Sequence record: NC_024125.2
DNA length: 64,000 nt
Direction: 5' to 3' (one strand)
DNA from: Escherichia phage vB_EcoM_112
How positions within the stretch are numbered: the first letter of the stretch is position 1; every line of letters starts with the position of its first letter. The position numbers were made by a program, and so were the translations under genes. The notes below the pieces were generated by a model. It was not told the origin of the DNA. It made no database searches and was given only the letters and a program-made list of their open reading frames with translations. Positions 1-64,000 of this stretch are shown piece after piece.

Positions 1-1
1 T

Positions 2-1231
2 GGTGTTCAGCCGATGAACAGCCCGACTGGCCAGGTATTCGCACTGCGCGCAGTATATGGTAAAGACCCAATCGCTTCCGGCGCTAAAGAAGCATTCCAC
101 CCAATGTATGGTCCAGATGCAATGTTCTCTGGTCAGGGTGCTGCTAAGAAATTCCCAGCTCTGGCTGCTAGCACACAAACCACAGTAGGTGATATCTATA
201 CTCACTTCTTCCAGGAAACTGGTACTGTATATCTGCAAGCTTCTGCTCAAGTAACAATTAGTTCAAGTGCCGATGATGCAGCTAAATTAGATGCTGAAAT
301 TAAGAAACAAATGGAAGCTGGTGCACTGGTAGAAATCGCTGAAGGTATGGCTACTTCTATCGCTGAACTTCAGGAAGGTTTCAATGGTTCTACCGATAAC
401 CCATGGAATGAAATGGGCTTCCGTATCGATAAGCAAGTTATCGAAGCTAAATCTCGTCAGCTGAAAGCTGCTTACTCTATTGAATTAGCACAAGACCTCC
501 GCGCTGTTCACGGTATGGATGCTGATGCTGAACTGTCTGGCATTCTGGCTACAGAAATTATGCTGGAAATCAACCGTGAAGTTGTTGATTGGATTAACTA
601 CTCCGCACAGGTTGGTAAATCTGGTATGACCCTGACTCCGGGTTCTAAAGCTGGTGTATTTGACTTCCAGGATCCGATTGATATTCGTGGTGCTCGCTGG
701 GCAGGTGAATCCTTTAAAGCTCTGTTGTTCCAGATTGACAAAGAAGCAGTTGAAATTGCTCGTCAGACTGGTCGCGGCGAAGGTAACTTCATTATCGCTT
801 CCCGTAACGTAGTTAACGTTCTGGCTTCAGTTGATACAGGCATTTCTTATGCTGCACAGGGTCTGGCTACTGGCTTTAACACTGATACTACCAAGTCAGT
901 ATTTGCTGGTGTTCTGGGTGGTAAATACCGCGTATATATCGACCAGTATGCTAAACAGGATTATTTCACTGTAGGTTATAAAGGTCCGAACGAAATGGAT
1001 GCTGGTATTTACTATGCTCCATATGTAGCTCTGACTCCGCTGCGTGGTTCCGATCCGAAGAACTTCCAACCGGTAATGGGATTCAAAACTCGTTACGGTA
1101 TCGGTATCAACCCATTTGCAGAATCCGCTGCTCAGGCTCCGGCTTCTCGCATCCAGAGCGGTATGCCTTCTATTCTGAATAGCCTTGGTAAAAACGCTTA
1201 CTTCCGCCGTGTATATGTTAAAGGTATCTAA
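2..1231 (+). CDS. 23: Major capsid protein gp23, C-terminal ~409 codons (5' end lies upstream of window)
   Basis: Open frame from window start; translation ends ...AYFRRVYVKGI and matches remembered T4 gp23; followed by hairpin terminator and gene 24. Confidence 0.93.
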   Translation, partial: GVQPMNSPTGQVFALRAVYGKDPIASGAKEAFHPMYGPDAMFSGQGAAKKFPALAASTQTTVGDIYTHFFQETGTVYLQASAQVTISSSADDAAKLDAEIKKQMEAGALVEIAEGMATSIAELQEGFNGSTDNPWNEMGFRIDKQVIEAKSRQLKAAYSIELAQDLRAVHGMDADAELSGILATEIMLEINREVVDWINYSAQVGKSGMTLTPGSKAGVFDFQDPIDIRGARWAGESFKALLFQIDKEAVEIARQTGRGEGNFIIASRNVVNVLASVDTGISYAAQGLATGFNTDTTKSVFAGVLGGKYRVYIDQYAKQDYFTVGYKGPNEMDAGIYYAPYVALTPLRGSDPKNFQPVMGFKTRYGIGINPFAESAAQAPASRIQSGMPSILNSLGKNAYFRRVYVKGI

Positions 1232-1246
1232 TCTTTGACGATTTAA

Positions 1247-1275
1247 GGGACCTTCGGGTCCCTTTAGTTGTTTTT
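1247..1275 (+). terminator. Rho-independent terminator after gene 23
   Basis: GGGACCTTCGGGTCCC hairpin followed by T-rich tract. Confidence 0.75.
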
Positions 1276-1279
1276 ATGG

Positions 1280-1287
1280 TATAAATA
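1280..1287 (+). promoter_or_regulatory. Late promoter TATAAATA for gene 24
   Basis: Exact T4 late consensus ~28 nt upstream of the gene 24 ATG. Confidence 0.7.
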
Positions 1288-1314
1288 AATCATATAAACT
1301 GAAAGGAAAGCGCA

Positions 1315-2598
1315 ATGGCTAAAATCAACGAACTTCTGCGCGAATCAACCACAACGAATAGCAACTCAATCGGTCGCCCAAATCTCGTTGCTTTGACTCG
1401 CGCTACCACTAAATTAATATATTCTGACATTGTAGCAACGCAAAGAACTAATCAACCTGTTGCTGCTTTTTATGGTATCAAATACCTTAACCCAGACAAT
1501 GAATTTACATTTAAAACTGGTGCTACTTATGCTGGCGAAGCTGGATATGTAGACCGAGAACAAATCACAGAATTAACAGAAGAGTCTAAATTAACTCTCA
1601 ATAAGGGCGATTTATTCAAATATAATAATATCGTTTATAAAGTATTAGAAGATACACCATTTGCTGATATTGAAGAAAGCGACTTAGAGTTAGCTCTTCA
1701 GATTGCAATTGTTCTTTTAAAGGTTCGTCTATTTTCTGACGCAGCGTCAACAAGCAAATTTGAAAGCTCTGATAGTGAAATCGCGGATGCTAGATTCCAG
1801 ATTAATAAATGGCAAACCGCAGTTAAATCTCGCAAACTTAAAACTGGCATCACAGTTGAATTAGCACAAGATTTAGAAGCAAATGGATTCGATGCTCCTA
1901 ATTTCTTGGAAGATTTGCTTGCAACTGAAATGGCAGATGAAATCAATAAAGACATTCTGCAGTCTTTGATTACAGTGTCAAAACGCTATAAAGTTACAGG
2001 AATTACTGATAGTGGATTCATCGATTTGAGTTATGCATCTGCTCCTGAAGCTGGTCGTTCATTATACCGAATGGTATGTGAAATGGTTTCGCATATCCAA
2101 AAAGAATCAACTTATACAGCAACGTTCTGTGTTGCTTCAGCTCGTGCCGCTGCGATTCTTGCTGCATCAGGTTGGTTAAAACATAAACCAGAAGATGATA
2201 AATATCTTTCACAAAATGCCTATGGGTTCTTAGCTAATGGTTTACCGCTTTATTGCGATACTAACAGCCCATTAGATTATGTAATCGTTGGCGTAGTAGA
2301 AAATATCGGTGAAAAAGAAATTGTTGGATCAATTTTCTATGCTCCGTATACAGAAGGTCTCGACTTAGATGACCCTGAACATGTAGGTGCATTTAAAGTT
2401 GTTGTTGATCCAGAAAGCTTGCAACCGTCTATCGGTTTATTAGTTAGATATGCTTTATCTGCAAATCCTTATACCGTAGCAAAAGATGAAAAAGAAGCAA
2501 GAGTAATTGATGGTGGAGACATGGATAAAATGGCGGGCCGTTCAGATTTGTCTGTTTTATTAGGTGTTAAGCTACCAAAAATTATCATTGATGAATAA
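1315..2598 (+). CDS. 24: Capsid vertex protein gp24 (gp23 paralog)
   Basis: 427 aa, same length as T4 gp24; preceded by TATAAATA late promoter and SD GGAAAG; capsid-fold paralog of upstream gp23. Confidence 0.92.
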   Translation: MAKINELLRESTTTNSNSIGRPNLVALTRATTKLIYSDIVATQRTNQPVAAFYGIKYLNPDNEFTFKTGATYAGEAGYVDREQITELTEESKLTLNKGDLFKYNNIVYKVLEDTPFADIEESDLELALQIAIVLLKVRLFSDAASTSKFESSDSEIADARFQINKWQTAVKSRKLKTGITVELAQDLEANGFDAPNFLEDLLATEMADEINKDILQSLITVSKRYKVTGITDSGFIDLSYASAPEAGRSLYRMVCEMVSHIQKESTYTATFCVASARAAAILAASGWLKHKPEDDKYLSQNAYGFLANGLPLYCDTNSPLDYVIVGVVENIGEKEIVGSIFYAPYTEGLDLDDPEHVGAFKVVVDPESLQPSIGLLVRYALSANPYTVAKDEKEARVIDGGDMDKMAGRSDLSVLLGVKLPKIIIDE

Positions 2599-2604
2599 AA
2601 CAAA

Positions 2605-2626
2605 GGGACCGAAAGGTCCCTTTTTA
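2605..2626. terminator. Bidirectional terminator between gene 24 and rnlB
   Basis: GGGACCGAAAGGTCCC hairpin flanked by A-run and T-run. Confidence 0.75.
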
Positions 2627-2627
2627 T

Positions 2628-3632
2628 TTAGCTCACCAACTCAATCCAAGCTGGACGAAGTACATCTTGTACCATTTTAACTAATTCCTTTTTAATCAAA
2701 GAAGGATTATCTGCTTGAGTTAGAGTAATACCTTCACGAGAAGTTTCTTCCAAAATATCTTGAACAGTTAGCCCCATCACCTTTCCAAAATCTTTAGGAC
2801 CAATTTCGCCAATTTTAGAAATAACGTTATTTACTCGGTTCAGTGTAACGTAACAAGCTAAAATTCCCACCAATTTGTTATTGGCTTCTGATAGCTCAAC
2901 TTTAGCTTTAATAGGCTTATCAGACTTTTTCTTTTCACTAAATTTAGAATTCTTGCATTTGATAGCGACACGATTTCCATTACGAAGCCAAGAAGGATAA
3001 CAAGGTTTCAATACATATCCTTCAGCGGTAAATACTTCGCCTTTTGCTTCGGCATTCCAGACGCATTTATTTGCATCAACTAATCCAGCATGGTCTACTG
3101 TAAAATTATAATCTTGGACGACAGAATCTAAATCATTTGGCAATTTAATAAGCTCTTCAAATTTACCGCGACCTAAAAGTGGAGCCATTTTAAATTTAAA
3201 TGTATTGCAGAATGATTCCATCATATAATCGTCGACATAAGTCACATCACCACTTTCTGTAGTGACAATAATGTCAAATACATAAAAATCTTTATCGCCA
3301 TAATCGACATTCTTCTGAATGCCAGGTCCAGCGAATTCGCCAAAGACTTGATAAGATACAACTGCTGAAGTTTCCATAATATCTTGTACTGCTTTAATGG
3401 AATCAGCGTAATTCTTTAAAATAATTTCATACCCAAAGAAATCTTCAGCAGGAAGAATTGGTCCAGTACGTTTAGCGCAAGTTACTTTATCACGCTCAAT
3501 AATCAATGAGAAATTTGTACCATGAATCTTTTCACGAGCTACCCATTCGCCGCCAGTCAATCCCAAGCTATAAAGTTTTTCAATAAATTTAGAGTTGTAA
3601 TGATTTTCAAGACTGCTATACTTTTTAAACAT
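2628..3632 (-). CDS. rnlB: RNA ligase 2
   Basis: 334 aa; N-terminus [16 protein letters not shown]...[10 protein letters not shown] contains nucleotidyltransferase motif I (KxHG); matches remembered T4 Rnl2. Confidence 0.9.
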
Positions 3633-3641
3633 AATTAATCC

Positions 3642-3920
3642 TCAAAATGTAATTTCTAACCAATCACCATCACGCTGATCACTATTAACTTTAAAGCTGA
3701 ATCCTTCTTTTCTCAGCCAATCACCAATTTCTTCAGTAATCAATTTATCACGAGCAATACAATAATAATTAAAATGTGTTTTACCTTGTTCAGCTGCTTT
3801 ATTAGCAAGTTCTGAAAAATCTTTAATAAAACACTCTAGCTTAAACTGTTTACTTTTAAGTGCTTTTTCGCGTAATTGATTAGCAAAAGATTCATTTTCA
3901 TAAAGATCATACTGTTCCAT
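3642..3920 (-). CDS. Hypothetical protein (T4 24.2 position)
   Basis: 92-aa ORF, synteny between rnlB and hoc. Confidence 0.6.
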   Translation of the reverse strand: MEQYDLYENESFANQLREKALKSKQFKLECFIKDFSELANKAAEQGKTHFNYYCIARDKLITEEIGDWLRKEGFSFKVNSDQRDGDWLEITF

Positions 3921-4122
3921 TTTTCACCTTTTTATTAATATGTCTTTTTCTATAGACAACTTTTTCTCGAGTCTCAAATTTATTCTTAGCAGTCATAGCT
4001 CGAGCCCATAATACAGCCACTTCTTTCGCCTGTAAGTTCAATTCACGAGCAATTTCAATGAATGACTTTCCAGACTCATGGAGTGTAAACACCACAACCT
4101 CAGTTCTCATAATCAATCTCAT
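3907..4122 (-). CDS. Hypothetical protein (T4 24.3 position)
   Basis: 71-aa ORF, basic, synteny. Confidence 0.55.
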   Translation of the reverse strand: MRLIMRTEVVVFTLHESGKSFIEIARELNLQAKEVAVLWARAMTAKNKFETREKVVYRKRHINKKVKNGTV

Positions 4123-4190
4123 GTTATCGAGTTGGTGCCATTATATACATCATTTTCTGATTGTGTTTTGTGTGCTTTCAAAATGAAGAA

Positions 4191-4206
4191 AGGGGCCGAA
4201 GCCCCT
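4191..4206 (-). terminator. Hairpin terminator downstream of hoc
   Basis: AGGGGCCGAAGCCCCT. Confidence 0.6.
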
Positions 4207-4211
4207 TATGA

Positions 4212-5342
4212 TTATGGATAGGTATAGATGATACCAGTTTCTAAAGCAGTTTTATGAATGATGTATCCATTACGCGATTCTTGGACATCAACTTCTGGAT
4301 AATCTTTCATCATCTTCTGAAGAGTGTAACGATGCAGGTAGTATTTACTATCTGGATCTTCAGTTTTCCAATCTTTACCTTCTTCAGTCATTTTTTGGAT
4401 TTCATCCATAACCCACCAACCGCACCAGATGTAAGCTGAAGTACGATGTGGAAGAGGATGAACATAAGGTAATTCACCTTCTGGTTCCGGAGCAACTTTA
4501 TCAGTTACCTGAACTTGACCTTCTGCCGTAATAGTTTTGCTATCATAATCAGCAGCAGTAACAGTTGCAGTAACTTCAATAGTTTGACTTCCAATAGATG
4601 AGGTATCAACGGTATATACATTAGTTGACCCTTCTACAGGAGAAGAATCTTTCTTCCATGAATAAGCAATTTGCGCTTCTTCTGGAGCATTAGTGACATT
4701 AGCGGTAAATGTAGCCGAAGCATCTTGCTGCACGTTAATAGAAGGAGGAGTCAATGTAACCTGTGGATTCATTGTCTTCTTATTAACCGTTAATGACACT
4801 TCATTAGAAGTAACTTCCTTTGCATCATAATCTGTCGCGGTTACTTGAGCCACACACTTAATTCTTTTTACCCCGCTTTCGGCAGGAGTATAATTGAATG
4901 TAGCAGAAGTTGCTTCGCCCACAGGAGAACCGTCAACGTACCATTGATACGTAGCAGATGCACCTGATGGCTGTGAAGCTAAGGCAGCGGTAAATTCAAC
5001 AGCTGTTCCGATTACTCCTTCCGGAGGACTATTAGGAGTTACAGCTAAGGTAGTCGTTTGTGTCTTATTTTGAACTGTGATAGTTGTAGTAGCTTCTGCT
5101 GTTTCAGCTTCAGCTTCTGGAACTGTATTTGTTGCAACTACTTTAATAGTCTTTTGTCCAGCAGGTCCTTTTAATACATAATCAAAAGTTGCTTCAGCTC
5201 CATCTTGTGGAGCATCATCTACAGTCCAAGCATAGGTAATAGTTCCACTTCCAGTTTCACCACTGGGTGTAGCAGTAAACTGCTGAGTCTGATCTATAAC
5301 TCCAGTAGGTGTTTTAGGAGTTATATCAACTGTAAAAGCCAT
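4212..5342 (-). CDS. hoc: Highly immunogenic outer capsid protein Hoc (Ig-like domains)
   Basis: 376 aa (T4 Hoc length); repeated T/S/V-rich beta-strand Ig-like segments; synteny. Confidence 0.9.
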   Translation of the reverse strand: MAFTVDITPKTPTGVIDQTQQFTATPSGETGSGTITYAWTVDDAPQDGAEATFDYVLKGPAGQKTIKVVATNTVPEAEAETAEATTTITVQNKTQTTTLAVTPNSPPEGVIGTAVEFTAALASQPSGASATYQWYVDGSPVGEATSATFNYTPAESGVKRIKCVAQVTATDYDAKEVTSNEVSLTVNKKTMNPQVTLTPPSINVQQDASATFTANVTNAPEEAQIAYSWKKDSSPVEGSTNVYTVDTSSIGSQTIEVTATVTAADYDSKTITAEGQVQVTDKVAPEPEGELPYVHPLPHRTSAYIWCGWWVMDEIQKMTEEGKDWKTEDPDSKYYLHRYTLQKMMKDYPEVDVQESRNGYIIHKTALETGIIYTYP

Positions 5343-5351
5343 AAGTTATCC

Positions 5352-6032
5352 TTATTTTAATGTTACGAAAGAAGAATTGCGTGTTTCACGAATTAAAACT
5401 GATCCATCACGATTAATGTAATAAATTAAGCTAAATAAAGTTTGGTGTGCTGACGCATGTTCAAAACTAGTTGGGTGAGATTTCCAATCCGGAGTTTCAG
5501 CAATCCATTGATAAATCCACCAAGGAACAGTACAGAATCCTGGATTTTTTCCAATCAGCTGAAGATTCGGACTAAAGTTTTCCGGAAGAGTAAATACAGA
5601 CGGCTTTTCAGATTCAACAATCTCAGCTACAGCCTGTTCGAATTTTTCTTCAACAAAAGGAGTATCTTCAATCAAAACTGAGGTATTTTCAGGAATTTTA
5701 TCCGTTTCTACTACTTCAATTTTAATGTCAGATTTAACCGGAGAATCAATCAGAAGTGCTGCTTCTGGATTGACTTCTTCATCGTCATATTTTAATCCCT
5801 CTGCGGCATCAGCAGCATCAATTAGGTCTTTAATAGATAACCCATCAGTCTCAGGCATAGGTTCACTAGCGAGCTTCTGGAGGGCTTCTTCAATATCAAT
5901 AACGATATTATCAAAAGATTTATTCTTTTTGACCTTTATACCAAACTGTTCAGCATATTCAGCTAATTTAGCCTTAGCTTCTTTATTATCATCAAGAGCC
6001 TTCAGCTCTGCAATATAATCTTTATCTATCAT
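5352..6032 (-). CDS. inh: Inh, inhibitor of prohead protease
   Basis: 226-aa acidic protein at T4 inh position between hoc and uvsW. Confidence 0.8.
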   Translation of the reverse strand: MIDKDYIAELKALDDNKEAKAKLAEYAEQFGIKVKKNKSFDNIVIDIEEALQKLASEPMPETDGLSIKDLIDAADAAEGLKYDDEEVNPEAALLIDSPVKSDIKIEVVETDKIPENTSVLIEDTPFVEEKFEQAVAEIVESEKPSVFTLPENFSPNLQLIGKNPGFCTVPWWIYQWIAETPDWKSHPTSFEHASAHQTLFSLIYYINRDGSVLIRETRNSSFVTLK

Positions 6033-6046
6033 AATATTTCCTCAGT

Positions 6047-6054
6047 ATAAATAT
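6047..6054 (+). promoter_or_regulatory. Late promoter TATAAATA upstream of uvsW
   Basis: Exact consensus ~29 nt upstream of ATG. Confidence 0.65.
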
Positions 6055-6082
6055 AGATATATTTATTACATGGTATTTAGAC

Positions 6083-7594
6083 ATGACTGACATTAAAGTA
6101 CATTTTTATGATTTTAGTCACGTGAGAATTGATTGTGAAGAAAGTACATTTCATGAACTCCGTGATTTCTTTAGCTTTGAAGCTGACGGGTATCGTTTTA
6201 ATCCGAAATACAAATATGGCCACTGGGATGGACGAATCCGTCTTTTAGATTATAATCGTCTTCTTCCATTTGGCTTAGTCGGGCAAATTAAAAAGTTCTG
6301 TGATAACTTTGGCTATAAAGCCTGGATTGACCCGCAAATTAATGAAAAAGAAGAATTATCAAGAAAAGATTTTGATGAATGGCTTTCTAAATTAGAAATC
6401 TATTCAGGAAATAAAAGAATTGAACCACACTGGTATCAAAAAGATGCAGTGTTCGAAGGATTAGTTAATCGTCGTAGAATTCTTAATCTTCCAACATCCG
6501 CTGGTAAATCGTTAATTCAAGCTTTGCTTGCGCGATATTATTTGGAAAATTATGAAGGTAAAATTCTTATCATTGTTCCAACAACTGCTCTGACAACTCA
6601 GATGGCTGATGACTTTGTTGACTATCGTTTATTCAGTCATGCAATGATAAAGAAAATTGGTGGCGGAGCATCAAAAGATGATAAATATAAAAATGATGCA
6701 CCAGTCGTTGTTGGTACATGGCAAACTGTAGTTAAACAACCAAAAGAATGGTTCTCACAGTTTGGAATGATGATGAATGATGAATGCCATCTTGCTACAG
6801 GAAAAAGTATTTCATCTATCATATCAGGTTTAAATAACTGTATGTTTAAATTTGGTCTATCAGGTTCATTACGTGATGGCAAAGCTAATATCATGCAGTA
6901 TGTTGGAATGTTTGGTGAAATATTTAAGCCAGTAACGACTTCTAAGTTAATGGAAGATGGGCAAGTAACTGAGTTAAAAATTAATAGTATTTTTCTTCGC
7001 TATCCCGATGAGTTCACTACTAAATTAAAGGGAAAAACTTACCAAGAAGAAATAAAAATTATTACTGGGCTCAGTAAAAGAAATAAATGGATCGCTAAAT
7101 TAGCTATTAAGCTTGCACAAAAAGATGAAAACGCTTTTGTCATGTTTAAACATGTATCACATGGTAAAGCTATTTTCGATTTAATTAAAAATGAATACGA
7201 TAAAGTTTATTACGTATCAGGGGAAGTTGATACCGAAACCCGCAATATAATGAAAACCTTAGCTGAAAATGGTAAAGGAATAATTATAGTAGCAAGTTAT
7301 GGTGTATTTTCTACTGGTATTTCAGTTAAAAATCTGCATCATGTTGTTTTAGCGCACGGTGTTAAATCAAAAATCATTGTATTACAAACAATCGGTCGTG
7401 TATTACGTAAGCATGGTTCTAAGACAATAGCAACTGTCTGGGACCTCATAGATGATTGTGGTGTTAAGCCAAAATCTGCTAATACGAAAAAGAAATATGT
7501 TCATTTGAACTATCTTTTAAAACACGGCATTGATCGTATTCAGCGCTACGCAGATGAAAAATTTAATTACGTAATGAAAACAGTTAATTTATAA
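6083..7594 (+). CDS. uvsW: UvsW DNA/RNA helicase (SF2)
   Basis: 503 aa; Walker A LPTSAGKS, DECH box (MMMNDECH), helicase C motifs; late promoter TATAAATA upstream. Confidence 0.92.
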   Translation: MTDIKVHFYDFSHVRIDCEESTFHELRDFFSFEADGYRFNPKYKYGHWDGRIRLLDYNRLLPFGLVGQIKKFCDNFGYKAWIDPQINEKEELSRKDFDEWLSKLEIYSGNKRIEPHWYQKDAVFEGLVNRRRILNLPTSAGKSLIQALLARYYLENYEGKILIIVPTTALTTQMADDFVDYRLFSHAMIKKIGGGASKDDKYKNDAPVVVGTWQTVVKQPKEWFSQFGMMMNDECHLATGKSISSIISGLNNCMFKFGLSGSLRDGKANIMQYVGMFGEIFKPVTTSKLMEDGQVTELKINSIFLRYPDEFTTKLKGKTYQEEIKIITGLSKRNKWIAKLAIKLAQKDENAFVMFKHVSHGKAIFDLIKNEYDKVYYVSGEVDTETRNIMKTLAENGKGIIIVASYGVFSTGISVKNLHHVVLAHGVKSKIIVLQTIGRVLRKHGSKTIATVWDLIDDCGVKPKSANTKKKYVHLNYLLKHGIDRIQRYADEKFNYVMKTVNL

Positions 7595-7607
7595 GGGCTT
7601 CGGCCCT

Positions 7608-7850
7608 TTGGAGAAAAAGATGTTACTAGAATTTAAACAATTTCTTTATGAAGCTTCTATTGATGAATTTATGGGTAAAATTGCCTCCTGTCAAACATTA
7701 GAAGGTTTAGAAGAACTTGAAGCTTATTATAAGAAAAGAGTTAAAGAAACTGAATTAAAAGATACTGATGACATCTCAGTCAGAGATGCTTTGGCAGGAA
7801 AAAGAGCTGAATTAGAAGATTCAGACGATGAAGTAGAAGAAAGCTTTTAA
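7608..7850 (+). CDS. uvsW.1: UvsW.1 small acidic protein
   Basis: 80-aa ORF immediately after uvsW, SD GGAG upstream; T4 synteny. Confidence 0.75.
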   Translation: MEKKMLLEFKQFLYEASIDEFMGKIASCQTLEGLEELEAYYKKRVKETELKDTDDISVRDALAGKRAELEDSDDEVEESF

Positions 7851-7905
7851 ATTAAAAAAGGCCCAACCAAAAAGGAAGGGCCAAAACTATAGACTAAAGG
7901 TCACA

Positions 7906-8073
7906 CTATAGCAAAAGTTGTGTTTCATTTAATTGTTCTTCCGAACTTTCTGAAACTGGTAGTTCTTTAATGTAATTATAGCAAGGCCCAGGATGCACAG
8001 GACCTTTGTCTGTTTCAACAACCAATGCAGAATCGATTGGAGTTTTACAGACAACACAAATCTTATCTGACAT
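7906..8073 (-). CDS. Small 55-aa Cys-containing protein (T4 uvsY.-2 position)
   Basis: Hand-translated: MSDKICVVCKTPIDSALVVETDKGPVHPGPCYNYIKELPVSESSEEQLNETQLLL; CxxC...C pattern suggests a small zinc-ribbon; below ORF-track size cutoff. Confidence 0.45.
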   Translation of the reverse strand: MSDKICVVCKTPIDSALVVETDKGPVHPGPCYNYIKELPVSESSEEQLNETQLLL

Positions 8074-8196
8074 GATTGTCTCCTCTGAATTATATATCTA
8101 TTTATAACCCCATCTTAAAACGCATTTCTTGTACACGCTTTAAACATGCTTCCATTTCTGCTAAAAGTCTAAATACTTCTTTATAATTTGTCATAT

Positions 8197-8424
8197 TTAC
8201 CCCATATCTCTCATATGCATATCAATGCCCATATCTTTAGAATAAAAATATTCATCAAGATATCCGGCAAATTTTCCTTTAATATAAAGGACATCTTCAC
8301 CACACGGGTGGTCGGCCAGGATACGAATATCCTGACGCTTAAGATTATGCTTTTTCATTAAGAATTGAATTTCCGTTTCAAATTCTTCTTCATAATTAAA
8401 AGCATCATCAATGCTATATCTCAT
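8197..8424 (-). CDS. Hypothetical protein (T4 uvsY.-1 position)
   Basis: 75-aa ORF translationally coupled to uvsY (overlapping stop/start). Confidence 0.6.
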   Translation of the reverse strand: MRYSIDDAFNYEEEFETEIQFLMKKHNLKRQDIRILADHPCGEDVLYIKGKFAGYLDEYFYSKDMGIDMHMRDMG

Positions 8425-8837
8425 TATTTTCCAGCCTCAAATGCCCGCATGTCTTGAATATGCTTAATAGCAAATCCGCGTGATTTAATAGCATCAAGAG
8501 CTCCGCTACAGAAATCTAATAAAATCCCCCAATACTGTAACGAGGTATCAACCTTTAAAACATCCTTATCAGCTGATAGAACTGTCTTCATTTCTGATTT
8601 CTCGTAACGATCCATACTAAATTCATCACCATCTCCTCGTCCCGAGTAGTAGTCTAATTTAGCTTTAAGAGCAACTTTTTTCTGTGCTTCAATTCTAAGC
8701 ATTTCCTTTTTAATACTTGAATGCTTATTAAGCCATTTACTATATAACATCACATTATTAGCTGCTTCATACTGTAATTTAGTCGAATCTATAAACACAT
8801 CTTTCTTCAATTCTTCTTGAAGATCTTCTAATCTCAT
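8424..8837 (-). CDS. uvsY: UvsY recombination mediator protein
   Basis: 137 aa (T4 UvsY length); synteny. Confidence 0.88.
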   Translation of the reverse strand: MRLEDLQEELKKDVFIDSTKLQYEAANNVMLYSKWLNKHSSIKKEMLRIEAQKKVALKAKLDYYSGRGDGDEFSMDRYEKSEMKTVLSADKDVLKVDTSLQYWGILLDFCSGALDAIKSRGFAIKHIQDMRAFEAGK

Positions 8838-8903
8838 ATTGTTCTCTATTCAATTGTTATTGGATGGACTTAGATTCATTATACCACGTTTATACGTGAA
8901 GCA

Positions 8904-9302
8904 TTATACTCTATTACTGGAAGCCAATTGCAGTTTTATCTGTTCAATGTCATCGGGGTTATCAATGACTGAAAAGCGTATTTCTACTATAAGAGTATAA
9001 TCATCATAAACGGGTATCACATTAACTGCTAATTTATCAATACGTGGCTCATAGTTTCTTACTGCGCTTTCGATATTGCGCTCAACTGTGTCAGCAGTAA
9101 GAGGAGTCATATTTTCAAAAAGCTGGTCGGACAAATCGCATCCAAATTCAGGGTCAAACGGTCTTGAACCTTTTCTTGTTGTAATAATTCCCAAAAGACT
9201 GTTTTTAATTGACCTTAATCCAAGTGATCTGGAAACGTCTTTGTTCCAATCCATTTTCATTTCCGGGTCAATGTCAGAATAAAGCTTATTAATATTTGCC
9301 AT
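8904..9302 (-). CDS. 25: Baseplate wedge protein gp25
   Basis: 132 aa (T4 gp25 length); GPW/gp25 family; synteny. Confidence 0.88.
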   Translation of the reverse strand: MANINKLYSDIDPEMKMDWNKDVSRSLGLRSIKNSLLGIITTRKGSRPFDPEFGCDLSDQLFENMTPLTADTVERNIESAVRNYEPRIDKLAVNVIPVYDDYTLIVEIRFSVIDNPDDIEQIKLQLASSNRV

Positions 9303-9928
9303 TATAGTAACTCAAAGAACTCTTTGAGGCCTCTTATTACATGAGCATGGGTTTTTCCACACTCTGGACACTTAATTGGAACAGCCAAATAAACGGTAGG
9401 CTTTAAAAGCATATCTTTTATAGCTACAATATCTGACTCTGTGATGATAGAATATAAATCTTCTAGTTCCTTTTCATTTAAGTCTTCAACTGGAATGCTT
9501 TCCCCGTTAGCATGAATCGTTTCTATGCATGATACTATCATGTGGGCTATATTTTTATCATCAAAAATTTTAGGGTATCGGAATTTAATTTTAATGTCAC
9601 CCAGTGTATACCAGAGGTCTTCTGGTGCATCTATTTGTGCATGTAATAGATTTATATGGGTTGGTATTTCAGTTCCACAGGTGCACTTCCAGGAGTTTTC
9701 GTGATTAACTTCGCCGAGAGAATGTGCCCATAAATGAATCAGCAGTAGTTCTGATTCTTGGCGGTTTAAATCTTTTGCATTTGTGCAGTCTTTGATTAGC
9801 TTTTTAACAATTGCTTCTACAGAACCATTATTTTTGGCAGTAATAAGTTCTAGATATTCTTTAAGCGTGAATGCGCGACAATTGATTATTTTAGAACCAA
9901 CTCTCACATCAAATTTGTATTCATACAT
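9302..9928 (-). CDS. 26: Baseplate hub protein gp26
   Basis: 208 aa; synteny; divergent late promoter upstream. Confidence 0.85.
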
Positions 9929-9949
9929 ATTTAGCTCCTTTATTTATCA

Positions 9950-9961
9950 TATTTATAAATA
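9950..9961. promoter_or_regulatory. Overlapping divergent late promoters (TATTTATAAATA) for gene 26 (minus) and gene 51 (plus)
   Basis: TATAAATA on plus at 9954-9961 and its reverse complement at 9950-9957 within the 50-bp divergent intergenic region. Confidence 0.65.
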
Positions 9962-9978
9962 GAATAAAAGGAGCATCT

Positions 9979-10728
9979 ATGGCAAACATTATTCGTTGTA
10001 AATTACCAGATGGTGTTCATCGTTTTAAACCATTTACGGTAGAAGATTATCGAGATTTTTTGTTAGTTCGAAACGATATAGAACATCGGTCACCACAAGA
10101 ACAAAAAGAAATAATTACTGATTTAATTGATGATTATTTTGGAGACTATCCGAAGACTTGGCAACCATTTATATTTTTGCAGGTATTTGTAGGGTCGATA
10201 GGTAAAACTAAAGTACCAGTCACATTCGTATGTCCAAAATGTAAAAAAGAAAAGACAGTTCCATTTGAAATATACCAAAAAGAATTAAAGGAACCTGTTT
10301 TTGATGTAGCTAATGTTAAAATTAAATTAAAGTTTCCTTCTGAGTTTTATGAAAATAAAGCAAAGATGATTACTGAAAATATTCATTCTGTTCAAGTAGA
10401 TGAAATTTGGTATGATTGGAAGGAAATTAGCGAGTCTAGTCAAATAGAACTCGTTGACGCCATCGAGATAGAAACATTAGAACAAATTCTCGATGCAATG
10501 AATCCTATTAATTTAACTCTACATATGTCATGCTGTAATAAGTACATTAAAAAATACACTGATATAGTAGACGTGTTTAAGCTATTAGTTAACCCAGATG
10601 AGATATTTACTTTTTATCAAATTAATCACACACTCGTAAAAAGTAATTATAGCTTAAATTCAATAATGAAAATGATTCCTGCTGAGCGCGGATTCGTATT
10701 AAAACTGATTGAGAAGGATAAACAATAA
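9979..10728 (+). CDS. 51: Baseplate hub assembly protein gp51
   Basis: 249 aa; late promoter TATAAATA at 9954; SD AAAGGAG. Confidence 0.85.
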
Positions 10729-11903
10729 TGAGTATGTTGCAACGCCCCGGATATCCAAATCTCAGCGTTAAATTATTTGATAGCTACGACGCTTGGAGTA
10801 ATAATAGATTTGTTGAATTAGCTGCTACTATTACCACATTAACTATGCGGGATTCTCTTTATGGACGAAATGAAGGAATGCTGCAGTTTTATGATTCTAA
10901 AAATATCCACACAAAAATGGATGGAAATGAAATAATTCAAATTTCTGTAGCTAATGCAAACGATATTAATAATGTTAAAACACGAATTTATGGATGCAAG
11001 CATTTTTCCGTGTCAGTAGATTCAAAAGGTGATAACATCATTGCTATTGAATTGGGAACTATTCATTCTATAGAAAATCTTAAATTTGGTAGACCATTTT
11101 TCCCTGATGCAGGTGAATCTATAAAAGAAATGCTTGGTGTCATTTATCAAGACCGCACATTATTAACTCCAGCAATAAATGCTATAAATGCTTATGTTCC
11201 TGATATTCCATGGACTAGTACATTTGAAAATTATTTGTCCTATGTAAGAGAAGTTGCTCTAGCTGTAGGAAGTGACAAATTTGTATTTGTGTGGCAAGAC
11301 ATCATGGGAGTTAACATGATGGACTATGATATGATGATAAATCAAGAACCATATCCAATGATTGTCGGCGAGCCATCTTTAATAGGTCAATTCATCCAAG
11401 AATTAAAATATCCATTAGCATATGATTTCGTTTGGTTGACTAAATCGAATCCTCACAAACGTGACCCAATGAAAAACGCTACTATCTATGCGCATTCGTT
11501 TTTGGATTCTTCATTGCCAATGATTACTACAGGAAAGGGCGAAAACTCTATTGTAGTGTCAAGGTCAGGTGCTTATTCTGAAATGACTTATAGGAATGGA
11601 TATGAAGAAGCTATTCGTCTTCAAACTATGGCGCAATACGATGGCTATGCTAAATGTTCTACTGTCGGTAATTTTAACTTGACTCCTGGCGTTAAAATTA
11701 TTTTTAATGATAGTAAAAATCAATTTAAAACCGAATTTTACGTTGATGAAGTTATCCATGAATTATCAAATAATAATTCCGTAACTCATCTATATATGTT
11801 CACTAATGCAACGAAACTGGAAACAATAGACCCAGTTAAGGTTAAAAATGAATTTAAATCTGATACTACCACTGAAGAAAGTAGTTCTTCCAATAAGCAA
11901 TAA
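10728..11903 (+). CDS. 27: Baseplate hub protein gp27
   Basis: 391 aa (T4 gp27 length); synteny. Confidence 0.9.
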
Positions 11904-12381
11904 AGAAGTTTCTATTCCTAAAATGGGTCTTAAACACTATAACATTTTAAAAGATGTTAAAGGTCCTGATGAAAATTTAAAACTTCTTATTGATTCTATT
12001 TGTCCGAATTTATCACCGGCAGAAGTTGATTTCGTTTCTATTCATCTATTGGAATTTAATGGAAAGATTAAATCTCGTAAAGAAATAGATGGTTATACTT
12101 ATGACATTAATGATGTTTATGTATGCCAAAGATTGGAATTTCAATACCAAGGAAATACATTTTATTTTAGACCTCCTGGAAAATTTGAACAATTTTTAAC
12201 TGTAAGCGATATGTTATCCAAATGCTTGCTTAAGGTCAATGATGAAGTTAAAGAAATTAATTTTCTTGAGATGCCAGCATTCGTTTTAAAATGGGCAAAT
12301 GATATTTTTACAACTTTAGCAATTCCTGGCCCTAATGGTCCAATAACTGGAATTGGCAATATTATTGGATTATTTGAATGA
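11848..12381 (+). CDS. 28: Baseplate hub distal protein gp28
   Basis: 177 aa; overlaps gp27 3' end as in T4. Confidence 0.8.
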
Positions 12382-14150
12382 AAAAGCCACAAGAAATGCA
12401 AACGATGCGTAGAAAAGTTATTTCAGATAATAAACCAACACAGGAAGCGGCTAAATCCGCTTCCAATACTTTATCTGGACTTAATGATATATCTACGAAA
12501 TTGGATGATGCTCAAGCTGCTTCTGAATTAATAGCTCAAACTGTCGAAGAAAAATCGAATGAAATAGTTGGAGCAATTGGTAACGTAGAAAGCGCAGTGA
12601 GTGATACTACTGCCGGTTCTGAGTTAATTGCTGAAACTGTCGAAATTGGCAACAATATTAATAAAGAAATCGGTGAATCACTCGGAAGCAAATTAGATAA
12701 ATTAACAAGTTTACTAGAGCAAAAAATTCAGACAGCTGGAATTCAACAGACTGGAACTAGTTTAGCCACGGTTGAAAGCGCTATTCCTGTTAAAGTTGTT
12801 GAGGATGATACTGCTGAATCTGTGGGTCCTTTATTACCGGCTCCCGAAGCAGTTAATAATGATCCTGATGCTGATTTTTTCCCGACTCCTCAGCCAGTTG
12901 AACCCAAACAAGAATCGCCAGAAGAAAAACAGAAAAAAGAAGCATTTAACTTAAAATTATCTCAAGCTTTAGATAAATTAACAAAGACTGTTGATTTTGG
13001 ATTTAAGAAATCCATTTCAATTAGTGATAAAATATCAAGCATGTTATTTAAGTACACCATAAGTGCTGCTATTGAAGCTGCTAAAATGACTGCAATGATA
13101 TTGGCTGTTGTTGTTGGAATAGACCTGTTGATGGTTCATTTTAAATACTGGTCAGATAAATTTTCAAAAGCCTGGGATTTATTTAATACTGACTTTACTA
13201 AATTCTCTAGCGAAACCGGAACATGGGGTCCTTTATTACAGAGCATCTTTAGTTCTATTGATAAAATTCAACAATTTTGGGAAAAGGGAGATTGGGGCGG
13301 ATTGACGGCAGCTATCATAGAAGGACTCGGAAGTGTTCTTTTTAATTTAGGAGAGCTTATTCAATTAGGTATGGCTAAATTATCTGCTGCAATTCTTCGA
13401 GTCATTCCTGGCATGAAAGACACTGCTGATGAAGTAGAAGGAAGAGCACTGGAAAATTTCCAAAATACTACTGGAGCATCTCTCAATAAAGAAGACCAGG
13501 AAAAAGTTGCAAATTATCAGTACAAAAGAATGAATGGAGACCTTGGTCCGATAGCAAAAGGATTAGACAAAATTGCGAACTGGAAAACTCGTGCATCTAA
13601 CTGGATTCGTGGTGTAGATAATAAAGAAGCACTAACATCTGATGAAGAGAGAGCAGAGGAAGAAGAAAAATTAAAGCAGCTTTCTCCAGAGGAAGCTAAA
13701 ATTGCTTTAATGAAAGCTAATGAAGCTCGTGCTGCTATGAATCGTTTTGAAAAATATGCTGATTCAGCTGATATGAGTAAAGACTCAACGGTTAAATCTG
13801 TTGAATCTGCCTATGAAGACCTTAAAAAACGGATGGATGACCCGGATTTAAACAATTCACCGGCAGTTAAAAAAGAACTTGCTGCTAGATTTTCTAAAAT
13901 TGATGCTACTTATCAAGAGCTCAAGAAAAATCAGCCTAATGCCAAACCTGAAACTTCTGCTAAATCGCCAGAAGCGAAACAGGTCCAGGTTATTGAAAAG
14001 AACAAAGCACAGCAAGCTCCTGTTCAGCAAGCATCTCCTTCAATCAATAATACTAATAATGTTATTAAGAAAAATACTGTCGTTCATAATATGACACCTG
14101 TCACAAGCACAACTGCTCCTGGTGTATTTGATGCGACTGGAGTTAATTAA
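12378..14150 (+). CDS. 29: Baseplate hub / tail length determinator gp29
   Basis: 590 aa (T4 gp29 length); coiled-coil rich. Confidence 0.88.
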   Translation: MKKPQEMQTMRRKVISDNKPTQEAAKSASNTLSGLNDISTKLDDAQAASELIAQTVEEKSNEIVGAIGNVESAVSDTTAGSELIAETVEIGNNINKEIGESLGSKLDKLTSLLEQKIQTAGIQQTGTSLATVESAIPVKVVEDDTAESVGPLLPAPEAVNNDPDADFFPTPQPVEPKQESPEEKQKKEAFNLKLSQALDKLTKTVDFGFKKSISISDKISSMLFKYTISAAIEAAKMTAMILAVVVGIDLLMVHFKYWSDKFSKAWDLFNTDFTKFSSETGTWGPLLQSIFSSIDKIQQFWEKGDWGGLTAAIIEGLGSVLFNLGELIQLGMAKLSAAILRVIPGMKDTADEVEGRALENFQNTTGASLNKEDQEKVANYQYKRMNGDLGPIAKGLDKIANWKTRASNWIRGVDNKEALTSDEERAEEEEKLKQLSPEEAKIALMKANEARAAMNRFEKYADSADMSKDSTVKSVESAYEDLKKRMDDPDLNNSPAVKKELAARFSKIDATYQELKKNQPNAKPETSAKSPEAKQVQVIEKNKAQQAPVQQASPSINNTNNVIKKNTVVHNMTPVTSTTAPGVFDATGVN

Positions 14151-14158
14151 GGAATAAT

Positions 14159-15253
14159 ATGGCAATTGTTAAAGAAATAACTGCTGATTTAATTAAAAAG
14201 TCCGGTGAGAAAATTTCAGCCGGACAGAGTACTAAATCAGAAGTAGGAACTAAAACATACACAGCCCAGTTTCCAACTGGGCGTGCTAGTGGTAATGACA
14301 CTACAGGGGACTTCCAGGTAACAGATCTATATAAGAATGGATTATTATTTACTGCATACAATATGTCATCTAGGGATTCTGGAAGTCTTAGATCGATGAG
14401 ATCTAACTACTCTTCTTCATCTTCGAGTATTTTACGTACAGCCAGAAACACTATCAGTAATACAGTATCAAAACTATCAAATGGATTAATATCAAATAAT
14501 AATTCAGGAACAATAAGTAAAGCTCCTATCGCAAACATTCTTTTACCGAGATCTAAATCTGATGTTGATACATCATCACATAGATTTAATGATGTTCAAG
14601 AAAGCCTTATCAGTAGAGGCGGAGGTACTGCTACTGGAGTGCTAAGTAATATTGCTTCAACCGCAGTATTTGGGGCACTGGAAAGTATAACACAAGGTAT
14701 AATGGCTGATAATAATGAACAGATTTATACGACAGCCAGAAGTATGTATGGTGGTGCTGAAAATAGAACTAAAGTGTTTACTTGGGATTTGACTCCACGT
14801 TCAACAGAAGATTTAATGGCTATTATTAATATCTATCAATATTTTAACTATTTTTCTTATGGTGAAACTGGTAAATCTCAATATGCTGCTGAAATAAAGG
14901 GGTATTTAGATGATTGGTATCGTTCTACGTTAATTGAACCTTTATCTCCGGAAGACGCAGCTAAAAATAAAACACTATTTGAGAAAATGACATCGAGTTT
15001 AACTAACGTTCTAGTAGTTTCAAACCCGACAGTTTGGATGGTGAAAAACTTTGGTGCAACATCTAAGTTTGATGGAAAAACGGAAATATTTGGTCCATGC
15101 CAAATACAGAGCATTAGATTTGATAAAACACCTAATGGTAACTTTAACGGATTAGCTATTGCTCCAAACCTCCCTAGTACATTTACTCTCGAGATTACTA
15201 TGAGAGAAATTATCACGTTAAACCGTGCTTCTTTATATGCGGGGACTTTTTAA
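14159..15253 (+). CDS. 48: Baseplate tail-tube junction protein gp48
   Basis: 364 aa; synteny. Confidence 0.88.
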   Translation: MAIVKEITADLIKKSGEKISAGQSTKSEVGTKTYTAQFPTGRASGNDTTGDFQVTDLYKNGLLFTAYNMSSRDSGSLRSMRSNYSSSSSSILRTARNTISNTVSKLSNGLISNNNSGTISKAPIANILLPRSKSDVDTSSHRFNDVQESLISRGGGTATGVLSNIASTAVFGALESITQGIMADNNEQIYTTARSMYGGAENRTKVFTWDLTPRSTEDLMAIINIYQYFNYFSYGETGKSQYAAEIKGYLDDWYRSTLIEPLSPEDAAKNKTLFEKMTSSLTNVLVVSNPTVWMVKNFGATSKFDGKTEIFGPCQIQSIRFDKTPNGNFNGLAIAPNLPSTFTLEITMREIITLNRASLYAGTF

Positions 15254-16176
15254 TGTATTCTTTAGAGGAATTTAATAATCAAGCAATAAACGCAGATTTC
15301 CAACGTAATAATATGTTTAGCTGCGTTTTTGCGACAACTCCATCAACTAAAAGCTCTTCGTTGATAAGTTCAATTAGCAACTTTTCTTATAATAACTTGG
15401 GCCTAAATTCAGATTGGTTAGGATTGACTCAAGGTGATATTAATCAGGGAATTACCACGCTAATTACTGCTGGCACACAAAAACTGATAAGAAAATCAGG
15501 GGTTAGTAAATATCTTATTGGTGCCATGAGTCAACGTACAGTTCAAAGTTTATTAGGCTCATTTACAGTTGGTACATATTTAATTGACTTCTTTAACATG
15601 GCATATAACTCATCTGGATTGATGATATACTCTGTAAAAATGCCAGAGAATAGATTATCCTATGAAACTGACTGGAACTATAATTCTCCTAATATTCGTA
15701 TAACTGGGAGAGAATTAGACCCTTTGGTTATTTCATTTAGAATGGATTCAGAAGCTTGTAACTATCGTGCAATGCAAGACTGGGTTAACTCCGTTCAAGA
15801 CCCAGTAACTGGACTGCGTGCTTTGCCACAGGATGTCGAGGCAGATATTCAGGTTAATCTTCATTCTCGTAATGGATTGCCTCATACTGCGGTGATGTTC
15901 ACTGGATGCATTCCAATATCAGTGAGCGCTCCTGAGTTATCATATGATGGAGATAACCAAATAACTACATTTGATGTTACTTTTGCGTATAGAGTGATGC
16001 AGGCTGGAGCAGTTGATAGGCAAGCTGCGCTTGAATGGCTTGAATCTGCTGCTATAAATGGTATTCAAAGCGTTCTCGGAAATAGTGGAGGTGTTACTGA
16101 ACTATCTAATTCGCTTTCACGACTCAGTAGATTAGGTGGAACTGCAGGAAGCATTTCAAATATTAGTATACTATGA
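15253..16176 (+). CDS. 54: Baseplate tail-tube junction protein gp54
   Basis: 307 aa; synteny; followed by bidirectional terminator. Confidence 0.88.
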   Translation: MYSLEEFNNQAINADFQRNNMFSCVFATTPSTKSSSLISSISNFSYNNLGLNSDWLGLTQGDINQGITTLITAGTQKLIRKSGVSKYLIGAMSQRTVQSLLGSFTVGTYLIDFFNMAYNSSGLMIYSVKMPENRLSYETDWNYNSPNIRITGRELDPLVISFRMDSEACNYRAMQDWVNSVQDPVTGLRALPQDVEADIQVNLHSRNGLPHTAVMFTGCIPISVSAPELSYDGDNQITTFDVTFAYRVMQAGAVDRQAALEWLESAAINGIQSVLGNSGGVTELSNSLSRLSRLGGTAGSISNISIL

Positions 16177-16224
16177 CAGGGATTGTCAATTCGCAGAGTA
16201 AAATATTAGGAGCAATATAACAAC

Positions 16225-16248
16225 GGGGACCTTTCGGTCCCCATATTT
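16225..16248. terminator. Bidirectional terminator between gene 54 and the alt region
   Basis: GGGGACCTTTCGGTCCCC + TATTTTTATTT. Confidence 0.75.
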
Positions 16249-16539
16249 TTATTTGCGGAATGAAATGAAAGCAGAAACTGAAGCAACTAAACTGTCTTCA
16301 ATATAAACTTCAATTTTTACCGGAGCTTCTGACTCAAATTTACCTGTTACTACACCCTGAAAAATACTTTCAGTCTGTTCTGGCTTTGAAAAATTTTCAG
16401 AAGGAAAAATTCCAAACTTTTTATCTGTTCCGAAAATTTTGATAAATTCATCATAAACTGCTTCATTAAAAGCATTATCAGCAGGAATAACGCCTTCAAC
16501 TACAAGTTCTTGACCTAAAAAGCGTAAAGAAGATTTCAT
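16249..16539 (-). CDS. Hypothetical protein (T4 alt.-3 position)
   Basis: 96-aa ORF with SD GAGGAA, downstream of an early promoter cassette. Confidence 0.6.
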   Translation of the reverse strand: MKSSLRFLGQELVVEGVIPADNAFNEAVYDEFIKIFGTDKKFGIFPSENFSKPEQTESIFQGVVTGKFESEAPVKIEVYIEDSLVASVSAFISFRK

Positions 16540-16546
16540 TTTGTGT

Positions 16547-16600
16547 TCCTCATGTTATGTCAGTAAGACTACTATAACACAACACGAGGGACTTGTAAAC
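16547..16600. repeat. 54-bp perfect direct repeat, copy A (promoter-leader cassette)
   Basis: TCCTCATGTTATGTCAGTAAGACTACTATAACACAACACGAGGGACTTGTAAAC identical at 30140-30193. Confidence 0.9.
16571..16600 (-). promoter_or_regulatory. Early promoter (GTTTAC -35, TATAGT -10), copy 1 of 54-bp repeat
   Basis: Minus-strand GTTTAC-18-TATAGT followed by leader and SD GAGGAA. Confidence 0.6.
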
Positions 16601-16957
16601 TACATTTTGAACTTTTTAGTACGCGTAATAGGCATGCGTCGATTTTATACTGTTTCATTGTTTGAAGAGCAGTATCAAAAACAGCATTAATGACACCAAT
16701 TGGATTTCCACCCAAGTTTTTAAGCTTAACTAATGATAGTTTCTCATTAACACCTATCATTACGATATGCATCATTTTATCGCCCGGCTTAACGTTTTAT
16801 TCGTATCACCGCCAGAGGTGTATGTACAAAATCTAAATCCAGGAAGCACGCTTTCTTCGCCGGCTTGAATAGCAAAAATTTGTGGTATTTTATGCTTAGG
16901 ATTTAAGTTAACAACCGGCGCCGAAGCGCCGTCAAATAATTCTGTAATAAGTTCCAT
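16572..16957 (-). pseudogene. Two adjacent ORFs (16772-16957, 16572-16775) that are frame-shifted paralogous copies of the alt N-terminus (T4 alt.-1/alt.-2 position)
   Basis: MELITELFDGASAPVVNLNPKHKIPQIF...GFRFCTYTSGGDTN aligns to Alt residues ~2-60; MMHIV...LGGNPIGVINAVFDTALQTMKQYKIDACLLRVLKS aligns to Alt ~65-125. Confidence 0.6.
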
Positions 16958-16960
16958 GAT

Positions 16961-19012
16961 TTATCCTTGAACGAACTTGTAAGGCATGTTTGCAATATCT
17001 ATGCAAGACGCAATAATTCCAAGAGATGATTCTACTTTCTGTTTAACATTTGATGAAACAAATGATGCAAAGTCAACTCTATCTTCTATATCACCTGTCA
17101 TTGTAACCAATTCACCAGTTTCCATTAAACGGTCACCGTCATAAATTACCGATTCGGTGAGTTCTTCTGTGGTCATAACTTCAGCTTGAATAAGCTTGTT
17201 GTTAGTTCTAACTGTTCCATCGTTGTAAGATGCATCGGTTATTTTATTAACTTTGACCATTAATCCACGTGGCAAAATGACTTCCATTTCATTTGAAGGC
17301 GCTAAACTTCCACCGGGTAAAACAACATTGACCTTATCAGCCCCAGTAATAACCCATCCAATTCCAACTAAATTATCGCTAGAATTTACAAGTCCTTCAT
17401 CAGTTTTATCAATAGAAACACTTAAACGCTTTTCGTCTGGTAAAACACCCACAGATGAATCAGTCATCCAAGTACCAAAAATATTTGGATATAATGATGT
17501 TGACACAAAGTTTCTAAAATAAAAAACTCGATTTTTTACCATTGCTTCATATATTGAAGGTAACATTCGTTGTGAACGATACAAAGTAATACCTTTTGGT
17601 AATCGTTCACCATTTTTAAAGGCTGAATCTAAATTATCAATGGCTTGTTCTATTTCAGGTGCTGTTAAAATACTTGTACGCTCATCTGGATTATATAATC
17701 CCAAAAGAGCATTATTTATGTCTACATATCCTGAACCTACATATTCACGAATTCCGCGTTTTTGCGCTGGTGTGTATTTAGATGAATCTTTATTTTCGAC
17801 TATAGGATGTAATGACCATCCAGCGGTAAGAGCATATCCACGTAATTCTCTTCGAATAATCTTTGTTTTTATTGCATTCCAAGAATTTTGTACTAACTCA
17901 TTTGCAGCATCTTGGTTTAAATGCGAATGTCTGTTAATATTTCTTTCAAACCAAGCACCTTTATATTTTTCTAAAGTATCATCGACGATAGAAGCAATAG
18001 TTTCTAAAGTTTTTATTGAAGTAATAGATTCTTTTCGTAATTTTTCTAAAGCTTTATTTTTTATTTCTGCATTAATAATGGATTCTTTATCTTCAGGAAT
18101 TATAGAAGCTTCTCTGAATGCCATCCCAGCTGTAACACTGCTAAGAGCATTCTCTAGTGCAAATCCTGAAGTAGAAATTACCGTTAATTCATTAGAATCA
18201 GAAATTAAAGGAGCGTCCGCTGGTTTATTTAATTCTGCCGCTGAAGCCTCAAATTTTTGAAACATCGGTGTTTCAAATCTAGAAGATTCCAATGACTGAC
18301 TTTGTGCAATTGCTCTACGGGAAATTTTAACTTTAACGATTACAGCTTGGTCAGAACGTTTATCATTTTCTTGTGCAATAGATGCTGCAATTGCCTCATT
18401 TTTAGTTACTTGAGCTCCAGTATCTTTATTGATATAAACATCACCGACCTTCGATTCAACTTTAGTAAAGAGCTCGGTACTAATTTCCGGAACCCCTGGA
18501 ATGTCTTCTAGTGATACATTTTTGCGATGTATAAGAATATATGCATACTTTTTATCATAATCCCAGAGTTCCTTAAGAAGGACGTATCTGCCACCTGAAC
18601 GACTACGGATAAGTCTATCAGCAATAACTTGAATTTGTCGAGCTTGGCCAGCAGTTTTAGACTTAAGAATACGAAGCATACAAGCATCAATTTTATACTG
18701 ACGCATTGTTTGCAATGCAACAGTAAAAACCGAATTGATATAATTAATTGGGCTTGGACCAAGACCTTTCAATTTAGCAATTGAACCTTTAGCGGTTAAT
18801 GTAAAAGGAACAATATGCATCATTTTATCGCCCATCTTTAAATCACGATTAGTATCACCTCCAGATGTATAGGTACATAAACGAAAGCCTGGTTGTTCAA
18901 TTGCGTCATCAACATGAACTGAAAAAATTTGCGGTATTTTCTTCTTTGGATTTAAGTTTGTAATCGGAAGAGTAGTATCTTCGTCAAATAATTCTGTAAT
19001 TAGTTCCATCAT
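16961..19012 (-). CDS. alt: Alt, ADP-ribosyltransferase packaged in the head
   Basis: 683-codon ORF (T4 Alt 682 aa); N-terminus MELITELF; late-promoter-like TATAAATA on minus strand at 19033-19040. Confidence 0.9.
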   Translation of the reverse strand: MMELITELFDEDTTLPITNLNPKKKIPQIFSVHVDDAIEQPGFRLCTYTSGGDTNRDLKMGDKMMHIVPFTLTAKGSIAKLKGLGPSPINYINSVFTVALQTMRQYKIDACMLRILKSKTAGQARQIQVIADRLIRSRSGGRYVLLKELWDYDKKYAYILIHRKNVSLEDIPGVPEISTELFTKVESKVGDVYINKDTGAQVTKNEAIAASIAQENDKRSDQAVIVKVKISRRAIAQSQSLESSRFETPMFQKFEASAAELNKPADAPLISDSNELTVISTSGFALENALSSVTAGMAFREASIIPEDKESIINAEIKNKALEKLRKESITSIKTLETIASIVDDTLEKYKGAWFERNINRHSHLNQDAANELVQNSWNAIKTKIIRRELRGYALTAGWSLHPIVENKDSSKYTPAQKRGIREYVGSGYVDINNALLGLYNPDERTSILTAPEIEQAIDNLDSAFKNGERLPKGITLYRSQRMLPSIYEAMVKNRVFYFRNFVSTSLYPNIFGTWMTDSSVGVLPDEKRLSVSIDKTDEGLVNSSDNLVGIGWVITGADKVNVVLPGGSLAPSNEMEVILPRGLMVKVNKITDASYNDGTVRTNNKLIQAEVMTTEELTESVIYDGDRLMETGELVTMTGDIEDRVDFASFVSSNVKQKVESSLGIIASCIDIANMPYKFVQG

Positions 19013-19032
19013 ATCCTCTCTAGTGTTTATTC

Positions 19033-19040
19033 TATTTATA
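19033..19040 (-). promoter_or_regulatory. Late promoter (TATAAATA on minus strand) upstream of alt
   Basis: Plus-strand TATTTATA ~20 nt upstream of the alt start. Confidence 0.55.
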
Positions 19041-19045
19041 AAATT

Positions 19046-19063
19046 AAAGGCCCGAAGGCCTTT
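19046..19063 (-). terminator. Hairpin downstream of the gene 30 operon
   Basis: AAAGGCCCGAAGGCCTTT. Confidence 0.55.
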
Positions 19064-19250
19064 AGTAATCTAGTGGTAAGAGAGTACGATATATTTCAAA
19101 CTTTGGTCCTTTTTCATAGGCATCAAATGTTTCTGTGAATTTATTATAAGCGTATGCATCTACAAATTCGAGAACGATTTGTGATACAGAAGTAGAAACA
19201 TCTCCACCTTCTTTTTGAGCAATGACAATTGCTTCTAAGTAAGCTTTCAT
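19062..19250 (-). CDS. Hypothetical 62-aa protein between alt and gene 30
   Basis: ORF translationally coupled to gene 30 stop. Confidence 0.55.
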   Translation of the reverse strand: MKAYLEAIVIAQKEGGDVSTSVSQIVLEFVDAYAYNKFTETFDAYEKGPKFEIYRTLLPLDY

Positions 19251-20710
19251 AGACCAGTTACCTCATGAAAATCGCCAAATACATCTTCGAACGTATTAGC
19301 TTTAGTTTTATCTTCGCGTAAACGAATCGCAATCGGAAGAAATAATTTAACGTAATCAGTGCGGCCATCAGATTTTAACCAACCGTTGCATTCGCACTCT
19401 AGAATTTTTCCAATATAATAATTTTGGTTTTCCATAATGCGAGTACGGTCAAGTTCATGCGATTTTACACCGGCTTTATCTTTTAAGCCTGAACCAGCAT
19501 TTACCTTAATTTTTCCACACTCTGACTCAAGAATAAATCCACCTGCTTTAGTAGGGTCTTTACGGTGAGGATAAATTCCTACAATTTTTAAATCAACATC
19601 AATTACTTCTTTAAATTTATAAAGATTTTTTGAACGGGCATTTTCCCATAACCCATCAACGTTTTTGAGAATAATACCTTCAAGACCTTGGTCAATATAC
19701 TTTTTATAAATTACCTTGGCTTCGTCTAGGTTATTTACTACCTGGTTTTCAATTAAAATTACTTTATCATAGCCTGATGTCATTTGTTCTAGTTTAGAAA
19801 AACGTACATCATATTTCAAACGAAATGCAGGAAGACCGTATATTTCTACCAACGGTACATAATCCCAGACCTGAAACTTCATGCATTGAGCTTCTTTTTC
19901 AGAAATGGTTCCCTTTAAAGATTTATTAGCGATTCCATTAGAAGTAGTACGTGATTCAGCTACTTCGGCGAATTCTTTGGCTTTACTAATTTCAGGATAA
20001 GCATCAAAAAGAAAATCTAGGCCTTCTGGTTCCTTTTTAACTTGCTCATGGTATACCAATTCGCCATCAATTAACACACCTTCTGGATGAATCTGGCGGG
20101 CTTCAGCAGTCATTTTGATTAACTCTTCCTTAAGAAGATCTAATCCTAGATATTCATTACCAGCTCGTGATAAAAGACGAACATCATCTAATTCATCACC
20201 TCTGACTTCGGCAAAGCACCGAGCTCCATCAGCTTTTAATTGGGCAAAGGCTGGAAATTTGATATTCTTATTAATGCCTTTTTCATCATAAGAACTTGCC
20301 AGCATTTGAGGTTGTTCAGGAATTAAACCTGGCCAAACTTTGTTTGCAATAGATACTGAAGCACCGCATTCAAGGTCTCGCATCATCACCCGACGCAAAA
20401 CTTCAACATCATCTTTTTTACCGTCAGTAATATATCCAGTTAATTCCTCAATTGCTGCATTGCCAGTTAATTTCCGAGTAGCTAACGTGAATTCAATGAA
20501 GTCAAGCATATCGGTAATAGTCAGCATTCCAAAACTCTGGGTAGCAATACCAGGTTTAGGCCATTTCTTGATATAATACTGCAACCCACGAGAATAAGTT
20601 AAACGATATACTCGTTTAAGCAATTCATTATCTTTATTCTTTTCAAGAATTGCTTGCTTCTGCTTAGTTGAACCAATAGATGCTATTTCGTTCAGAATTT
20701 TAAGAATCAT
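19247..20710 (-). CDS. 30: ATP-dependent DNA ligase gp30
   Basis: 487 aa; near-identical to remembered T4 DNA ligase; motif I AQLKADGAR (KxDG). Confidence 0.95.
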   Translation of the reverse strand: MILKILNEIASIGSTKQKQAILEKNKDNELLKRVYRLTYSRGLQYYIKKWPKPGIATQSFGMLTITDMLDFIEFTLATRKLTGNAAIEELTGYITDGKKDDVEVLRRVMMRDLECGASVSIANKVWPGLIPEQPQMLASSYDEKGINKNIKFPAFAQLKADGARCFAEVRGDELDDVRLLSRAGNEYLGLDLLKEELIKMTAEARQIHPEGVLIDGELVYHEQVKKEPEGLDFLFDAYPEISKAKEFAEVAESRTTSNGIANKSLKGTISEKEAQCMKFQVWDYVPLVEIYGLPAFRLKYDVRFSKLEQMTSGYDKVILIENQVVNNLDEAKVIYKKYIDQGLEGIILKNVDGLWENARSKNLYKFKEVIDVDLKIVGIYPHRKDPTKAGGFILESECGKIKVNAGSGLKDKAGVKSHELDRTRIMENQNYYIGKILECECNGWLKSDGRTDYVKLFLPIAIRLREDKTKANTFEDVFGDFHEVTGL

Positions 20711-20976
20711 TGTTCATCCTTTAGAGTTTGGTTTACAGCTCTATTATAAATCAATTCATCATTAAGCTCAGTCAAAGACCTATGATATGTAGTTCTAACT
20801 TTATTTCCTTGCATCCAGTGCTTGACGTAAATGAAACCTTGTTCTACGCATTTTTTAAAAATTCGTTCGTCTTTTTGAGCACGGAATTCTGGATTGCATC
20901 TAAAAAATTGATTTACGTGACCGTAATCACGTGTAGTATTACCTTCATTTTCATAAATAGTATGAACAACAAACAT
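20707..20976 (-). CDS. Hypothetical protein (30.1 position)
   Basis: 89-aa ORF, coupled to neighbours. Confidence 0.6.
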   Translation of the reverse strand: MFVVHTIYENEGNTTRDYGHVNQFFRCNPEFRAQKDERIFKKCVEQGFIYVKHWMQGNKVRTTYHRSLTELNDELIYNRAVNQTLKDEQ

Positions 20977-21815
20977 TAGAATGCTCCTTGGAAAATATTA
21001 TCACCACTAGTAGGTCTATTATACAAATACTCTATACCGCCGGGTTTAATATAGTTCCATGTCTGAAACGGATGTGTCTGATATGGATGATATAGATGAT
21101 TATAAGGATTAAATCCAGGAGTTCTCCAGGTAGTGTTCCAAGGAAAAGAATCGTTTTTAATCATCTTTTCAATTACATCTTTTATAGCTTTTTCACTATC
21201 AAAACTTTCTTTATTTTCCTTCGGTGAAAAAAGCTTATTCTCTACATCGTTCCATGTATAAACTCGCTGAGCAGTTTTTGGAATACTGTCACGTTCCCCT
21301 CGAGCCATCCAATAAACAGGAACATTTAATATTTCACTCGCGTGATCGCAGTGGTGAGCGAGATCGTCAATATAACAAATCACGTTATATTTCTCTTTTG
21401 CCTTTTTAAACAACTCTTCTTTTGAAGAATCATGACCACACATCAGTACTTCTGAGAAGGCACCAGGAAAAAGAGCATTCAAATTAAATTGACGATTCAG
21501 CAGAGCGTCAATAGAATCACCCAATGCTGTAACAGCTACAAAATTATAATCTTCTTTTAATTTGTTAATTACACACAGGGCATCTTTATATGGAGACAAG
21601 TAACGAATAAAATCTGAACGATTGTATTTTTCAATTAACTTGACGCCAAGTTCTTCATCACAATTAAAAAGTTTACCAGGAGAAATAAATTTTTCATCTT
21701 GGATCATTTTTAAAATATGTTCCAATGGAAGATTATATTTCTGAGCAAAATAAGGAAGGCCTGATTGCCAGCTTAAACATACTCCATCAATATCAGTTAA
21801 AATAGTAGGCTTCAT
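20976..21815 (-). CDS. HAD-superfamily hydrolase / 5'-deoxynucleotidase-like protein (30.2 position)
   Basis: 279 aa; N-terminal ILTDIDGVC matches HAD motif I (DxDGV). Confidence 0.7.
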   Translation of the reverse strand: MKPTILTDIDGVCLSWQSGLPYFAQKYNLPLEHILKMIQDEKFISPGKLFNCDEELGVKLIEKYNRSDFIRYLSPYKDALCVINKLKEDYNFVAVTALGDSIDALLNRQFNLNALFPGAFSEVLMCGHDSSKEELFKKAKEKYNVICYIDDLAHHCDHASEILNVPVYWMARGERDSIPKTAQRVYTWNDVENKLFSPKENKESFDSEKAIKDVIEKMIKNDSFPWNTTWRTPGFNPYNHLYHPYQTHPFQTWNYIKPGGIEYLYNRPTSGDNIFQGAF

Positions 21816-22276
21816 AGAGAGTCTCTTAATAGGTTTAACACATCAATAAATTCAGCTTCGGTTAGTATTGTATCATCTTTTGTTAGACCACTAGCCATGC
21901 TGTGCTTCAAAACTTTTCCTTTCGAGGCTTGTAATGCATCACGAAAGCCCTTGTTTTGGATTGCTGCTTCAAAATATGCATTTGTGTATAATTCTTTCCA
22001 CGCCGGGGAGTATCTTGAAAACGGAACTCCAAGCCAGAAGAGGGTCCCACGGTCCTGAGCTCTAGCATAAGACCTTCCAGCTTGTTGAGCGGCAAGCCCG
22101 GATAACCCAAATATACGACGTTGTTGTTCAACATTTTTCACCTTGCATCCTTGGAGGAATCCTTCAAGACCTCCAAATTGAATACCATCCATAACGAAAG
22201 GCCATTGGGCGAAATTACTTAATGCACATGATGGCCACCTAAAATTGCTTCTAATCTCTAACTCAGACATTTTCAA
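21812..22276 (-). CDS. NADAR (YbiA/DUF1768-like) domain protein (30.3 position)
   Basis: 154 aa; LSNFAQWPFVMDGIQFGGLEGFLQGCK resembles YbiA/NADAR core (SNFxxWP...DG...E.fQ..K). Confidence 0.65.
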   Translation of the reverse strand: MKMSELEIRSNFRWPSCALSNFAQWPFVMDGIQFGGLEGFLQGCKVKNVEQQRRIFGLSGLAAQQAGRSYARAQDRGTLFWLGVPFSRYSPAWKELYTNAYFEAAIQNKGFRDALQASKGKVLKHSMASGLTKDDTILTEAEFIDVLNLLRDSL

Positions 22277-22469
22277 TGCTTATAATTTCAACATCAGCCC
22301 AATGACCATAGCAAGGAAGACGAAATTCAACTGGCCAGTTAGGGTCCTTTTCTAATATAATAGACTCAACTCGTGGTTCTTCATGTTCATCAGTATATGG
22401 ATTTTTATCTGTTACTTTATATGTGACCTTAATGTACTGAATTCCAAAAATCTTATTAATTATATTCAT
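22263..22469 (-). CDS. Hypothetical 68-aa protein
   Basis: ORF in operon, overlapping starts/stops. Confidence 0.5.
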   Translation of the reverse strand: MNIINKIFGIQYIKVTYKVTDKNPYTDEHEEPRVESIILEKDPNWPVEFRLPCYGHWADVEIISIENV

Positions 22470-22663
22470 ACTAATTCCTTTAATCCGTAGATAGGAGATA
22501 ATTCATCGCCCATATGAAGGTCTTCATTTCCATCTACCCAAGAAACAATATAAGCCTCTTTTACTTGAACATCTCCCAATTTAAATGCGGGTAAAACCTT
22601 AGAAATTAATCCAGGTATACCAACTCCCTTTAATTCAACGGTTTGACCTAAAAAGAATTTCAT
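22466..22663 (-). CDS. Hypothetical 65-aa protein
   Basis: ORF in operon. Confidence 0.5.
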   Translation of the reverse strand: MKFFLGQTVELKGVGIPGLISKVLPAFKLGDVQVKEAYIVSWVDGNEDLHMGDELSPIYGLKELV

Positions 22664-22953
22664 TAGAACCTCATCTGAAACCCATGTGATTTAACATTAC
22701 CGCCATTAATATCAGAACTATTAATTTCGCGTGCAATTGAGGGATCAATGTCAATTTCACGATTGAGTTTAGCGATAGCTAGAGTATCACGCCCATTTAC
22801 AGTACGAAACTCTAAAGGGCAGACTGCATTAACATAGTTTTTAATCGATTCACTGGTAGGTTGCAAATGAGCAGGAAGGTCTTTAGGCGCCTTAGAGAAA
22901 ACCACTTCACAGAAATTTTTGCGGGTATCAAAATAAGTAGTCATAAACATAGT
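22663..22953 (-). CDS. Hypothetical protein (start moved to MFMTTYF)
   Basis: SD GAGGAAAA 7 nt upstream of ATG at 22953; the longer track ORF would run through terminator hairpin 22967-22982. Confidence 0.55.
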   Translation of the reverse strand, partial: TMFMTTYFDTRKNFCEVVFSKAPKDLPAHLQPTSESIKNYVNAVCPLEFRTVNGRDTLAIAKLNREIDIDPSIAREINSSDINGGNVKSHGFQMRF

Positions 22954-22966
22954 ATTTTCCTCAGTA

Positions 22967-22982
22967 AGGGGCCGAAGCCCCT
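22967..22982 (-). terminator. Hairpin terminator within the 30.x cluster
   Basis: AGGGGCCGAAGCCCCT. Confidence 0.6.
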
Positions 22983-22990
22983 GTTTTATT

Positions 22991-23356
22991 TTAAATATCA
23001 AATTCGTTAAGAACTACATCAAAGATTGCTTCAAGATGCTCAGGTTTAGCTCTGTTACTCAGAATATGACGAATCCAAGTTTTAACCAGAAGCTTACGAT
23101 TGACGCCATTCCAGCAAGGATGAGTCCCTAAATCACGTTGACGAAAATCATCATCTAATGCGATTTTAAAAGAAGAACCTTCTTTCGTGATTGAAACCGT
23201 GATGCCATTTTCAAATCGCATATAAACGTAGTTAGGAGTCATATACTGTTCAATTTCGCATACTGATCCATTTTGATGTTTCCAAAGGCAGATAGTATCA
23301 ATAGAACCTGCAATACCGTTAGAAACATATTTACGTTCAAAGTTGATGTAGTTCAT
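22991..23356 (-). CDS. Hypothetical 121-aa protein
   Basis: Preceded by early promoter (GTTTAC-17-TATTAT) at 23393-23422 and SD GGAGAA. Confidence 0.6.
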   Translation of the reverse strand: MNYINFERKYVSNGIAGSIDTICLWKHQNGSVCEIEQYMTPNYVYMRFENGITVSITKEGSSFKIALDDDFRQRDLGTHPCWNGVNRKLLVKTWIRHILSNRAKPEHLEAIFDVVLNEFDI

Positions 23357-23392
23357 TTTTATTCTCCGAGATGTTTAATTGCGGTACAGATA

Positions 23393-23422
23393 TATAATAT
23401 CATATCCTGTACCAAAGTAAAC
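23393..23422 (-). promoter_or_regulatory. Early promoter GTTTAC-17-TATTAT
   Basis: Sigma-70 / T4 early consensus upstream of ORF 22991-23356. Confidence 0.6.
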
Positions 23423-23424
23423 AA

Positions 23425-23757
23425 TTATTTTACTACTTTCCAATGCTTCATGTCAAGTTTACCAACTTTTTTCATCTTCTCAATTAAGCGTTCGGCACGT
23501 TGGCGAGCTGTAACATAATACCATTCACCTAATTCATTTTGTTCAATTTTTCCAACGATTACTGTATTCAATTCATAAATCCAACCAGTAAAGAAATTAT
23601 GAACTTGGATTGTAAAGGTGAAATCTGTTCCCATACCTTCTGTTGTTTCTACTTCAATAATATCACCTTCAACTGCCATTAAGAACCACATAGTTTCATC
23701 ATATTTACCATTGAAGCATTTAGTTTTAACTGTAGCGTTCAGATTAATCGTTTTCAT
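23425..23757 (-). CDS. Hypothetical 110-aa protein
   Basis: ORF with SD AAGGAG upstream. Confidence 0.6.
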   Translation of the reverse strand: MKTINLNATVKTKCFNGKYDETMWFLMAVEGDIIEVETTEGMGTDFTFTIQVHNFFTGWIYELNTVIVGKIEQNELGEWYYVTARQRAERLIEKMKKVGKLDMKHWKVVK

Positions 23758-23843
23758 TTTATTCTCCTTTGTTTGTGTAAGATAATACTATCACAAAGGA
23801 ACCGTACTGTAAACAACTTTATGCAATCTTTGGAAAATAAAAA

Positions 23844-23863
23844 AGGACTCCCGAAGGAGTCCT
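23844..23863 (-). terminator. Hairpin terminator
   Basis: AGGACTCCCGAAGGAGTCCT with flanking A/T runs. Confidence 0.65.
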
Positions 23864-23867
23864 CAAC

Positions 23868-24044
23868 TTATGCTTTCTGCTTACCAAAACGAGAAGCATC
23901 ATCTCGAAGAACCGCACGTGCTCGGCGCATGATCTTCTCAACAGTTTGATTGATACGAGAGTTCGACCCACGCTTGTAGCCAGCGCGTTTAGAATCACCA
24001 ACTTTCTTTTCAACTGCTTTCTTTGCTTTAGCTTGTTTTGCCAT
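23868..24044 (-). CDS. Small basic protein (MAKQAKAKKAVEKK...)
   Basis: Start moved to internal ATG preceded by SD AAGAG; lysine/arginine rich. Confidence 0.5.
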   Translation of the reverse strand: MAKQAKAKKAVEKKVGDSKRAGYKRGSNSRINQTVEKIMRRARAVLRDDASRFGKQKA

Positions 24045-24332
24045 TATAAATTCTCTTTTAAATGAAAATGCAGGACTTATTGGCATTGCCTGCGCAAGCC
24101 CTCAAGGGGAACATAGGTTTTGAATATTTACCGACAGGATAACCATAAACCTCGTCAACATACCACCAAGACTTACACAGATAACACTTTTCTGACGCAT
24201 GATAGTAACATTCAAGAGGTACACCATAAAACTGCCGGGGTCTTAAAACTATAATGATTCGCAAATCATTAATCAGACAGTTCGATGGCTCCTCGATTTT
24301 AGCTCACACTAAGGCAGTGAATCTCCAATAAA

Positions 24333-24581
24333 TTACTTCAGTGTTACCACAAAGTGACGAACTGCTTTTCGTGCAGCAGAAGCCAAAGGCTTAGCATACT
24401 TAAGTTCATCTTTTTCCTGGAGCTCAGCAGCTAATGCAGTTTGAGCAGGATTTAGATGTTTGAAATAACGCAGGATTTCAAGAGCTTCGGCTTCAACATC
24501 AATAGATGCGCCATAGTTTTCGTGACCATTATTCCATGCGTTTCGTTGCAGTTCAAGAGCGTGTTGTAATTGTTTAATCAT
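24333..24581 (-). CDS. rIII: rIII lysis inhibition accessory protein
   Basis: 82 aa (T4 rIII length); position between 30.x cluster and gene 31. Confidence 0.82.
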   Translation of the reverse strand: MIKQLQHALELQRNAWNNGHENYGASIDVEAEALEILRYFKHLNPAQTALAAELQEKDELKYAKPLASAARKAVRHFVVTLK

Positions 24582-24728
24582 TTAAAAATTCTCGTTAGAG
24601 ATTAAAACTCGGTAGTCACGTTCTTCTGAATTTCATCTTCTTTCGACAGATCTCTCAGTTGTAGACTACCACATAGAATTGTTCGGTTAACTTATTATTC
24701 CGACACCCAATTCATATTATTATTTATA

Positions 24729-25064
24729 TCACTTATAAAGACATGGAATAGCTTTATAGTGACAAGTAACGAATTTTTGTTTAATTTCTTTTGGCTGCTT
24801 AAGACCCAGAGCTACAAAAGGATGCGGAACATTTCGAATTTGACCAACTGGAAGAGAAGTCAAATCACCAACTTCGCAGAAACCTTCAGGAACATCAGGA
24901 CCAACAGAGTGAACTACACACAATTCAGGAACTTCACCTTGAACACGTTTACCGATAATAAGCCCTGATTCTGTGACTTCTTCATCGCCAGCTTGTGCAG
25001 GTTCAGAAACTAAAATAACATATTCACCGACAGCACGAATTGGTAGCTGTTGTACTTCAGACAT
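24729..25064 (-). CDS. 31: gp31 co-chaperonin (GroES analog)
   Basis: 111 aa; matches remembered T4 gp31 ([18 protein letters not shown]...). Confidence 0.92.
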
Positions 25065-25120
25065 CGTTTTTCCTTTTTGTTAACAGATGAATTAATAATA
25101 ACAAATAATTCTTAAAGCAT

Positions 25121-25429
25121 TTATTTACCAATAAATTGGAGCAAATGCTCAACTTTCATACCATTAACGGAAATCAATTTGTCAATAGAAAAACCTCGCC
25201 ATGCGCCAAGTTCAACATCAAATACTGGAATCATGTCAGTAGATTCTTTCCGAGTAGATTCAGTCAATTTACCAGTTTGCATGGTTGGCATAAAGTCTGC
25301 ATCACGAGTACCTTTCATAGTACGAATAGTACCATCAGACTTTTCAAAAACTACGTTTGAAACACCCATGGACAATTTAGTTTTCAAAATTTCGCGAATT
25401 GCTACTTTCTGCTCAGTTGTCAGTTTCAT
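25121..25429 (-). CDS. Hypothetical protein (31.1 position)
   Basis: 102-aa ORF. Confidence 0.6.
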   Translation of the reverse strand: MKLTTEQKVAIREILKTKLSMGVSNVVFEKSDGTIRTMKGTRDADFMPTMQTGKLTESTRKESTDMIPVFDVELGAWRGFSIDKLISVNGMKVEHLLQFIGK

Positions 25430-25669
25430 TTATTTACCTATTACAGTTTTAATATGAGTTGTTCCACGTTCTTTAAGGGTGGAAAGTAATTTTTGGCATT
25501 TTTCTAAATCAGATTTCCAACTATATGGTTTATCAATACAAACCCAATTTGTCTTATAATACTGTTTCCATTTAGAGAAAAAATATTTCTTATACTCTAC
25601 AGCAAATGAGATGTTCTCATTAGAATAAGAACTAATTGCTGTGAGCTTTACCAAACGAAATTTCATCAT
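25430..25669 (-). CDS. Hypothetical protein (31.2 position)
   Basis: 79-aa ORF coupled to cd. Confidence 0.55.
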   Translation of the reverse strand: MMKFRLVKLTAISSYSNENISFAVEYKKYFFSKWKQYYKTNWVCIDKPYSWKSDLEKCQKLLSTLKERGTTHIKTVIGK

Positions 25670-26247
25670 TCACCACAGAATTCGTTGATATTTTCCCAGT
25701 TTAACTTATTCAAGTTTTTCTTAGGAACATTAAACACTTCAATACCTGCATTTCGCAAAATATCATCCCAACCAGGTTTATTTTTATCATATGTTTCGCA
25801 ATAAACCAGCTTTTTAATACCAGATTGAGCTATCGCTTTTGCACAATCTGGACAAGGAGAAAGTGTTACATACATAGTAGCACCTTCAATAGAAGAACCA
25901 TTTCGTGCAGCAAACAAAATTGCATTTAATTCAGCATGAATTTCATTTTTAGATGACCATTCCGAGTGAGCGCTGCGGTGTTCTTTCGCCAAGACAAAAC
26001 GATCAGTTGAACCAAATGATACACATTCAGGCTTATGACCTTGAATGATAGTATGTTTAGGCTTATTCAATAACCAACCTTGCTCAGCAGCATAATCACA
26101 ACAGTTCACACCCCCTGCGGGTGAACCATTATACCCAGTAGAAATAATACGTCCATTCTTTTCAATTACTGCTCCTACCTTCCAGGAGCAACATTTTGAT
26201 TCTTGTGATACTAAATATGCAATTTGAAGTACTGTACTCGCTTTCAT
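25666..26247 (-). CDS. cd: dCMP deaminase
   Basis: 193 aa; cytidine/deoxycytidylate deaminase zinc motifs HAELNAI and PCPDCAKAI. Confidence 0.9.
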   Translation of the reverse strand: MKASTVLQIAYLVSQESKCCSWKVGAVIEKNGRIISTGYNGSPAGGVNCCDYAAEQGWLLNKPKHTIIQGHKPECVSFGSTDRFVLAKEHRSAHSEWSSKNEIHAELNAILFAARNGSSIEGATMYVTLSPCPDCAKAIAQSGIKKLVYCETYDKNKPGWDDILRNAGIEVFNVPKKNLNKLNWENINEFCGE

Positions 26248-26582
26248 TTCATAATCACCAGATAAGCAGATTTAGCAGTTTCAACACGATAAATTTCGTG
26301 ACGAAGTTTAGTTATACTTTTAATAACAGAACTAATTATATTCTGCCCATCTTTAAAGCGGTTTTTCTTATCAATAAAAACTGCGCCAGTCATCTTTTTG
26401 TGAAGCTCAACTGGATACTTCGTCACAATAATAGCATCATATACAGAAGGATGAATACTATTTACTAGAGTGTCATTCATTAAAGTTATTCTAATGAACT
26501 GTGCCGTTTCAGAGTCAAGCGCTCTATGATCGCCAGTATCATTTTCAAGACAATTATCAATTATATCAGTTAAATTCATCAT
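26244..26582 (-). CDS. Hypothetical protein (cd.1 position)
   Basis: 112-aa ORF. Confidence 0.55.
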   Translation of the reverse strand: MMNLTDIIDNCLENDTGDHRALDSETAQFIRITLMNDTLVNSIHPSVYDAIIVTKYPVELHKKMTGAVFIDKKNRFKDGQNIISSVIKSITKLRHEIYRVETAKSAYLVIMK

Positions 26583-26818
26583 AGTACGCCATACACCCTT
26601 TGTGCTTCAACTAATCCATCAAAATCTAATTTAAGATGCGATATTTGATCGCCATCACCTGGATTCACAATTACTAATACTGAGCGAGGAGTTTCGGTAA
26701 TAACACGAACCGATGTTTCAGGAAATCGTTCAGAAACCTTATTTACCAATTCCTGTGCAAATAGCTTAACTTTTTCTTGGAATTCTTTAACAGTAATCGG
26801 TTTTTCACTTAACAGCAT
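26579..26818 (-). CDS. Hypothetical protein (cd.2 position)
   Basis: 79-aa ORF; early promoter at 26848-26877. Confidence 0.55.
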   Translation of the reverse strand: MLLSEKPITVKEFQEKVKLFAQELVNKVSERFPETSVRVITETPRSVLVIVNPGDGDQISHLKLDFDGLVEAQRVYGVL

Positions 26819-26847
26819 TTTGTTTTCCTCATTTGTTTGGTAGAGCT

Positions 26848-26877
26848 ATAATATCACAACTCTACCGTAAAGTAAAC
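26848..26877 (-). promoter_or_regulatory. Early promoter GTTTAC-18-TATTAT with -10 inside an inverted repeat
   Basis: Upstream of ORF 26579-26818; -10 lies between 7-bp inverted repeats GGTAGAG/CTCTACC. Confidence 0.55.
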
Positions 26878-26879
26878 TA

Positions 26880-27185
26880 TTAAATTGCTTTGAATTCTGC
26901 TGTCTGCGATTCAAAACGAATATCGCCTTGGATAACTAGCTCAGCATCAAGACCGAATACAACAATGATATGTGCAGAACCTGGATACAGCGTAATTGCA
27001 ATAGAATCCACCTGGTCTGGAAGCAAAGTGTTCAATACATGAGTCACTTGAGCATGGATTCGAAGTTCGGCTGCGTTATCAAGCTTTTCAAACATATTAT
27101 TAGCGATAATTTGACTAAACACTACTTCTACGATTTTAGAATAAGTCGGAAACATATTTACCTCACATAATTTTCTTCGAGCCAA
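26880..27185 (-). CDS. Hypothetical protein (cd.3 position)
   Basis: 101-aa ORF. Confidence 0.55.
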   Translation of the reverse strand: MARRKLCEVNMFPTYSKIVEVVFSQIIANNMFEKLDNAAELRIHAQVTHVLNTLLPDQVDSIAITLYPGSAHIIVVFGLDAELVIQGDIRFESQTAEFKAI

Positions 27186-27350
27186 TCAATAACATCCAAC
27201 GCATTATCAAAAGTTGAACCATCTACTTTGTCTTCTGTTTCATAATCAAGAACATCTAAACCTACTCTTCCATCAACAATAGGCCATAAACAAAACAGGT
27301 ATTTCTTTTCTTTTTCAATTTTATCGCAAAGACGATAAATCTTTTCTATG

Positions 27351-27358
<8 letters not shown>
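27158..27358 (-). CDS. Hypothetical protein (cd.4 position)
   Basis: 66-aa ORF. Confidence 0.5.
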
Positions 27359-28764
<1,406 letters not shown>

Positions 28765-28992
28765 TTATTTTTTCTCAACCAGTGATTGAATATAATCATG
28801 CAGGTCTTTAGATGCTTTGCCCCACTTATTTTGATATTCATTTTTGAGATTAGCACGTGATTGAGCTAATAAAACATCATTAGTTGGAGGTAAAGATTCT
28901 AACCGCTGAATTTGGCGTCCATAAATCATTGCTGCCATCTCGGATTCATAAATCAATCCTTTGAGATGTTCAAATTGATGCCATGAAATCAT
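28765..28992 (-). CDS. Hypothetical protein (pseT.2 position)
   Basis: 75-aa ORF. Confidence 0.5.
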   Translation of the reverse strand: MISWHQFEHLKGLIYESEMAAMIYGRQIQRLESLPPTNDVLLAQSRANLKNEYQNKWGKASKDLHDYIQSLVEKK

Positions 28993-29288
28993 TTACATTT
29001 ATCCTCTTTTAACTCTTGACGATAATAACATATCATAGTTTTCTGGTCATGTACATATCGTTTTACATCATTAAGCCAAATACGGAATTCCTGAGAATCT
29101 TCAAATGGCATACCGACCCAAGCTTTACCATCGATAACTTTAACTTGCCAAGATAGTTTAGCTTCGTCATATGACTTTATTTGTACAGGCCAATTAGGAT
29201 GAACTGTTTCTTTCTTTACTTCTAGAGGCTTTGTCGAACAACCAACTAGAAGACCAATAGATAATATTACTGCTGATAGTTTAATCAT
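28989..29288 (-). CDS. Predicted lipoprotein
   Basis: N-terminus MIKLSAVILSIGLLVGCS = signal peptide with lipobox L-V-G-C. Confidence 0.6.
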   Translation of the reverse strand: MIKLSAVILSIGLLVGCSTKPLEVKKETVHPNWPVQIKSYDEAKLSWQVKVIDGKAWVGMPFEDSQEFRIWLNDVKRYVHDQKTMICYYRQELKEDKCK

Positions 29289-29638
29289 TTAGAAAGGTCC
29301 TGGATGTCTTCTGCGAACTTGTTGAAGGAGTTGTTGATTTGTTTTTCAACCAATCCTGGCTTATGAGCCACCACATCCGCCTTCTTTGCGGCTTTGCGCA
29401 GTGTTTCATTTTCACGCTCAATAGCAGCAATTGCCTCACGATTTTTATTATTCATCGCATCAATATAATTATACTGAATTCGCAAATTATTTAATGCTAA
29501 AGCGTTTTCATTGGCTGTTTTTGTAATTTCAGTAACTGATGTTTCTAATCTTTCTACCTTATTTTTTAAAATAATAGATGTTCCGCCAAATGCTATTACA
29601 AGTAATAGCAATCCAGCTGTAAAATTACTTACATGCAT
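29285..29638 (-). CDS. Predicted membrane-anchored coiled-coil protein
   Basis: N-terminal hydrophobic helix LLLLVIAFGGTSIIL followed by heptad-rich sequence. Confidence 0.55.
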   Translation of the reverse strand: MHVSNFTAGLLLLVIAFGGTSIILKNKVERLETSVTEITKTANENALALNNLRIQYNYIDAMNNKNREAIAAIERENETLRKAAKKADVVAHKPGLVEKQINNSFNKFAEDIQDLSK

Positions 29639-30135
29639 AAAGTTTTAATAACCTCTATAATATCGTCTTGAGAAAGACCGTTAATTAAAATATGATGTTC
29701 AGCTGGAGATTTAGAAATTTTAAAGCATGCCTCAACATCTTCTGCCATATCCGATGCACTACGATTTGGATTACTAATCCCAAGGCGGTGTTTTCCCGTC
29801 AAAGGATTAACAATAATGTAGCATTTACAACTATTGATATGAACATTAGGCTGAGTCTGATTAATGAACACTTCACAATCATACTTAGCGAGTTGATTTT
29901 CTAAAAAGACTTTCATCTCTTCAACCGCATCAGGAAGCATATCACGGGCTTGCTCAAGACGACGATTTCGATATTCTTTAATGGTCGTTTTCCGCTTGAC
30001 TTGCTTAGCTAAATCTTTCTTAAGATCAGTGATATATCCAACTCGACGATTTCCTTTGAATACCGAAATCCCATCTGTAGTATCACCGTATGCTTCAACG
30101 ACCATTTCAGTAGTAATAAGCTGCAAATCCATCAT
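29629..30135 (-). CDS. alc: Alc, host transcription (unmodified-cytosine DNA) inhibitor
   Basis: 168-codon ORF (T4 Alc ~167 aa); early promoter cassette and SD GAGGA upstream. Confidence 0.78.
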   Translation of the reverse strand: MMDLQLITTEMVVEAYGDTTDGISVFKGNRRVGYITDLKKDLAKQVKRKTTIKEYRNRRLEQARDMLPDAVEEMKVFLENQLAKYDCEVFINQTQPNVHINSCKCYIIVNPLTGKHRLGISNPNRSASDMAEDVEACFKISKSPAEHHILINGLSQDDIIEVIKTLCM

Positions 30136-30139
30136 AAAG

Positions 30140-30193
30140 TCCTCATGTTATGTCAGTAAGACTACTATAACACAACACGAGGGACTTGTAAAC
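30140..30193. repeat. 54-bp perfect direct repeat, copy B
   Basis: Identical to 16547-16600. Confidence 0.9.
30164..30193 (-). promoter_or_regulatory. Early promoter upstream of alc, copy 2 of 54-bp repeat
   Basis: Identical to 16547-16600 over 54 bp. Confidence 0.6.
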
Positions 30194-30196
30194 AGC

Positions 30197-31784
<1,588 letters not shown>

Positions 31785-31811
31785 AATAAAATGGGCCTTA
31801 CGGCCCACTCC

Positions 31812-32314
31812 TTAAAAATATTTTTTAAAACTCATCATAACTTTATCATCAACATCATTATCAATCTGTGCAACAAGGTAAGATGACAGTTCTACTTCTT
31901 GTGGCGCGGATTGAACATTATCAGAATTAAGATATTCACGAATCCAAGGATACGGATGTTTAACCGGAGCATCGGTAATTGGGCATGGAAGACCACACTG
32001 TTTCATACGAGATACAGTTAAGTAATCAATAAAGCTCCACATGCTATTTGTATTTAATCCAGGAACATCGCCATCTTTAAATAAATGAACTGCCCAATCT
32101 TTTTCTTGGCGGTTAACTTCCATGAAAATATCAACTGCTTCTTGTTCACACTCTTGAGCAATTTTAACCCATTCATCGCCATCAGTGCCAAGTTGAAGTT
32201 GACGAATAATATATTGAGTGCCTTTAAGGTGAAGCTGCTCATCACGTGCAATGAACTTCATAATCTTGGCATTACCTTCCATGATTTCCATGTTCTTATG
32301 GAAGTTGAAAGTAC
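31812..32314 (-). CDS. nrdB: Ribonucleotide reductase beta subunit, exon 2
   Basis: MEIMEGNAKIMKFIARDEQLHLKGTQY aligns to E. coli NrdB [20 protein letters not shown]; exon start inferred at 32314 so that junction reads YVSFA-C-TFNF. Confidence 0.85.
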
Positions 32315-33405
32315 CGTTATGTTCGATTGAGCTCGCTAATTCTCAACCCGTTCTCTTATGAACTGCTACATATTACTATGCAGACCAGACTATATCACAA
32401 TCCCAGAGGGATTCTCCCCATTTCGAGTCGCTTGACCCTACGTCCGAAGACTAGTCGTTGAACCTTGCTTTGCAATTGTCGCCGTGCCATCGTTTATATG
32501 TTGATGGTGATAAATCTTTCTTATCACAATATGGACAATTCAATTGAATTCTATTTGGATTTAATTTACATCTGTCATTATGTTTTAGATAAAATCCAGG
32601 ACCTTTACCAATGTGACCGCAGAAATCACATGTGATTTCTTTTTGTGCAGGATGGGTCCCGTTCTTAACCATTTCTAATGTTTTTGCTGATGTTCTTTTC
32701 TTATGGTCTTCTGACAAGAAATGATGTGAACCGTCATTTACCCGTTTTGATTGAGTTTCTGACTGCATTTTACCACCGCAAAATACATGAGTACCTTCTT
32801 TTATAGCTGCAATATTGCGTTCTTTAACTTTTGCAATATGCTCAGCTTGTTGAAAATTATGTATACCTAATGCAACTCTATTTAAATTAGATTTACGCTG
32901 TATTTCACCATCTAAAAGATGAAATGTACCATTTTCTATCTTAGATTTAATAGAGGCAATATTTTTAGCTCGTACTTCAGGGATATTAAAAATCTGGATT
33001 TCTCTAGATTTTGCGGCTTTAGAAGCTAATTCAGAAATTTCTTCAGGAGAATATTTCATTCTAAGCTTTATAGCATGACAAGCCTGGTAATCTTTTTGAG
33101 CTAAATGTATATCATAATGTTCCTGTATAGAAAGGCACATCAAATTATCTAAATCATTATTTTCACGGTTACCGTCTTTATGATGGATTTCGTATGTTCT
33201 TCCATCAGAATCTTTAGGTATAGGTCCGTTAGCATCTATCCAAATTTTTCTATAGTTCAATTGTGCATCCTCTTAAAAGTATAATCATATTTATATTATA
33301 CTAATTAAAGGTGCAAGCAAAACCTTGGCTGCTAGTTTTCCTATAAAGGACTTTCCAGCAATTAAAGGAGTTTTCGATAAACGTTACCGTTTAAAGGCGC
33401 ATTTT
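32315..33405 (-). ncRNA. Group I self-splicing intron in nrdB (1091 nt) carrying I-TevIII ORF
   Basis: Interrupts conserved NrdB sequence; exon 1 ends in U, intron ends in G; joining restores conserved FYVSFAC; internal HNH ORF. Confidence 0.8.
32451..33260 (-). CDS. I-TevIII: HNH homing endonuclease, full length (I-TevIII-like)
   Basis: 269 aa; HNH motif EIHHKDGNRENNDLDNLMCLSIQEH; C-terminal Cys-rich zinc-finger-like region (CDFCGH...CPYCDKK). Confidence 0.82.
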   Translation of the reverse strand: MNYRKIWIDANGPIPKDSDGRTYEIHHKDGNRENNDLDNLMCLSIQEHYDIHLAQKDYQACHAIKLRMKYSPEEISELASKAAKSREIQIFNIPEVRAKNIASIKSKIENGTFHLLDGEIQRKSNLNRVALGIHNFQQAEHIAKVKERNIAAIKEGTHVFCGGKMQSETQSKRVNDGSHHFLSEDHKKRTSAKTLEMVKNGTHPAQKEITCDFCGHIGKGPGFYLKHNDRCKLNPNRIQLNCPYCDKKDLSPSTYKRWHGDNCKARFND

Positions 33406-34081
33406 ACGCAAAAGATACATAAAAACGAATAGCTTCTAAGGCATTAATAACGTGCAAACAGAGGTAAAGAGATTTCATTAAAGCACGTTTAGCTTCGGCT
33501 TCTTGCTTAATAGCTCGGTTTAAACGAAAGTCGGCATCAGGAGATTCTTTAGCTAGTTCTACAAATTCTTTAGCATTTTCCCATTCACGGGTTTTAACCA
33601 AGACATCATCATAATAGCGACCAATAGATTCAGCACGTTTCATGATAGCTTCATCTAATACAATCTCATCAAATACCTTTGACGGATCAGTATAAAGATT
33701 TCGCATGATATGTGTATATGAACGGCTGTGAATAGTTTCACTAAAAGTCCACGTAGCAATCCATGTATCAAGGCTTGGGTCTGAAATTAATGACATAAGT
33801 ACAGCAGATGGCGCACGACCCTGAATGCTATCCAAAAGTGATTGATACTTCAGATTATTAGTAAAAATATTTTGCTGATACTGAGGAAGCTTATTAAACT
33901 GTGCAGCATCCATCATCAAGTTTACTTCTTCAGGACGCCAGAAAAATGACAACTGCTTTTCGGTCAAATCTTCAAAAACTTTATGACGTTGAATATCATA
34001 ACGCGCAATACCAAGACCTGAACCAAAAAACATGGGTTCTTTTAAAACATCAACTGGATTTGTATTAAAAACTGTGCTCAT
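33406..34081 (-). CDS. nrdB: Ribonucleotide reductase beta subunit, exon 1
   Basis: 225 codons ending ...EAIRFYVSFA, matching class Ia R2 up to the conserved FYVSFA segment. Confidence 0.85.
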
Positions 34082-34132
34082 AAATTTTCCGCTTAGTTAA
34101 TAGTTGGTGACTCGTCCGTGAGTCAAATTATA

Positions 34133-35122
34133 TCATAATTTACAGGATGAACAATCTTCAGCTTTTGGAGTTTCTATTTCATAATCATCAGTACCAGAAC
34201 CATCACGGGTATTATGATAATAGAAATTTTTTCCGCCAAAATACCAGAAATACAAAAGGTCATCAATCATTATTGACATTGGAACCTTTCCTTTAGGGAA
34301 GATTTGGGGGTCATAGTATGTATTCGCTGAAGCTGATTGACATACCCATTTCAGCATAATAGCTACCTGCGTAAGATAAGGTTTATTACCTTTCTTAGCT
34401 AATTTCCATGTATAATCATAGAGGTCTATGTTATGCTCAATATTGGGCACGACTTGATTAAAGGAGCCCTCTTTTGATTCTTTAACAGAGACTGGTCCAC
34501 GTGGAGGCTCGATACCGTTTGTACTGTTAGAAACTTGGGAAGATGACTCACATGGCATAAGTGCTGATAATGTGCTATTACGGATGCCAAAGAGCTTAAG
34601 GTCTTCCCGCAGCGACGACCAGTCACAAACGTATTTTGGAGCTGCGATTTGGTCAATCTTTTTATTGTACCAGTCGATAGGTAGTTCGCCTCGAGACCAA
34701 CGAGTGTCTGAATAATATTCGCAAGGTCCTTTTTCTTTGGCGAGCTTAATGGATGCTTTAATGAGTCCATACTGTAATCTCTCAAATAGTTCATGTGTTA
34801 AATCGTTAGCATCTTCATAAGAAGCAAAGTTACTTGCCAGCCAAGCTGCATAGTTAGTAACACCTACACCAAGGTTTCGACGCTTTTTAGCTTTTTCTGC
34901 TTCAGGAACTGGATATCCTTGGTAATCCAAAAGATTATCAAGAGCACGAACTTGAACTTCTGCCAATTCATTAATTTTATCTTGGTCTTGCCAGTCAAAA
35001 TTATCTAGTACGAATGCAGAGAGAGTACAAAGCCCCACTTCTCCCTTGTTTTCAATAACTTTTATTGTAGTATACTCATCATCTTCGTAAAATTCATCTA
35101 CAAATTCATAATCAATATTCAT
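34133..35122 (-). CDS. nrdA: Ribonucleotide reductase alpha subunit, C-terminal piece (NrdA-b-like)
   Basis: 329 aa; from ...IENKGEVGLCTLSAF aligns to E. coli NrdA DENGEIALCTLSAF onward, including C-terminal CxxC (DCSSCKL); has its own ATG and a 22-aa non-homologous N-terminal extension. Confidence 0.85.
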   Translation of the reverse strand: MNIDYEFVDEFYEDDEYTTIKVIENKGEVGLCTLSAFVLDNFDWQDQDKINELAEVQVRALDNLLDYQGYPVPEAEKAKKRRNLGVGVTNYAAWLASNFASYEDANDLTHELFERLQYGLIKASIKLAKEKGPCEYYSDTRWSRGELPIDWYNKKIDQIAAPKYVCDWSSLREDLKLFGIRNSTLSALMPCESSSQVSNSTNGIEPPRGPVSVKESKEGSFNQVVPNIEHNIDLYDYTWKLAKKGNKPYLTQVAIMLKWVCQSASANTYYDPQIFPKGKVPMSIMIDDLLYFWYFGGKNFYYHNTRDGSGTDDYEIETPKAEDCSSCKL

Positions 35123-35960
35123 TTAATTCTTTTACCTTTTTTCTAGTAATTCCTAAAGCTTTAGATGCTCGATGTATTGATTGATATTCTATACCGTTTA
35201 TTTTTACAGCAATTAAGTTATGGGGTTTTAATCCCTTTGGATGAGGTTTACTGACGAAAACTAAATTATCAAGTTCTGAAATCTTATCCAATTTCTTACA
35301 CTTAAATCCTTTGTGATGCGACCGTTTACCTTTACAAACGGCTGACATTGCAGATGGATTTAAATTATGCTCTTTACAAAATTCGTTAAGACCTCGATGA
35401 ATTTCCTCATGACCATCCGGAAATGTAAACACCCAAGATGTTTGAAGTCGAGATTTAACTTCTGGAGACATAGGAATACCTTTGTTCCAAGCTGGTTTGC
35501 CTTTATTATTTTCAGATACAGAAATAGCCAATTTTCTTCTAAGCCACCCATGGCGTTTATTGGTGTTCTTTCGTTCAATATTATCTTCAGAATAAACACA
35601 CATCATATTAGCGGCAAATATCAATTTATGATTATTTGGATATATCTTTACTAATAATTGATGAGCTATGTAATGCTCTTCTGGTGTCAAATCTACCAGG
35701 TTTTCCTTTGTATCAGAACCACCAATACACAGAGGTATAATATGGTGTGATTCGGTATAGCAATCTAATTTTCTATTCTTAGCTTTAGAAATAAGGTTAT
35801 TGTAAATTTTAAAATAATCCATAACTTTTCCTCTTGTTATGGATTATTTATTAACGGTCTGTGTACTTTATTTGCTTTGAATTATACCGCCAGGATTAGC
35901 TTCATAAAACTTAGCTACATCCGACTTCTTAATTTTGATTAAACGGGTTTGTTGGCTATT
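35057..35960 (-). mobile_element. ~0.9 kb insertion carrying the HNH endonuclease gene that interrupts nrdA
   Basis: Boundaries defined by loss of NrdA homology: after ...CCEIAIPTNDV (35961) and before IENKGEVGLC (35056). Confidence 0.75.
35112..35822 (-). CDS. Free-standing HNH homing endonuclease inserted in nrdA (MobE-like)
   Basis: 236 aa; HNH motif ESHHIIPLCIGGSDTKENLVDLTPEEHYIAH; NUMOD-like GKPAWNKGIPMSPEVKSRL; C-terminal helix-turn-helix-like segment; own SD AGAGGAAAAG. Confidence 0.85.
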   Translation of the reverse strand: MDYFKIYNNLISKAKNRKLDCYTESHHIIPLCIGGSDTKENLVDLTPEEHYIAHQLLVKIYPNNHKLIFAANMMCVYSEDNIERKNTNKRHGWLRRKLAISVSENNKGKPAWNKGIPMSPEVKSRLQTSWVFTFPDGHEEIHRGLNEFCKEHNLNPSAMSAVCKGKRSHHKGFKCKKLDKISELDNLVFVSKPHPKGLKPHNLIAVKINGIEYQSIHRASKALGITRKKVKELNEY

Positions 35961-37301
35961 CACATCATTTGTTGGAATAGCAATTTCACAGCACAAGTTA
36001 CTCTGACGAATAGGTGCCTTTTCACGAATAAATGGAGTATAGTTATTCGTATTATCAATGAACTGCACATAAATCCTTGCTGTTCCTGAACGTTCAGTCA
36101 TGAGCAATTCAAATAGTTCACGGGCTTTAATACGCTTTTTACGAATATTAGGGTCTTTTTCTGCTGCTTCGTATAATTCACGGAAACGGTCTTGGTCTTT
36201 AAAATAAGAATAATAAAGCTCGCCACCCATTTCATGCGGACTGAACAAAGTAATGTAATCGTTCTTTCCGAATCGTTCCATCATCAAATCATTCAGTTGA
36301 ACACCATAATCCATATGACGAATGCGGTTTTCTTCTACGCCTTTGTTATTTTTCAAAACGAGAAGATTTTCAACTTCCAAATGCCAAATAGGATAATAAG
36401 CAGTAGCAGCGCCGCCACGAATTCCACCCTGTGAACATGATTTAACAGCAGTCTGAAAATGTTTCCAAAAAGGAATAACACCAGTATGGCGTACTTCACC
36501 CATGCCAATCTTAGAACCTTCAGCACGAATCATACCAACGTTAATACCAATTCCAGCGCGTTTAGAGATATATTCAACAATTGAAGCGGAAGCCTTATTG
36601 ATAGACTTCAATGAATCTCCTGCCTCAATAACAACACATGAACTAAACTGTCGAGTCGGAGTACGGCAACCAGCCATAATAGGAGTTGGCAATGAAATCT
36701 GTCGAGTAGATACTGCTTCATAAAAACGAATAACATGTTTTAATCTATCAACAGGTTCATCTTGATGCAATGCCATTCCAATAGTCATAAATGCAAACTG
36801 TGGAGTTTCATAAATTTGACCAGTGGTTTTATCTTTAACTAGATATTTTTCTTTTAATTGCATCGCCCCGGAATAAGTAAATTCCATATCCCGTTCGTGC
36901 TTAATTTTTGATTCTAAAAATGTAATTTCTTCTGCTGAATATTTTGACAATAATTCAGGGTCATATTTACCTTCATTTACACAGTAAGAAATATGGTCAA
37001 TAAATGAACGTGGTTCATACTGCCCATAAACATGCTTACGAAGAGCAAACATTAAACAGCGTGCAGCTACATATTGATAATCAGGTTCTTCAACCGAAAT
37101 AGAATTCGCAGCAGCCTTAATGACAATAGTCTGAATGTCATCAGTTGTCATTCCATCACGGAGATATGATTTAATATTTTCATATAATTCATAAGGATCT
37201 ACTGATGTTCCCTCAGCTGCCCAAGATAAAACTTTAATAATTTTTTGTGGGTCAAAGCTCTGAGAAACACCACTACTTTTGATAACATTAATTAATTGCA
37301 T
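35868..37301 (-). CDS. nrdA: Ribonucleotide reductase alpha subunit, N-terminal piece (NrdA-a-like)
   Basis: 477 aa; class Ia R1 homology through active-site region PIRQSNLCCEIAIPTNDV, then 30 non-homologous residues and a stop. Confidence 0.85.
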   Translation of the reverse strand: MQLINVIKSSGVSQSFDPQKIIKVLSWAAEGTSVDPYELYENIKSYLRDGMTTDDIQTIVIKAAANSISVEEPDYQYVAARCLMFALRKHVYGQYEPRSFIDHISYCVNEGKYDPELLSKYSAEEITFLESKIKHERDMEFTYSGAMQLKEKYLVKDKTTGQIYETPQFAFMTIGMALHQDEPVDRLKHVIRFYEAVSTRQISLPTPIMAGCRTPTRQFSSCVVIEAGDSLKSINKASASIVEYISKRAGIGINVGMIRAEGSKIGMGEVRHTGVIPFWKHFQTAVKSCSQGGIRGGAATAYYPIWHLEVENLLVLKNNKGVEENRIRHMDYGVQLNDLMMERFGKNDYITLFSPHEMGGELYYSYFKDQDRFRELYEAAEKDPNIRKKRIKARELFELLMTERSGTARIYVQFIDNTNNYTPFIREKAPIRQSNLCCEIAIPTNDVNSQQTRLIKIKKSDVAKFYEANPGGIIQSK

Positions 37302-37618
37302 AAGTCCTCAACTTGAAAATCGTCTTTAAACAATCGGTTAACTATATGAGCTATTATATCACCATGACACGGCTTTGGTTTACATGTGCATCCTAGCCTC
37401 ATTCCACGTAAAGGCTCTAAATGTGCTTTAGTTATTTCTCCGGATTTAATTCGACGTATAAAATCTTTTTTGAATAATTCAATGGCAGCCTCTCGGCTGC
37501 CAGCATCTTTACCGACGTAATTTCCCCAAAATGTACCACGGTGAATATTAACATCAAAGTCGGATTTATATTTATTCACTACCCGGCATAAACGGTCCGC
37601 GCGGTGATAATTCGGCAT
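37292..37618 (-). CDS. Hypothetical protein (nrdA.1 position)
   Basis: 108-aa ORF between td and nrdA. Confidence 0.6.
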
Positions 37619-37835
37619 ATTGTTTTTCCGTTAAAACAGTAATATCGTAGTAACAGTCAGAAGAAGTTTTAACTGTGGAAATTTTATTATCAAAATACTC
37701 ACGAGTCATTTTATGAGTATAATATTTTTTGCCATAAATGATAATAGGCTGATTTGGTCCTGGAACTTCTAACTCGCTTGGGTTAGGAAGTGTAAAAAGA
37801 ACTACACCAGAAGTGTCTTTAAATCGTAAAATCAT
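37572..37835 (-). CDS. Hypothetical protein (nrdA.2 position)
   Basis: 87-aa ORF; 5' part overlaps neighbour so the true start may be internal. Confidence 0.5.
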
Positions 37836-38143
37836 ATTGCCATTTTCCCTTTAATTGCTGGATGCGATTCATAATTTTCAAGGATAAAATCTTTCGGTTT
37901 CATGTATTCAGTTAACCAGTAAAGCTGTGTTTCGGTGTCACAATTTCCAAACTCTATAGGCCAATCAATTTTAAGTTCACACAGTTCTTTAGGCTCACGA
38001 CGTAAAATTTCTTTACATTGCTCAGTATGATTCATATAGATGTGAGTATTACCACCAGAAAATATCAAATCTCCTGGGATAAGATTACACATCTTAGCCA
38101 CAATATGTGTCAAGGCAGCGTACGAGGCAATGTTAAACGGTAG
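37832..38143 (-). CDS. td: Thymidylate synthase, exon 2
   Basis: [36 protein letters not shown] matches ThyA C-terminal half; exon start CTACCGTTTAAC follows intron 3' end ...CATAATG. Confidence 0.9.
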
Positions 38144-38585
38144 CATTATGTTCAGATAAGGTCGTTAATCTTACCCCGGAATTATATCCAGCTGCATGTC
38201 ACCATGCAGATCAGACTATATCTCCATCTTGATAAAGCAAGATGTCTATCGTTTCGAGTCACTTGACTCTACTCCCTAAAGGGATAGTCGTTAGGCATTT
38301 ATGTAGAACCAATTCCAGTTATCAGATTTTACACGATAAGTAACTAATCCAGACGAAATTTTAAAATGCCTCTTCCATCTCTTTTCAAAATCTTTAGCAC
38401 TTCCTACATATACTTTATTGTTTAAAGTATTTTTAATCTGATAAATTCCGCTTTTCATAAATACCTCTTTAAATATAGAAGTATTATTAAAGGGCAGTCC
38501 TACAATTTAGCACGGGATTGTCTACTAGAGAGGTTCCCCGTTTAGATAGATTACAAGTATAAGTCACCTTATACTCAGGCCTCAA
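38144..38585 (-). ncRNA. td group I intron, shortened (442 nt) by deletion within the I-TevI ORF
   Basis: 5' end TAATTGAGGCCTGAGTATAAGGTGACTTATACTTGTAATCTATCTAAACGGGGAACC and 3' end ...GGGGTAAGATTAACGACCTTATCTGAACATAATG match the T4 td intron as I recall it. Confidence 0.85.
38291..38458 (-). pseudogene. I-TevI: I-TevI remnant: in-frame fusion of N-terminal 34 and C-terminal 21 codons (55 aa)
   Basis: Hand-translated MKSGIYQIKNTLNNKVYVGSAKDFEKRWKRHFKISSGLVTYRVKSDNWNWFYINA; keeps GIY-YIG start and C-terminal tail but lacks catalytic and DNA-binding domains. Confidence 0.75.
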
Positions 38586-39960
<1,375 letters not shown>

Positions 39961-39970
39961 ATTATTTTCC

Positions 39971-40213
39971 TTAAACAGACTTTTTCACAATTTTCCAATC
40001 AGCTTTAAACTGATTAACATCAGAATGATAAATCCAGAATCCTGCGCTTTCTCCGTCTTCATAAAGAGGACACCCATCGCATTCATCTTCCCATCCCATA
40101 TCACGTAAAAGATGTTCAGCTTTTTCAACGAGCTCAGAATCTTTACCGATGATATTAAAATACCATTTACCTCTAACTTCTGAATCTTTGATGCTTTGGC
40201 GTTGTAATCTCAT
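39971..40213 (-). CDS. Hypothetical protein (frd.2 position; start moved to MRLQRQ)
   Basis: SD GAGGAG upstream of ATG at 40213; the longer track ORF would begin inside the early promoter at 40225-40256. Confidence 0.55.
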   Translation of the reverse strand: MRLQRQSIKDSEVRGKWYFNIIGKDSELVEKAEHLLRDMGWEDECDGCPLYEDGESAGFWIYHSDVNQFKADWKIVKKSV

Positions 40214-40224
40214 TTTATTCTCCT

Positions 40225-40256
40225 CATGTAGTTGATAGGGTAATAGTATCACACTA
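40225..40256 (-). promoter_or_regulatory. Early promoter GTTTAC...TACTAT with CTATCAACTAC leader
   Basis: Upstream of the frd.2 re-called start. Confidence 0.5.
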
Positions 40257-40271
40257 CTACCCTACTGTAAA

Positions 40272-40658
40272 CTACTTTTTGAAAGTTTTTCGCAAAAGTT
40301 CAATGATTTCATCTACATTGTTTTCGTCTACAATGCAGTGAATTTTTGTTACACCAGAAACTATACCTTCATTAGCGGATTGAGGCTTTTCTAAAGTTAC
40401 CTCAGTAAAGTATTTGAATTCTTCAGAGTAAATCTCAAAATACGTCTCAAGTGGGCCACCCGCCATGTATTCAGTGCCATCTTCCATAGTTACACGTACC
40501 ACACATTCACCAGCACAATCATCACTTTCCATTTCATCTACAACAAAACTAGGTCCGTGCTTCTCTATTAAATTTAGCATCATTACATTGCAACGGCACT
40601 CGTTAGCAAAGTCATTTTTAAATAAAGGGTTAATGATATAAGTTTTTCCAACTTCCAT
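40272..40658 (-). CDS. Hypothetical protein (frd.3 position)
   Basis: 128-aa ORF. Confidence 0.6.
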   Translation of the reverse strand: MEVGKTYIINPLFKNDFANECRCNVMMLNLIEKHGPSFVVDEMESDDCAGECVVRVTMEDGTEYMAGGPLETYFEIYSEEFKYFTEVTLEKPQSANEGIVSGVTKIHCIVDENNVDEIIELLRKTFKK

Positions 40659-40704
40659 TTTGATTTCCTCATTTTAACGGGGCTATCAAATAGCCCCTTG
40701 ATAA

Positions 40705-40932
40705 TTATTGTTCAATCAGTCCCATGTAAAATTCTGCGTCTTCAGAACCCATGTCATCACAATATTCATTAGCCATAAAGAGGGTGAGGTCTTCAAGAGG
40801 ACCTTTAATAACGATTTGAATACTCCAAAACTTAGAATCTTGCACGCTTGTGATACTAAGTTCAGGATAACGATTACGAATAATTTCTTCGATATATTCA
40901 AAATCAACGATGTCAATATCAACTTTAGCCAT
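40705..40932 (-). CDS. Hypothetical 75-aa acidic protein (start MAKVDIDIV)
   Basis: SD AAGAGGAAA upstream; early promoter cassette at 40976-41005. Confidence 0.55.
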
Positions 40933-40975
40933 ATTATTTTCCTCTTTAATCATCAGCAGTATTGCCGATAGTTGT

Positions 40976-41005
40976 ATAGTACCATGGAAGGACAAGGATG
41001 TAAAC
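40976..41005 (-). promoter_or_regulatory. Early promoter cassette (GTTTAC-18-TACTATAC) with A/T-rich UP element
   Basis: Shares ~75 bp with 58261-58336. Confidence 0.6.
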
Positions 41006-41036
41006 AGTTTTGTGAAAAAATTTTTGAAATAAAAAA

Positions 41037-41055
41037 GGGGACCTCTAGGGTCCCC
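41037..41055 (-). terminator. Hairpin terminator downstream of gene 32
   Basis: GGGGACCTCTAGGGTCCCC. Confidence 0.65.
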
Positions 41056-41077
41056 AATTAATTAGTAATATAATCTA

Positions 41078-41983
41078 TTAAAGGTCATTCAAAAGGTCAT
41101 CCAGGTCCGTGTCATCAGCACTAGATGAACTGCCAGAGCTTGAGCTCATAAAATCATCTTCAGTTTTTGTATTGAAGTCATCAACATTGAATGCATCCAA
41201 ATCATCAGCAACTTTATCAGCTTTCTTAGCAGCAGTTGCAGCGGCACCGCCCATCACAGCAGTTCCCATGACTTGACCGAATTTAGTATTCAGTTCTTCA
41301 AATGATTTGAATTTATCTTTAGAAGTCATTTCAGAAAGGTCAACCATTTGTTCGAACAGTTCTTTCTGGAAAGATTCATCGTCAATGTTTGGAATCGCAG
41401 ATTGATTCAGGAATTTAGATTCATCGTAGTTACTAAATCCAGAAACCTGTTTAACTTTCAGTACAAAGTTAGCACCTTCCCACGGACAAGTTACATCAAC
41501 TGGAGTTTCACCCATTTCAACATCAACTGCAATCATTGCATTGATTTTATCCCAGATTTTCTTACCGAAACGGTATTTAAATACTTTACCTTCATTTTCT
41601 GGAGCAGCTGGGTCTTTTACAACAAGAATGTTAGCCCAGTAAGAAGTTTTACGTTTAACAAGACCATACTCTTTATTGTCAGTGTTGTACAGATCATTTT
41701 TACTGATGTATTGACATACTGGGCAAGAATCGTAATCACCATGGGTAGATGAACATGTTTCAATATACCATTTACCATTTTTCTTGAAACCGTGATTTAC
41801 AAGAATTGCGAATGGTGCTTGTTCATCATTTTTAGACGGAAGAAAACGAATTACTGCTTGACCGTTACCCGCATTATCGAGTTTCAGTTTCCACTCGCCT
41901 TTATCTTCAGAAGAAAAACCTTTATTGCCATTCAGTTTAGCCATTTGTGCAGCAAGTTCAGCAGTAGATTTACGTTTAAACAT
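41078..41983 (-). CDS. 32: Single-stranded DNA-binding protein gp32
   Basis: 301 aa; matches remembered T4 gp32 incl. acidic Ser-rich C-terminus. Confidence 0.93.
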
Positions 41984-42042
41984 TTTATTTCCTTTTTAAT
42001 TTAATTTAATTTAATTAACAGTTGGTGCTATGACACTTTACC

Positions 42043-42675
42043 TCATAGCTGGCATAATTCGCAATACTCTGGGTCTTCGAGAGGTATCCAACCTGAGTTG
42101 AAATACTTTACCATCGATTTAGCAGTTGTATCAGTTATATTTATATTACCTTTAACTCTTCGCCATCCAGGAGTTTTACCGTACAGATTAGAGGATAATA
42201 ATAACACATAATTCTCGTAAGCAATATGAGATAATTTCCAAGACTCTATATTAGCTCGTGATGTTTTCCAAGGTCTAAAATCGTCACGGTTCATATAATT
42301 AGCCAATCTCATATGCTCTCTAACTTCCGGGTCTTTGGCTGGATGAGTTTCACCACTCACACCAAATCCACCACCAGCATATACCAGATTAAAATAGTCT
42401 GGATTATCTCTGGCATTTACTTCAAGTTGGTATTTTCGTTCTGCTTCAATAACATCCAAGTCATCATCAATTTGAATTATTTTAACGCTCGGTTTTTGAA
42501 GCATTAGCGCATTCAAAAATCTTTTTTGTTTACATGAGCTCCAGTATTCCTTTCCGGAAGAGTCATATATTATTCCGTTCTCAAATGAGCAATTTAATTT
42601 ACTACCGATATAGTAGTATGGCGGAGTCTTATTTTTGACACGGTCTTCAAATGTAAACCAATATACTATATTCAT
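42043..42675 (-). CDS. segG: GIY-YIG-type putative site-specific endonuclease between genes 32 and 59 (SegG-like)
   Basis: 210 aa; N-terminal IVYWFTF...YYYIGSKLN resembles GIY-YIG motif; position corresponds to T4 segG (formerly 32.1). Confidence 0.65.
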   Translation of the reverse strand: MNIVYWFTFEDRVKNKTPPYYYIGSKLNCSFENGIIYDSSGKEYWSSCKQKRFLNALMLQKPSVKIIQIDDDLDVIEAERKYQLEVNARDNPDYFNLVYAGGGFGVSGETHPAKDPEVREHMRLANYMNRDDFRPWKTSRANIESWKLSHIAYENYVLLLSSNLYGKTPGWRRVKGNINITDTTAKSMVKYFNSGWIPLEDPEYCELCQL

Positions 42676-42676
42676 A

Positions 42677-43330
42677 TCAATACTTACAAGATTTCACAGT
42701 TTCAATGAAAACATTTTTAGCTTTCTGTGAATCAATATTTAAAATTTTTCTATAAGCCTTTAACTTTATAGAATAATTATTCCAGACTAAATTATCAGTC
42801 TGTTCATCATGTTTATCAATTATATTTAAAAACGAATCAAGCAAGATAAACGTCTCAAACGAAATTATATTCGATTGTAGAAGTTTAAAAATATAACTTG
42901 ACTGAACCTTTGGATTATATTCAAAGATTTCTTTAAAAGCAGAAACTTCAACTTTTTTACTAAAATAATAAATGTTGCGAATATCTTCTTCAAACTTAAA
43001 TTTAATTTGCTTTAAGCGTCCGATATATTCACGATAAAACACAAGTGCATCAGCGTCAGAGATGTCACCAATCCAAGCATCTTGGTTAGCAACCAAATTA
43101 CTTATAAAAATTAAAGCAAGTTCCTTTAATTTATATTTTTCTGATAACTTCTGGAAAAAATACTTATCCCTTCGCTTTTGATAAGCGGCATCAGACACCC
43201 GCATGCACCAATTATACTTAATTACATCATACTTTCCATTCATATGCTGTTTTATCATTAAGTATAATTTATAAACTGATTTACCATCAATGTATCTTTC
43301 ACCACCAGCAGGCATGCGGAGTTTAATCAT
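42677..43330 (-). CDS. 59: gp59 helicase loader
   Basis: 217 aa (T4 gp59 length); synteny. Confidence 0.9.
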   Translation of the reverse strand: MIKLRMPAGGERYIDGKSVYKLYLMIKQHMNGKYDVIKYNWCMRVSDAAYQKRRDKYFFQKLSEKYKLKELALIFISNLVANQDAWIGDISDADALVFYREYIGRLKQIKFKFEEDIRNIYYFSKKVEVSAFKEIFEYNPKVQSSYIFKLLQSNIISFETFILLDSFLNIIDKHDEQTDNLVWNNYSIKLKAYRKILNIDSQKAKNVFIETVKSCKY

Positions 43331-43665
43331 AGCAGAAAATCTAATGTATTAGTTTTTTCACAACGAACAACAGAAGGACGTAAAAGATTTTCGTCAATAG
43401 CTTCTGACTGAATTTTTTCAATTATACCCGAAGGAATAAATTTAGCAAATTGAGTTTCAGGAATAGAATTTTCTTCCAAGAATGCTGTCGTAGCTTCAAG
43501 ATAACTCATTCCAAACTCTTCTACCATTTTTTCAATAATAAATCCATTTTCTTGACGATCAAGAAGCTTTGCTATTTCATCCTTTTCTTTCTTAATTGAA
43601 AGTTCTTTTTCTGAAAGACCGGTCTCATCGACCGGACGAATATCATTTAGAGAAAACTGTGTCAT
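43327..43665 (-). CDS. 33: gp33 late transcription co-activator
   Basis: 112 aa from MTQFSLNDIRP; track ORF has 3 extra N-terminal codons. Confidence 0.85.
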   Translation of the reverse strand: MTQFSLNDIRPVDETGLSEKELSIKKEKDEIAKLLDRQENGFIIEKMVEEFGMSYLEATTAFLEENSIPETQFAKFIPSGIIEKIQSEAIDENLLRPSVVRCEKTNTLDFLL

Positions 43666-43912
43666 AAAGTTCAACTACCTCTTCAGTTTCAGCTTCAAAC
43701 ACATCACGGTTATCTTTATGATACAAAGCTAATAGACGATTAAACATCTTACCATCAACGCCAAGTTCATCTTTGGCACGAATTCGAATATCTTTAATCA
43801 GTTCATTATAACCGGAAATTTTCAGTTTATGATCAGATGCTTCTTTAATAAATTTAGCCAAGTCTTCGCCATGGATAGCTTCATCAAATTCAACCATTTC
43901 TTTTTTAGCCAT
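43643..43912 (-). CDS. dsbA: DsbA, dsDNA-binding late transcription enhancer
   Basis: 89 aa; synteny between rnh and gene 33. Confidence 0.82.
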   Translation of the reverse strand: MAKKEMVEFDEAIHGEDLAKFIKEASDHKLKISGYNELIKDIRIRAKDELGVDGKMFNRLLALYHKDNRDVFEAETEEVVELYDTVFSK

Positions 43913-43920
43913 TATTCACC

Positions 43921-44838
43921 TCAAAATTCATTAATGCTATTAGTTAATTTAGAAAGACCCGCTTTTACAAAATATGAATAAATTTTGCCACGCGGTGGTA
44001 ATTTATATGAATTATAGTAATTCACAATGTTTGAAGCAATATTATCAGGAATATAATCAAAATCAATTAGAACTAAATTTTCTTTATAACGATTATATTC
44101 AGATTCTGTGAGAAGCACCTTAGCTTGCTCACGGTCATTAGCAATAGCTTCAACGATTGAAGTTTTCATTGAAGGAGTTCGTTCACCTTCAACTTTGGTA
44201 AACCAAAAGTCAGATCGTACTTTAACTGAAGCAACGTTATCCTTTTTATCGCCTTTAAGGATTTTAGTCATACAGTCAATTTCAGCAGAACCGCTTTTAA
44301 TTTTAACCCATTTCTTGTGCATCGGTGACCATTGCTTAACATTTGGATATTTGTGAAGTTGAGTAAAGTCACCATCCGACGAAATGATTAAAATCTTATG
44401 TCCTTCTAAAGAGAACTTTTTAACAAGAACAGCAATGTGGTCATCCGCTTCATACTTATCAATATCCATAACAATGTATGGCATATAAGCTTTCAATTCA
44501 TCTATAACTTTATGGCTGGATTCAAAATAACCTTCCCAGTCCCAAGTAGATTCTTCTCGTGCTTTTCCACGGTTTTTCTTATAATAATACGCGAAATCAC
44601 GACGCCAGTATCCAGATTTCGCATTATCAATACACAGTACAATTTTAGTGTATCCAAGAGTTTTTGCTTTTTTGACATTAAACTTAATTGAGTTCAATAT
44701 CAAATGACGAACCATTGATAAATTAATTTTTTCTTTATCTGGGAAGTTTACCAAAGCAGTTGAAAGAGCAATTTGACTAAAGTCAATTAAGCAGATTCCT
44801 TCTTTGTAATCTTCATCCAGCATCATTTCTAAATCCAT
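43921..44838 (-). CDS. rnh: RNase H (5'-3' exonuclease, FEN family)
   Basis: 305 aa from MDLEMMLDEDYKEG; early promoter GTTTAC-18-TATAAT at 44868-44897. Confidence 0.9.
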   Translation of the reverse strand: MDLEMMLDEDYKEGICLIDFSQIALSTALVNFPDKEKINLSMVRHLILNSIKFNVKKAKTLGYTKIVLCIDNAKSGYWRRDFAYYYKKNRGKAREESTWDWEGYFESSHKVIDELKAYMPYIVMDIDKYEADDHIAVLVKKFSLEGHKILIISSDGDFTQLHKYPNVKQWSPMHKKWVKIKSGSAEIDCMTKILKGDKKDNVASVKVRSDFWFTKVEGERTPSMKTSIVEAIANDREQAKVLLTESEYNRYKENLVLIDFDYIPDNIASNIVNYYNSYKLPPRGKIYSYFVKAGLSKLTNSINEF

Positions 44839-44867
44839 ATGAACCTCGTTCAATTAGTGAGATTTCT

Positions 44868-44897
44868 ATTATATACCATCCAAATCTTAAAGTAAAC
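44868..44897 (-). promoter_or_regulatory. Early promoter GTTTAC-18-TATAAT for rnh
   Basis: Consensus -35 and -10; back-to-back with the gene 34 late promoter. Confidence 0.6.
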
Positions 44898-44900
44898 AAG

Positions 44901-44908
44901 TATAAATA
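44901..44908 (+). promoter_or_regulatory. Late promoter TATAAATA for gene 34
   Basis: Exact consensus ~35 nt upstream of ATG. Confidence 0.7.
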
Positions 44909-44942
44909 CTTATTATTGAAAACACAATAGGAGCCCGGGAGA

Positions 44943-47900
44943 ATGGCCGAGATTAAAAGAAAGTTCAGAGCAGAAGATGGTCTGGACGCAGGTGGTGATA
45001 AAATAATCAACGTAGCTTTAGCTGATCGTACCGTAGGAACTGACGGTGTTAACGTTGATTACTTAATTCAAGAAAACACAGTTCAACAATATGATCCAAC
45101 TCGTGGATATTTAAAAGATTTTGTAATCATTTATGATAACCGCTTTTGGGCTGCTATAAATGATATTCCAAAACCAGCAGGAGCTTTTAATAGCGTACGA
45201 TGGAGAGCGTTACGTACCGATGCAAACTGGACAACTGTTTCATCAGGACCTTATCAATTAAAGTCAGGTGAATCAATTTCAGTTAATACTGCAGCAGGAA
45301 ATGATATCACATTTACTTTACCATCTTCTCCAATTGATGGTGATACTATCGTTCTCCAAGATATTGGAGGAAAACCTGGAGTTAACCAAGTTTTAATTGT
45401 AGCTCCAGTGCAAAGTATTGTAAACTTTAGAGGTGAACAGGTACGTTCAGTACTAATGACTCATCCAAAGTCACAGCTAGTTTTAATTTTTAGTAATCGT
45501 CTGTGGCAAATGTACGTTGCTGATTATAGCAGAGAAGCTGTAGTTGTAACACCGGCAAGTCTCTATCAGGCGCAATCTAACGATTTTATCGTGCGTAGAT
45601 TTACTTCTGCTGCACCAATTAATGTTAAACTTCCAAGATTTGCTAATCATGGCGATATTATTAATTTCGTCGATTTAGATAAACTAAATCCGCTTTATCA
45701 TACAATTGTTACTACATACGATGAAACGACTTCAATACAAGAAGTTGGAACTCATTCCATTGAAGGCCGTACAACGATTGACGGTTTCTTGATGTTTGAT
45801 GATAATGAGAAATTGTGGAGATTGTTTGACGGGGATAGTAAAGCGCGTTTACGTATTATAACAACTAATTCTAATATTCGTCCAAATGAAGAAGTTATGG
45901 TATTTGGTGCGAATAACGGAACAGCTCAGACAATTGAGCTTAAGCTTCCGACTGATATTTCTGTTGGTGATACTGTTAAAATTTCCATGAATTACATGAG
46001 AAAAGGACAAACAGTTAAAATCAAAGCTGCCGGTGAAGATAAAATTGCTTCTTCAGTTCAATTGCTGCAATTCCCAAAACGCTCAGAATATCCGCCTGAA
46101 GCTGAATGGGTTACAGTCCAAGAATTAGTTTTTAATGGTGAAACTAATTATGTTCCGGTTTTACAACTTGCTTATATAGAAGATTCTGACGGAAAATACT
46201 GGGTAGTACAGCAAAACGTTCCAACTGTAGAAAGAGTAGATTCTTTAAATGATTCTACTAGAGCAAGATTAGGCGTAATTGCTTTAGCTACACAAGCTCA
46301 AGCAAATGCTGATTTAGAAAATTCTCCACAAAAAGAATTGGCAATTACTCCAGAAACGTTAGCTAATCGTACTGCTACAGAAACTCGTAGAGGTATCGCA
46401 AGAATAGCAACTACTGCTCAAGTTAACCAGGATACTACATTCTCTTTTGCAGATGACCTTATCATTACTCCTAAAAAGCTGAATGAAAGAACAGCTACTG
46501 AAACTCGCAGAGGTGTTGCTGAAATTGCTACGCAGCAAGAAACTAATGCAGGAACCGATGATACTACAATCATCACTCCTAAAAAGCTTCAAGCTCGCCA
46601 AGGTTCTGAATCATTATCTGGTATTGTAACTTTTGTATCTACTGCAGGAGCTACTCCAGCTTCTAGTCGTGAATTAAATGGTACGAATGTTTATGATAAA
46701 AACACTAATAATTTAGTTGTTTCACCTAAAGCTTTGGATCAGTATAAAGCTACTCCAACGCAACAAGGCGCAGTAATTTTAGCAGTTGAAAGTGAAGTAA
46801 TTGCTGGACAAAGCCAAGAAGGATGGGCAAATGCGGTTGTAACGCCAGAAACGTTACATAAAAAGACATCAACTGATGCAAGAATTGGTTTAATTGAAAT
46901 TGCTACGCAAAGTGAAGTTAACACAGGAACTGACTATACTCGTGCAGTCACTCCTAAAACTTTAAATGACCGTAGAGCAACTGAAAGTTTAAGTGGTATA
47001 GCTGAAATTGCTACGCAAGTTGAATTCGACACAGGCGTCGACGATACTCGTATCTCTACACCATTAAAAATTAAAACCAGATTTAATAGTACTGATCGTA
47101 CTTCTGTTGTTGCTCTATCTGGATTAGTTGAATCAGGAACTCTCTGGGACCATTATACCCTCAATATTCTTGAAGCAAATGAGACACAACGTGGTACACT
47201 TCGTGTAGCTACACAAGTTGAAGCTGCTGCAGGAACATTAGATAATGTTTTAATAACTCCTAAAAAGCTTTTAGGTACTAAATCTACTGAAGCGCAAGAA
47301 GGTGTTATTAAAGTTGCAACTCAGTCTGAAACTGTGACTGGAACATCAGCAAATACTGCTGTATCTCCAAAAAATTTAAAATGGATTGTGCAGAGTGAAC
47401 CTACTTGGGCAGCAACTACTCTGATAAGAGGTTTTGTTAAAACTTCATCTGGTTCAATTACGTTTGTTGGTAATGATACAGTCGGTTCTACCCAAGATTT
47501 AGAACTGTACGAGAAAAATAGTTATGCAGTATCACCATATGAATTAAATCGCGTATTAGCAAATTATTTGCCGTTAAAAGCAAAAGCGGTAGATAGTAAT
47601 TTATTAGATGGTCTAGATTCACTCCAGTTCATTCGTAGGGATATTGCGCAGACAGTTAATGGATCATTAACCTTAACCCAACAAACGAATCTGAGTGCCC
47701 CTCTTGTATCATCTAGTACTGCTACGTTTGGTGGTTCAGTTTCGGCAAATAGTGTACTAACTATTTCTAATACTGGAACAGAAACTCATCTGATTTTTGA
47801 GAAAGGACCTCAAACTGGAACTAACCAAGCGCAGACGGTGACTATTAGAGTGTGGGGTAATCAATTTAGTGGGGAATCAGACACAACACGTTCTACTGTA

Positions 47901-48812
47901 TTTGAAGTTGGTGATGAAACGTCTAATCATTTTTATTCTCAGCGCAATAAAGCTGGAAATATAACATTTAATATCAACGGTACAGTAACACCTATAAATG
48001 TTAATGCTTCAGGAACATTGAATGCAAATGGTGTAGCAACATTTGGTAATTCAGTCACTGCAACTGGTGAAATTATTTCTCGAAGCGCAAATGCTTTCCG
48101 TGCTATTAACGGAAATTATGGTTTCATTGTTCGCAATGATGGATCAGTAACGAATTTTATGCTTACTGCATCGGGTGATCAGACTGGCGGATTTAATGGA
48201 TTGCGTCCTTTAGCTATCAATAATGCATCTGGTCAAGTAACGATTGGCGAAAGCTTAATCATTGCCAAAGGTGCTACTATAAATTCAGGCGGTTTGACTG
48301 TTAACTCGAGAATTCGTTCTCAGGGTACTAAAACATCTGACTTATATACCCGTGCGCCAACATCTGATACTGTAGGATTCTGGTCAATCGATATTAACGA
48401 TTCAGCCACTTATAACCAGTTCCCGGGTTATTTTAAAATGGTTGAAAAAACTAATGAAGTGACTGGACTTCCATACTTAGAACGTGGTGAAGAGGTTAAA
48501 TCTCCTGGTACACTGACTCAGTTTGGTAACACACTTGATTCGCTTTACCAAGATTGGATTACTTATCCAACAACACCAGAAGCGCGTACCACTCGTTGGA
48601 CGCGCACATGGCAGAAAACCAAAAACTCTTGGTCAAGTTTTGTTCAGGTATTTGACGGAGGTAACCCTCCTCAACCATCTGACATCGGTGCTTTACCATC
48701 TGATAATGCTATAATGGGTAATCTTACTATTCGTGATTTCTTACGAATTGGTAATGTTCGCATTGTTCCTGACCCAGTGAATAAAACGGTTAAATTTGAA
48801 TGGGTTGAATAA
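44943..48812 (+). CDS. 34: Long tail fibre proximal subunit gp34
   Basis: 1289 aa (T4 gp34 length); internal ~40-aa repeats (ITPKKL...TRRG...IATQ); late promoter TATAAATA at 44901. Confidence 0.93.
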   Translation: MAEIKRKFRAEDGLDAGGDKIINVALADRTVGTDGVNVDYLIQENTVQQYDPTRGYLKDFVIIYDNRFWAAINDIPKPAGAFNSVRWRALRTDANWTTVSSGPYQLKSGESISVNTAAGNDITFTLPSSPIDGDTIVLQDIGGKPGVNQVLIVAPVQSIVNFRGEQVRSVLMTHPKSQLVLIFSNRLWQMYVADYSREAVVVTPASLYQAQSNDFIVRRFTSAAPINVKLPRFANHGDIINFVDLDKLNPLYHTIVTTYDETTSIQEVGTHSIEGRTTIDGFLMFDDNEKLWRLFDGDSKARLRIITTNSNIRPNEEVMVFGANNGTAQTIELKLPTDISVGDTVKISMNYMRKGQTVKIKAAGEDKIASSVQLLQFPKRSEYPPEAEWVTVQELVFNGETNYVPVLQLAYIEDSDGKYWVVQQNVPTVERVDSLNDSTRARLGVIALATQAQANADLENSPQKELAITPETLANRTATETRRGIARIATTAQVNQDTTFSFADDLIITPKKLNERTATETRRGVAEIATQQETNAGTDDTTIITPKKLQARQGSESLSGIVTFVSTAGATPASSRELNGTNVYDKNTNNLVVSPKALDQYKATPTQQGAVILAVESEVIAGQSQEGWANAVVTPETLHKKTSTDARIGLIEIATQSEVNTGTDYTRAVTPKTLNDRRATESLSGIAEIATQVEFDTGVDDTRISTPLKIKTRFNSTDRTSVVALSGLVESGTLWDHYTLNILEANETQRGTLRVATQVEAAAGTLDNVLITPKKLLGTKSTEAQEGVIKVATQSETVTGTSANTAVSPKNLKWIVQSEPTWAATTLIRGFVKTSSGSITFVGNDTVGSTQDLELYEKNSYAVSPYELNRVLANYLPLKAKAVDSNLLDGLDSLQFIRRDIAQTVNGSLTLTQQTNLSAPLVSSSTATFGGSVSANSVLTISNTGTETHLIFEKGPQTGTNQAQTVTIRVWGNQFSGESDTTRSTVFEVGDETSNHFYSQRNKAGNITFNINGTVTPINVNASGTLNANGVATFGNSVTATGEIISRSANAFRAINGNYGFIVRNDGSVTNFMLTASGDQTGGFNGLRPLAINNASGQVTIGESLIIAKGATINSGGLTVNSRIRSQGTKTSDLYTRAPTSDTVGFWSIDINDSATYNQFPGYFKMVEKTNEVTGLPYLERGEEVKSPGTLTQFGNTLDSLYQDWITYPTTPEARTTRWTRTWQKTKNSWSSFVQVFDGGNPPQPSDIGALPSDNAIMGNLTIRDFLRIGNVRIVPDPVNKTVKFEWVE

Positions 48813-48820
48813 GAGGTATT

Positions 48821-49939
48821 ATGGAAAAATTTATGGCAGAGTTTGGACAAGGATATGTCCAAACGCCATTTTTATCGGAAAGCAATTCAGTAAGATACAA
48901 AATAAGTATAGCGGGTTCTTGTCCGCTTTCTACTGCAGGACCACCATATGTTAAATTTCAGGATAATCCTGTAGGAAGTCAAACATTTAGCGCAGGCCTT
49001 CATTTAAGAGTTTTTGACCCTTCCACCGGAGCATTAGTTGATAGTAAGTCATATGCTTTTTCGACTTCAAATGATACTACATCAGCTGCTTTTGTTAGTT
49101 TCATGAATTCTTTTTCAAACAACAGACTTGTTGCTATATTAACAAGTGGAAAGGTTAATTTTCCTCCTGAGGTAGTATCTTGGCTAAGAGCCGCGGGAAC
49201 GTCTGCTTTTCCATCTGATTCTATATTGTCAAGATTTGACGTATCATATGCTGCCTTTTATACTTCTTCTAAAAGAGCTATTGCATTAGAACATGTTAAA
49301 CTAAGTAATAGAAAAAGCACAGACGATTATCAAACTATTTTAGATGTTGTATTTGATAGTTTAGAAGACGTTGGAGCTACAGGATTTCCTAAAAGAACAT
49401 ACGAAAGCGTTGAGCAATTTATGTCAGCGGTTGGTGGAACTAATAACGAAATTGCACGTTTACCAACTTCATCCGCGATAAGTAAACTCTCTGATTATAA
49501 TTTAATTCCTGGCGATGTTCTTTATCTTAAAGCACAGCTATATGCTGATGCCGATTTACTTGCGCTTGGAACTACAAATATATCTATCCGTTTTTATGAT
49601 GAATCGAATGGATATATTTCTTCAACACATGCTGAGTTTACTGGACAAGCTGGGTCATGGGAATTAAAGGAAGATTATGTAGTTATTCCAGAAAATGCAG
49701 TAGGATTTACGATATATGCACAAAGAACTGCCCAAGCAGGTCAAGGAGGCATGAGAAATTTAAGCTTTTCTGAAGTATCAAGAAATGGCGGCATTTCAAA
49801 ACCTGCTGAATTTGGCGTCAACGGTATTCGCGTTAATTATGTCTGTGAATCCGCTTCGCCTCCAGATATAATGGTACTTCCTACACAAGCATCGTCTAAA
49901 ACTGGTAAAGTGTTTGGGCAAGAATTTAGAGAAGTTTAA
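48821..49939 (+). CDS. 35: Long tail fibre hinge protein gp35
   Basis: 372 aa; synteny. Confidence 0.9.
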   Translation: MEKFMAEFGQGYVQTPFLSESNSVRYKISIAGSCPLSTAGPPYVKFQDNPVGSQTFSAGLHLRVFDPSTGALVDSKSYAFSTSNDTTSAAFVSFMNSFSNNRLVAILTSGKVNFPPEVVSWLRAAGTSAFPSDSILSRFDVSYAAFYTSSKRAIALEHVKLSNRKSTDDYQTILDVVFDSLEDVGATGFPKRTYESVEQFMSAVGGTNNEIARLPTSSAISKLSDYNLIPGDVLYLKAQLYADADLLALGTTNISIRFYDESNGYISSTHAEFTGQAGSWELKEDYVVIPENAVGFTIYAQRTAQAGQGGMRNLSFSEVSRNGGISKPAEFGVNGIRVNYVCESASPPDIMVLPTQASSKTGKVFGQEFREV

Positions 49940-49944
49940 ATTGA

Positions 49945-49968
49945 GGGAGCCTTCGGGTTCCCTTTTTC
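49945..49968 (+). terminator. Terminator after gene 35
   Basis: GGGAGCCTTCGGGTTCCC + TTTTTCTTT. Confidence 0.7.
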
Positions 49969-49970
49969 TT

Positions 49971-49978
49971 TATAAATA
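49971..49978 (+). promoter_or_regulatory. Late promoter TATAAATA for gene 36
   Basis: Exact consensus ~24 nt upstream of ATG. Confidence 0.7.
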
Positions 49979-50001
49979 CTATTAAAATAAAGGGGCATAC
50001 A

Positions 50002-50658
50002 ATGGCTGATTTAAAAGTAGGTTCAACAACCGGAGGCTCTGTCATTTGGCATCAAGGAAATTTTCCATTGAATCCAGCCGGTGACGATGTACTCTATAAA
50101 TCATTTAAAATATATTCAGAATATAATAAACCACAAGCTGCTGATAACGATTTCGTTTCTAAAGCTAATGGCGGTACTTATTTAAATAAAGTAATTTTTA
50201 ATAAAGGAATGACTGTTCCTGGCGCAGGGTCAGGTGATAATGGTATTTTTGCTGGTCCTGGTGATAGTGCCACGTATGATACTACAAATATGGATATTGT
50301 TTCGTGGTATGGTATTGGTTTTAAATCATCACAAGGAACAGCAGGTAGAACTGTAGTAATTAACACACGAAATGGAGATATTAGCTCAAAGGGCGTAATT
50401 GAAGCATCACAAATCCGTGTAACTTCGTTATCACCAGTAAATAATTATGACCTTACGCGGAAAGATTATGTTGATGGAGCAATAAATATTGTTACAGCAA
50501 ACGCAAACTCTAGGGTATTACGCTCTGGAGACACTATGACAGGAAATTTAACTGCGCCAAACCTTTTTTCACAGAATCCTGCATCTCAACCCTCGCATGT
50601 TCCACGATTTGACCAAATTGTTATTAAGGATTCTGTTCAAGATTTCGGCTATTATTAA
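50002..50658 (+). CDS. 36: Long tail fibre distal subunit connector gp36
   Basis: 218 aa; late promoter TATAAATA at 49971; synteny. Confidence 0.88.
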   Translation: MADLKVGSTTGGSVIWHQGNFPLNPAGDDVLYKSFKIYSEYNKPQAADNDFVSKANGGTYLNKVIFNKGMTVPGAGSGDNGIFAGPGDSATYDTTNMDIVSWYGIGFKSSQGTAGRTVVINTRNGDISSKGVIEASQIRVTSLSPVNNYDLTRKDYVDGAINIVTANANSRVLRSGDTMTGNLTAPNLFSQNPASQPSHVPRFDQIVIKDSVQDFGYY

Positions 50659-50666
50659 GAGGACTT

Positions 50667-54819
<4,153 letters not shown>

Positions 54820-54849
54820 TTTGAATAAATATCCTTAAAAGGAGGGTCT

Positions 54850-55506
54850 ATGTCAGCACCTAGAATATCATTTTCGCCCTCTGATATTCTATTTGGTGTT
54901 CTAGATCGCTTGTTCAAAGATAACGCTACCGGGAAAGTTCTTGCTTCCCGGGTAGCTGTCGTAATTCTTTTGTTTATGATGGCGATTGTTTGGTATAGGG
55001 GAGATAGTTTCTTTGAGTACTATAAGCAATCAAAGTATGAAACATACAGTGAAATTATTGAAAAGGAAAGAACTGCACGCTTTGAATCTGTCGCCCTGGA
55101 ACAACTCCAGATAGTTCATATATCATCTGAGGCAGACTTTAGTGCGGTGTATTCTTTCCGCCCTAAAAACTTAAACTATTTTGTTGATATTATAGCATAT
55201 GAAGGAAAATTACCTTCAACAATAAGCGAAAAATCACTTGGAGGATATCCTGTTGATAAAACTATGGATGAATATACAGTTCATTTAAATGGACGTCATT
55301 ATTATTCCAACTCAAAATTTGCTTTTTTACCAACTAAAAAGCCTACTCCCGAAATAAACTACATGTACAGTTGTCCATATTTTAATTTGGATAATATCTA
55401 TGCTGGAACGATAACCATGTACTGGTATAGAAATGATCATATAAGTAATGACCGCCTTGAATCAATATGTGCTCAGGCGGCCAGAATATTAGGAAGGGCT
55501 AAATAA
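54850..55506 (+). CDS. t: Holin T
   Basis: 218 aa (T4 T length); N-terminal TM segment VAVVILLFMMAIVWY; position after gene 38. Confidence 0.88.
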   Translation: MSAPRISFSPSDILFGVLDRLFKDNATGKVLASRVAVVILLFMMAIVWYRGDSFFEYYKQSKYETYSEIIEKERTARFESVALEQLQIVHISSEADFSAVYSFRPKNLNYFVDIIAYEGKLPSTISEKSLGGYPVDKTMDEYTVHLNGRHYYSNSKFAFLPTKKPTPEINYMYSCPYFNLDNIYAGTITMYWYRNDHISNDRLESICAQAARILGRAK

Positions 55507-55779
55507 TTATTTGTTTGTATACATCTCTAGATATCGATATACACCCTCAAAACCCTCGTTGAATTCGTCGATGAGGGTTTTCTTATCTTCTTGGGTTAAT
55601 TCAGAAACAATTTTACGAAATGAATTCTGATTTAACTTTCTACCTTCATGCGTTACTCCAATCTCATTCAGAAATGCAATAAAATTAGCACGATTCTCAA
55701 CAATATCTTCTCTGGAAAATTTAATCAAAATAGACGCAACAGTAATAATTTCACGAACTGTATCAATGTTTTTATTCAT
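55507..55779 (-). CDS. asiA: AsiA anti-sigma-70 factor
   Basis: 90 aa; matches remembered AsiA (MNKNIDTVREIITVASILIKFSRE...); early promoter at 55811-55840. Confidence 0.9.
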   Translation of the reverse strand: MNKNIDTVREIITVASILIKFSREDIVENRANFIAFLNEIGVTHEGRKLNQNSFRKIVSELTQEDKKTLIDEFNEGFEGVYRYLEMYTNK

Positions 55780-55810
55780 TAACTATACCACTCAATTAGT
55801 TGACTTTGTT

Positions 55811-55840
55811 ATAATATCATCAGACGCTTGATTTGTAAAC
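55811..55840 (-). promoter_or_regulatory. Early promoter GTTTAC-18-TATTAT for asiA
   Basis: ~30 nt upstream of asiA ATG. Confidence 0.6.
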
Positions 55841-55940
55841 TGGTCTGTGTTATTTTCTTCAAAAATTTTTTCTGCGAATTCCTTGAACGACTCACGTTCC
55901 TGAGCTACATTGTGCTCGATTACCTTTTCAAGATTATGAC

Positions 55941-56219
55941 TCATTCGAAATAATCTTCAATTTCGTAATCATGGACATAAATCATTATAGTTTTTAATAC
56001 ATCATCAATACTTTTTCCTGGAGCTGGAATTACGTAAAAATATCCTGCTTTTGAGAGGTCTTTATAAGTTCCAACCAAGAAATCATTATTCTCAAGATGT
56101 AGTTCTTCAACTAATTCATTGACAATTGAATGGTATAAATTTGGTAGAAACTTATATAGCTTTTCTAGAATATCAATTTTGATTGTGTATTGAACCACAG
56201 ATTGAGAATCAATAATCAT
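55941..56219 (-). CDS. arn: Arn-like acidic protein (anti-restriction nuclease position)
   Basis: 92 aa, acidic; synteny adjacent to asiA. Confidence 0.7.
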   Translation of the reverse strand: MIIDSQSVVQYTIKIDILEKLYKFLPNLYHSIVNELVEELHLENNDFLVGTYKDLSKAGYFYVIPAPGKSIDDVLKTIMIYVHDYEIEDYFE

Positions 56220-56302
56220 AGACCTTCCCCTTATGTTTCTGTTTGCGATTAGATTCTTTAAACGCTTTCTTCTTATCTTTATGGACAGAAGCTTTATTAA
56301 AA

Positions 56303-56521
56303 TTATGTTTTGCGACTAAATTGTTCATAATGCTGAATTACCTCTCTCAAACATTTGCATGTGAATGAAAACTTTTTAGCTACACCACATTCAAATATAT
56401 GTTCTCTTAAATCGCGTGTATCGGTATATCCCATCTCAACAATAAAATGCCGTATTAGATTTTTATCTTTATCATTGAGAGAATTAAAATAATCAGATTT
56501 TGAATTAATTTCCCTGGCCAA
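56303..56521 (-). CDS. Hypothetical 72-aa protein (arn.x cluster)
   Basis: ORF; contains CxxC...C pattern. Confidence 0.5.
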   Translation of the reverse strand: MAREINSKSDYFNSLNDKDKNLIRHFIVEMGYTDTRDLREHIFECGVAKKFSFTCKCLREVIQHYEQFSRKT

Positions 56522-56801
56522 ATTGAATCACCTTCAGTTGACGTTTTAATTCTTTTATCATTTCTTCGTTCATCGCAATATAAAGATCGCGTAAAGCAGG
56601 TTTTAGCATTCCATTTACTGGAGAACTAAATGGACATACATAATCTTTTCCTACAAGCTTTTTGGTGAATTCCATATCACAGAACTTAAATCCCGGTTCA
56701 TTGGTATAAATTCCCCAATTAGTTGACATCATTTTATTGGCATATTCTAGTGCCTGGATTTGATTCATAATTCCATCAATTTGAAACTTTTTAATATTCA
56801 T
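56505..56801 (-). CDS. Hypothetical 98-aa protein (arn.x cluster)
   Basis: ORF in operon. Confidence 0.55.
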   Translation of the reverse strand: MNIKKFQIDGIMNQIQALEYANKMMSTNWGIYTNEPGFKFCDMEFTKKLVGKDYVCPFSSPVNGMLKPALRDLYIAMNEEMIKELKRQLKVIQFGQGN

Positions 56802-57262
56802 TAGTAAAGGTCCTCAGAGTAAAGTTCTTTTTCATTACCACCACGTTCAATACGTACTTGTCCAGCGTAAGTTGCAATAATCATTGCTTCTTCACGTGTC
56901 CAATAATTACTATATTGGTCAATAAACCCTTGGTCATCATTACAAACTTGCTGAGTAACTAATTGAGGTTTAACTACATCTAAAACTTCTGCCATATCTT
57001 TAGAATAATGACGAGCACCTGGAATAACAAGAGTTCGTCCATCTTTTAATTTAAAACGGTTGGCTGCACAGACAATTCGTCGTTGATACTTTTGGTTTTC
57101 ATCCCAGTACGCAGTCTGCCAACAGATTTCAGGAACTTCTTTCAGAATATCTTCTTCTGTGCATTTATAACCATGCGCTTTAAATTTTTCAACAAGACTT
57201 TCTGGAGTCTCACGAGATAAAGGAACATTCAGCATTTTTAAACGATTAATAAATGGGTTCAT
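56801..57262 (-). CDS. Hypothetical 153-aa protein (arn.x cluster)
   Basis: ORF in operon. Confidence 0.55.
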
Positions 57263-57588
57263 TTAAACCATCCTTTAATACGCTGCCACAAAGTTTTCTG
57301 TTGAGCTTTGTTAACACCAATTGAACGAATAACTGGTTGAGATTCCTGGAATTCTTTATAATCAGCAAGGTAAATTTCGTAAGCTGCATCCGTAAATGAA
57401 CTTATCGCTGCCATAAAATTATTGCGAATACCTACTGGAGCATCTTTACTTTCACGAATAATCATGTATTTACCAGTCTTAATCTTTACGATAGTTCCAA
57501 GATAAGCTCCATGGTACCAAATATCCCAACCCTCTTGAGTAGGTTCTGCACAACGACGAAGTTCATTGACAATTTCTAACTTGTTCAT
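57259..57588 (-). CDS. Hypothetical 109-aa protein (motA.1 position)
   Basis: ORF immediately downstream of motA. Confidence 0.55.
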
Positions 57589-57598
57589 TATTTATTCC

Positions 57599-58234
57599 TC
57601 ACAGTTCAGATGCTACAGTGATTACAGCTTCAATGTTTTCTGCCGAGCGTTTAATGTCAAGATACACATTACCGTTTTTAGCGATTTTACATGACATTCC
57701 GATGTCAGTAAATTTCTGAATATGATGTTCCATCATTTTGTATCCAAAAATTCGCATATTTCCATTATTGTTAATTTCAAAATTACGAATTCCGTGAGTG
57801 CGTTTTTCTAAAATAGCGAGATAGTTACTGCGATAAGTTTCAACCTTTTTAAGAACAAATCCATTTTCATCTAAAAGTTTTAACATGAAGTCTTTATCTT
57901 CTTCCATATCGGAAGTAATCTCGCGAGCTTTACGAGTTGCTCGTTTTTTCAGCAGTTCCGGAGCATTTTCTTGTGCGTATAAAGTTGCTGCATTTGAAAT
58001 AATATCCTGAGCTTCACCAGTAATGATTAATCCATCACCAGATTTCTCCACCAGGCCTTTTTTAATCAATACCCCAATATTACTATTAACTACTGCGTTA
58101 CCTAAATCTGGATGCACCTCACGAACTTCTGCAGCTGTAATGAAATCTTTCTTAGCAATAGTAATTAAAATCGCAGCAGTTTTTTCATTCAGAACATCGT
58201 TAGAAGCTTTGATGATGTAAGTTACTTTAGACAT
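57599..58234 (-). CDS. motA: MotA middle transcription activator
   Basis: 211 aa; matches remembered T4 MotA; early promoter cassette at 58276-58305. Confidence 0.92.
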   Translation of the reverse strand: MSKVTYIIKASNDVLNEKTAAILITIAKKDFITAAEVREVHPDLGNAVVNSNIGVLIKKGLVEKSGDGLIITGEAQDIISNAATLYAQENAPELLKKRATRKAREITSDMEEDKDFMLKLLDENGFVLKKVETYRSNYLAILEKRTHGIRNFEINNNGNMRIFGYKMMEHHIQKFTDIGMSCKIAKNGNVYLDIKRSAENIEAVITVASEL

Positions 58235-58275
58235 TTTCTAATCTCCGTAATTCTGTATCAGTAGTTGATAGTTGT

Positions 58276-58305
58276 ATAGTACCACAGTATGCTTTGGTTG
58301 TAAAC
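58276..58305 (-). promoter_or_regulatory. Early promoter cassette upstream of motA
   Basis: GTTTAC-18-TACTATAC plus UP element TTTTGTGAAAAAATTTTTGAAATAAAAAA; repeated at 40976-41036. Confidence 0.65.
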
Positions 58306-58336
58306 CGTTTTGTGAAAAAATTTTTGAAATAAAAAA

Positions 58337-58356
58337 GGGAGAGCCTCGGCTCTCCC
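58337..58356 (-). terminator. Hairpin terminator downstream of gene 52
   Basis: GGGAGAGCCTCGGCTCTCCC. Confidence 0.7.
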
Positions 58357-58507
58357 TAAAATTACTGTATGACTGTGATAACTGTCATGATAACACGCTG
58401 AATACCAAAAGCAAGAAGACCTCCTGCTACGGCTGGAACAACACCTAAACCCGCCAGTAAAATGGCACCAGATACTAACGCAGCGCTTGTAATACCTACG
58501 AATGGAC

Positions 58508-59836
58508 TCATTTGATTTCCTCTAAATCTTTGGTGTATTCTGTAACTACATCAGTAGTTTTCCAATATTCGTTTTCTTCTTTCTTAGCTTTAGCTTCTTC
58601 GGCAAGTTTCTTTGCTTCATCGGAAGTCATATGAAAAATATTCATTCCAACTAGTTTATCAACATAAGAAGAATACATATCGATTTTCGAAAGTTCTTCG
58701 GTCAGTTCTTTGCGAGTTTTACCCTGTACAACGATTTCACCTGAAATTACTTTCTTAATGAAATGTGCCTTGGCAAAGGCTAAACGAAATGCTGATTCAG
58801 TTTCTTTGATTTTGTTATCAATTCGTTTTTGGACATAAGTTTTACGAACTTCAACGAAGTCTTTGATTAAATCAACTACGTTATCGTAAACTTGCAGCTT
58901 TCCTTTCTCATTAATAACCGTAATATTCTGAGAACGACGCTCAATCAGTCCGAAGTCTTTCATAATTTTTGCATGGCGTTCTTCTTCATTATCGCTCAAA
59001 GAATATTCTTTGCGGAATTTAACTTTGAATCCAAAACCATGCTCACCACAAGCATCATCCCATGTAATGAAGCCTTTATCTTCAAGTGGGTCTAAGATTT
59101 TACTCACATAAGTTTCACGATCATACTTATACGGAATCTCAGTGATATGCATTTGAGTTCGTGAAGTAAACTTATATGTTCCACGAATTTCATATTGACC
59201 ATCAATCTCAACGACTTCACCACGAAATTCTGGGAATTCTACCTTCGGTTTAGTTACTTTCTTTCCTTGAAGAGCTTGCAGTACAGCTTTCTTAACAGAA
59301 GAAACACTATGAGGAAGAATGTAAGTTGCATAACCAGTTGCAATACCGGAAACGCCATTAAGAAGAACAGTAGGAATAATAGGCAAATAGAAAGCAGGCG
59401 GAATGTGTTCTTTATCTTGATGTACCGGAGCATATTCAGTATCTTTATATACGTTATAGAAATTTTTACTTACACGAGCAAAAATATAACGACTTGCTGC
59501 TGCTTTTTGGACGGTACGAGAACCAAAGTTTCCTTGACCATCTAACAGAGGAAAGTTATTATTCCAAGTGTTAGCCATCAAAGCACCTGCGTCTTGCGCA
59601 GAGTTTTCACCATGATGATATCCAAGGTCCGCTACACCACCTGCAATAGAAGCGAGTTTGTGAAACTTATCTTTATTCCCTCGTGCCAAATCAAGAGCTC
59701 GAGCAATAACAAATCGTTGAACTGGCTTAAATCCGTCAATCATATTTGGGATAGCACGATTTTCAACCGTGTACATAGCATAAGCCAATGCTTCATTATC
59801 AATGATACTTTTTAAATCGCGATTATTCAGTTGCAT
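58508..59836 (-). CDS. 52: DNA topoisomerase II medium subunit gp52
   Basis: 442 aa; GyrA/ParC-like N-terminal region (...AIPNMIDGFKPVQRFV...). Confidence 0.92.
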   Translation of the reverse strand: MQLNNRDLKSIIDNEALAYAMYTVENRAIPNMIDGFKPVQRFVIARALDLARGNKDKFHKLASIAGGVADLGYHHGENSAQDAGALMANTWNNNFPLLDGQGNFGSRTVQKAAASRYIFARVSKNFYNVYKDTEYAPVHQDKEHIPPAFYLPIIPTVLLNGVSGIATGYATYILPHSVSSVKKAVLQALQGKKVTKPKVEFPEFRGEVVEIDGQYEIRGTYKFTSRTQMHITEIPYKYDRETYVSKILDPLEDKGFITWDDACGEHGFGFKVKFRKEYSLSDNEEERHAKIMKDFGLIERRSQNITVINEKGKLQVYDNVVDLIKDFVEVRKTYVQKRIDNKIKETESAFRLAFAKAHFIKKVISGEIVVQGKTRKELTEELSKIDMYSSYVDKLVGMNIFHMTSDEAKKLAEEAKAKKEENEYWKTTDVVTEYTKDLEEIK

Positions 59837-59840
59837 AAAT

Positions 59841-59981
59841 TTACCATACTAGTGAATGTAGTGCCATAATAACATCAGAAATGAAAAGCACGACTTGAAT
59901 TAATCCGAACATTACTCCATAATATAGTGCTACTAATAAAGTAGCAAGGGCTAATGAATAGCCCAAGATTTTCTTAATCAT
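59841..59981 (-). CDS. Small hydrophobic protein (~46 aa; T4 52.1 position)
   Basis: Hand-translated MIKKILGYSLALATLLVALYYGVMFGLIQVVLFISDVIMALHSLVW; coordinates approximate. Confidence 0.45.
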   Translation of the reverse strand: MIKKILGYSLALATLLVALYYGVMFGLIQVVLFISDVIMALHSLVW

Positions 59982-60132
59982 TAGTAGATAACAACACAAA
60001 TGTTAAATATGCACACATACCCTGGGCTAAAGCTTGTGAAAACACACTGCTAGCATCGATACAGATAGTTAAAACACATGCTACTATCCAACAAATAAAT
60101 GAAATAACTCCTAATAATTTTGCGATATTCAT
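59974..60132 (-). CDS. ac: Small membrane protein (~51 aa; Ac-like)
   Basis: Hand-translated MNIAKLLGVISFICWIVACVLTICIDASSVFSQALAQGMCAYLTFVLLSTND; size and position fit T4 ac; coordinates approximate. Confidence 0.5.
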   Translation of the reverse strand: MNIAKLLGVISFICWIVACVLTICIDASSVFSQALAQGMCAYLTFVLLSTND

Positions 60133-60139
60133 ATTTTCC

Positions 60140-60220
60140 TCACTGGCGTCCGAAGACGCCTTTAGTTTTAAGATTATTACGATAGAACTGCATCACGTGT
60201 TCGTTGTGGAAATTACTCAT
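60140..60220 (-). CDS. stp: Stp peptide (26 aa)
   Basis: Hand-translated [26 protein letters not shown], matching the T4 Stp peptide as I recall it; ATG overlaps ndd stop (TAATG). Confidence 0.7.
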
Positions 60221-60678
60221 TAATATGCCTGCAAAACGAATTTAAAATTATCAGCCAACATACGGTTCATTTCTTCAAGTGTTTGATACTCAGAATGATG
60301 ATTACGAGTAAACGCTAAAGCTAACTGTCCTTTTCCAAATCCCGTCGTCAGAGGTTTCATCTTAGAAGCAGGCAGATAAAATACTGTGTATGGAACATTG
60401 TTATTTGCAATAGTACGTGCAAGCTGAGACCGACGTTGACGAATATGACTTAGAACTGCACTGAATCCTTGCTTAGAACGCTGATTACCTACATAAAATC
60501 GCGCAGACACACATGGATTACTAAATGGACGACCATCTAATTTACTTACTAAAAAGTAAAATCCAGGTTTAGACAAAATGTCTTTGTGCGGAGTTCCCAA
60601 AAACCACTCACCACCCTTGATTGTACCAATAACAGTTGCGCCTGCATTGTTCAAATCAGTAACAGTCATGTATTTCAT
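60220..60678 (-). CDS. ndd: Ndd nucleoid disruption protein
   Basis: ~152 aa from [18 protein letters not shown] (SD AGAGGAAA upstream); track ORF has a 17-codon extension lacking an RBS. Confidence 0.85.
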
Positions 60679-60738
60679 ATTAATTTCCTCTAAATTATTT
60701 TCTACTCCAAGGCCGCATGAATACACACGGCCATTAAA

Positions 60739-60954
60739 TTAATCGTCGCAGTCGACGCTCAATTCCCAAAACTCTTCTACGGTATAAGTTTCAATATCAT
60801 TTTCAATACAGAAACGTTCATTACTGTTGTTTGCTAAAGTAGCGTTAACTGTCATTTTTTCGCTAGTGCTCTTAAGAGGTGAAATACGAATTAACTGATC
60901 ACCGTTATCTAAACAAAAAATTTCACCAACTTTTACATCTTTAAAACTTTTCAT
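60739..60954 (-). CDS. Hypothetical 71-aa protein (ndd.1 position)
   Basis: ORF. Confidence 0.5.
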   Translation of the reverse strand: MKSFKDVKVGEIFCLDNGDQLIRISPLKSTSEKMTVNATLANNSNERFCIENDIETYTVEEFWELSVDCDD

Positions 60955-61069
60955 AATTCACCTCAAGGAGTATAAAATCCAAACGCAGTTGTTGACCATC
61001 CCATCCAATACGGGAAATTTGCGCCAATGTAAAACATAAGAATATAAAACCAACCGCTCAGCAAATTCA

Positions 61070-61288
61070 TCATTTTACACCATTCCAAATTGTTTCAACC
61101 ACGGATTTTAAACCATTTTGATGAATATCCATTCCGACTACCGCCATCAAATAGATTCCAACTACAACTGAACCTAAGGCAAAAATCAGCATGAAAATGA
61201 ATAAAGCCGGAAAAATATTATCGAAAAACCATTCAATAAATGTAAAAGCACTGCGTTTACGCTTCATATTTTCCTCACATAAATCCAA
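61070..61288 (-). CDS. Small membrane protein (72 aa)
   Basis: Two predicted TM helices (IFPALFIFMLIFALGSVVVGIYLMAVVGM). Confidence 0.5.
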   Translation of the reverse strand: MDLCEENMKRKRSAFTFIEWFFDNIFPALFIFMLIFALGSVVVGIYLMAVVGMDIHQNGLKSVVETIWNGVK

Positions 61289-61388
61289 AGTAAACGTTTA
61301 ATACATCAATCATTAAAACGATTGGGAATATACTCAAAACTATTAGTATTATAACTACATTCCATATAGCTTTAATAATCTTTTTCAT
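61275..61388 (-). CDS. Small membrane protein (37 aa; start MKKIIKAIW)
   Basis: SD GGAGGAAC 6 nt upstream of internal ATG; the longer track ORF begins upstream of the early promoter at 61417-61446. Confidence 0.5.
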   Translation of the reverse strand: MKKIIKAIWNVVIILIVLSIFPIVLMIDVLNVYFGFM

Positions 61389-61416
61389 TTTCTGTTCCTC
61401 CGTAGTTGATAGGGTA

Positions 61417-61446
61417 ATAGTACCACGGAAGAACAGTCTTGTAAAC
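61417..61446 (-). promoter_or_regulatory. Early promoter cassette (GTTTAC...TACTAT, leader CTATCAACTACGGAGGAAC)
   Basis: Repeat family member. Confidence 0.55.
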
Positions 61447-61630
61447 AACTTTTTAAAAATATTCGTAATAAATGTGAATACCAACTACTACCGCTGAAAC
61501 CTGCGCAACCCACCACGCACAAGCAATAAGTACAGAATTCAAAATTTTCATAATAACCTCATCACAAAAGTAAATGTTAAACAAATTACTGGAATACTAA
61601 TTAACCAAACAAAACACCACCATAGTGAAC

Positions 61631-61894
61631 TCATAGCTCAATCTCAATGATTTCAAGATTATTTTCTTTAATAGCTTTCTTTAAATCATCGTAAATAAGA
61701 ACTTCCCAAGAATTGTTTAAATCACCATTCAACAAACGCTCTTGCTGCAATTTATCAGTAAGATATGGTTGATCTGATTCATATTTAGACAATCCCAATG
61801 AAATAAATGATGTTGCATCGTCAATTTCAGAATATTGTACATGAACAAATTCACCTGTGATTTTATGTTTAACATAAAAGAATTTAAATTTCAT
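61631..61894 (-). CDS. Hypothetical 87-aa protein
   Basis: SD GGAGGAAC upstream; early promoter cassette at 61922-61951. Confidence 0.6.
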   Translation of the reverse strand: MKFKFFYVKHKITGEFVHVQYSEIDDATSFISLGLSKYESDQPYLTDKLQQERLLNGDLNNSWEVLIYDDLKKAIKENNLEIIEIEL

Positions 61895-61921
61895 TTTTGT
61901 TCCTCCGTAGTTGATAGTTGT

Positions 61922-61951
61922 ATAGTACCACGGTCCTTGTGGTATGTAAAC
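61922..61951 (-). promoter_or_regulatory. Early promoter cassette (GTTTAC-18-TACTATAC, leader CAACTATCAACTACGGAGGAAC)
   Basis: Repeat family member; drives ORF 61631-61894. Confidence 0.6.
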
Positions 61952-61972
61952 CGTTTTGTGAAAAAATTTTTT

Positions 61973-62530
61973 TTAAATGGAAAGATACCATCCGTTGTAG
62001 TTGCTTTTTCTTACAACCTTACGAAGGTCTTCTCTATCACCAATGAACTTCGGAGTGTACTGGATGACACCTGGATGAATTTCTTTAGTGTTGAATATAA
62101 TTATACAGTCAGCGACTTGATGATTCAGAATGGGCCCTAGATTTATTCCAGAACCGTATGGATACTCTCCGCTGCATCCGGTTGTTACCGAAATCCATCG
62201 TGAGTCAGTTTGATGTGTTTTGACTTCTACACGAAGCCCACAGTATTTTGGATGCGCCAATACATCCCATGCATATGTATATGGGTCATTAACATCCTCT
62301 TGGCCTTTGTTAACATACCCGCTTAGCCAATCTGCTACAAAAAATTCTGCGTACACAGCGATACGGCATCTTTCGATAACTTCTGCCTTATCCTGATTCG
62401 GATTTTGTTTTAAAGAGTATCTTGCTGTATCAGCAATTTTGACCTTCATTTCACTAGTCAAGTCACTGTTCGATAGGGTAAATGTCGGAATCTGAAATAG
62501 TCTCTGTAACCCCGGATTCGTTTTCTGCAT
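61973..62530 (-). CDS. denB: DenB endonuclease IV
   Basis: 185 aa (T4 DenB length); synteny next to rIIB. Confidence 0.78.
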   Translation of the reverse strand: MQKTNPGLQRLFQIPTFTLSNSDLTSEMKVKIADTARYSLKQNPNQDKAEVIERCRIAVYAEFFVADWLSGYVNKGQEDVNDPYTYAWDVLAHPKYCGLRVEVKTHQTDSRWISVTTGCSGEYPYGSGINLGPILNHQVADCIIIFNTKEIHPGVIQYTPKFIGDREDLRKVVRKSNYNGWYLSI

Positions 62531-62792
62531 TTAAACTTTCCTTTTTACCACTAAGATAAGCGTTATACACTTTAAGAGTACCATAGTAAATTCGATCATT
62601 TTCATCTAAAGAATTACGATCAAGTTCATCGAGATTCTTTTTGTCCATGACTATAACATCATTGCAGTAAAGAACTCCAAGTTTTTCATGCCCAAACTCG
62701 AATTTATTGCAGTACACAATATTAGCGTAATGATTACCATGTAGAGAAATTTCTTTTATGTCGGTGTCACCGATATTCATACAATAAATCAT
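62463..62792 (-). CDS. Hypothetical 109-aa protein
   Basis: ORF; 3' end overlaps the denB 5' region. Confidence 0.5.
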   Translation of the reverse strand: MIYCMNIGDTDIKEISLHGNHYANIVYCNKFEFGHEKLGVLYCNDVIVMDKKNLDELDRNSLDENDRIYYGTLKVYNAYLSGKKESLNAENESGVTETISDSDIYPIEQ

Positions 62793-62809
62793 AATTTACC
62801 TTAAAACAA

Positions 62810-62825
62810 AAGGGCCGAAGCCCTT
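62810..62825 (-). terminator. Hairpin (GGGCCGAAGCCC) between rIIB-proximal small ORFs
   Basis: Same hairpin core repeated at 63037-63054. Confidence 0.55.
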
Positions 62826-62828
62826 ATT

Positions 62829-63023
62829 TTATTTGAATTGTTCAATTCTTTTCTCTAAACAGTCAGCATAAGATTTCATTGAGATAAACTGCGAAAGTAA
62901 CAGTTCTTGCTCAACTGCACTAACTGTTAGAAACTTTGCGCTTTCTAAAAATTTGCTCAGTGCATTAATTTTGAGCATTAATTGATCGTATTCTTCTTTT
63001 ACTCGTGCTTGATAACCTAACAT
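62829..63023 (-). CDS. Hypothetical 64-aa coiled-coil protein
   Basis: ORF flanked by GGGCCGAAGCCC hairpins. Confidence 0.5.
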   Translation of the reverse strand: MLGYQARVKEEYDQLMLKINALSKFLESAKFLTVSAVEQELLLSQFISMKSYADCLEKRIEQFK

Positions 63024-63051
63024 AATTTTCCTTAGTTAAGGGCCGAAGCCC

Positions 63052-63990
63052 TTATTTAAATTGTTCAGTAGCGTCTTCAACTACTTCGTATTGACAGGTA
63101 CGCATTTTAGCATCGTTGTAATCAATCGGAATTGATACTACATCACGCGGATGTACTTTAACTTTTACAACTCGACTAGTTGAACTGCCAAAGTGACGAA
63201 TATAAGATTTAGAACACACATGCAGACCACGAGAACAAGTTTGTGTATCATCGTCATTCACACGAGTACGTGGCATTTTAACTACTTTACCAGGACTGTT
63301 ATCAAAGGTATTTGAGTGACAGTCAAAGTAATTGCTACGAACTACTTTCCAAGCATAGAAGTAACCATCTTCTGTAATTTCAATATCGTTTGCTACCAAG
63401 AAATCAAAGAGTCGAGATACCGCTTTTTGGCTTGGGTTTTCCAGCAGATTTTCCAAGAACGGAAAATAAAATTCAAAGTTTTCGCCTTTTTCCATCGAGT
63501 CAAGAATACGATCAACCAAACCAGACCGCAATTCAATATTTTGATAGAACAAGCTTCCACCTTCAATTCGAACATCGCCGGAAATATATTTTTCAACAGC
63601 GCGACGAACATTAATTTTTTGTGCCGCTTCTTCCAACTTATCCGCTACAAGCAGATTAAGAATTTCCTGGAAGTTTGAATGAGTATTAGGAGTTGCATTA
63701 TAAGTTACACCGTCAACAGTAATTGAAATGAATTTTTTAGATGCATTCCAAATAATGTCAGATTTAGCAACTGGAGCAATAACTGCATCGCTATTAACTT
63801 TAACTGTAATATCACCGCTAATAGTAACTTTAGGGCGTTTAGCTTCTTCAGCATTTTTCAAAACACGACGGATTGTGTCAACCGATACACCTTGCCAATC
63901 AGCCAATTCCTGTTGGGTGTAATTACCACTTGAATACAGTTTAACAATTTCAGCTTGTTCGTTTTTGGTCAGGCATTTAATATTGTACAT
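63052..63990 (-). CDS. rIIB: rIIB
   Basis: 312 aa; matches remembered T4 rIIB (MYNIKCLTKNEQAEIVKLYSSGNY...). Confidence 0.92.
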   Translation of the reverse strand: MYNIKCLTKNEQAEIVKLYSSGNYTQQELADWQGVSVDTIRRVLKNAEEAKRPKVTISGDITVKVNSDAVIAPVAKSDIIWNASKKFISITVDGVTYNATPNTHSNFQEILNLLVADKLEEAAQKINVRRAVEKYISGDVRIEGGSLFYQNIELRSGLVDRILDSMEKGENFEFYFPFLENLLENPSQKAVSRLFDFLVANDIEITEDGYFYAWKVVRSNYFDCHSNTFDNSPGKVVKMPRTRVNDDDTQTCSRGLHVCSKSYIRHFGSSTSRVVKVKVHPRDVVSIPIDYNDAKMRTCQYEVVEDATEQFK

Positions 63991-64000
63991 AATTTTCCTT

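Follow-up and report, generated by a model that had tools for sequence, protein, structure and literature searches.

Small hydrophobic ORFs between gene 52 and denB of Escherichia phage vB_EcoM_112: very probably the conserved 52.1-ac-stp-ndd block of T4-like phages

Between gene 52 and denB, the genome of Escherichia phage vB_EcoM_112 (NC_024125.2) carries a dense run of very small ORFs, many of them hydrophobic, which raises the question of whether these are genuine genes and, if so, what their products might do. Within the window, the 64,000-nt stretch of this genome that was analyzed, the interval 59841–61640 (minus strand) encodes ndd and nine small ORFs of 26 to 71 aa, counted from their ATG starts. 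The first-pass annotation had listed at least six such ORFs of 26–72 aa; the five peptides that it quoted are all found on the minus strand but the count had to be revised. Its assignment of the locus to a T4-type phage, running from gene 52 through ndd to denB, is borne out by synteny: the gene order follows the T4 reference one for one, with amino acid identities of 96–100%, and the region has matches in 573 phage records, of which the closest (Tequatrovirus) reaches 98.4%. Every small ORF matches a PHROG family end to end, and the Pfam matches in the block are to DUF7396, PF08133 and DUF7248. The interval is very probably the 52.1-ac-stp-ndd-ndd.1…ndd.6 block of a T4-like (Tequatrovirus) genome, a non-essential, early-transcribed and hyperplastic block on the minus strand. 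As such it is already known: each small ORF carries a T4 reference annotation, nothing here is new, and the result as it stands re-finds an annotated T4 gene block and adds little. Its interest lies in the fact that even in the best-studied phage six conserved micro-proteins of the membrane still have no function, and in a 35-year-old phenotype, the loss of phage-induced phospholipid synthesis in the sa-delta-9 deletion, that maps to this block of 3.4 kb.

Such ORFs could be non-genes, chance products of composition, as a T-rich, C-poor coding strand favors codons for Phe, Ile, Leu and Val. The plus strand does consist of 36% A and 14% G, which makes the minus strand rich in T; a hydrophobic 19-mer occurs in 23% of all ATG-initiated ORFs of 26–80 aa when the window is read in all six frames; and mass spectrometry has shown none of the hydrophobic products, all of which are listed as "NA" in the T4 proteome, an outcome that its authors explain by the small size of such proteins or their low level of early expression (PMC9697503). 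The lack of peptide evidence, which the first-pass annotation had named as a refutation of these ORFs, has in this way partly been observed already, but on technical grounds. Nevertheless, the interval holds six hydrophobic ATG-initiated ORFs on one strand within 1.8 kb, as opposed to 0.82 ± 0.92 in 500 shuffles that preserve composition, not one of which had as many, and the cluster that the first-pass annotation had noticed exceeds chance. Of 14 Tequatrovirus relatives, on which the selection analysis rests because an IMG/VR scan with Ndd yielded only five loci, almost all carry the ORFs intact. Across the genes dN/dS is 0.02–0.23 (not estimable for ndd.4), each value being derived from few substitutions because the comparison sequences are close and the ORFs short. 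Pooled variable sites fall on codon positions 1, 2 and 3 in the proportion 20/10/58 (chi-square p = 3e-10), whereas alternative frames give dN/dS of about 1 or above, except for 52.1, with one alternative frame at 0.20, and ndd.4. A GAGG or GGAGG Shine-Dalgarno sequence or a stop-start overlap precedes every start except that of 52.1. The hydrophobic micro-proteins are 92–100% conserved within the genus, the families extend to five further genera of the Tevenvirinae (Dhaka-, Gapriver-, Mosig-, Kanagawa- and Gelderlandvirus), and recognizable homologs persist even in genera where Ndd is only 54–62% identical. The comparative data already effectively refute an origin of these ORFs by chance, which we regard as extremely improbable, and indicate that all of them are protein-coding genes, with purifying selection shown for every one but ndd.4.

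Expression of the block appears to be organized by two promoter cassettes, by hairpins in the mRNA and by translational coupling through ATGA and TAATG overlaps. The cassettes are of the PeSL type, the promoter-early stem-loop cassettes of T4-type phages. Such an element combines an AT-rich tract with a TTTACW-N17-TAYWAT promoter, a stem-loop lying between or over the promoter boxes, a Shine-Dalgarno sequence and an ATG; copies recur on either side of variable small genes, and promoter and terminator activity and mini-circle formation are also ascribed to these cassettes (PMC2839356, PMC4122927). The ndd.4-denB locus itself has served as an example (PMC4122927 Fig. 6A). The copy in front of ndd.4 (61389–61450, minus strand) comprises an AT-rich tract, a GTTTAC −35 and a TG-extended TACTAT −10 element, and the second (61895–61955, minus strand) lies upstream of an 87-aa gene; a promoter scan placed TTTACA-17-TACTAT with TG at 61445–61417 and 61950–61922. 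In both, a sigma-70-like early promoter has an AT-rich tract upstream of it and is accompanied by a stem-loop and, at the 3' end, a Shine-Dalgarno sequence and ATG; between the two copies lie the 87-aa gene and ndd.6/ndd.5. The ndd.4 cassette contains a 40-nt direct repeat with 61894–61933, and the two share GTGGTACTAT-N4-CTATCAACTACGGAGGAACA, a 34-nt repeat (30 specified positions around a 4-nt variable spacer) that occurs only twice in the window, with 0 chance matches expected. In the stem-loop of the ndd.4 copy (61392–61436) the promoter spacer pairs with the ndd.4 GGAGG, which is thus covered by the stem's 3' arm; the fold (−22.7 kcal/mol, z −4.0) has a 15-bp stem, compared with 7 bp in the second cassette. 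As modeled, this stem could also mask translation on read-through transcripts.

The 87-aa soluble gene (61631–61894, minus strand), just outside the interval, belongs to phrog_2390 and is a homolog of PST ORF268. It is absent from T4 and T2 and, across the relatives, is present, absent or allelic, its alleles being 52–64% identical as against 95–100% for the neighboring genes. An AlphaFold2 model of the protein (pLDDT 84.7) had no fold match in the PDB. Its stop overlaps the start (ATGA) of ndd.6 (61548–61634, minus strand), which encodes an almost wholly hydrophobic protein of 28 aa that is 100% identical to T4 Ndd.6 (phrog_8851, dN/dS 0.13) and has homologs with the W..xW..SIPxIC pattern in all five other genera examined. 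The next gene, ndd.5 (61453–61551, minus strand; 32 aa), has a GAGG Shine-Dalgarno sequence and encodes one hydrophobic helix; it is also 100% identical to its T4 counterpart (phrog_5011, dN/dS 0.05), and 10 of its 11 variable sites are third codon positions. The 37-aa ndd.4 (61275–61388, minus strand; MKKIIKAIW...) follows a GGAGG and combines an MKKIIK N-terminus with one helix. It is 100% identical to T4 over the 37 aa (phrog_3098), and homologs at 61% identity are found in Dhaka-, Gapriver- and Kanagawavirus. All five of its variable sites are non-synonymous, and since there is no synonymous variation, purifying selection within Tequatrovirus is not demonstrated; conservation across genera is the only support for it.

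The next ORF (61070–61267, minus strand) encodes 65 aa and corresponds to T4 ndd.3 plus ndd.2a. The protein starts with a basic stretch (MKRKR), contains one long helix and ends in a conserved tail, GLKSVxxTIWNG; it passes the Pfam threshold for DUF7248 (71.9 bits against a cut-off of 27, 4.4e-20, profile positions 4–57 of 58) and matches phrog_2401 over positions 6–62 of 63. Intact in 12 of the 14 relatives (dN/dS 0.09) and in this phage, the gene is split in RefSeq T4, where one base is missing after its ATG; two resequenced T4 genomes carry the ORF intact and identical. On this sequence evidence, ndd.2a and ndd.3 are a single 65-aa gene. The RefSeq split and the 42-aa start of T4 ndd.4 both look like artefacts, and they propagate into screens: CRISPRi-ART, for example, handled ndd.3 as a separate singleton gene.

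The start of ndd.2 (60963–61073, minus strand; 36 aa, MMNLLSGWF...) overlaps the stop of the gene upstream (ATGA). Its product is aromatic-rich, contains no charged residue and is 97% identical to T4 Ndd.2 (phrog_4135, dN/dS 0.12), and the Kanagawavirus homolog has the PYW.G motif in common with it. The 71-aa product of ndd.1 (60739–60954, minus strand) is acidic, soluble and not hydrophobic, and is 97% identical to T4 Ndd.1 (phrog_2183, dN/dS 0.08); T4 proteomics recorded the protein at an early stage (PMC9697503 Table S2). An AlphaFold2 model built from a shallow alignment reached a pLDDT of 42 and is unusable. Between ndd.1 and ndd lies a GC-rich hairpin of 9 bp (60711–60732, minus strand), contained in a 61-nt stretch with a folding energy of −16.6 kcal/mol (z −3.1) and not followed by a U-tract; its role is probably in RNA stability or processing. 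The nucleoid disruption gene ndd itself (60220–60678, minus strand) starts at an ATG after GAGG and encodes 152 aa, one residue longer than T4 Ndd and 98% identical to it (dN/dS 0.08). As the first-pass annotation had suspected, the list of ORFs extends three of them too far, to upstream TTG or GTG codons: 72 instead of 65 aa, 69 instead of 37 aa (ndd.4, where the extension runs through the promoter) and 168 instead of 152 aa (ndd).

The 26-aa stp (60140–60220, minus strand) was correctly identified at the outset: its product is hydrophilic and 100% identical to T4 Stp, and its ATG (60220–60218) shares the A of the ndd TAA (60222–60220), a 1-nt overlap (TAATG) in the same place as in T4. Stp passes the threshold for PF08133, Nuclease_act (75.3 bits against a cut-off of 25, 2e-21), over positions 1–26 of 26, and matches phrog_6763 at 4.4e-21; a phmmer search of PDB sequences with Stp returned no match, and the same search with the 65-aa protein gave one chance match only. 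The description of Stp as an activator of the anticodon nuclease and a type Ic anti-restriction peptide goes back to Penner et al. 1995, as reviewed in PMC3014915. The peptide is soluble and, with its 26 residues, binds to the type Ic restriction complex (EcoprrI, EcoR124I); it blocks DNA restriction and, with PrrC present, unmasks the tRNA-Lys anticodon nuclease (PMC3014915), in agreement with the action on EcoprrI/PrrC that the first-pass annotation had attributed to it. About 18 N-proximal residues of the family are conserved, suppressor mutations cluster at residues 4–14 and the C-terminus is polymorphic (PMC3014915). The same pattern is seen among the 14 relatives, in which residues 1–16 are invariant, two carry L17F, and YUEEL01 and T2 have variant C-termini. 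Because the sequence is identical to that of T4, the Stp of this phage is expected to inhibit type Ic restriction and to activate PrrC. Codons 21–26 of stp contain a C(UUCG)G tetraloop hairpin, GGCGUC-UUCG-GACGCC (60145–60160, minus strand; −12.3 kcal/mol, z −2.6), which adjoins the ac Shine-Dalgarno sequence on its 5' side; the palindrome was also flagged on the plus strand by a terminator scan.

The acridine/acriflavine sensitivity gene ac (59974–60132, minus strand; 52 aa, MNIAKLLGV...) has a GAGG Shine-Dalgarno sequence and lies between stp and 52.1, as in T4. Ac is predicted to form one strong hydrophobic helix and a second, short one, the same layout as in T4 Ac, to which it is 96% identical (dN/dS 0.02), and it matches phrog_2501 over its full length (3.7e-25, residues 1–51). 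In comparison with T4 it has gained one Thr (..LLSTND), three codons before the stop. According to a preprint, the same insertion occurs in PP01 and leaves acriflavine susceptibility unchanged, and a G38R change confers resistance (bioRxiv 10.1101/2025.06.30.662393); Gly38 is retained here, and this Ac would be expected to make infected cells sensitive to acriflavine. Ac has been proposed to block AcrAB-TolC, a mechanism still at the preprint stage (bioRxiv 10.1101/2025.06.30.662393; see also PMC13250531 on Ac function), and this target, having been put forward already, is not novel. The start of 52.1 (59841–59981, minus strand; 46 aa, MIKKILGYS...) overlaps the ac stop by 8 nt. Its hydrophobic product, 98% identical to T4 gp52.1, has an MIKK N-terminus, which predicts an N-in orientation, and passes the threshold for DUF7396 (81.9 bits against a cut-off of 27, 3.5e-23, positions 1–46 of 46), in addition to matching phrog_3595. 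The gene is intact in 14 of 14 Tequatrovirus relatives (dN/dS 0.23), with homologs in Dhaka-, Gapriver- and Mosigvirus and probably in Gelderlandvirus. Within it, upstream of gene 52, a pattern match to a MotA-box-type middle promoter (TGCTT-N14-TATTAT, 59866–59890, minus strand) may serve gene 52. Neither Ac nor 52.1 matched any PDB chain in phmmer searches at E ≤ 10. Membership of the hydrophobic micro-proteins in type I toxin families (Hok, Ldr, TisB, Ibs, ShoB and others) was considered and rejected: Pfam and NCBIfam gave no match at E ≤ 0.1 except that Ac resembled Bac51 below threshold (14.8 bits, where the cut-off is 150). Rfam returned nothing above noise in 59500–62600 (one snoRNA match, E 0.54), and promoter and terminator scans of the plus strand found no antisense promoter-terminator pair that was convincing beyond consensus noise.

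The claim that most of these ORFs encode a single transmembrane helix holds for six by hydropathy (19-residue Kyte-Doolittle mean of at least 1.6): 52.1, ac, the 65-aa ORF, ndd.4, ndd.5 and ndd.6. With a value of 1.17 ndd.2 is borderline, and Stp and Ndd.1 are hydrophilic. From hydropathy and the positive-inside rule, on which the topology is based, these six or seven ORFs are predicted to encode single-helix hydrophobic micro-proteins whose basic N-termini would direct N-in insertion into the inner membrane. In T4, transcripts of all genes of the block are classed as early (PMC9697503 Table S2). The sa-delta-9 deletion shows that the block is dispensable in laboratory hosts, with only a modest loss of yield, and abolishes the T4-induced stimulation of phospholipid synthesis (PMC6071114); a gp52.1-rIIB deletion is likewise viable (PMC9712115), and every gene of the block scored "Not Fit" in CRISPRi-ART knockdown in a laboratory host (PMC11879866 supplement). 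A full-text literature search for ndd.1–ndd.6 and 52.1 found no functional study and no published phenotype; among the small ORFs, a described role exists for Stp and Ac only. The host-takeover or anti-defence role suggested by the first-pass annotation is documented for Stp and proposed for Ac, but for the other six it is hypothetical, and their knockdown was without fitness effect. The same annotation had called such micro-proteins under-annotated, which is true of many relatives but not of T4, where all are annotated: among nine annotated records compared, stp and ndd.6 are annotated in two and intact in all nine, and stp, ndd.6 and sometimes 52.1 have been left out of many deposited T4-like genomes despite intact genes.

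How the remaining six (52.1, Ndd.2, the 65-aa Ndd.2a/3, Ndd.4, Ndd.5 and Ndd.6) might work is suggested by analogy with Ac. Each could act as a small ligand in the membrane that binds one host inner-membrane complex through its transmembrane helix and modulates it, conferring a conditional advantage in some hosts, and the phospholipid stimulation abolished by sa-delta-9 may be due to one of them. The modulation step is taken only from Ac, whose mechanism is itself a preprint-stage proposal. In its fullest form, which we find possible but doubtful, the six would be a toolkit of AcrZ-like ligands for different inner-membrane machines, one of which would shift phospholipid synthesis to phosphatidylglycerol and so explain sa-delta-9.

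Two other functions have to be weighed against the modulation of host complexes. The block might be mainly an anti-defence island in which each micro-protein inhibits, or is sensed by, a host immune system, some of these systems being membrane-bound. Stp is a precedent in the same operon, the region is hyperplastic, with PeSL recombination cassettes at its flanks and the hypervariable 87-aa gene adjoining, and the laboratory host in which no fitness effect was seen has few defence systems. However, anti-defence genes usually turn over rapidly, as only the 87-aa gene does here, whereas the micro-proteins are highly conserved, with dN/dS of at most 0.23 (ndd.4 excluded); PADLOC, a library of defence rather than anti-defence proteins, gave no matches, and the literature search retrieved no published phenotype. 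We consider this role unlikely for the block as a whole. Still less probable, in our judgment, is that the micro-proteins are general membrane-damaging peptides, comparable to type I toxins or holins, that depolarize the inner membrane and aid host shut-off or superinfection exclusion. Their size (28–65 aa), single hydrophobic helix and early expression do resemble those of type I toxins such as Hok, TisB, Ibs and ShoB, but no toxin family was matched, conserved extramembrane motifs (GLKSVxxTIWNG, LKAIWN, SIPxIC) suggest specific contacts, and T4-infected cells must keep their membrane energized until lysis. In favor of membrane damage, many small immediate-early genes of T4 encode host-lethal products (Kutter et al., PMC6071114); against it, expression of Ac sensitizes cells specifically to acriflavine and ampicillin, and the accessible part of the preprint describes no toxicity in drug-free conditions (bioRxiv 10.1101/2025.06.30.662393).

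Modulation of host membrane complexes by ligands of the Ac type also invites comparison with regulators of the host itself. Among these, AcrZ is a small inner-membrane protein that binds AcrB. Regulators of this type are comparable in size to the protein of the Ac model, likewise have one transmembrane helix and act by attaching to a large complex in the membrane, but the phmmer searches of all PDB chains with Ac and 52.1 (E ≤ 10) showed no sequence similarity, and the likeness is one of functional analogy and not of family membership. The closest known system is the T4 block itself (NC_000866 165209–166996), in which order, strand, overlaps and promoters are the same as here; between ndd.6 and denB, vB_EcoM_112 carries in addition the 87-aa gene with its own promoter cassette, whereas T4 is without both.

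In the window, every gene between 58.5 and 63 kb lies on the minus strand. With starts called at the first ATG that either follows a Shine-Dalgarno sequence or is coupled to a stop codon upstream of it, the interval encodes 52.1 (59841–59981, 46 aa), ac (59974–60132, 52 aa), stp (60140–60220, 26 aa), ndd (60220–60678, 152 aa), ndd.1 (60739–60954, 71 aa), ndd.2 (60963–61073, 36 aa), a 65-aa ORF that corresponds to T4 ndd.2a/ndd.3 (61070–61267), ndd.4 (61275–61388, 37 aa), ndd.5 (61453–61551, 32 aa) and ndd.6 (61548–61634, 28 aa). All peptides quoted in the first-pass annotation were found in the window, and the overlap of stp with the ndd stop that it described consists of one base common to the stp ATG and the ndd TAA (TAATG at 60222–60218). 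It had also stated that the ORF track over-extends some of these genes, and indeed three are lengthened to upstream TTG or GTG codons, one of them through a promoter.

The region matched 573 phage records, the top one at 98.4% identity, and its close matches were all from Tequatrovirus. The genes correspond one for one to T4 52.1, ac, stp, ndd, ndd.1, ndd.2, ndd.2a/ndd.3, ndd.4, ndd.5 and ndd.6, with 96–100% amino acid identity. Every small product matched a PHROG family end to end, and three matched Pfam families (52.1, DUF7396; Stp, PF08133 Nuclease_act; the 65-aa protein, DUF7248). Given this correspondence and these matches, the cluster is a known one: the reference genome of T4, the best-studied phage, already has it annotated. 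The first-pass observation of a dense group of small ORFs is thus confirmed and its interpretation was essentially right, although the cluster is not new; the value that is left lies in annotation hygiene and in a set of conserved T4 micro-proteins without assigned functions.

The 65-aa gene of RefSeq T4 (3433–3629 of the RefSeq locus L003) is one base short directly behind its ATG (ATGAA-CGT versus ATGAAGCGT), which accounts for the split annotation of ndd.3 and ndd.2a. The ORF is intact in two resequenced T4 genomes (loci L021, 1435–1632, and L020, 1665–1862), where it is identical to that of the window. Judged from sequence, T4 ndd.2a and ndd.3 belong together as a single gene of 65 aa (DUF7248); the CRISPRi-ART table gives ndd.3 as a PHROG singleton, consistent with the split annotation (PMC11879866). 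Similarly, T4 Ndd.4 as annotated (L003, 3637–3765) has 42 aa and begins at an ATG that arose from ACG within the Shine-Dalgarno sequence (GGAGG); all relatives keep a start that yields 37 aa. In Yersinia phage PST (locus L009, 3116–3294), ndd.5 and ndd.6 are intact but unannotated, both 100% identical to those of the window, so ORF268/269 represent an insertion beside these genes; Fig. 6A of PMC4122927 shows an exchange instead.

Do these small ORFs exceed chance? The strand is rich in T, and among small ORFs from all six frames of the window 23% include a hydrophobic 19-mer. Nevertheless, six hydrophobic ORFs were observed on one strand in 1.8 kb, versus 0.82 ± 0.92 across 500 shuffles, with a maximum below six; the small ORFs do exceed chance. 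With few exceptions, they are intact across 14 Tequatrovirus relatives (nine GenBank records and five IMG/VR contigs). The exceptions are the 65-aa gene of RefSeq T4, a changed frame in the final ndd.6 codons of one IMG/VR contig, and nonsense codons at ac codon 11 and codon 45 of the 65-aa gene in the T2 'escape mutant' record PV648364.1, which are consistent with the laboratory dispensability of both genes. Nei-Gojobori dN/dS values were 0.23 (52.1), 0.02 (ac), 0.14 (stp), 0.08 (ndd.1), 0.12 (ndd.2), 0.09 (65-aa gene), 0.05 (ndd.5) and 0.13 (ndd.6), compared with 0.08 for ndd and 0.04 for denB. Pooled over the hydrophobic ORFs (seven when the borderline ndd.2 joins the six clear cases), variable sites fall at codon positions 1/2/3 as 20/10/58 (p = 3e-10). 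The exception to this pattern is ndd.4, whose five variable sites across 15 sequences are all conservative and non-synonymous, with no synonymous ones. The reading of the small ORFs as chance products was rejected on the shuffles, intactness in relatives, dN/dS and codon-position bias.

Family members are also found in other genera, where Ndd is only 54–62% identical: 52.1 in Dhaka-, Gapriver-, Mosig- and probably Gelderlandvirus, ac in Mosig- and Gelderlandvirus, the 65-aa family and ndd.2 in Kanagawavirus, ndd.4 in Dhaka-, Gapriver- and Kanagawavirus, and ndd.6 in all five. Unannotated stp homologs are present in Dhakavirus IME341 (locus L010, 2950–3024) and Gaprivervirus PSD2001 (locus L011, 2816–2890); the loci of Mosig-, Kanagawa- and Gelderlandvirus yielded none.

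The claim that most of these ORFs encode single hydrophobic helices stands for six products, with 19-residue hydropathy maxima of 2.2–3.1. Ndd.2, aromatic-rich and devoid of charged residues, is borderline, and Stp and Ndd.1 are hydrophilic. The basic N-termini and acidic or neutral C-termini of 52.1, Ac, the 65-aa protein and Ndd.4 predict N-in single-pass insertion. Where T4-derived annotation has "outer membrane" or "periplasmic", it passes on old guesses at localisation that are at odds with these features.

Two early promoters (TTTACA-17-TACTAT, extended TG) were found by promoter scan at 61445–61417 and 61950–61922 (minus strand), each in a copy of one promoter-leader module, whose common part is GTGGTACTAT-N4-CTATCAACTACGGAGGAACA and which occurs only twice in the 64-kb window. 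An AT-rich tract is followed by the promoter, a stem-loop overlapping it, a Shine-Dalgarno sequence and ATG; by this layout both modules are promoter-early stem-loop (PeSL) cassettes in the sense of Arbiol et al. and Comeau et al., who took the same locus as an example (PMC2839356, PMC4122927). In the ndd.4 copy (61392–61436, minus strand) the promoter spacer and GGAGG pair in a 15-bp stem (-22.7 kcal/mol, z -4.0), and the ndd.4 ribosome-binding site would be masked on read-through transcripts and free on those from the proximal promoter. A C(UUCG)G tetraloop hairpin (60145–60160, minus strand) lies within stp codons 21–26, directly 5' of the ac Shine-Dalgarno sequence; its palindrome scored as terminator-like on the plus strand in a terminator scan. 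A 9-bp GC-rich hairpin between ndd.1 and ndd (60711–60732, minus strand; z -3.1) is followed by UUGGAG, with no U-tract. The MotA-box-type middle-promoter-like site TGCTT-N14-TATTAT (59866–59890, minus strand), within the 52.1 coding sequence and upstream of gene 52, probably serves gene 52. No Rfam family matched the region (59500–62600).

Just outside the interval, an 87-aa gene with its own PeSL (61631–61894, minus strand) is absent from T4 and T2; its alleles are only 52–64% identical in neighbourhoods that are otherwise 95–100% identical. The protein is confidently predicted to form an alpha/beta domain (pLDDT 84.7), for which no match was found in the PDB. Upstream of denB, a 109-aa ORF (62463–62792, minus strand), also absent from T4, shares 68 nt with the 5' end of denB as annotated; annotators of the relatives differ on the denB start (558 nt versus 477 nt).

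What the present analysis shows is the identity of the genes, their coding status, their hydrophobic single-helix character and the promoter cassettes; the Stp mechanism, Ac phenotype, early transcription and dispensability are taken from published reports (PMC3014915, bioRxiv 10.1101/2025.06.30.662393, PMC9697503, PMC6071114). The 26-residue Stp is required, and alone suffices, for activating the latent PrrC anticodon nuclease; it targets the PrrC-associated type Ic restriction enzyme EcoprrI, alleviating its DNA restriction, and likewise inhibits EcoR124I (PMC3014915). Its N-proximal 18 residues are critical and conserved and its C-terminus is dispensable and polymorphic (PMC3014915), a pattern also seen in the relatives compared here; the hairpin codons 21–26 fall in the dispensable part. 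The sa-delta-9 deletion (52.1 through denB) reduces yield to 50% of wild-type and abolishes T4-induced stimulation of phospholipid synthesis, and the same source lists no known function for ndd.1 to ndd.6 (PMC6071114). A gp52.1–rIIB deletion was rebuilt using Cas13a selection (PMC9712115), and in the CRISPRi-ART screen all genes of the block were "Not Fit" and gene 52 "Fit" (PMC11879866). In T4 dual-omics, transcripts of all block genes were early; Ndd and Ndd.1 were detected as proteins, and 52.1, Ac, Stp, Ndd.2, Ndd.2a, Ndd.3, Ndd.4, Ndd.5 and Ndd.6 were not; the authors put missing proteins down to low early expression or small size, naming Ndd.4 (P39249, 5 kDa) as a case of the latter (PMC9697503).

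The micro-proteins could be general membrane-damaging, toxin-like peptides, but this is improbable: none matched a toxin family in Pfam or NCBIfam, and their conserved tails, with the extramembrane motifs GLKSVxxTIWNG, LKAIWN...SIFPIV and W..xW..SIPxIC, point to specific contacts. It is possible that the block is an anti-defence island; against this, conservation of the micro-proteins far exceeds that of the adjoining 87-aa gene.

We favour a role modelled on Ac. According to the Ac preprint, T4 with ac deleted is acriflavine-resistant, E. coli expressing Ac is sensitised to acriflavine and ampicillin, and the authors propose that Ac, after membrane insertion, blocks AcrAB-TolC (bioRxiv 10.1101/2025.06.30.662393). 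By analogy, the six uncharacterised micro-proteins would act as small transmembrane ligands, each for a particular host inner-membrane complex, and confer a conditional advantage, and one of them may lie behind the sa-delta-9 lipid phenotype. The Ac protein of vB_EcoM_112 itself shares an extra Thr with that of PP01, whose phenotype is unchanged according to that preprint (bioRxiv 10.1101/2025.06.30.662393).
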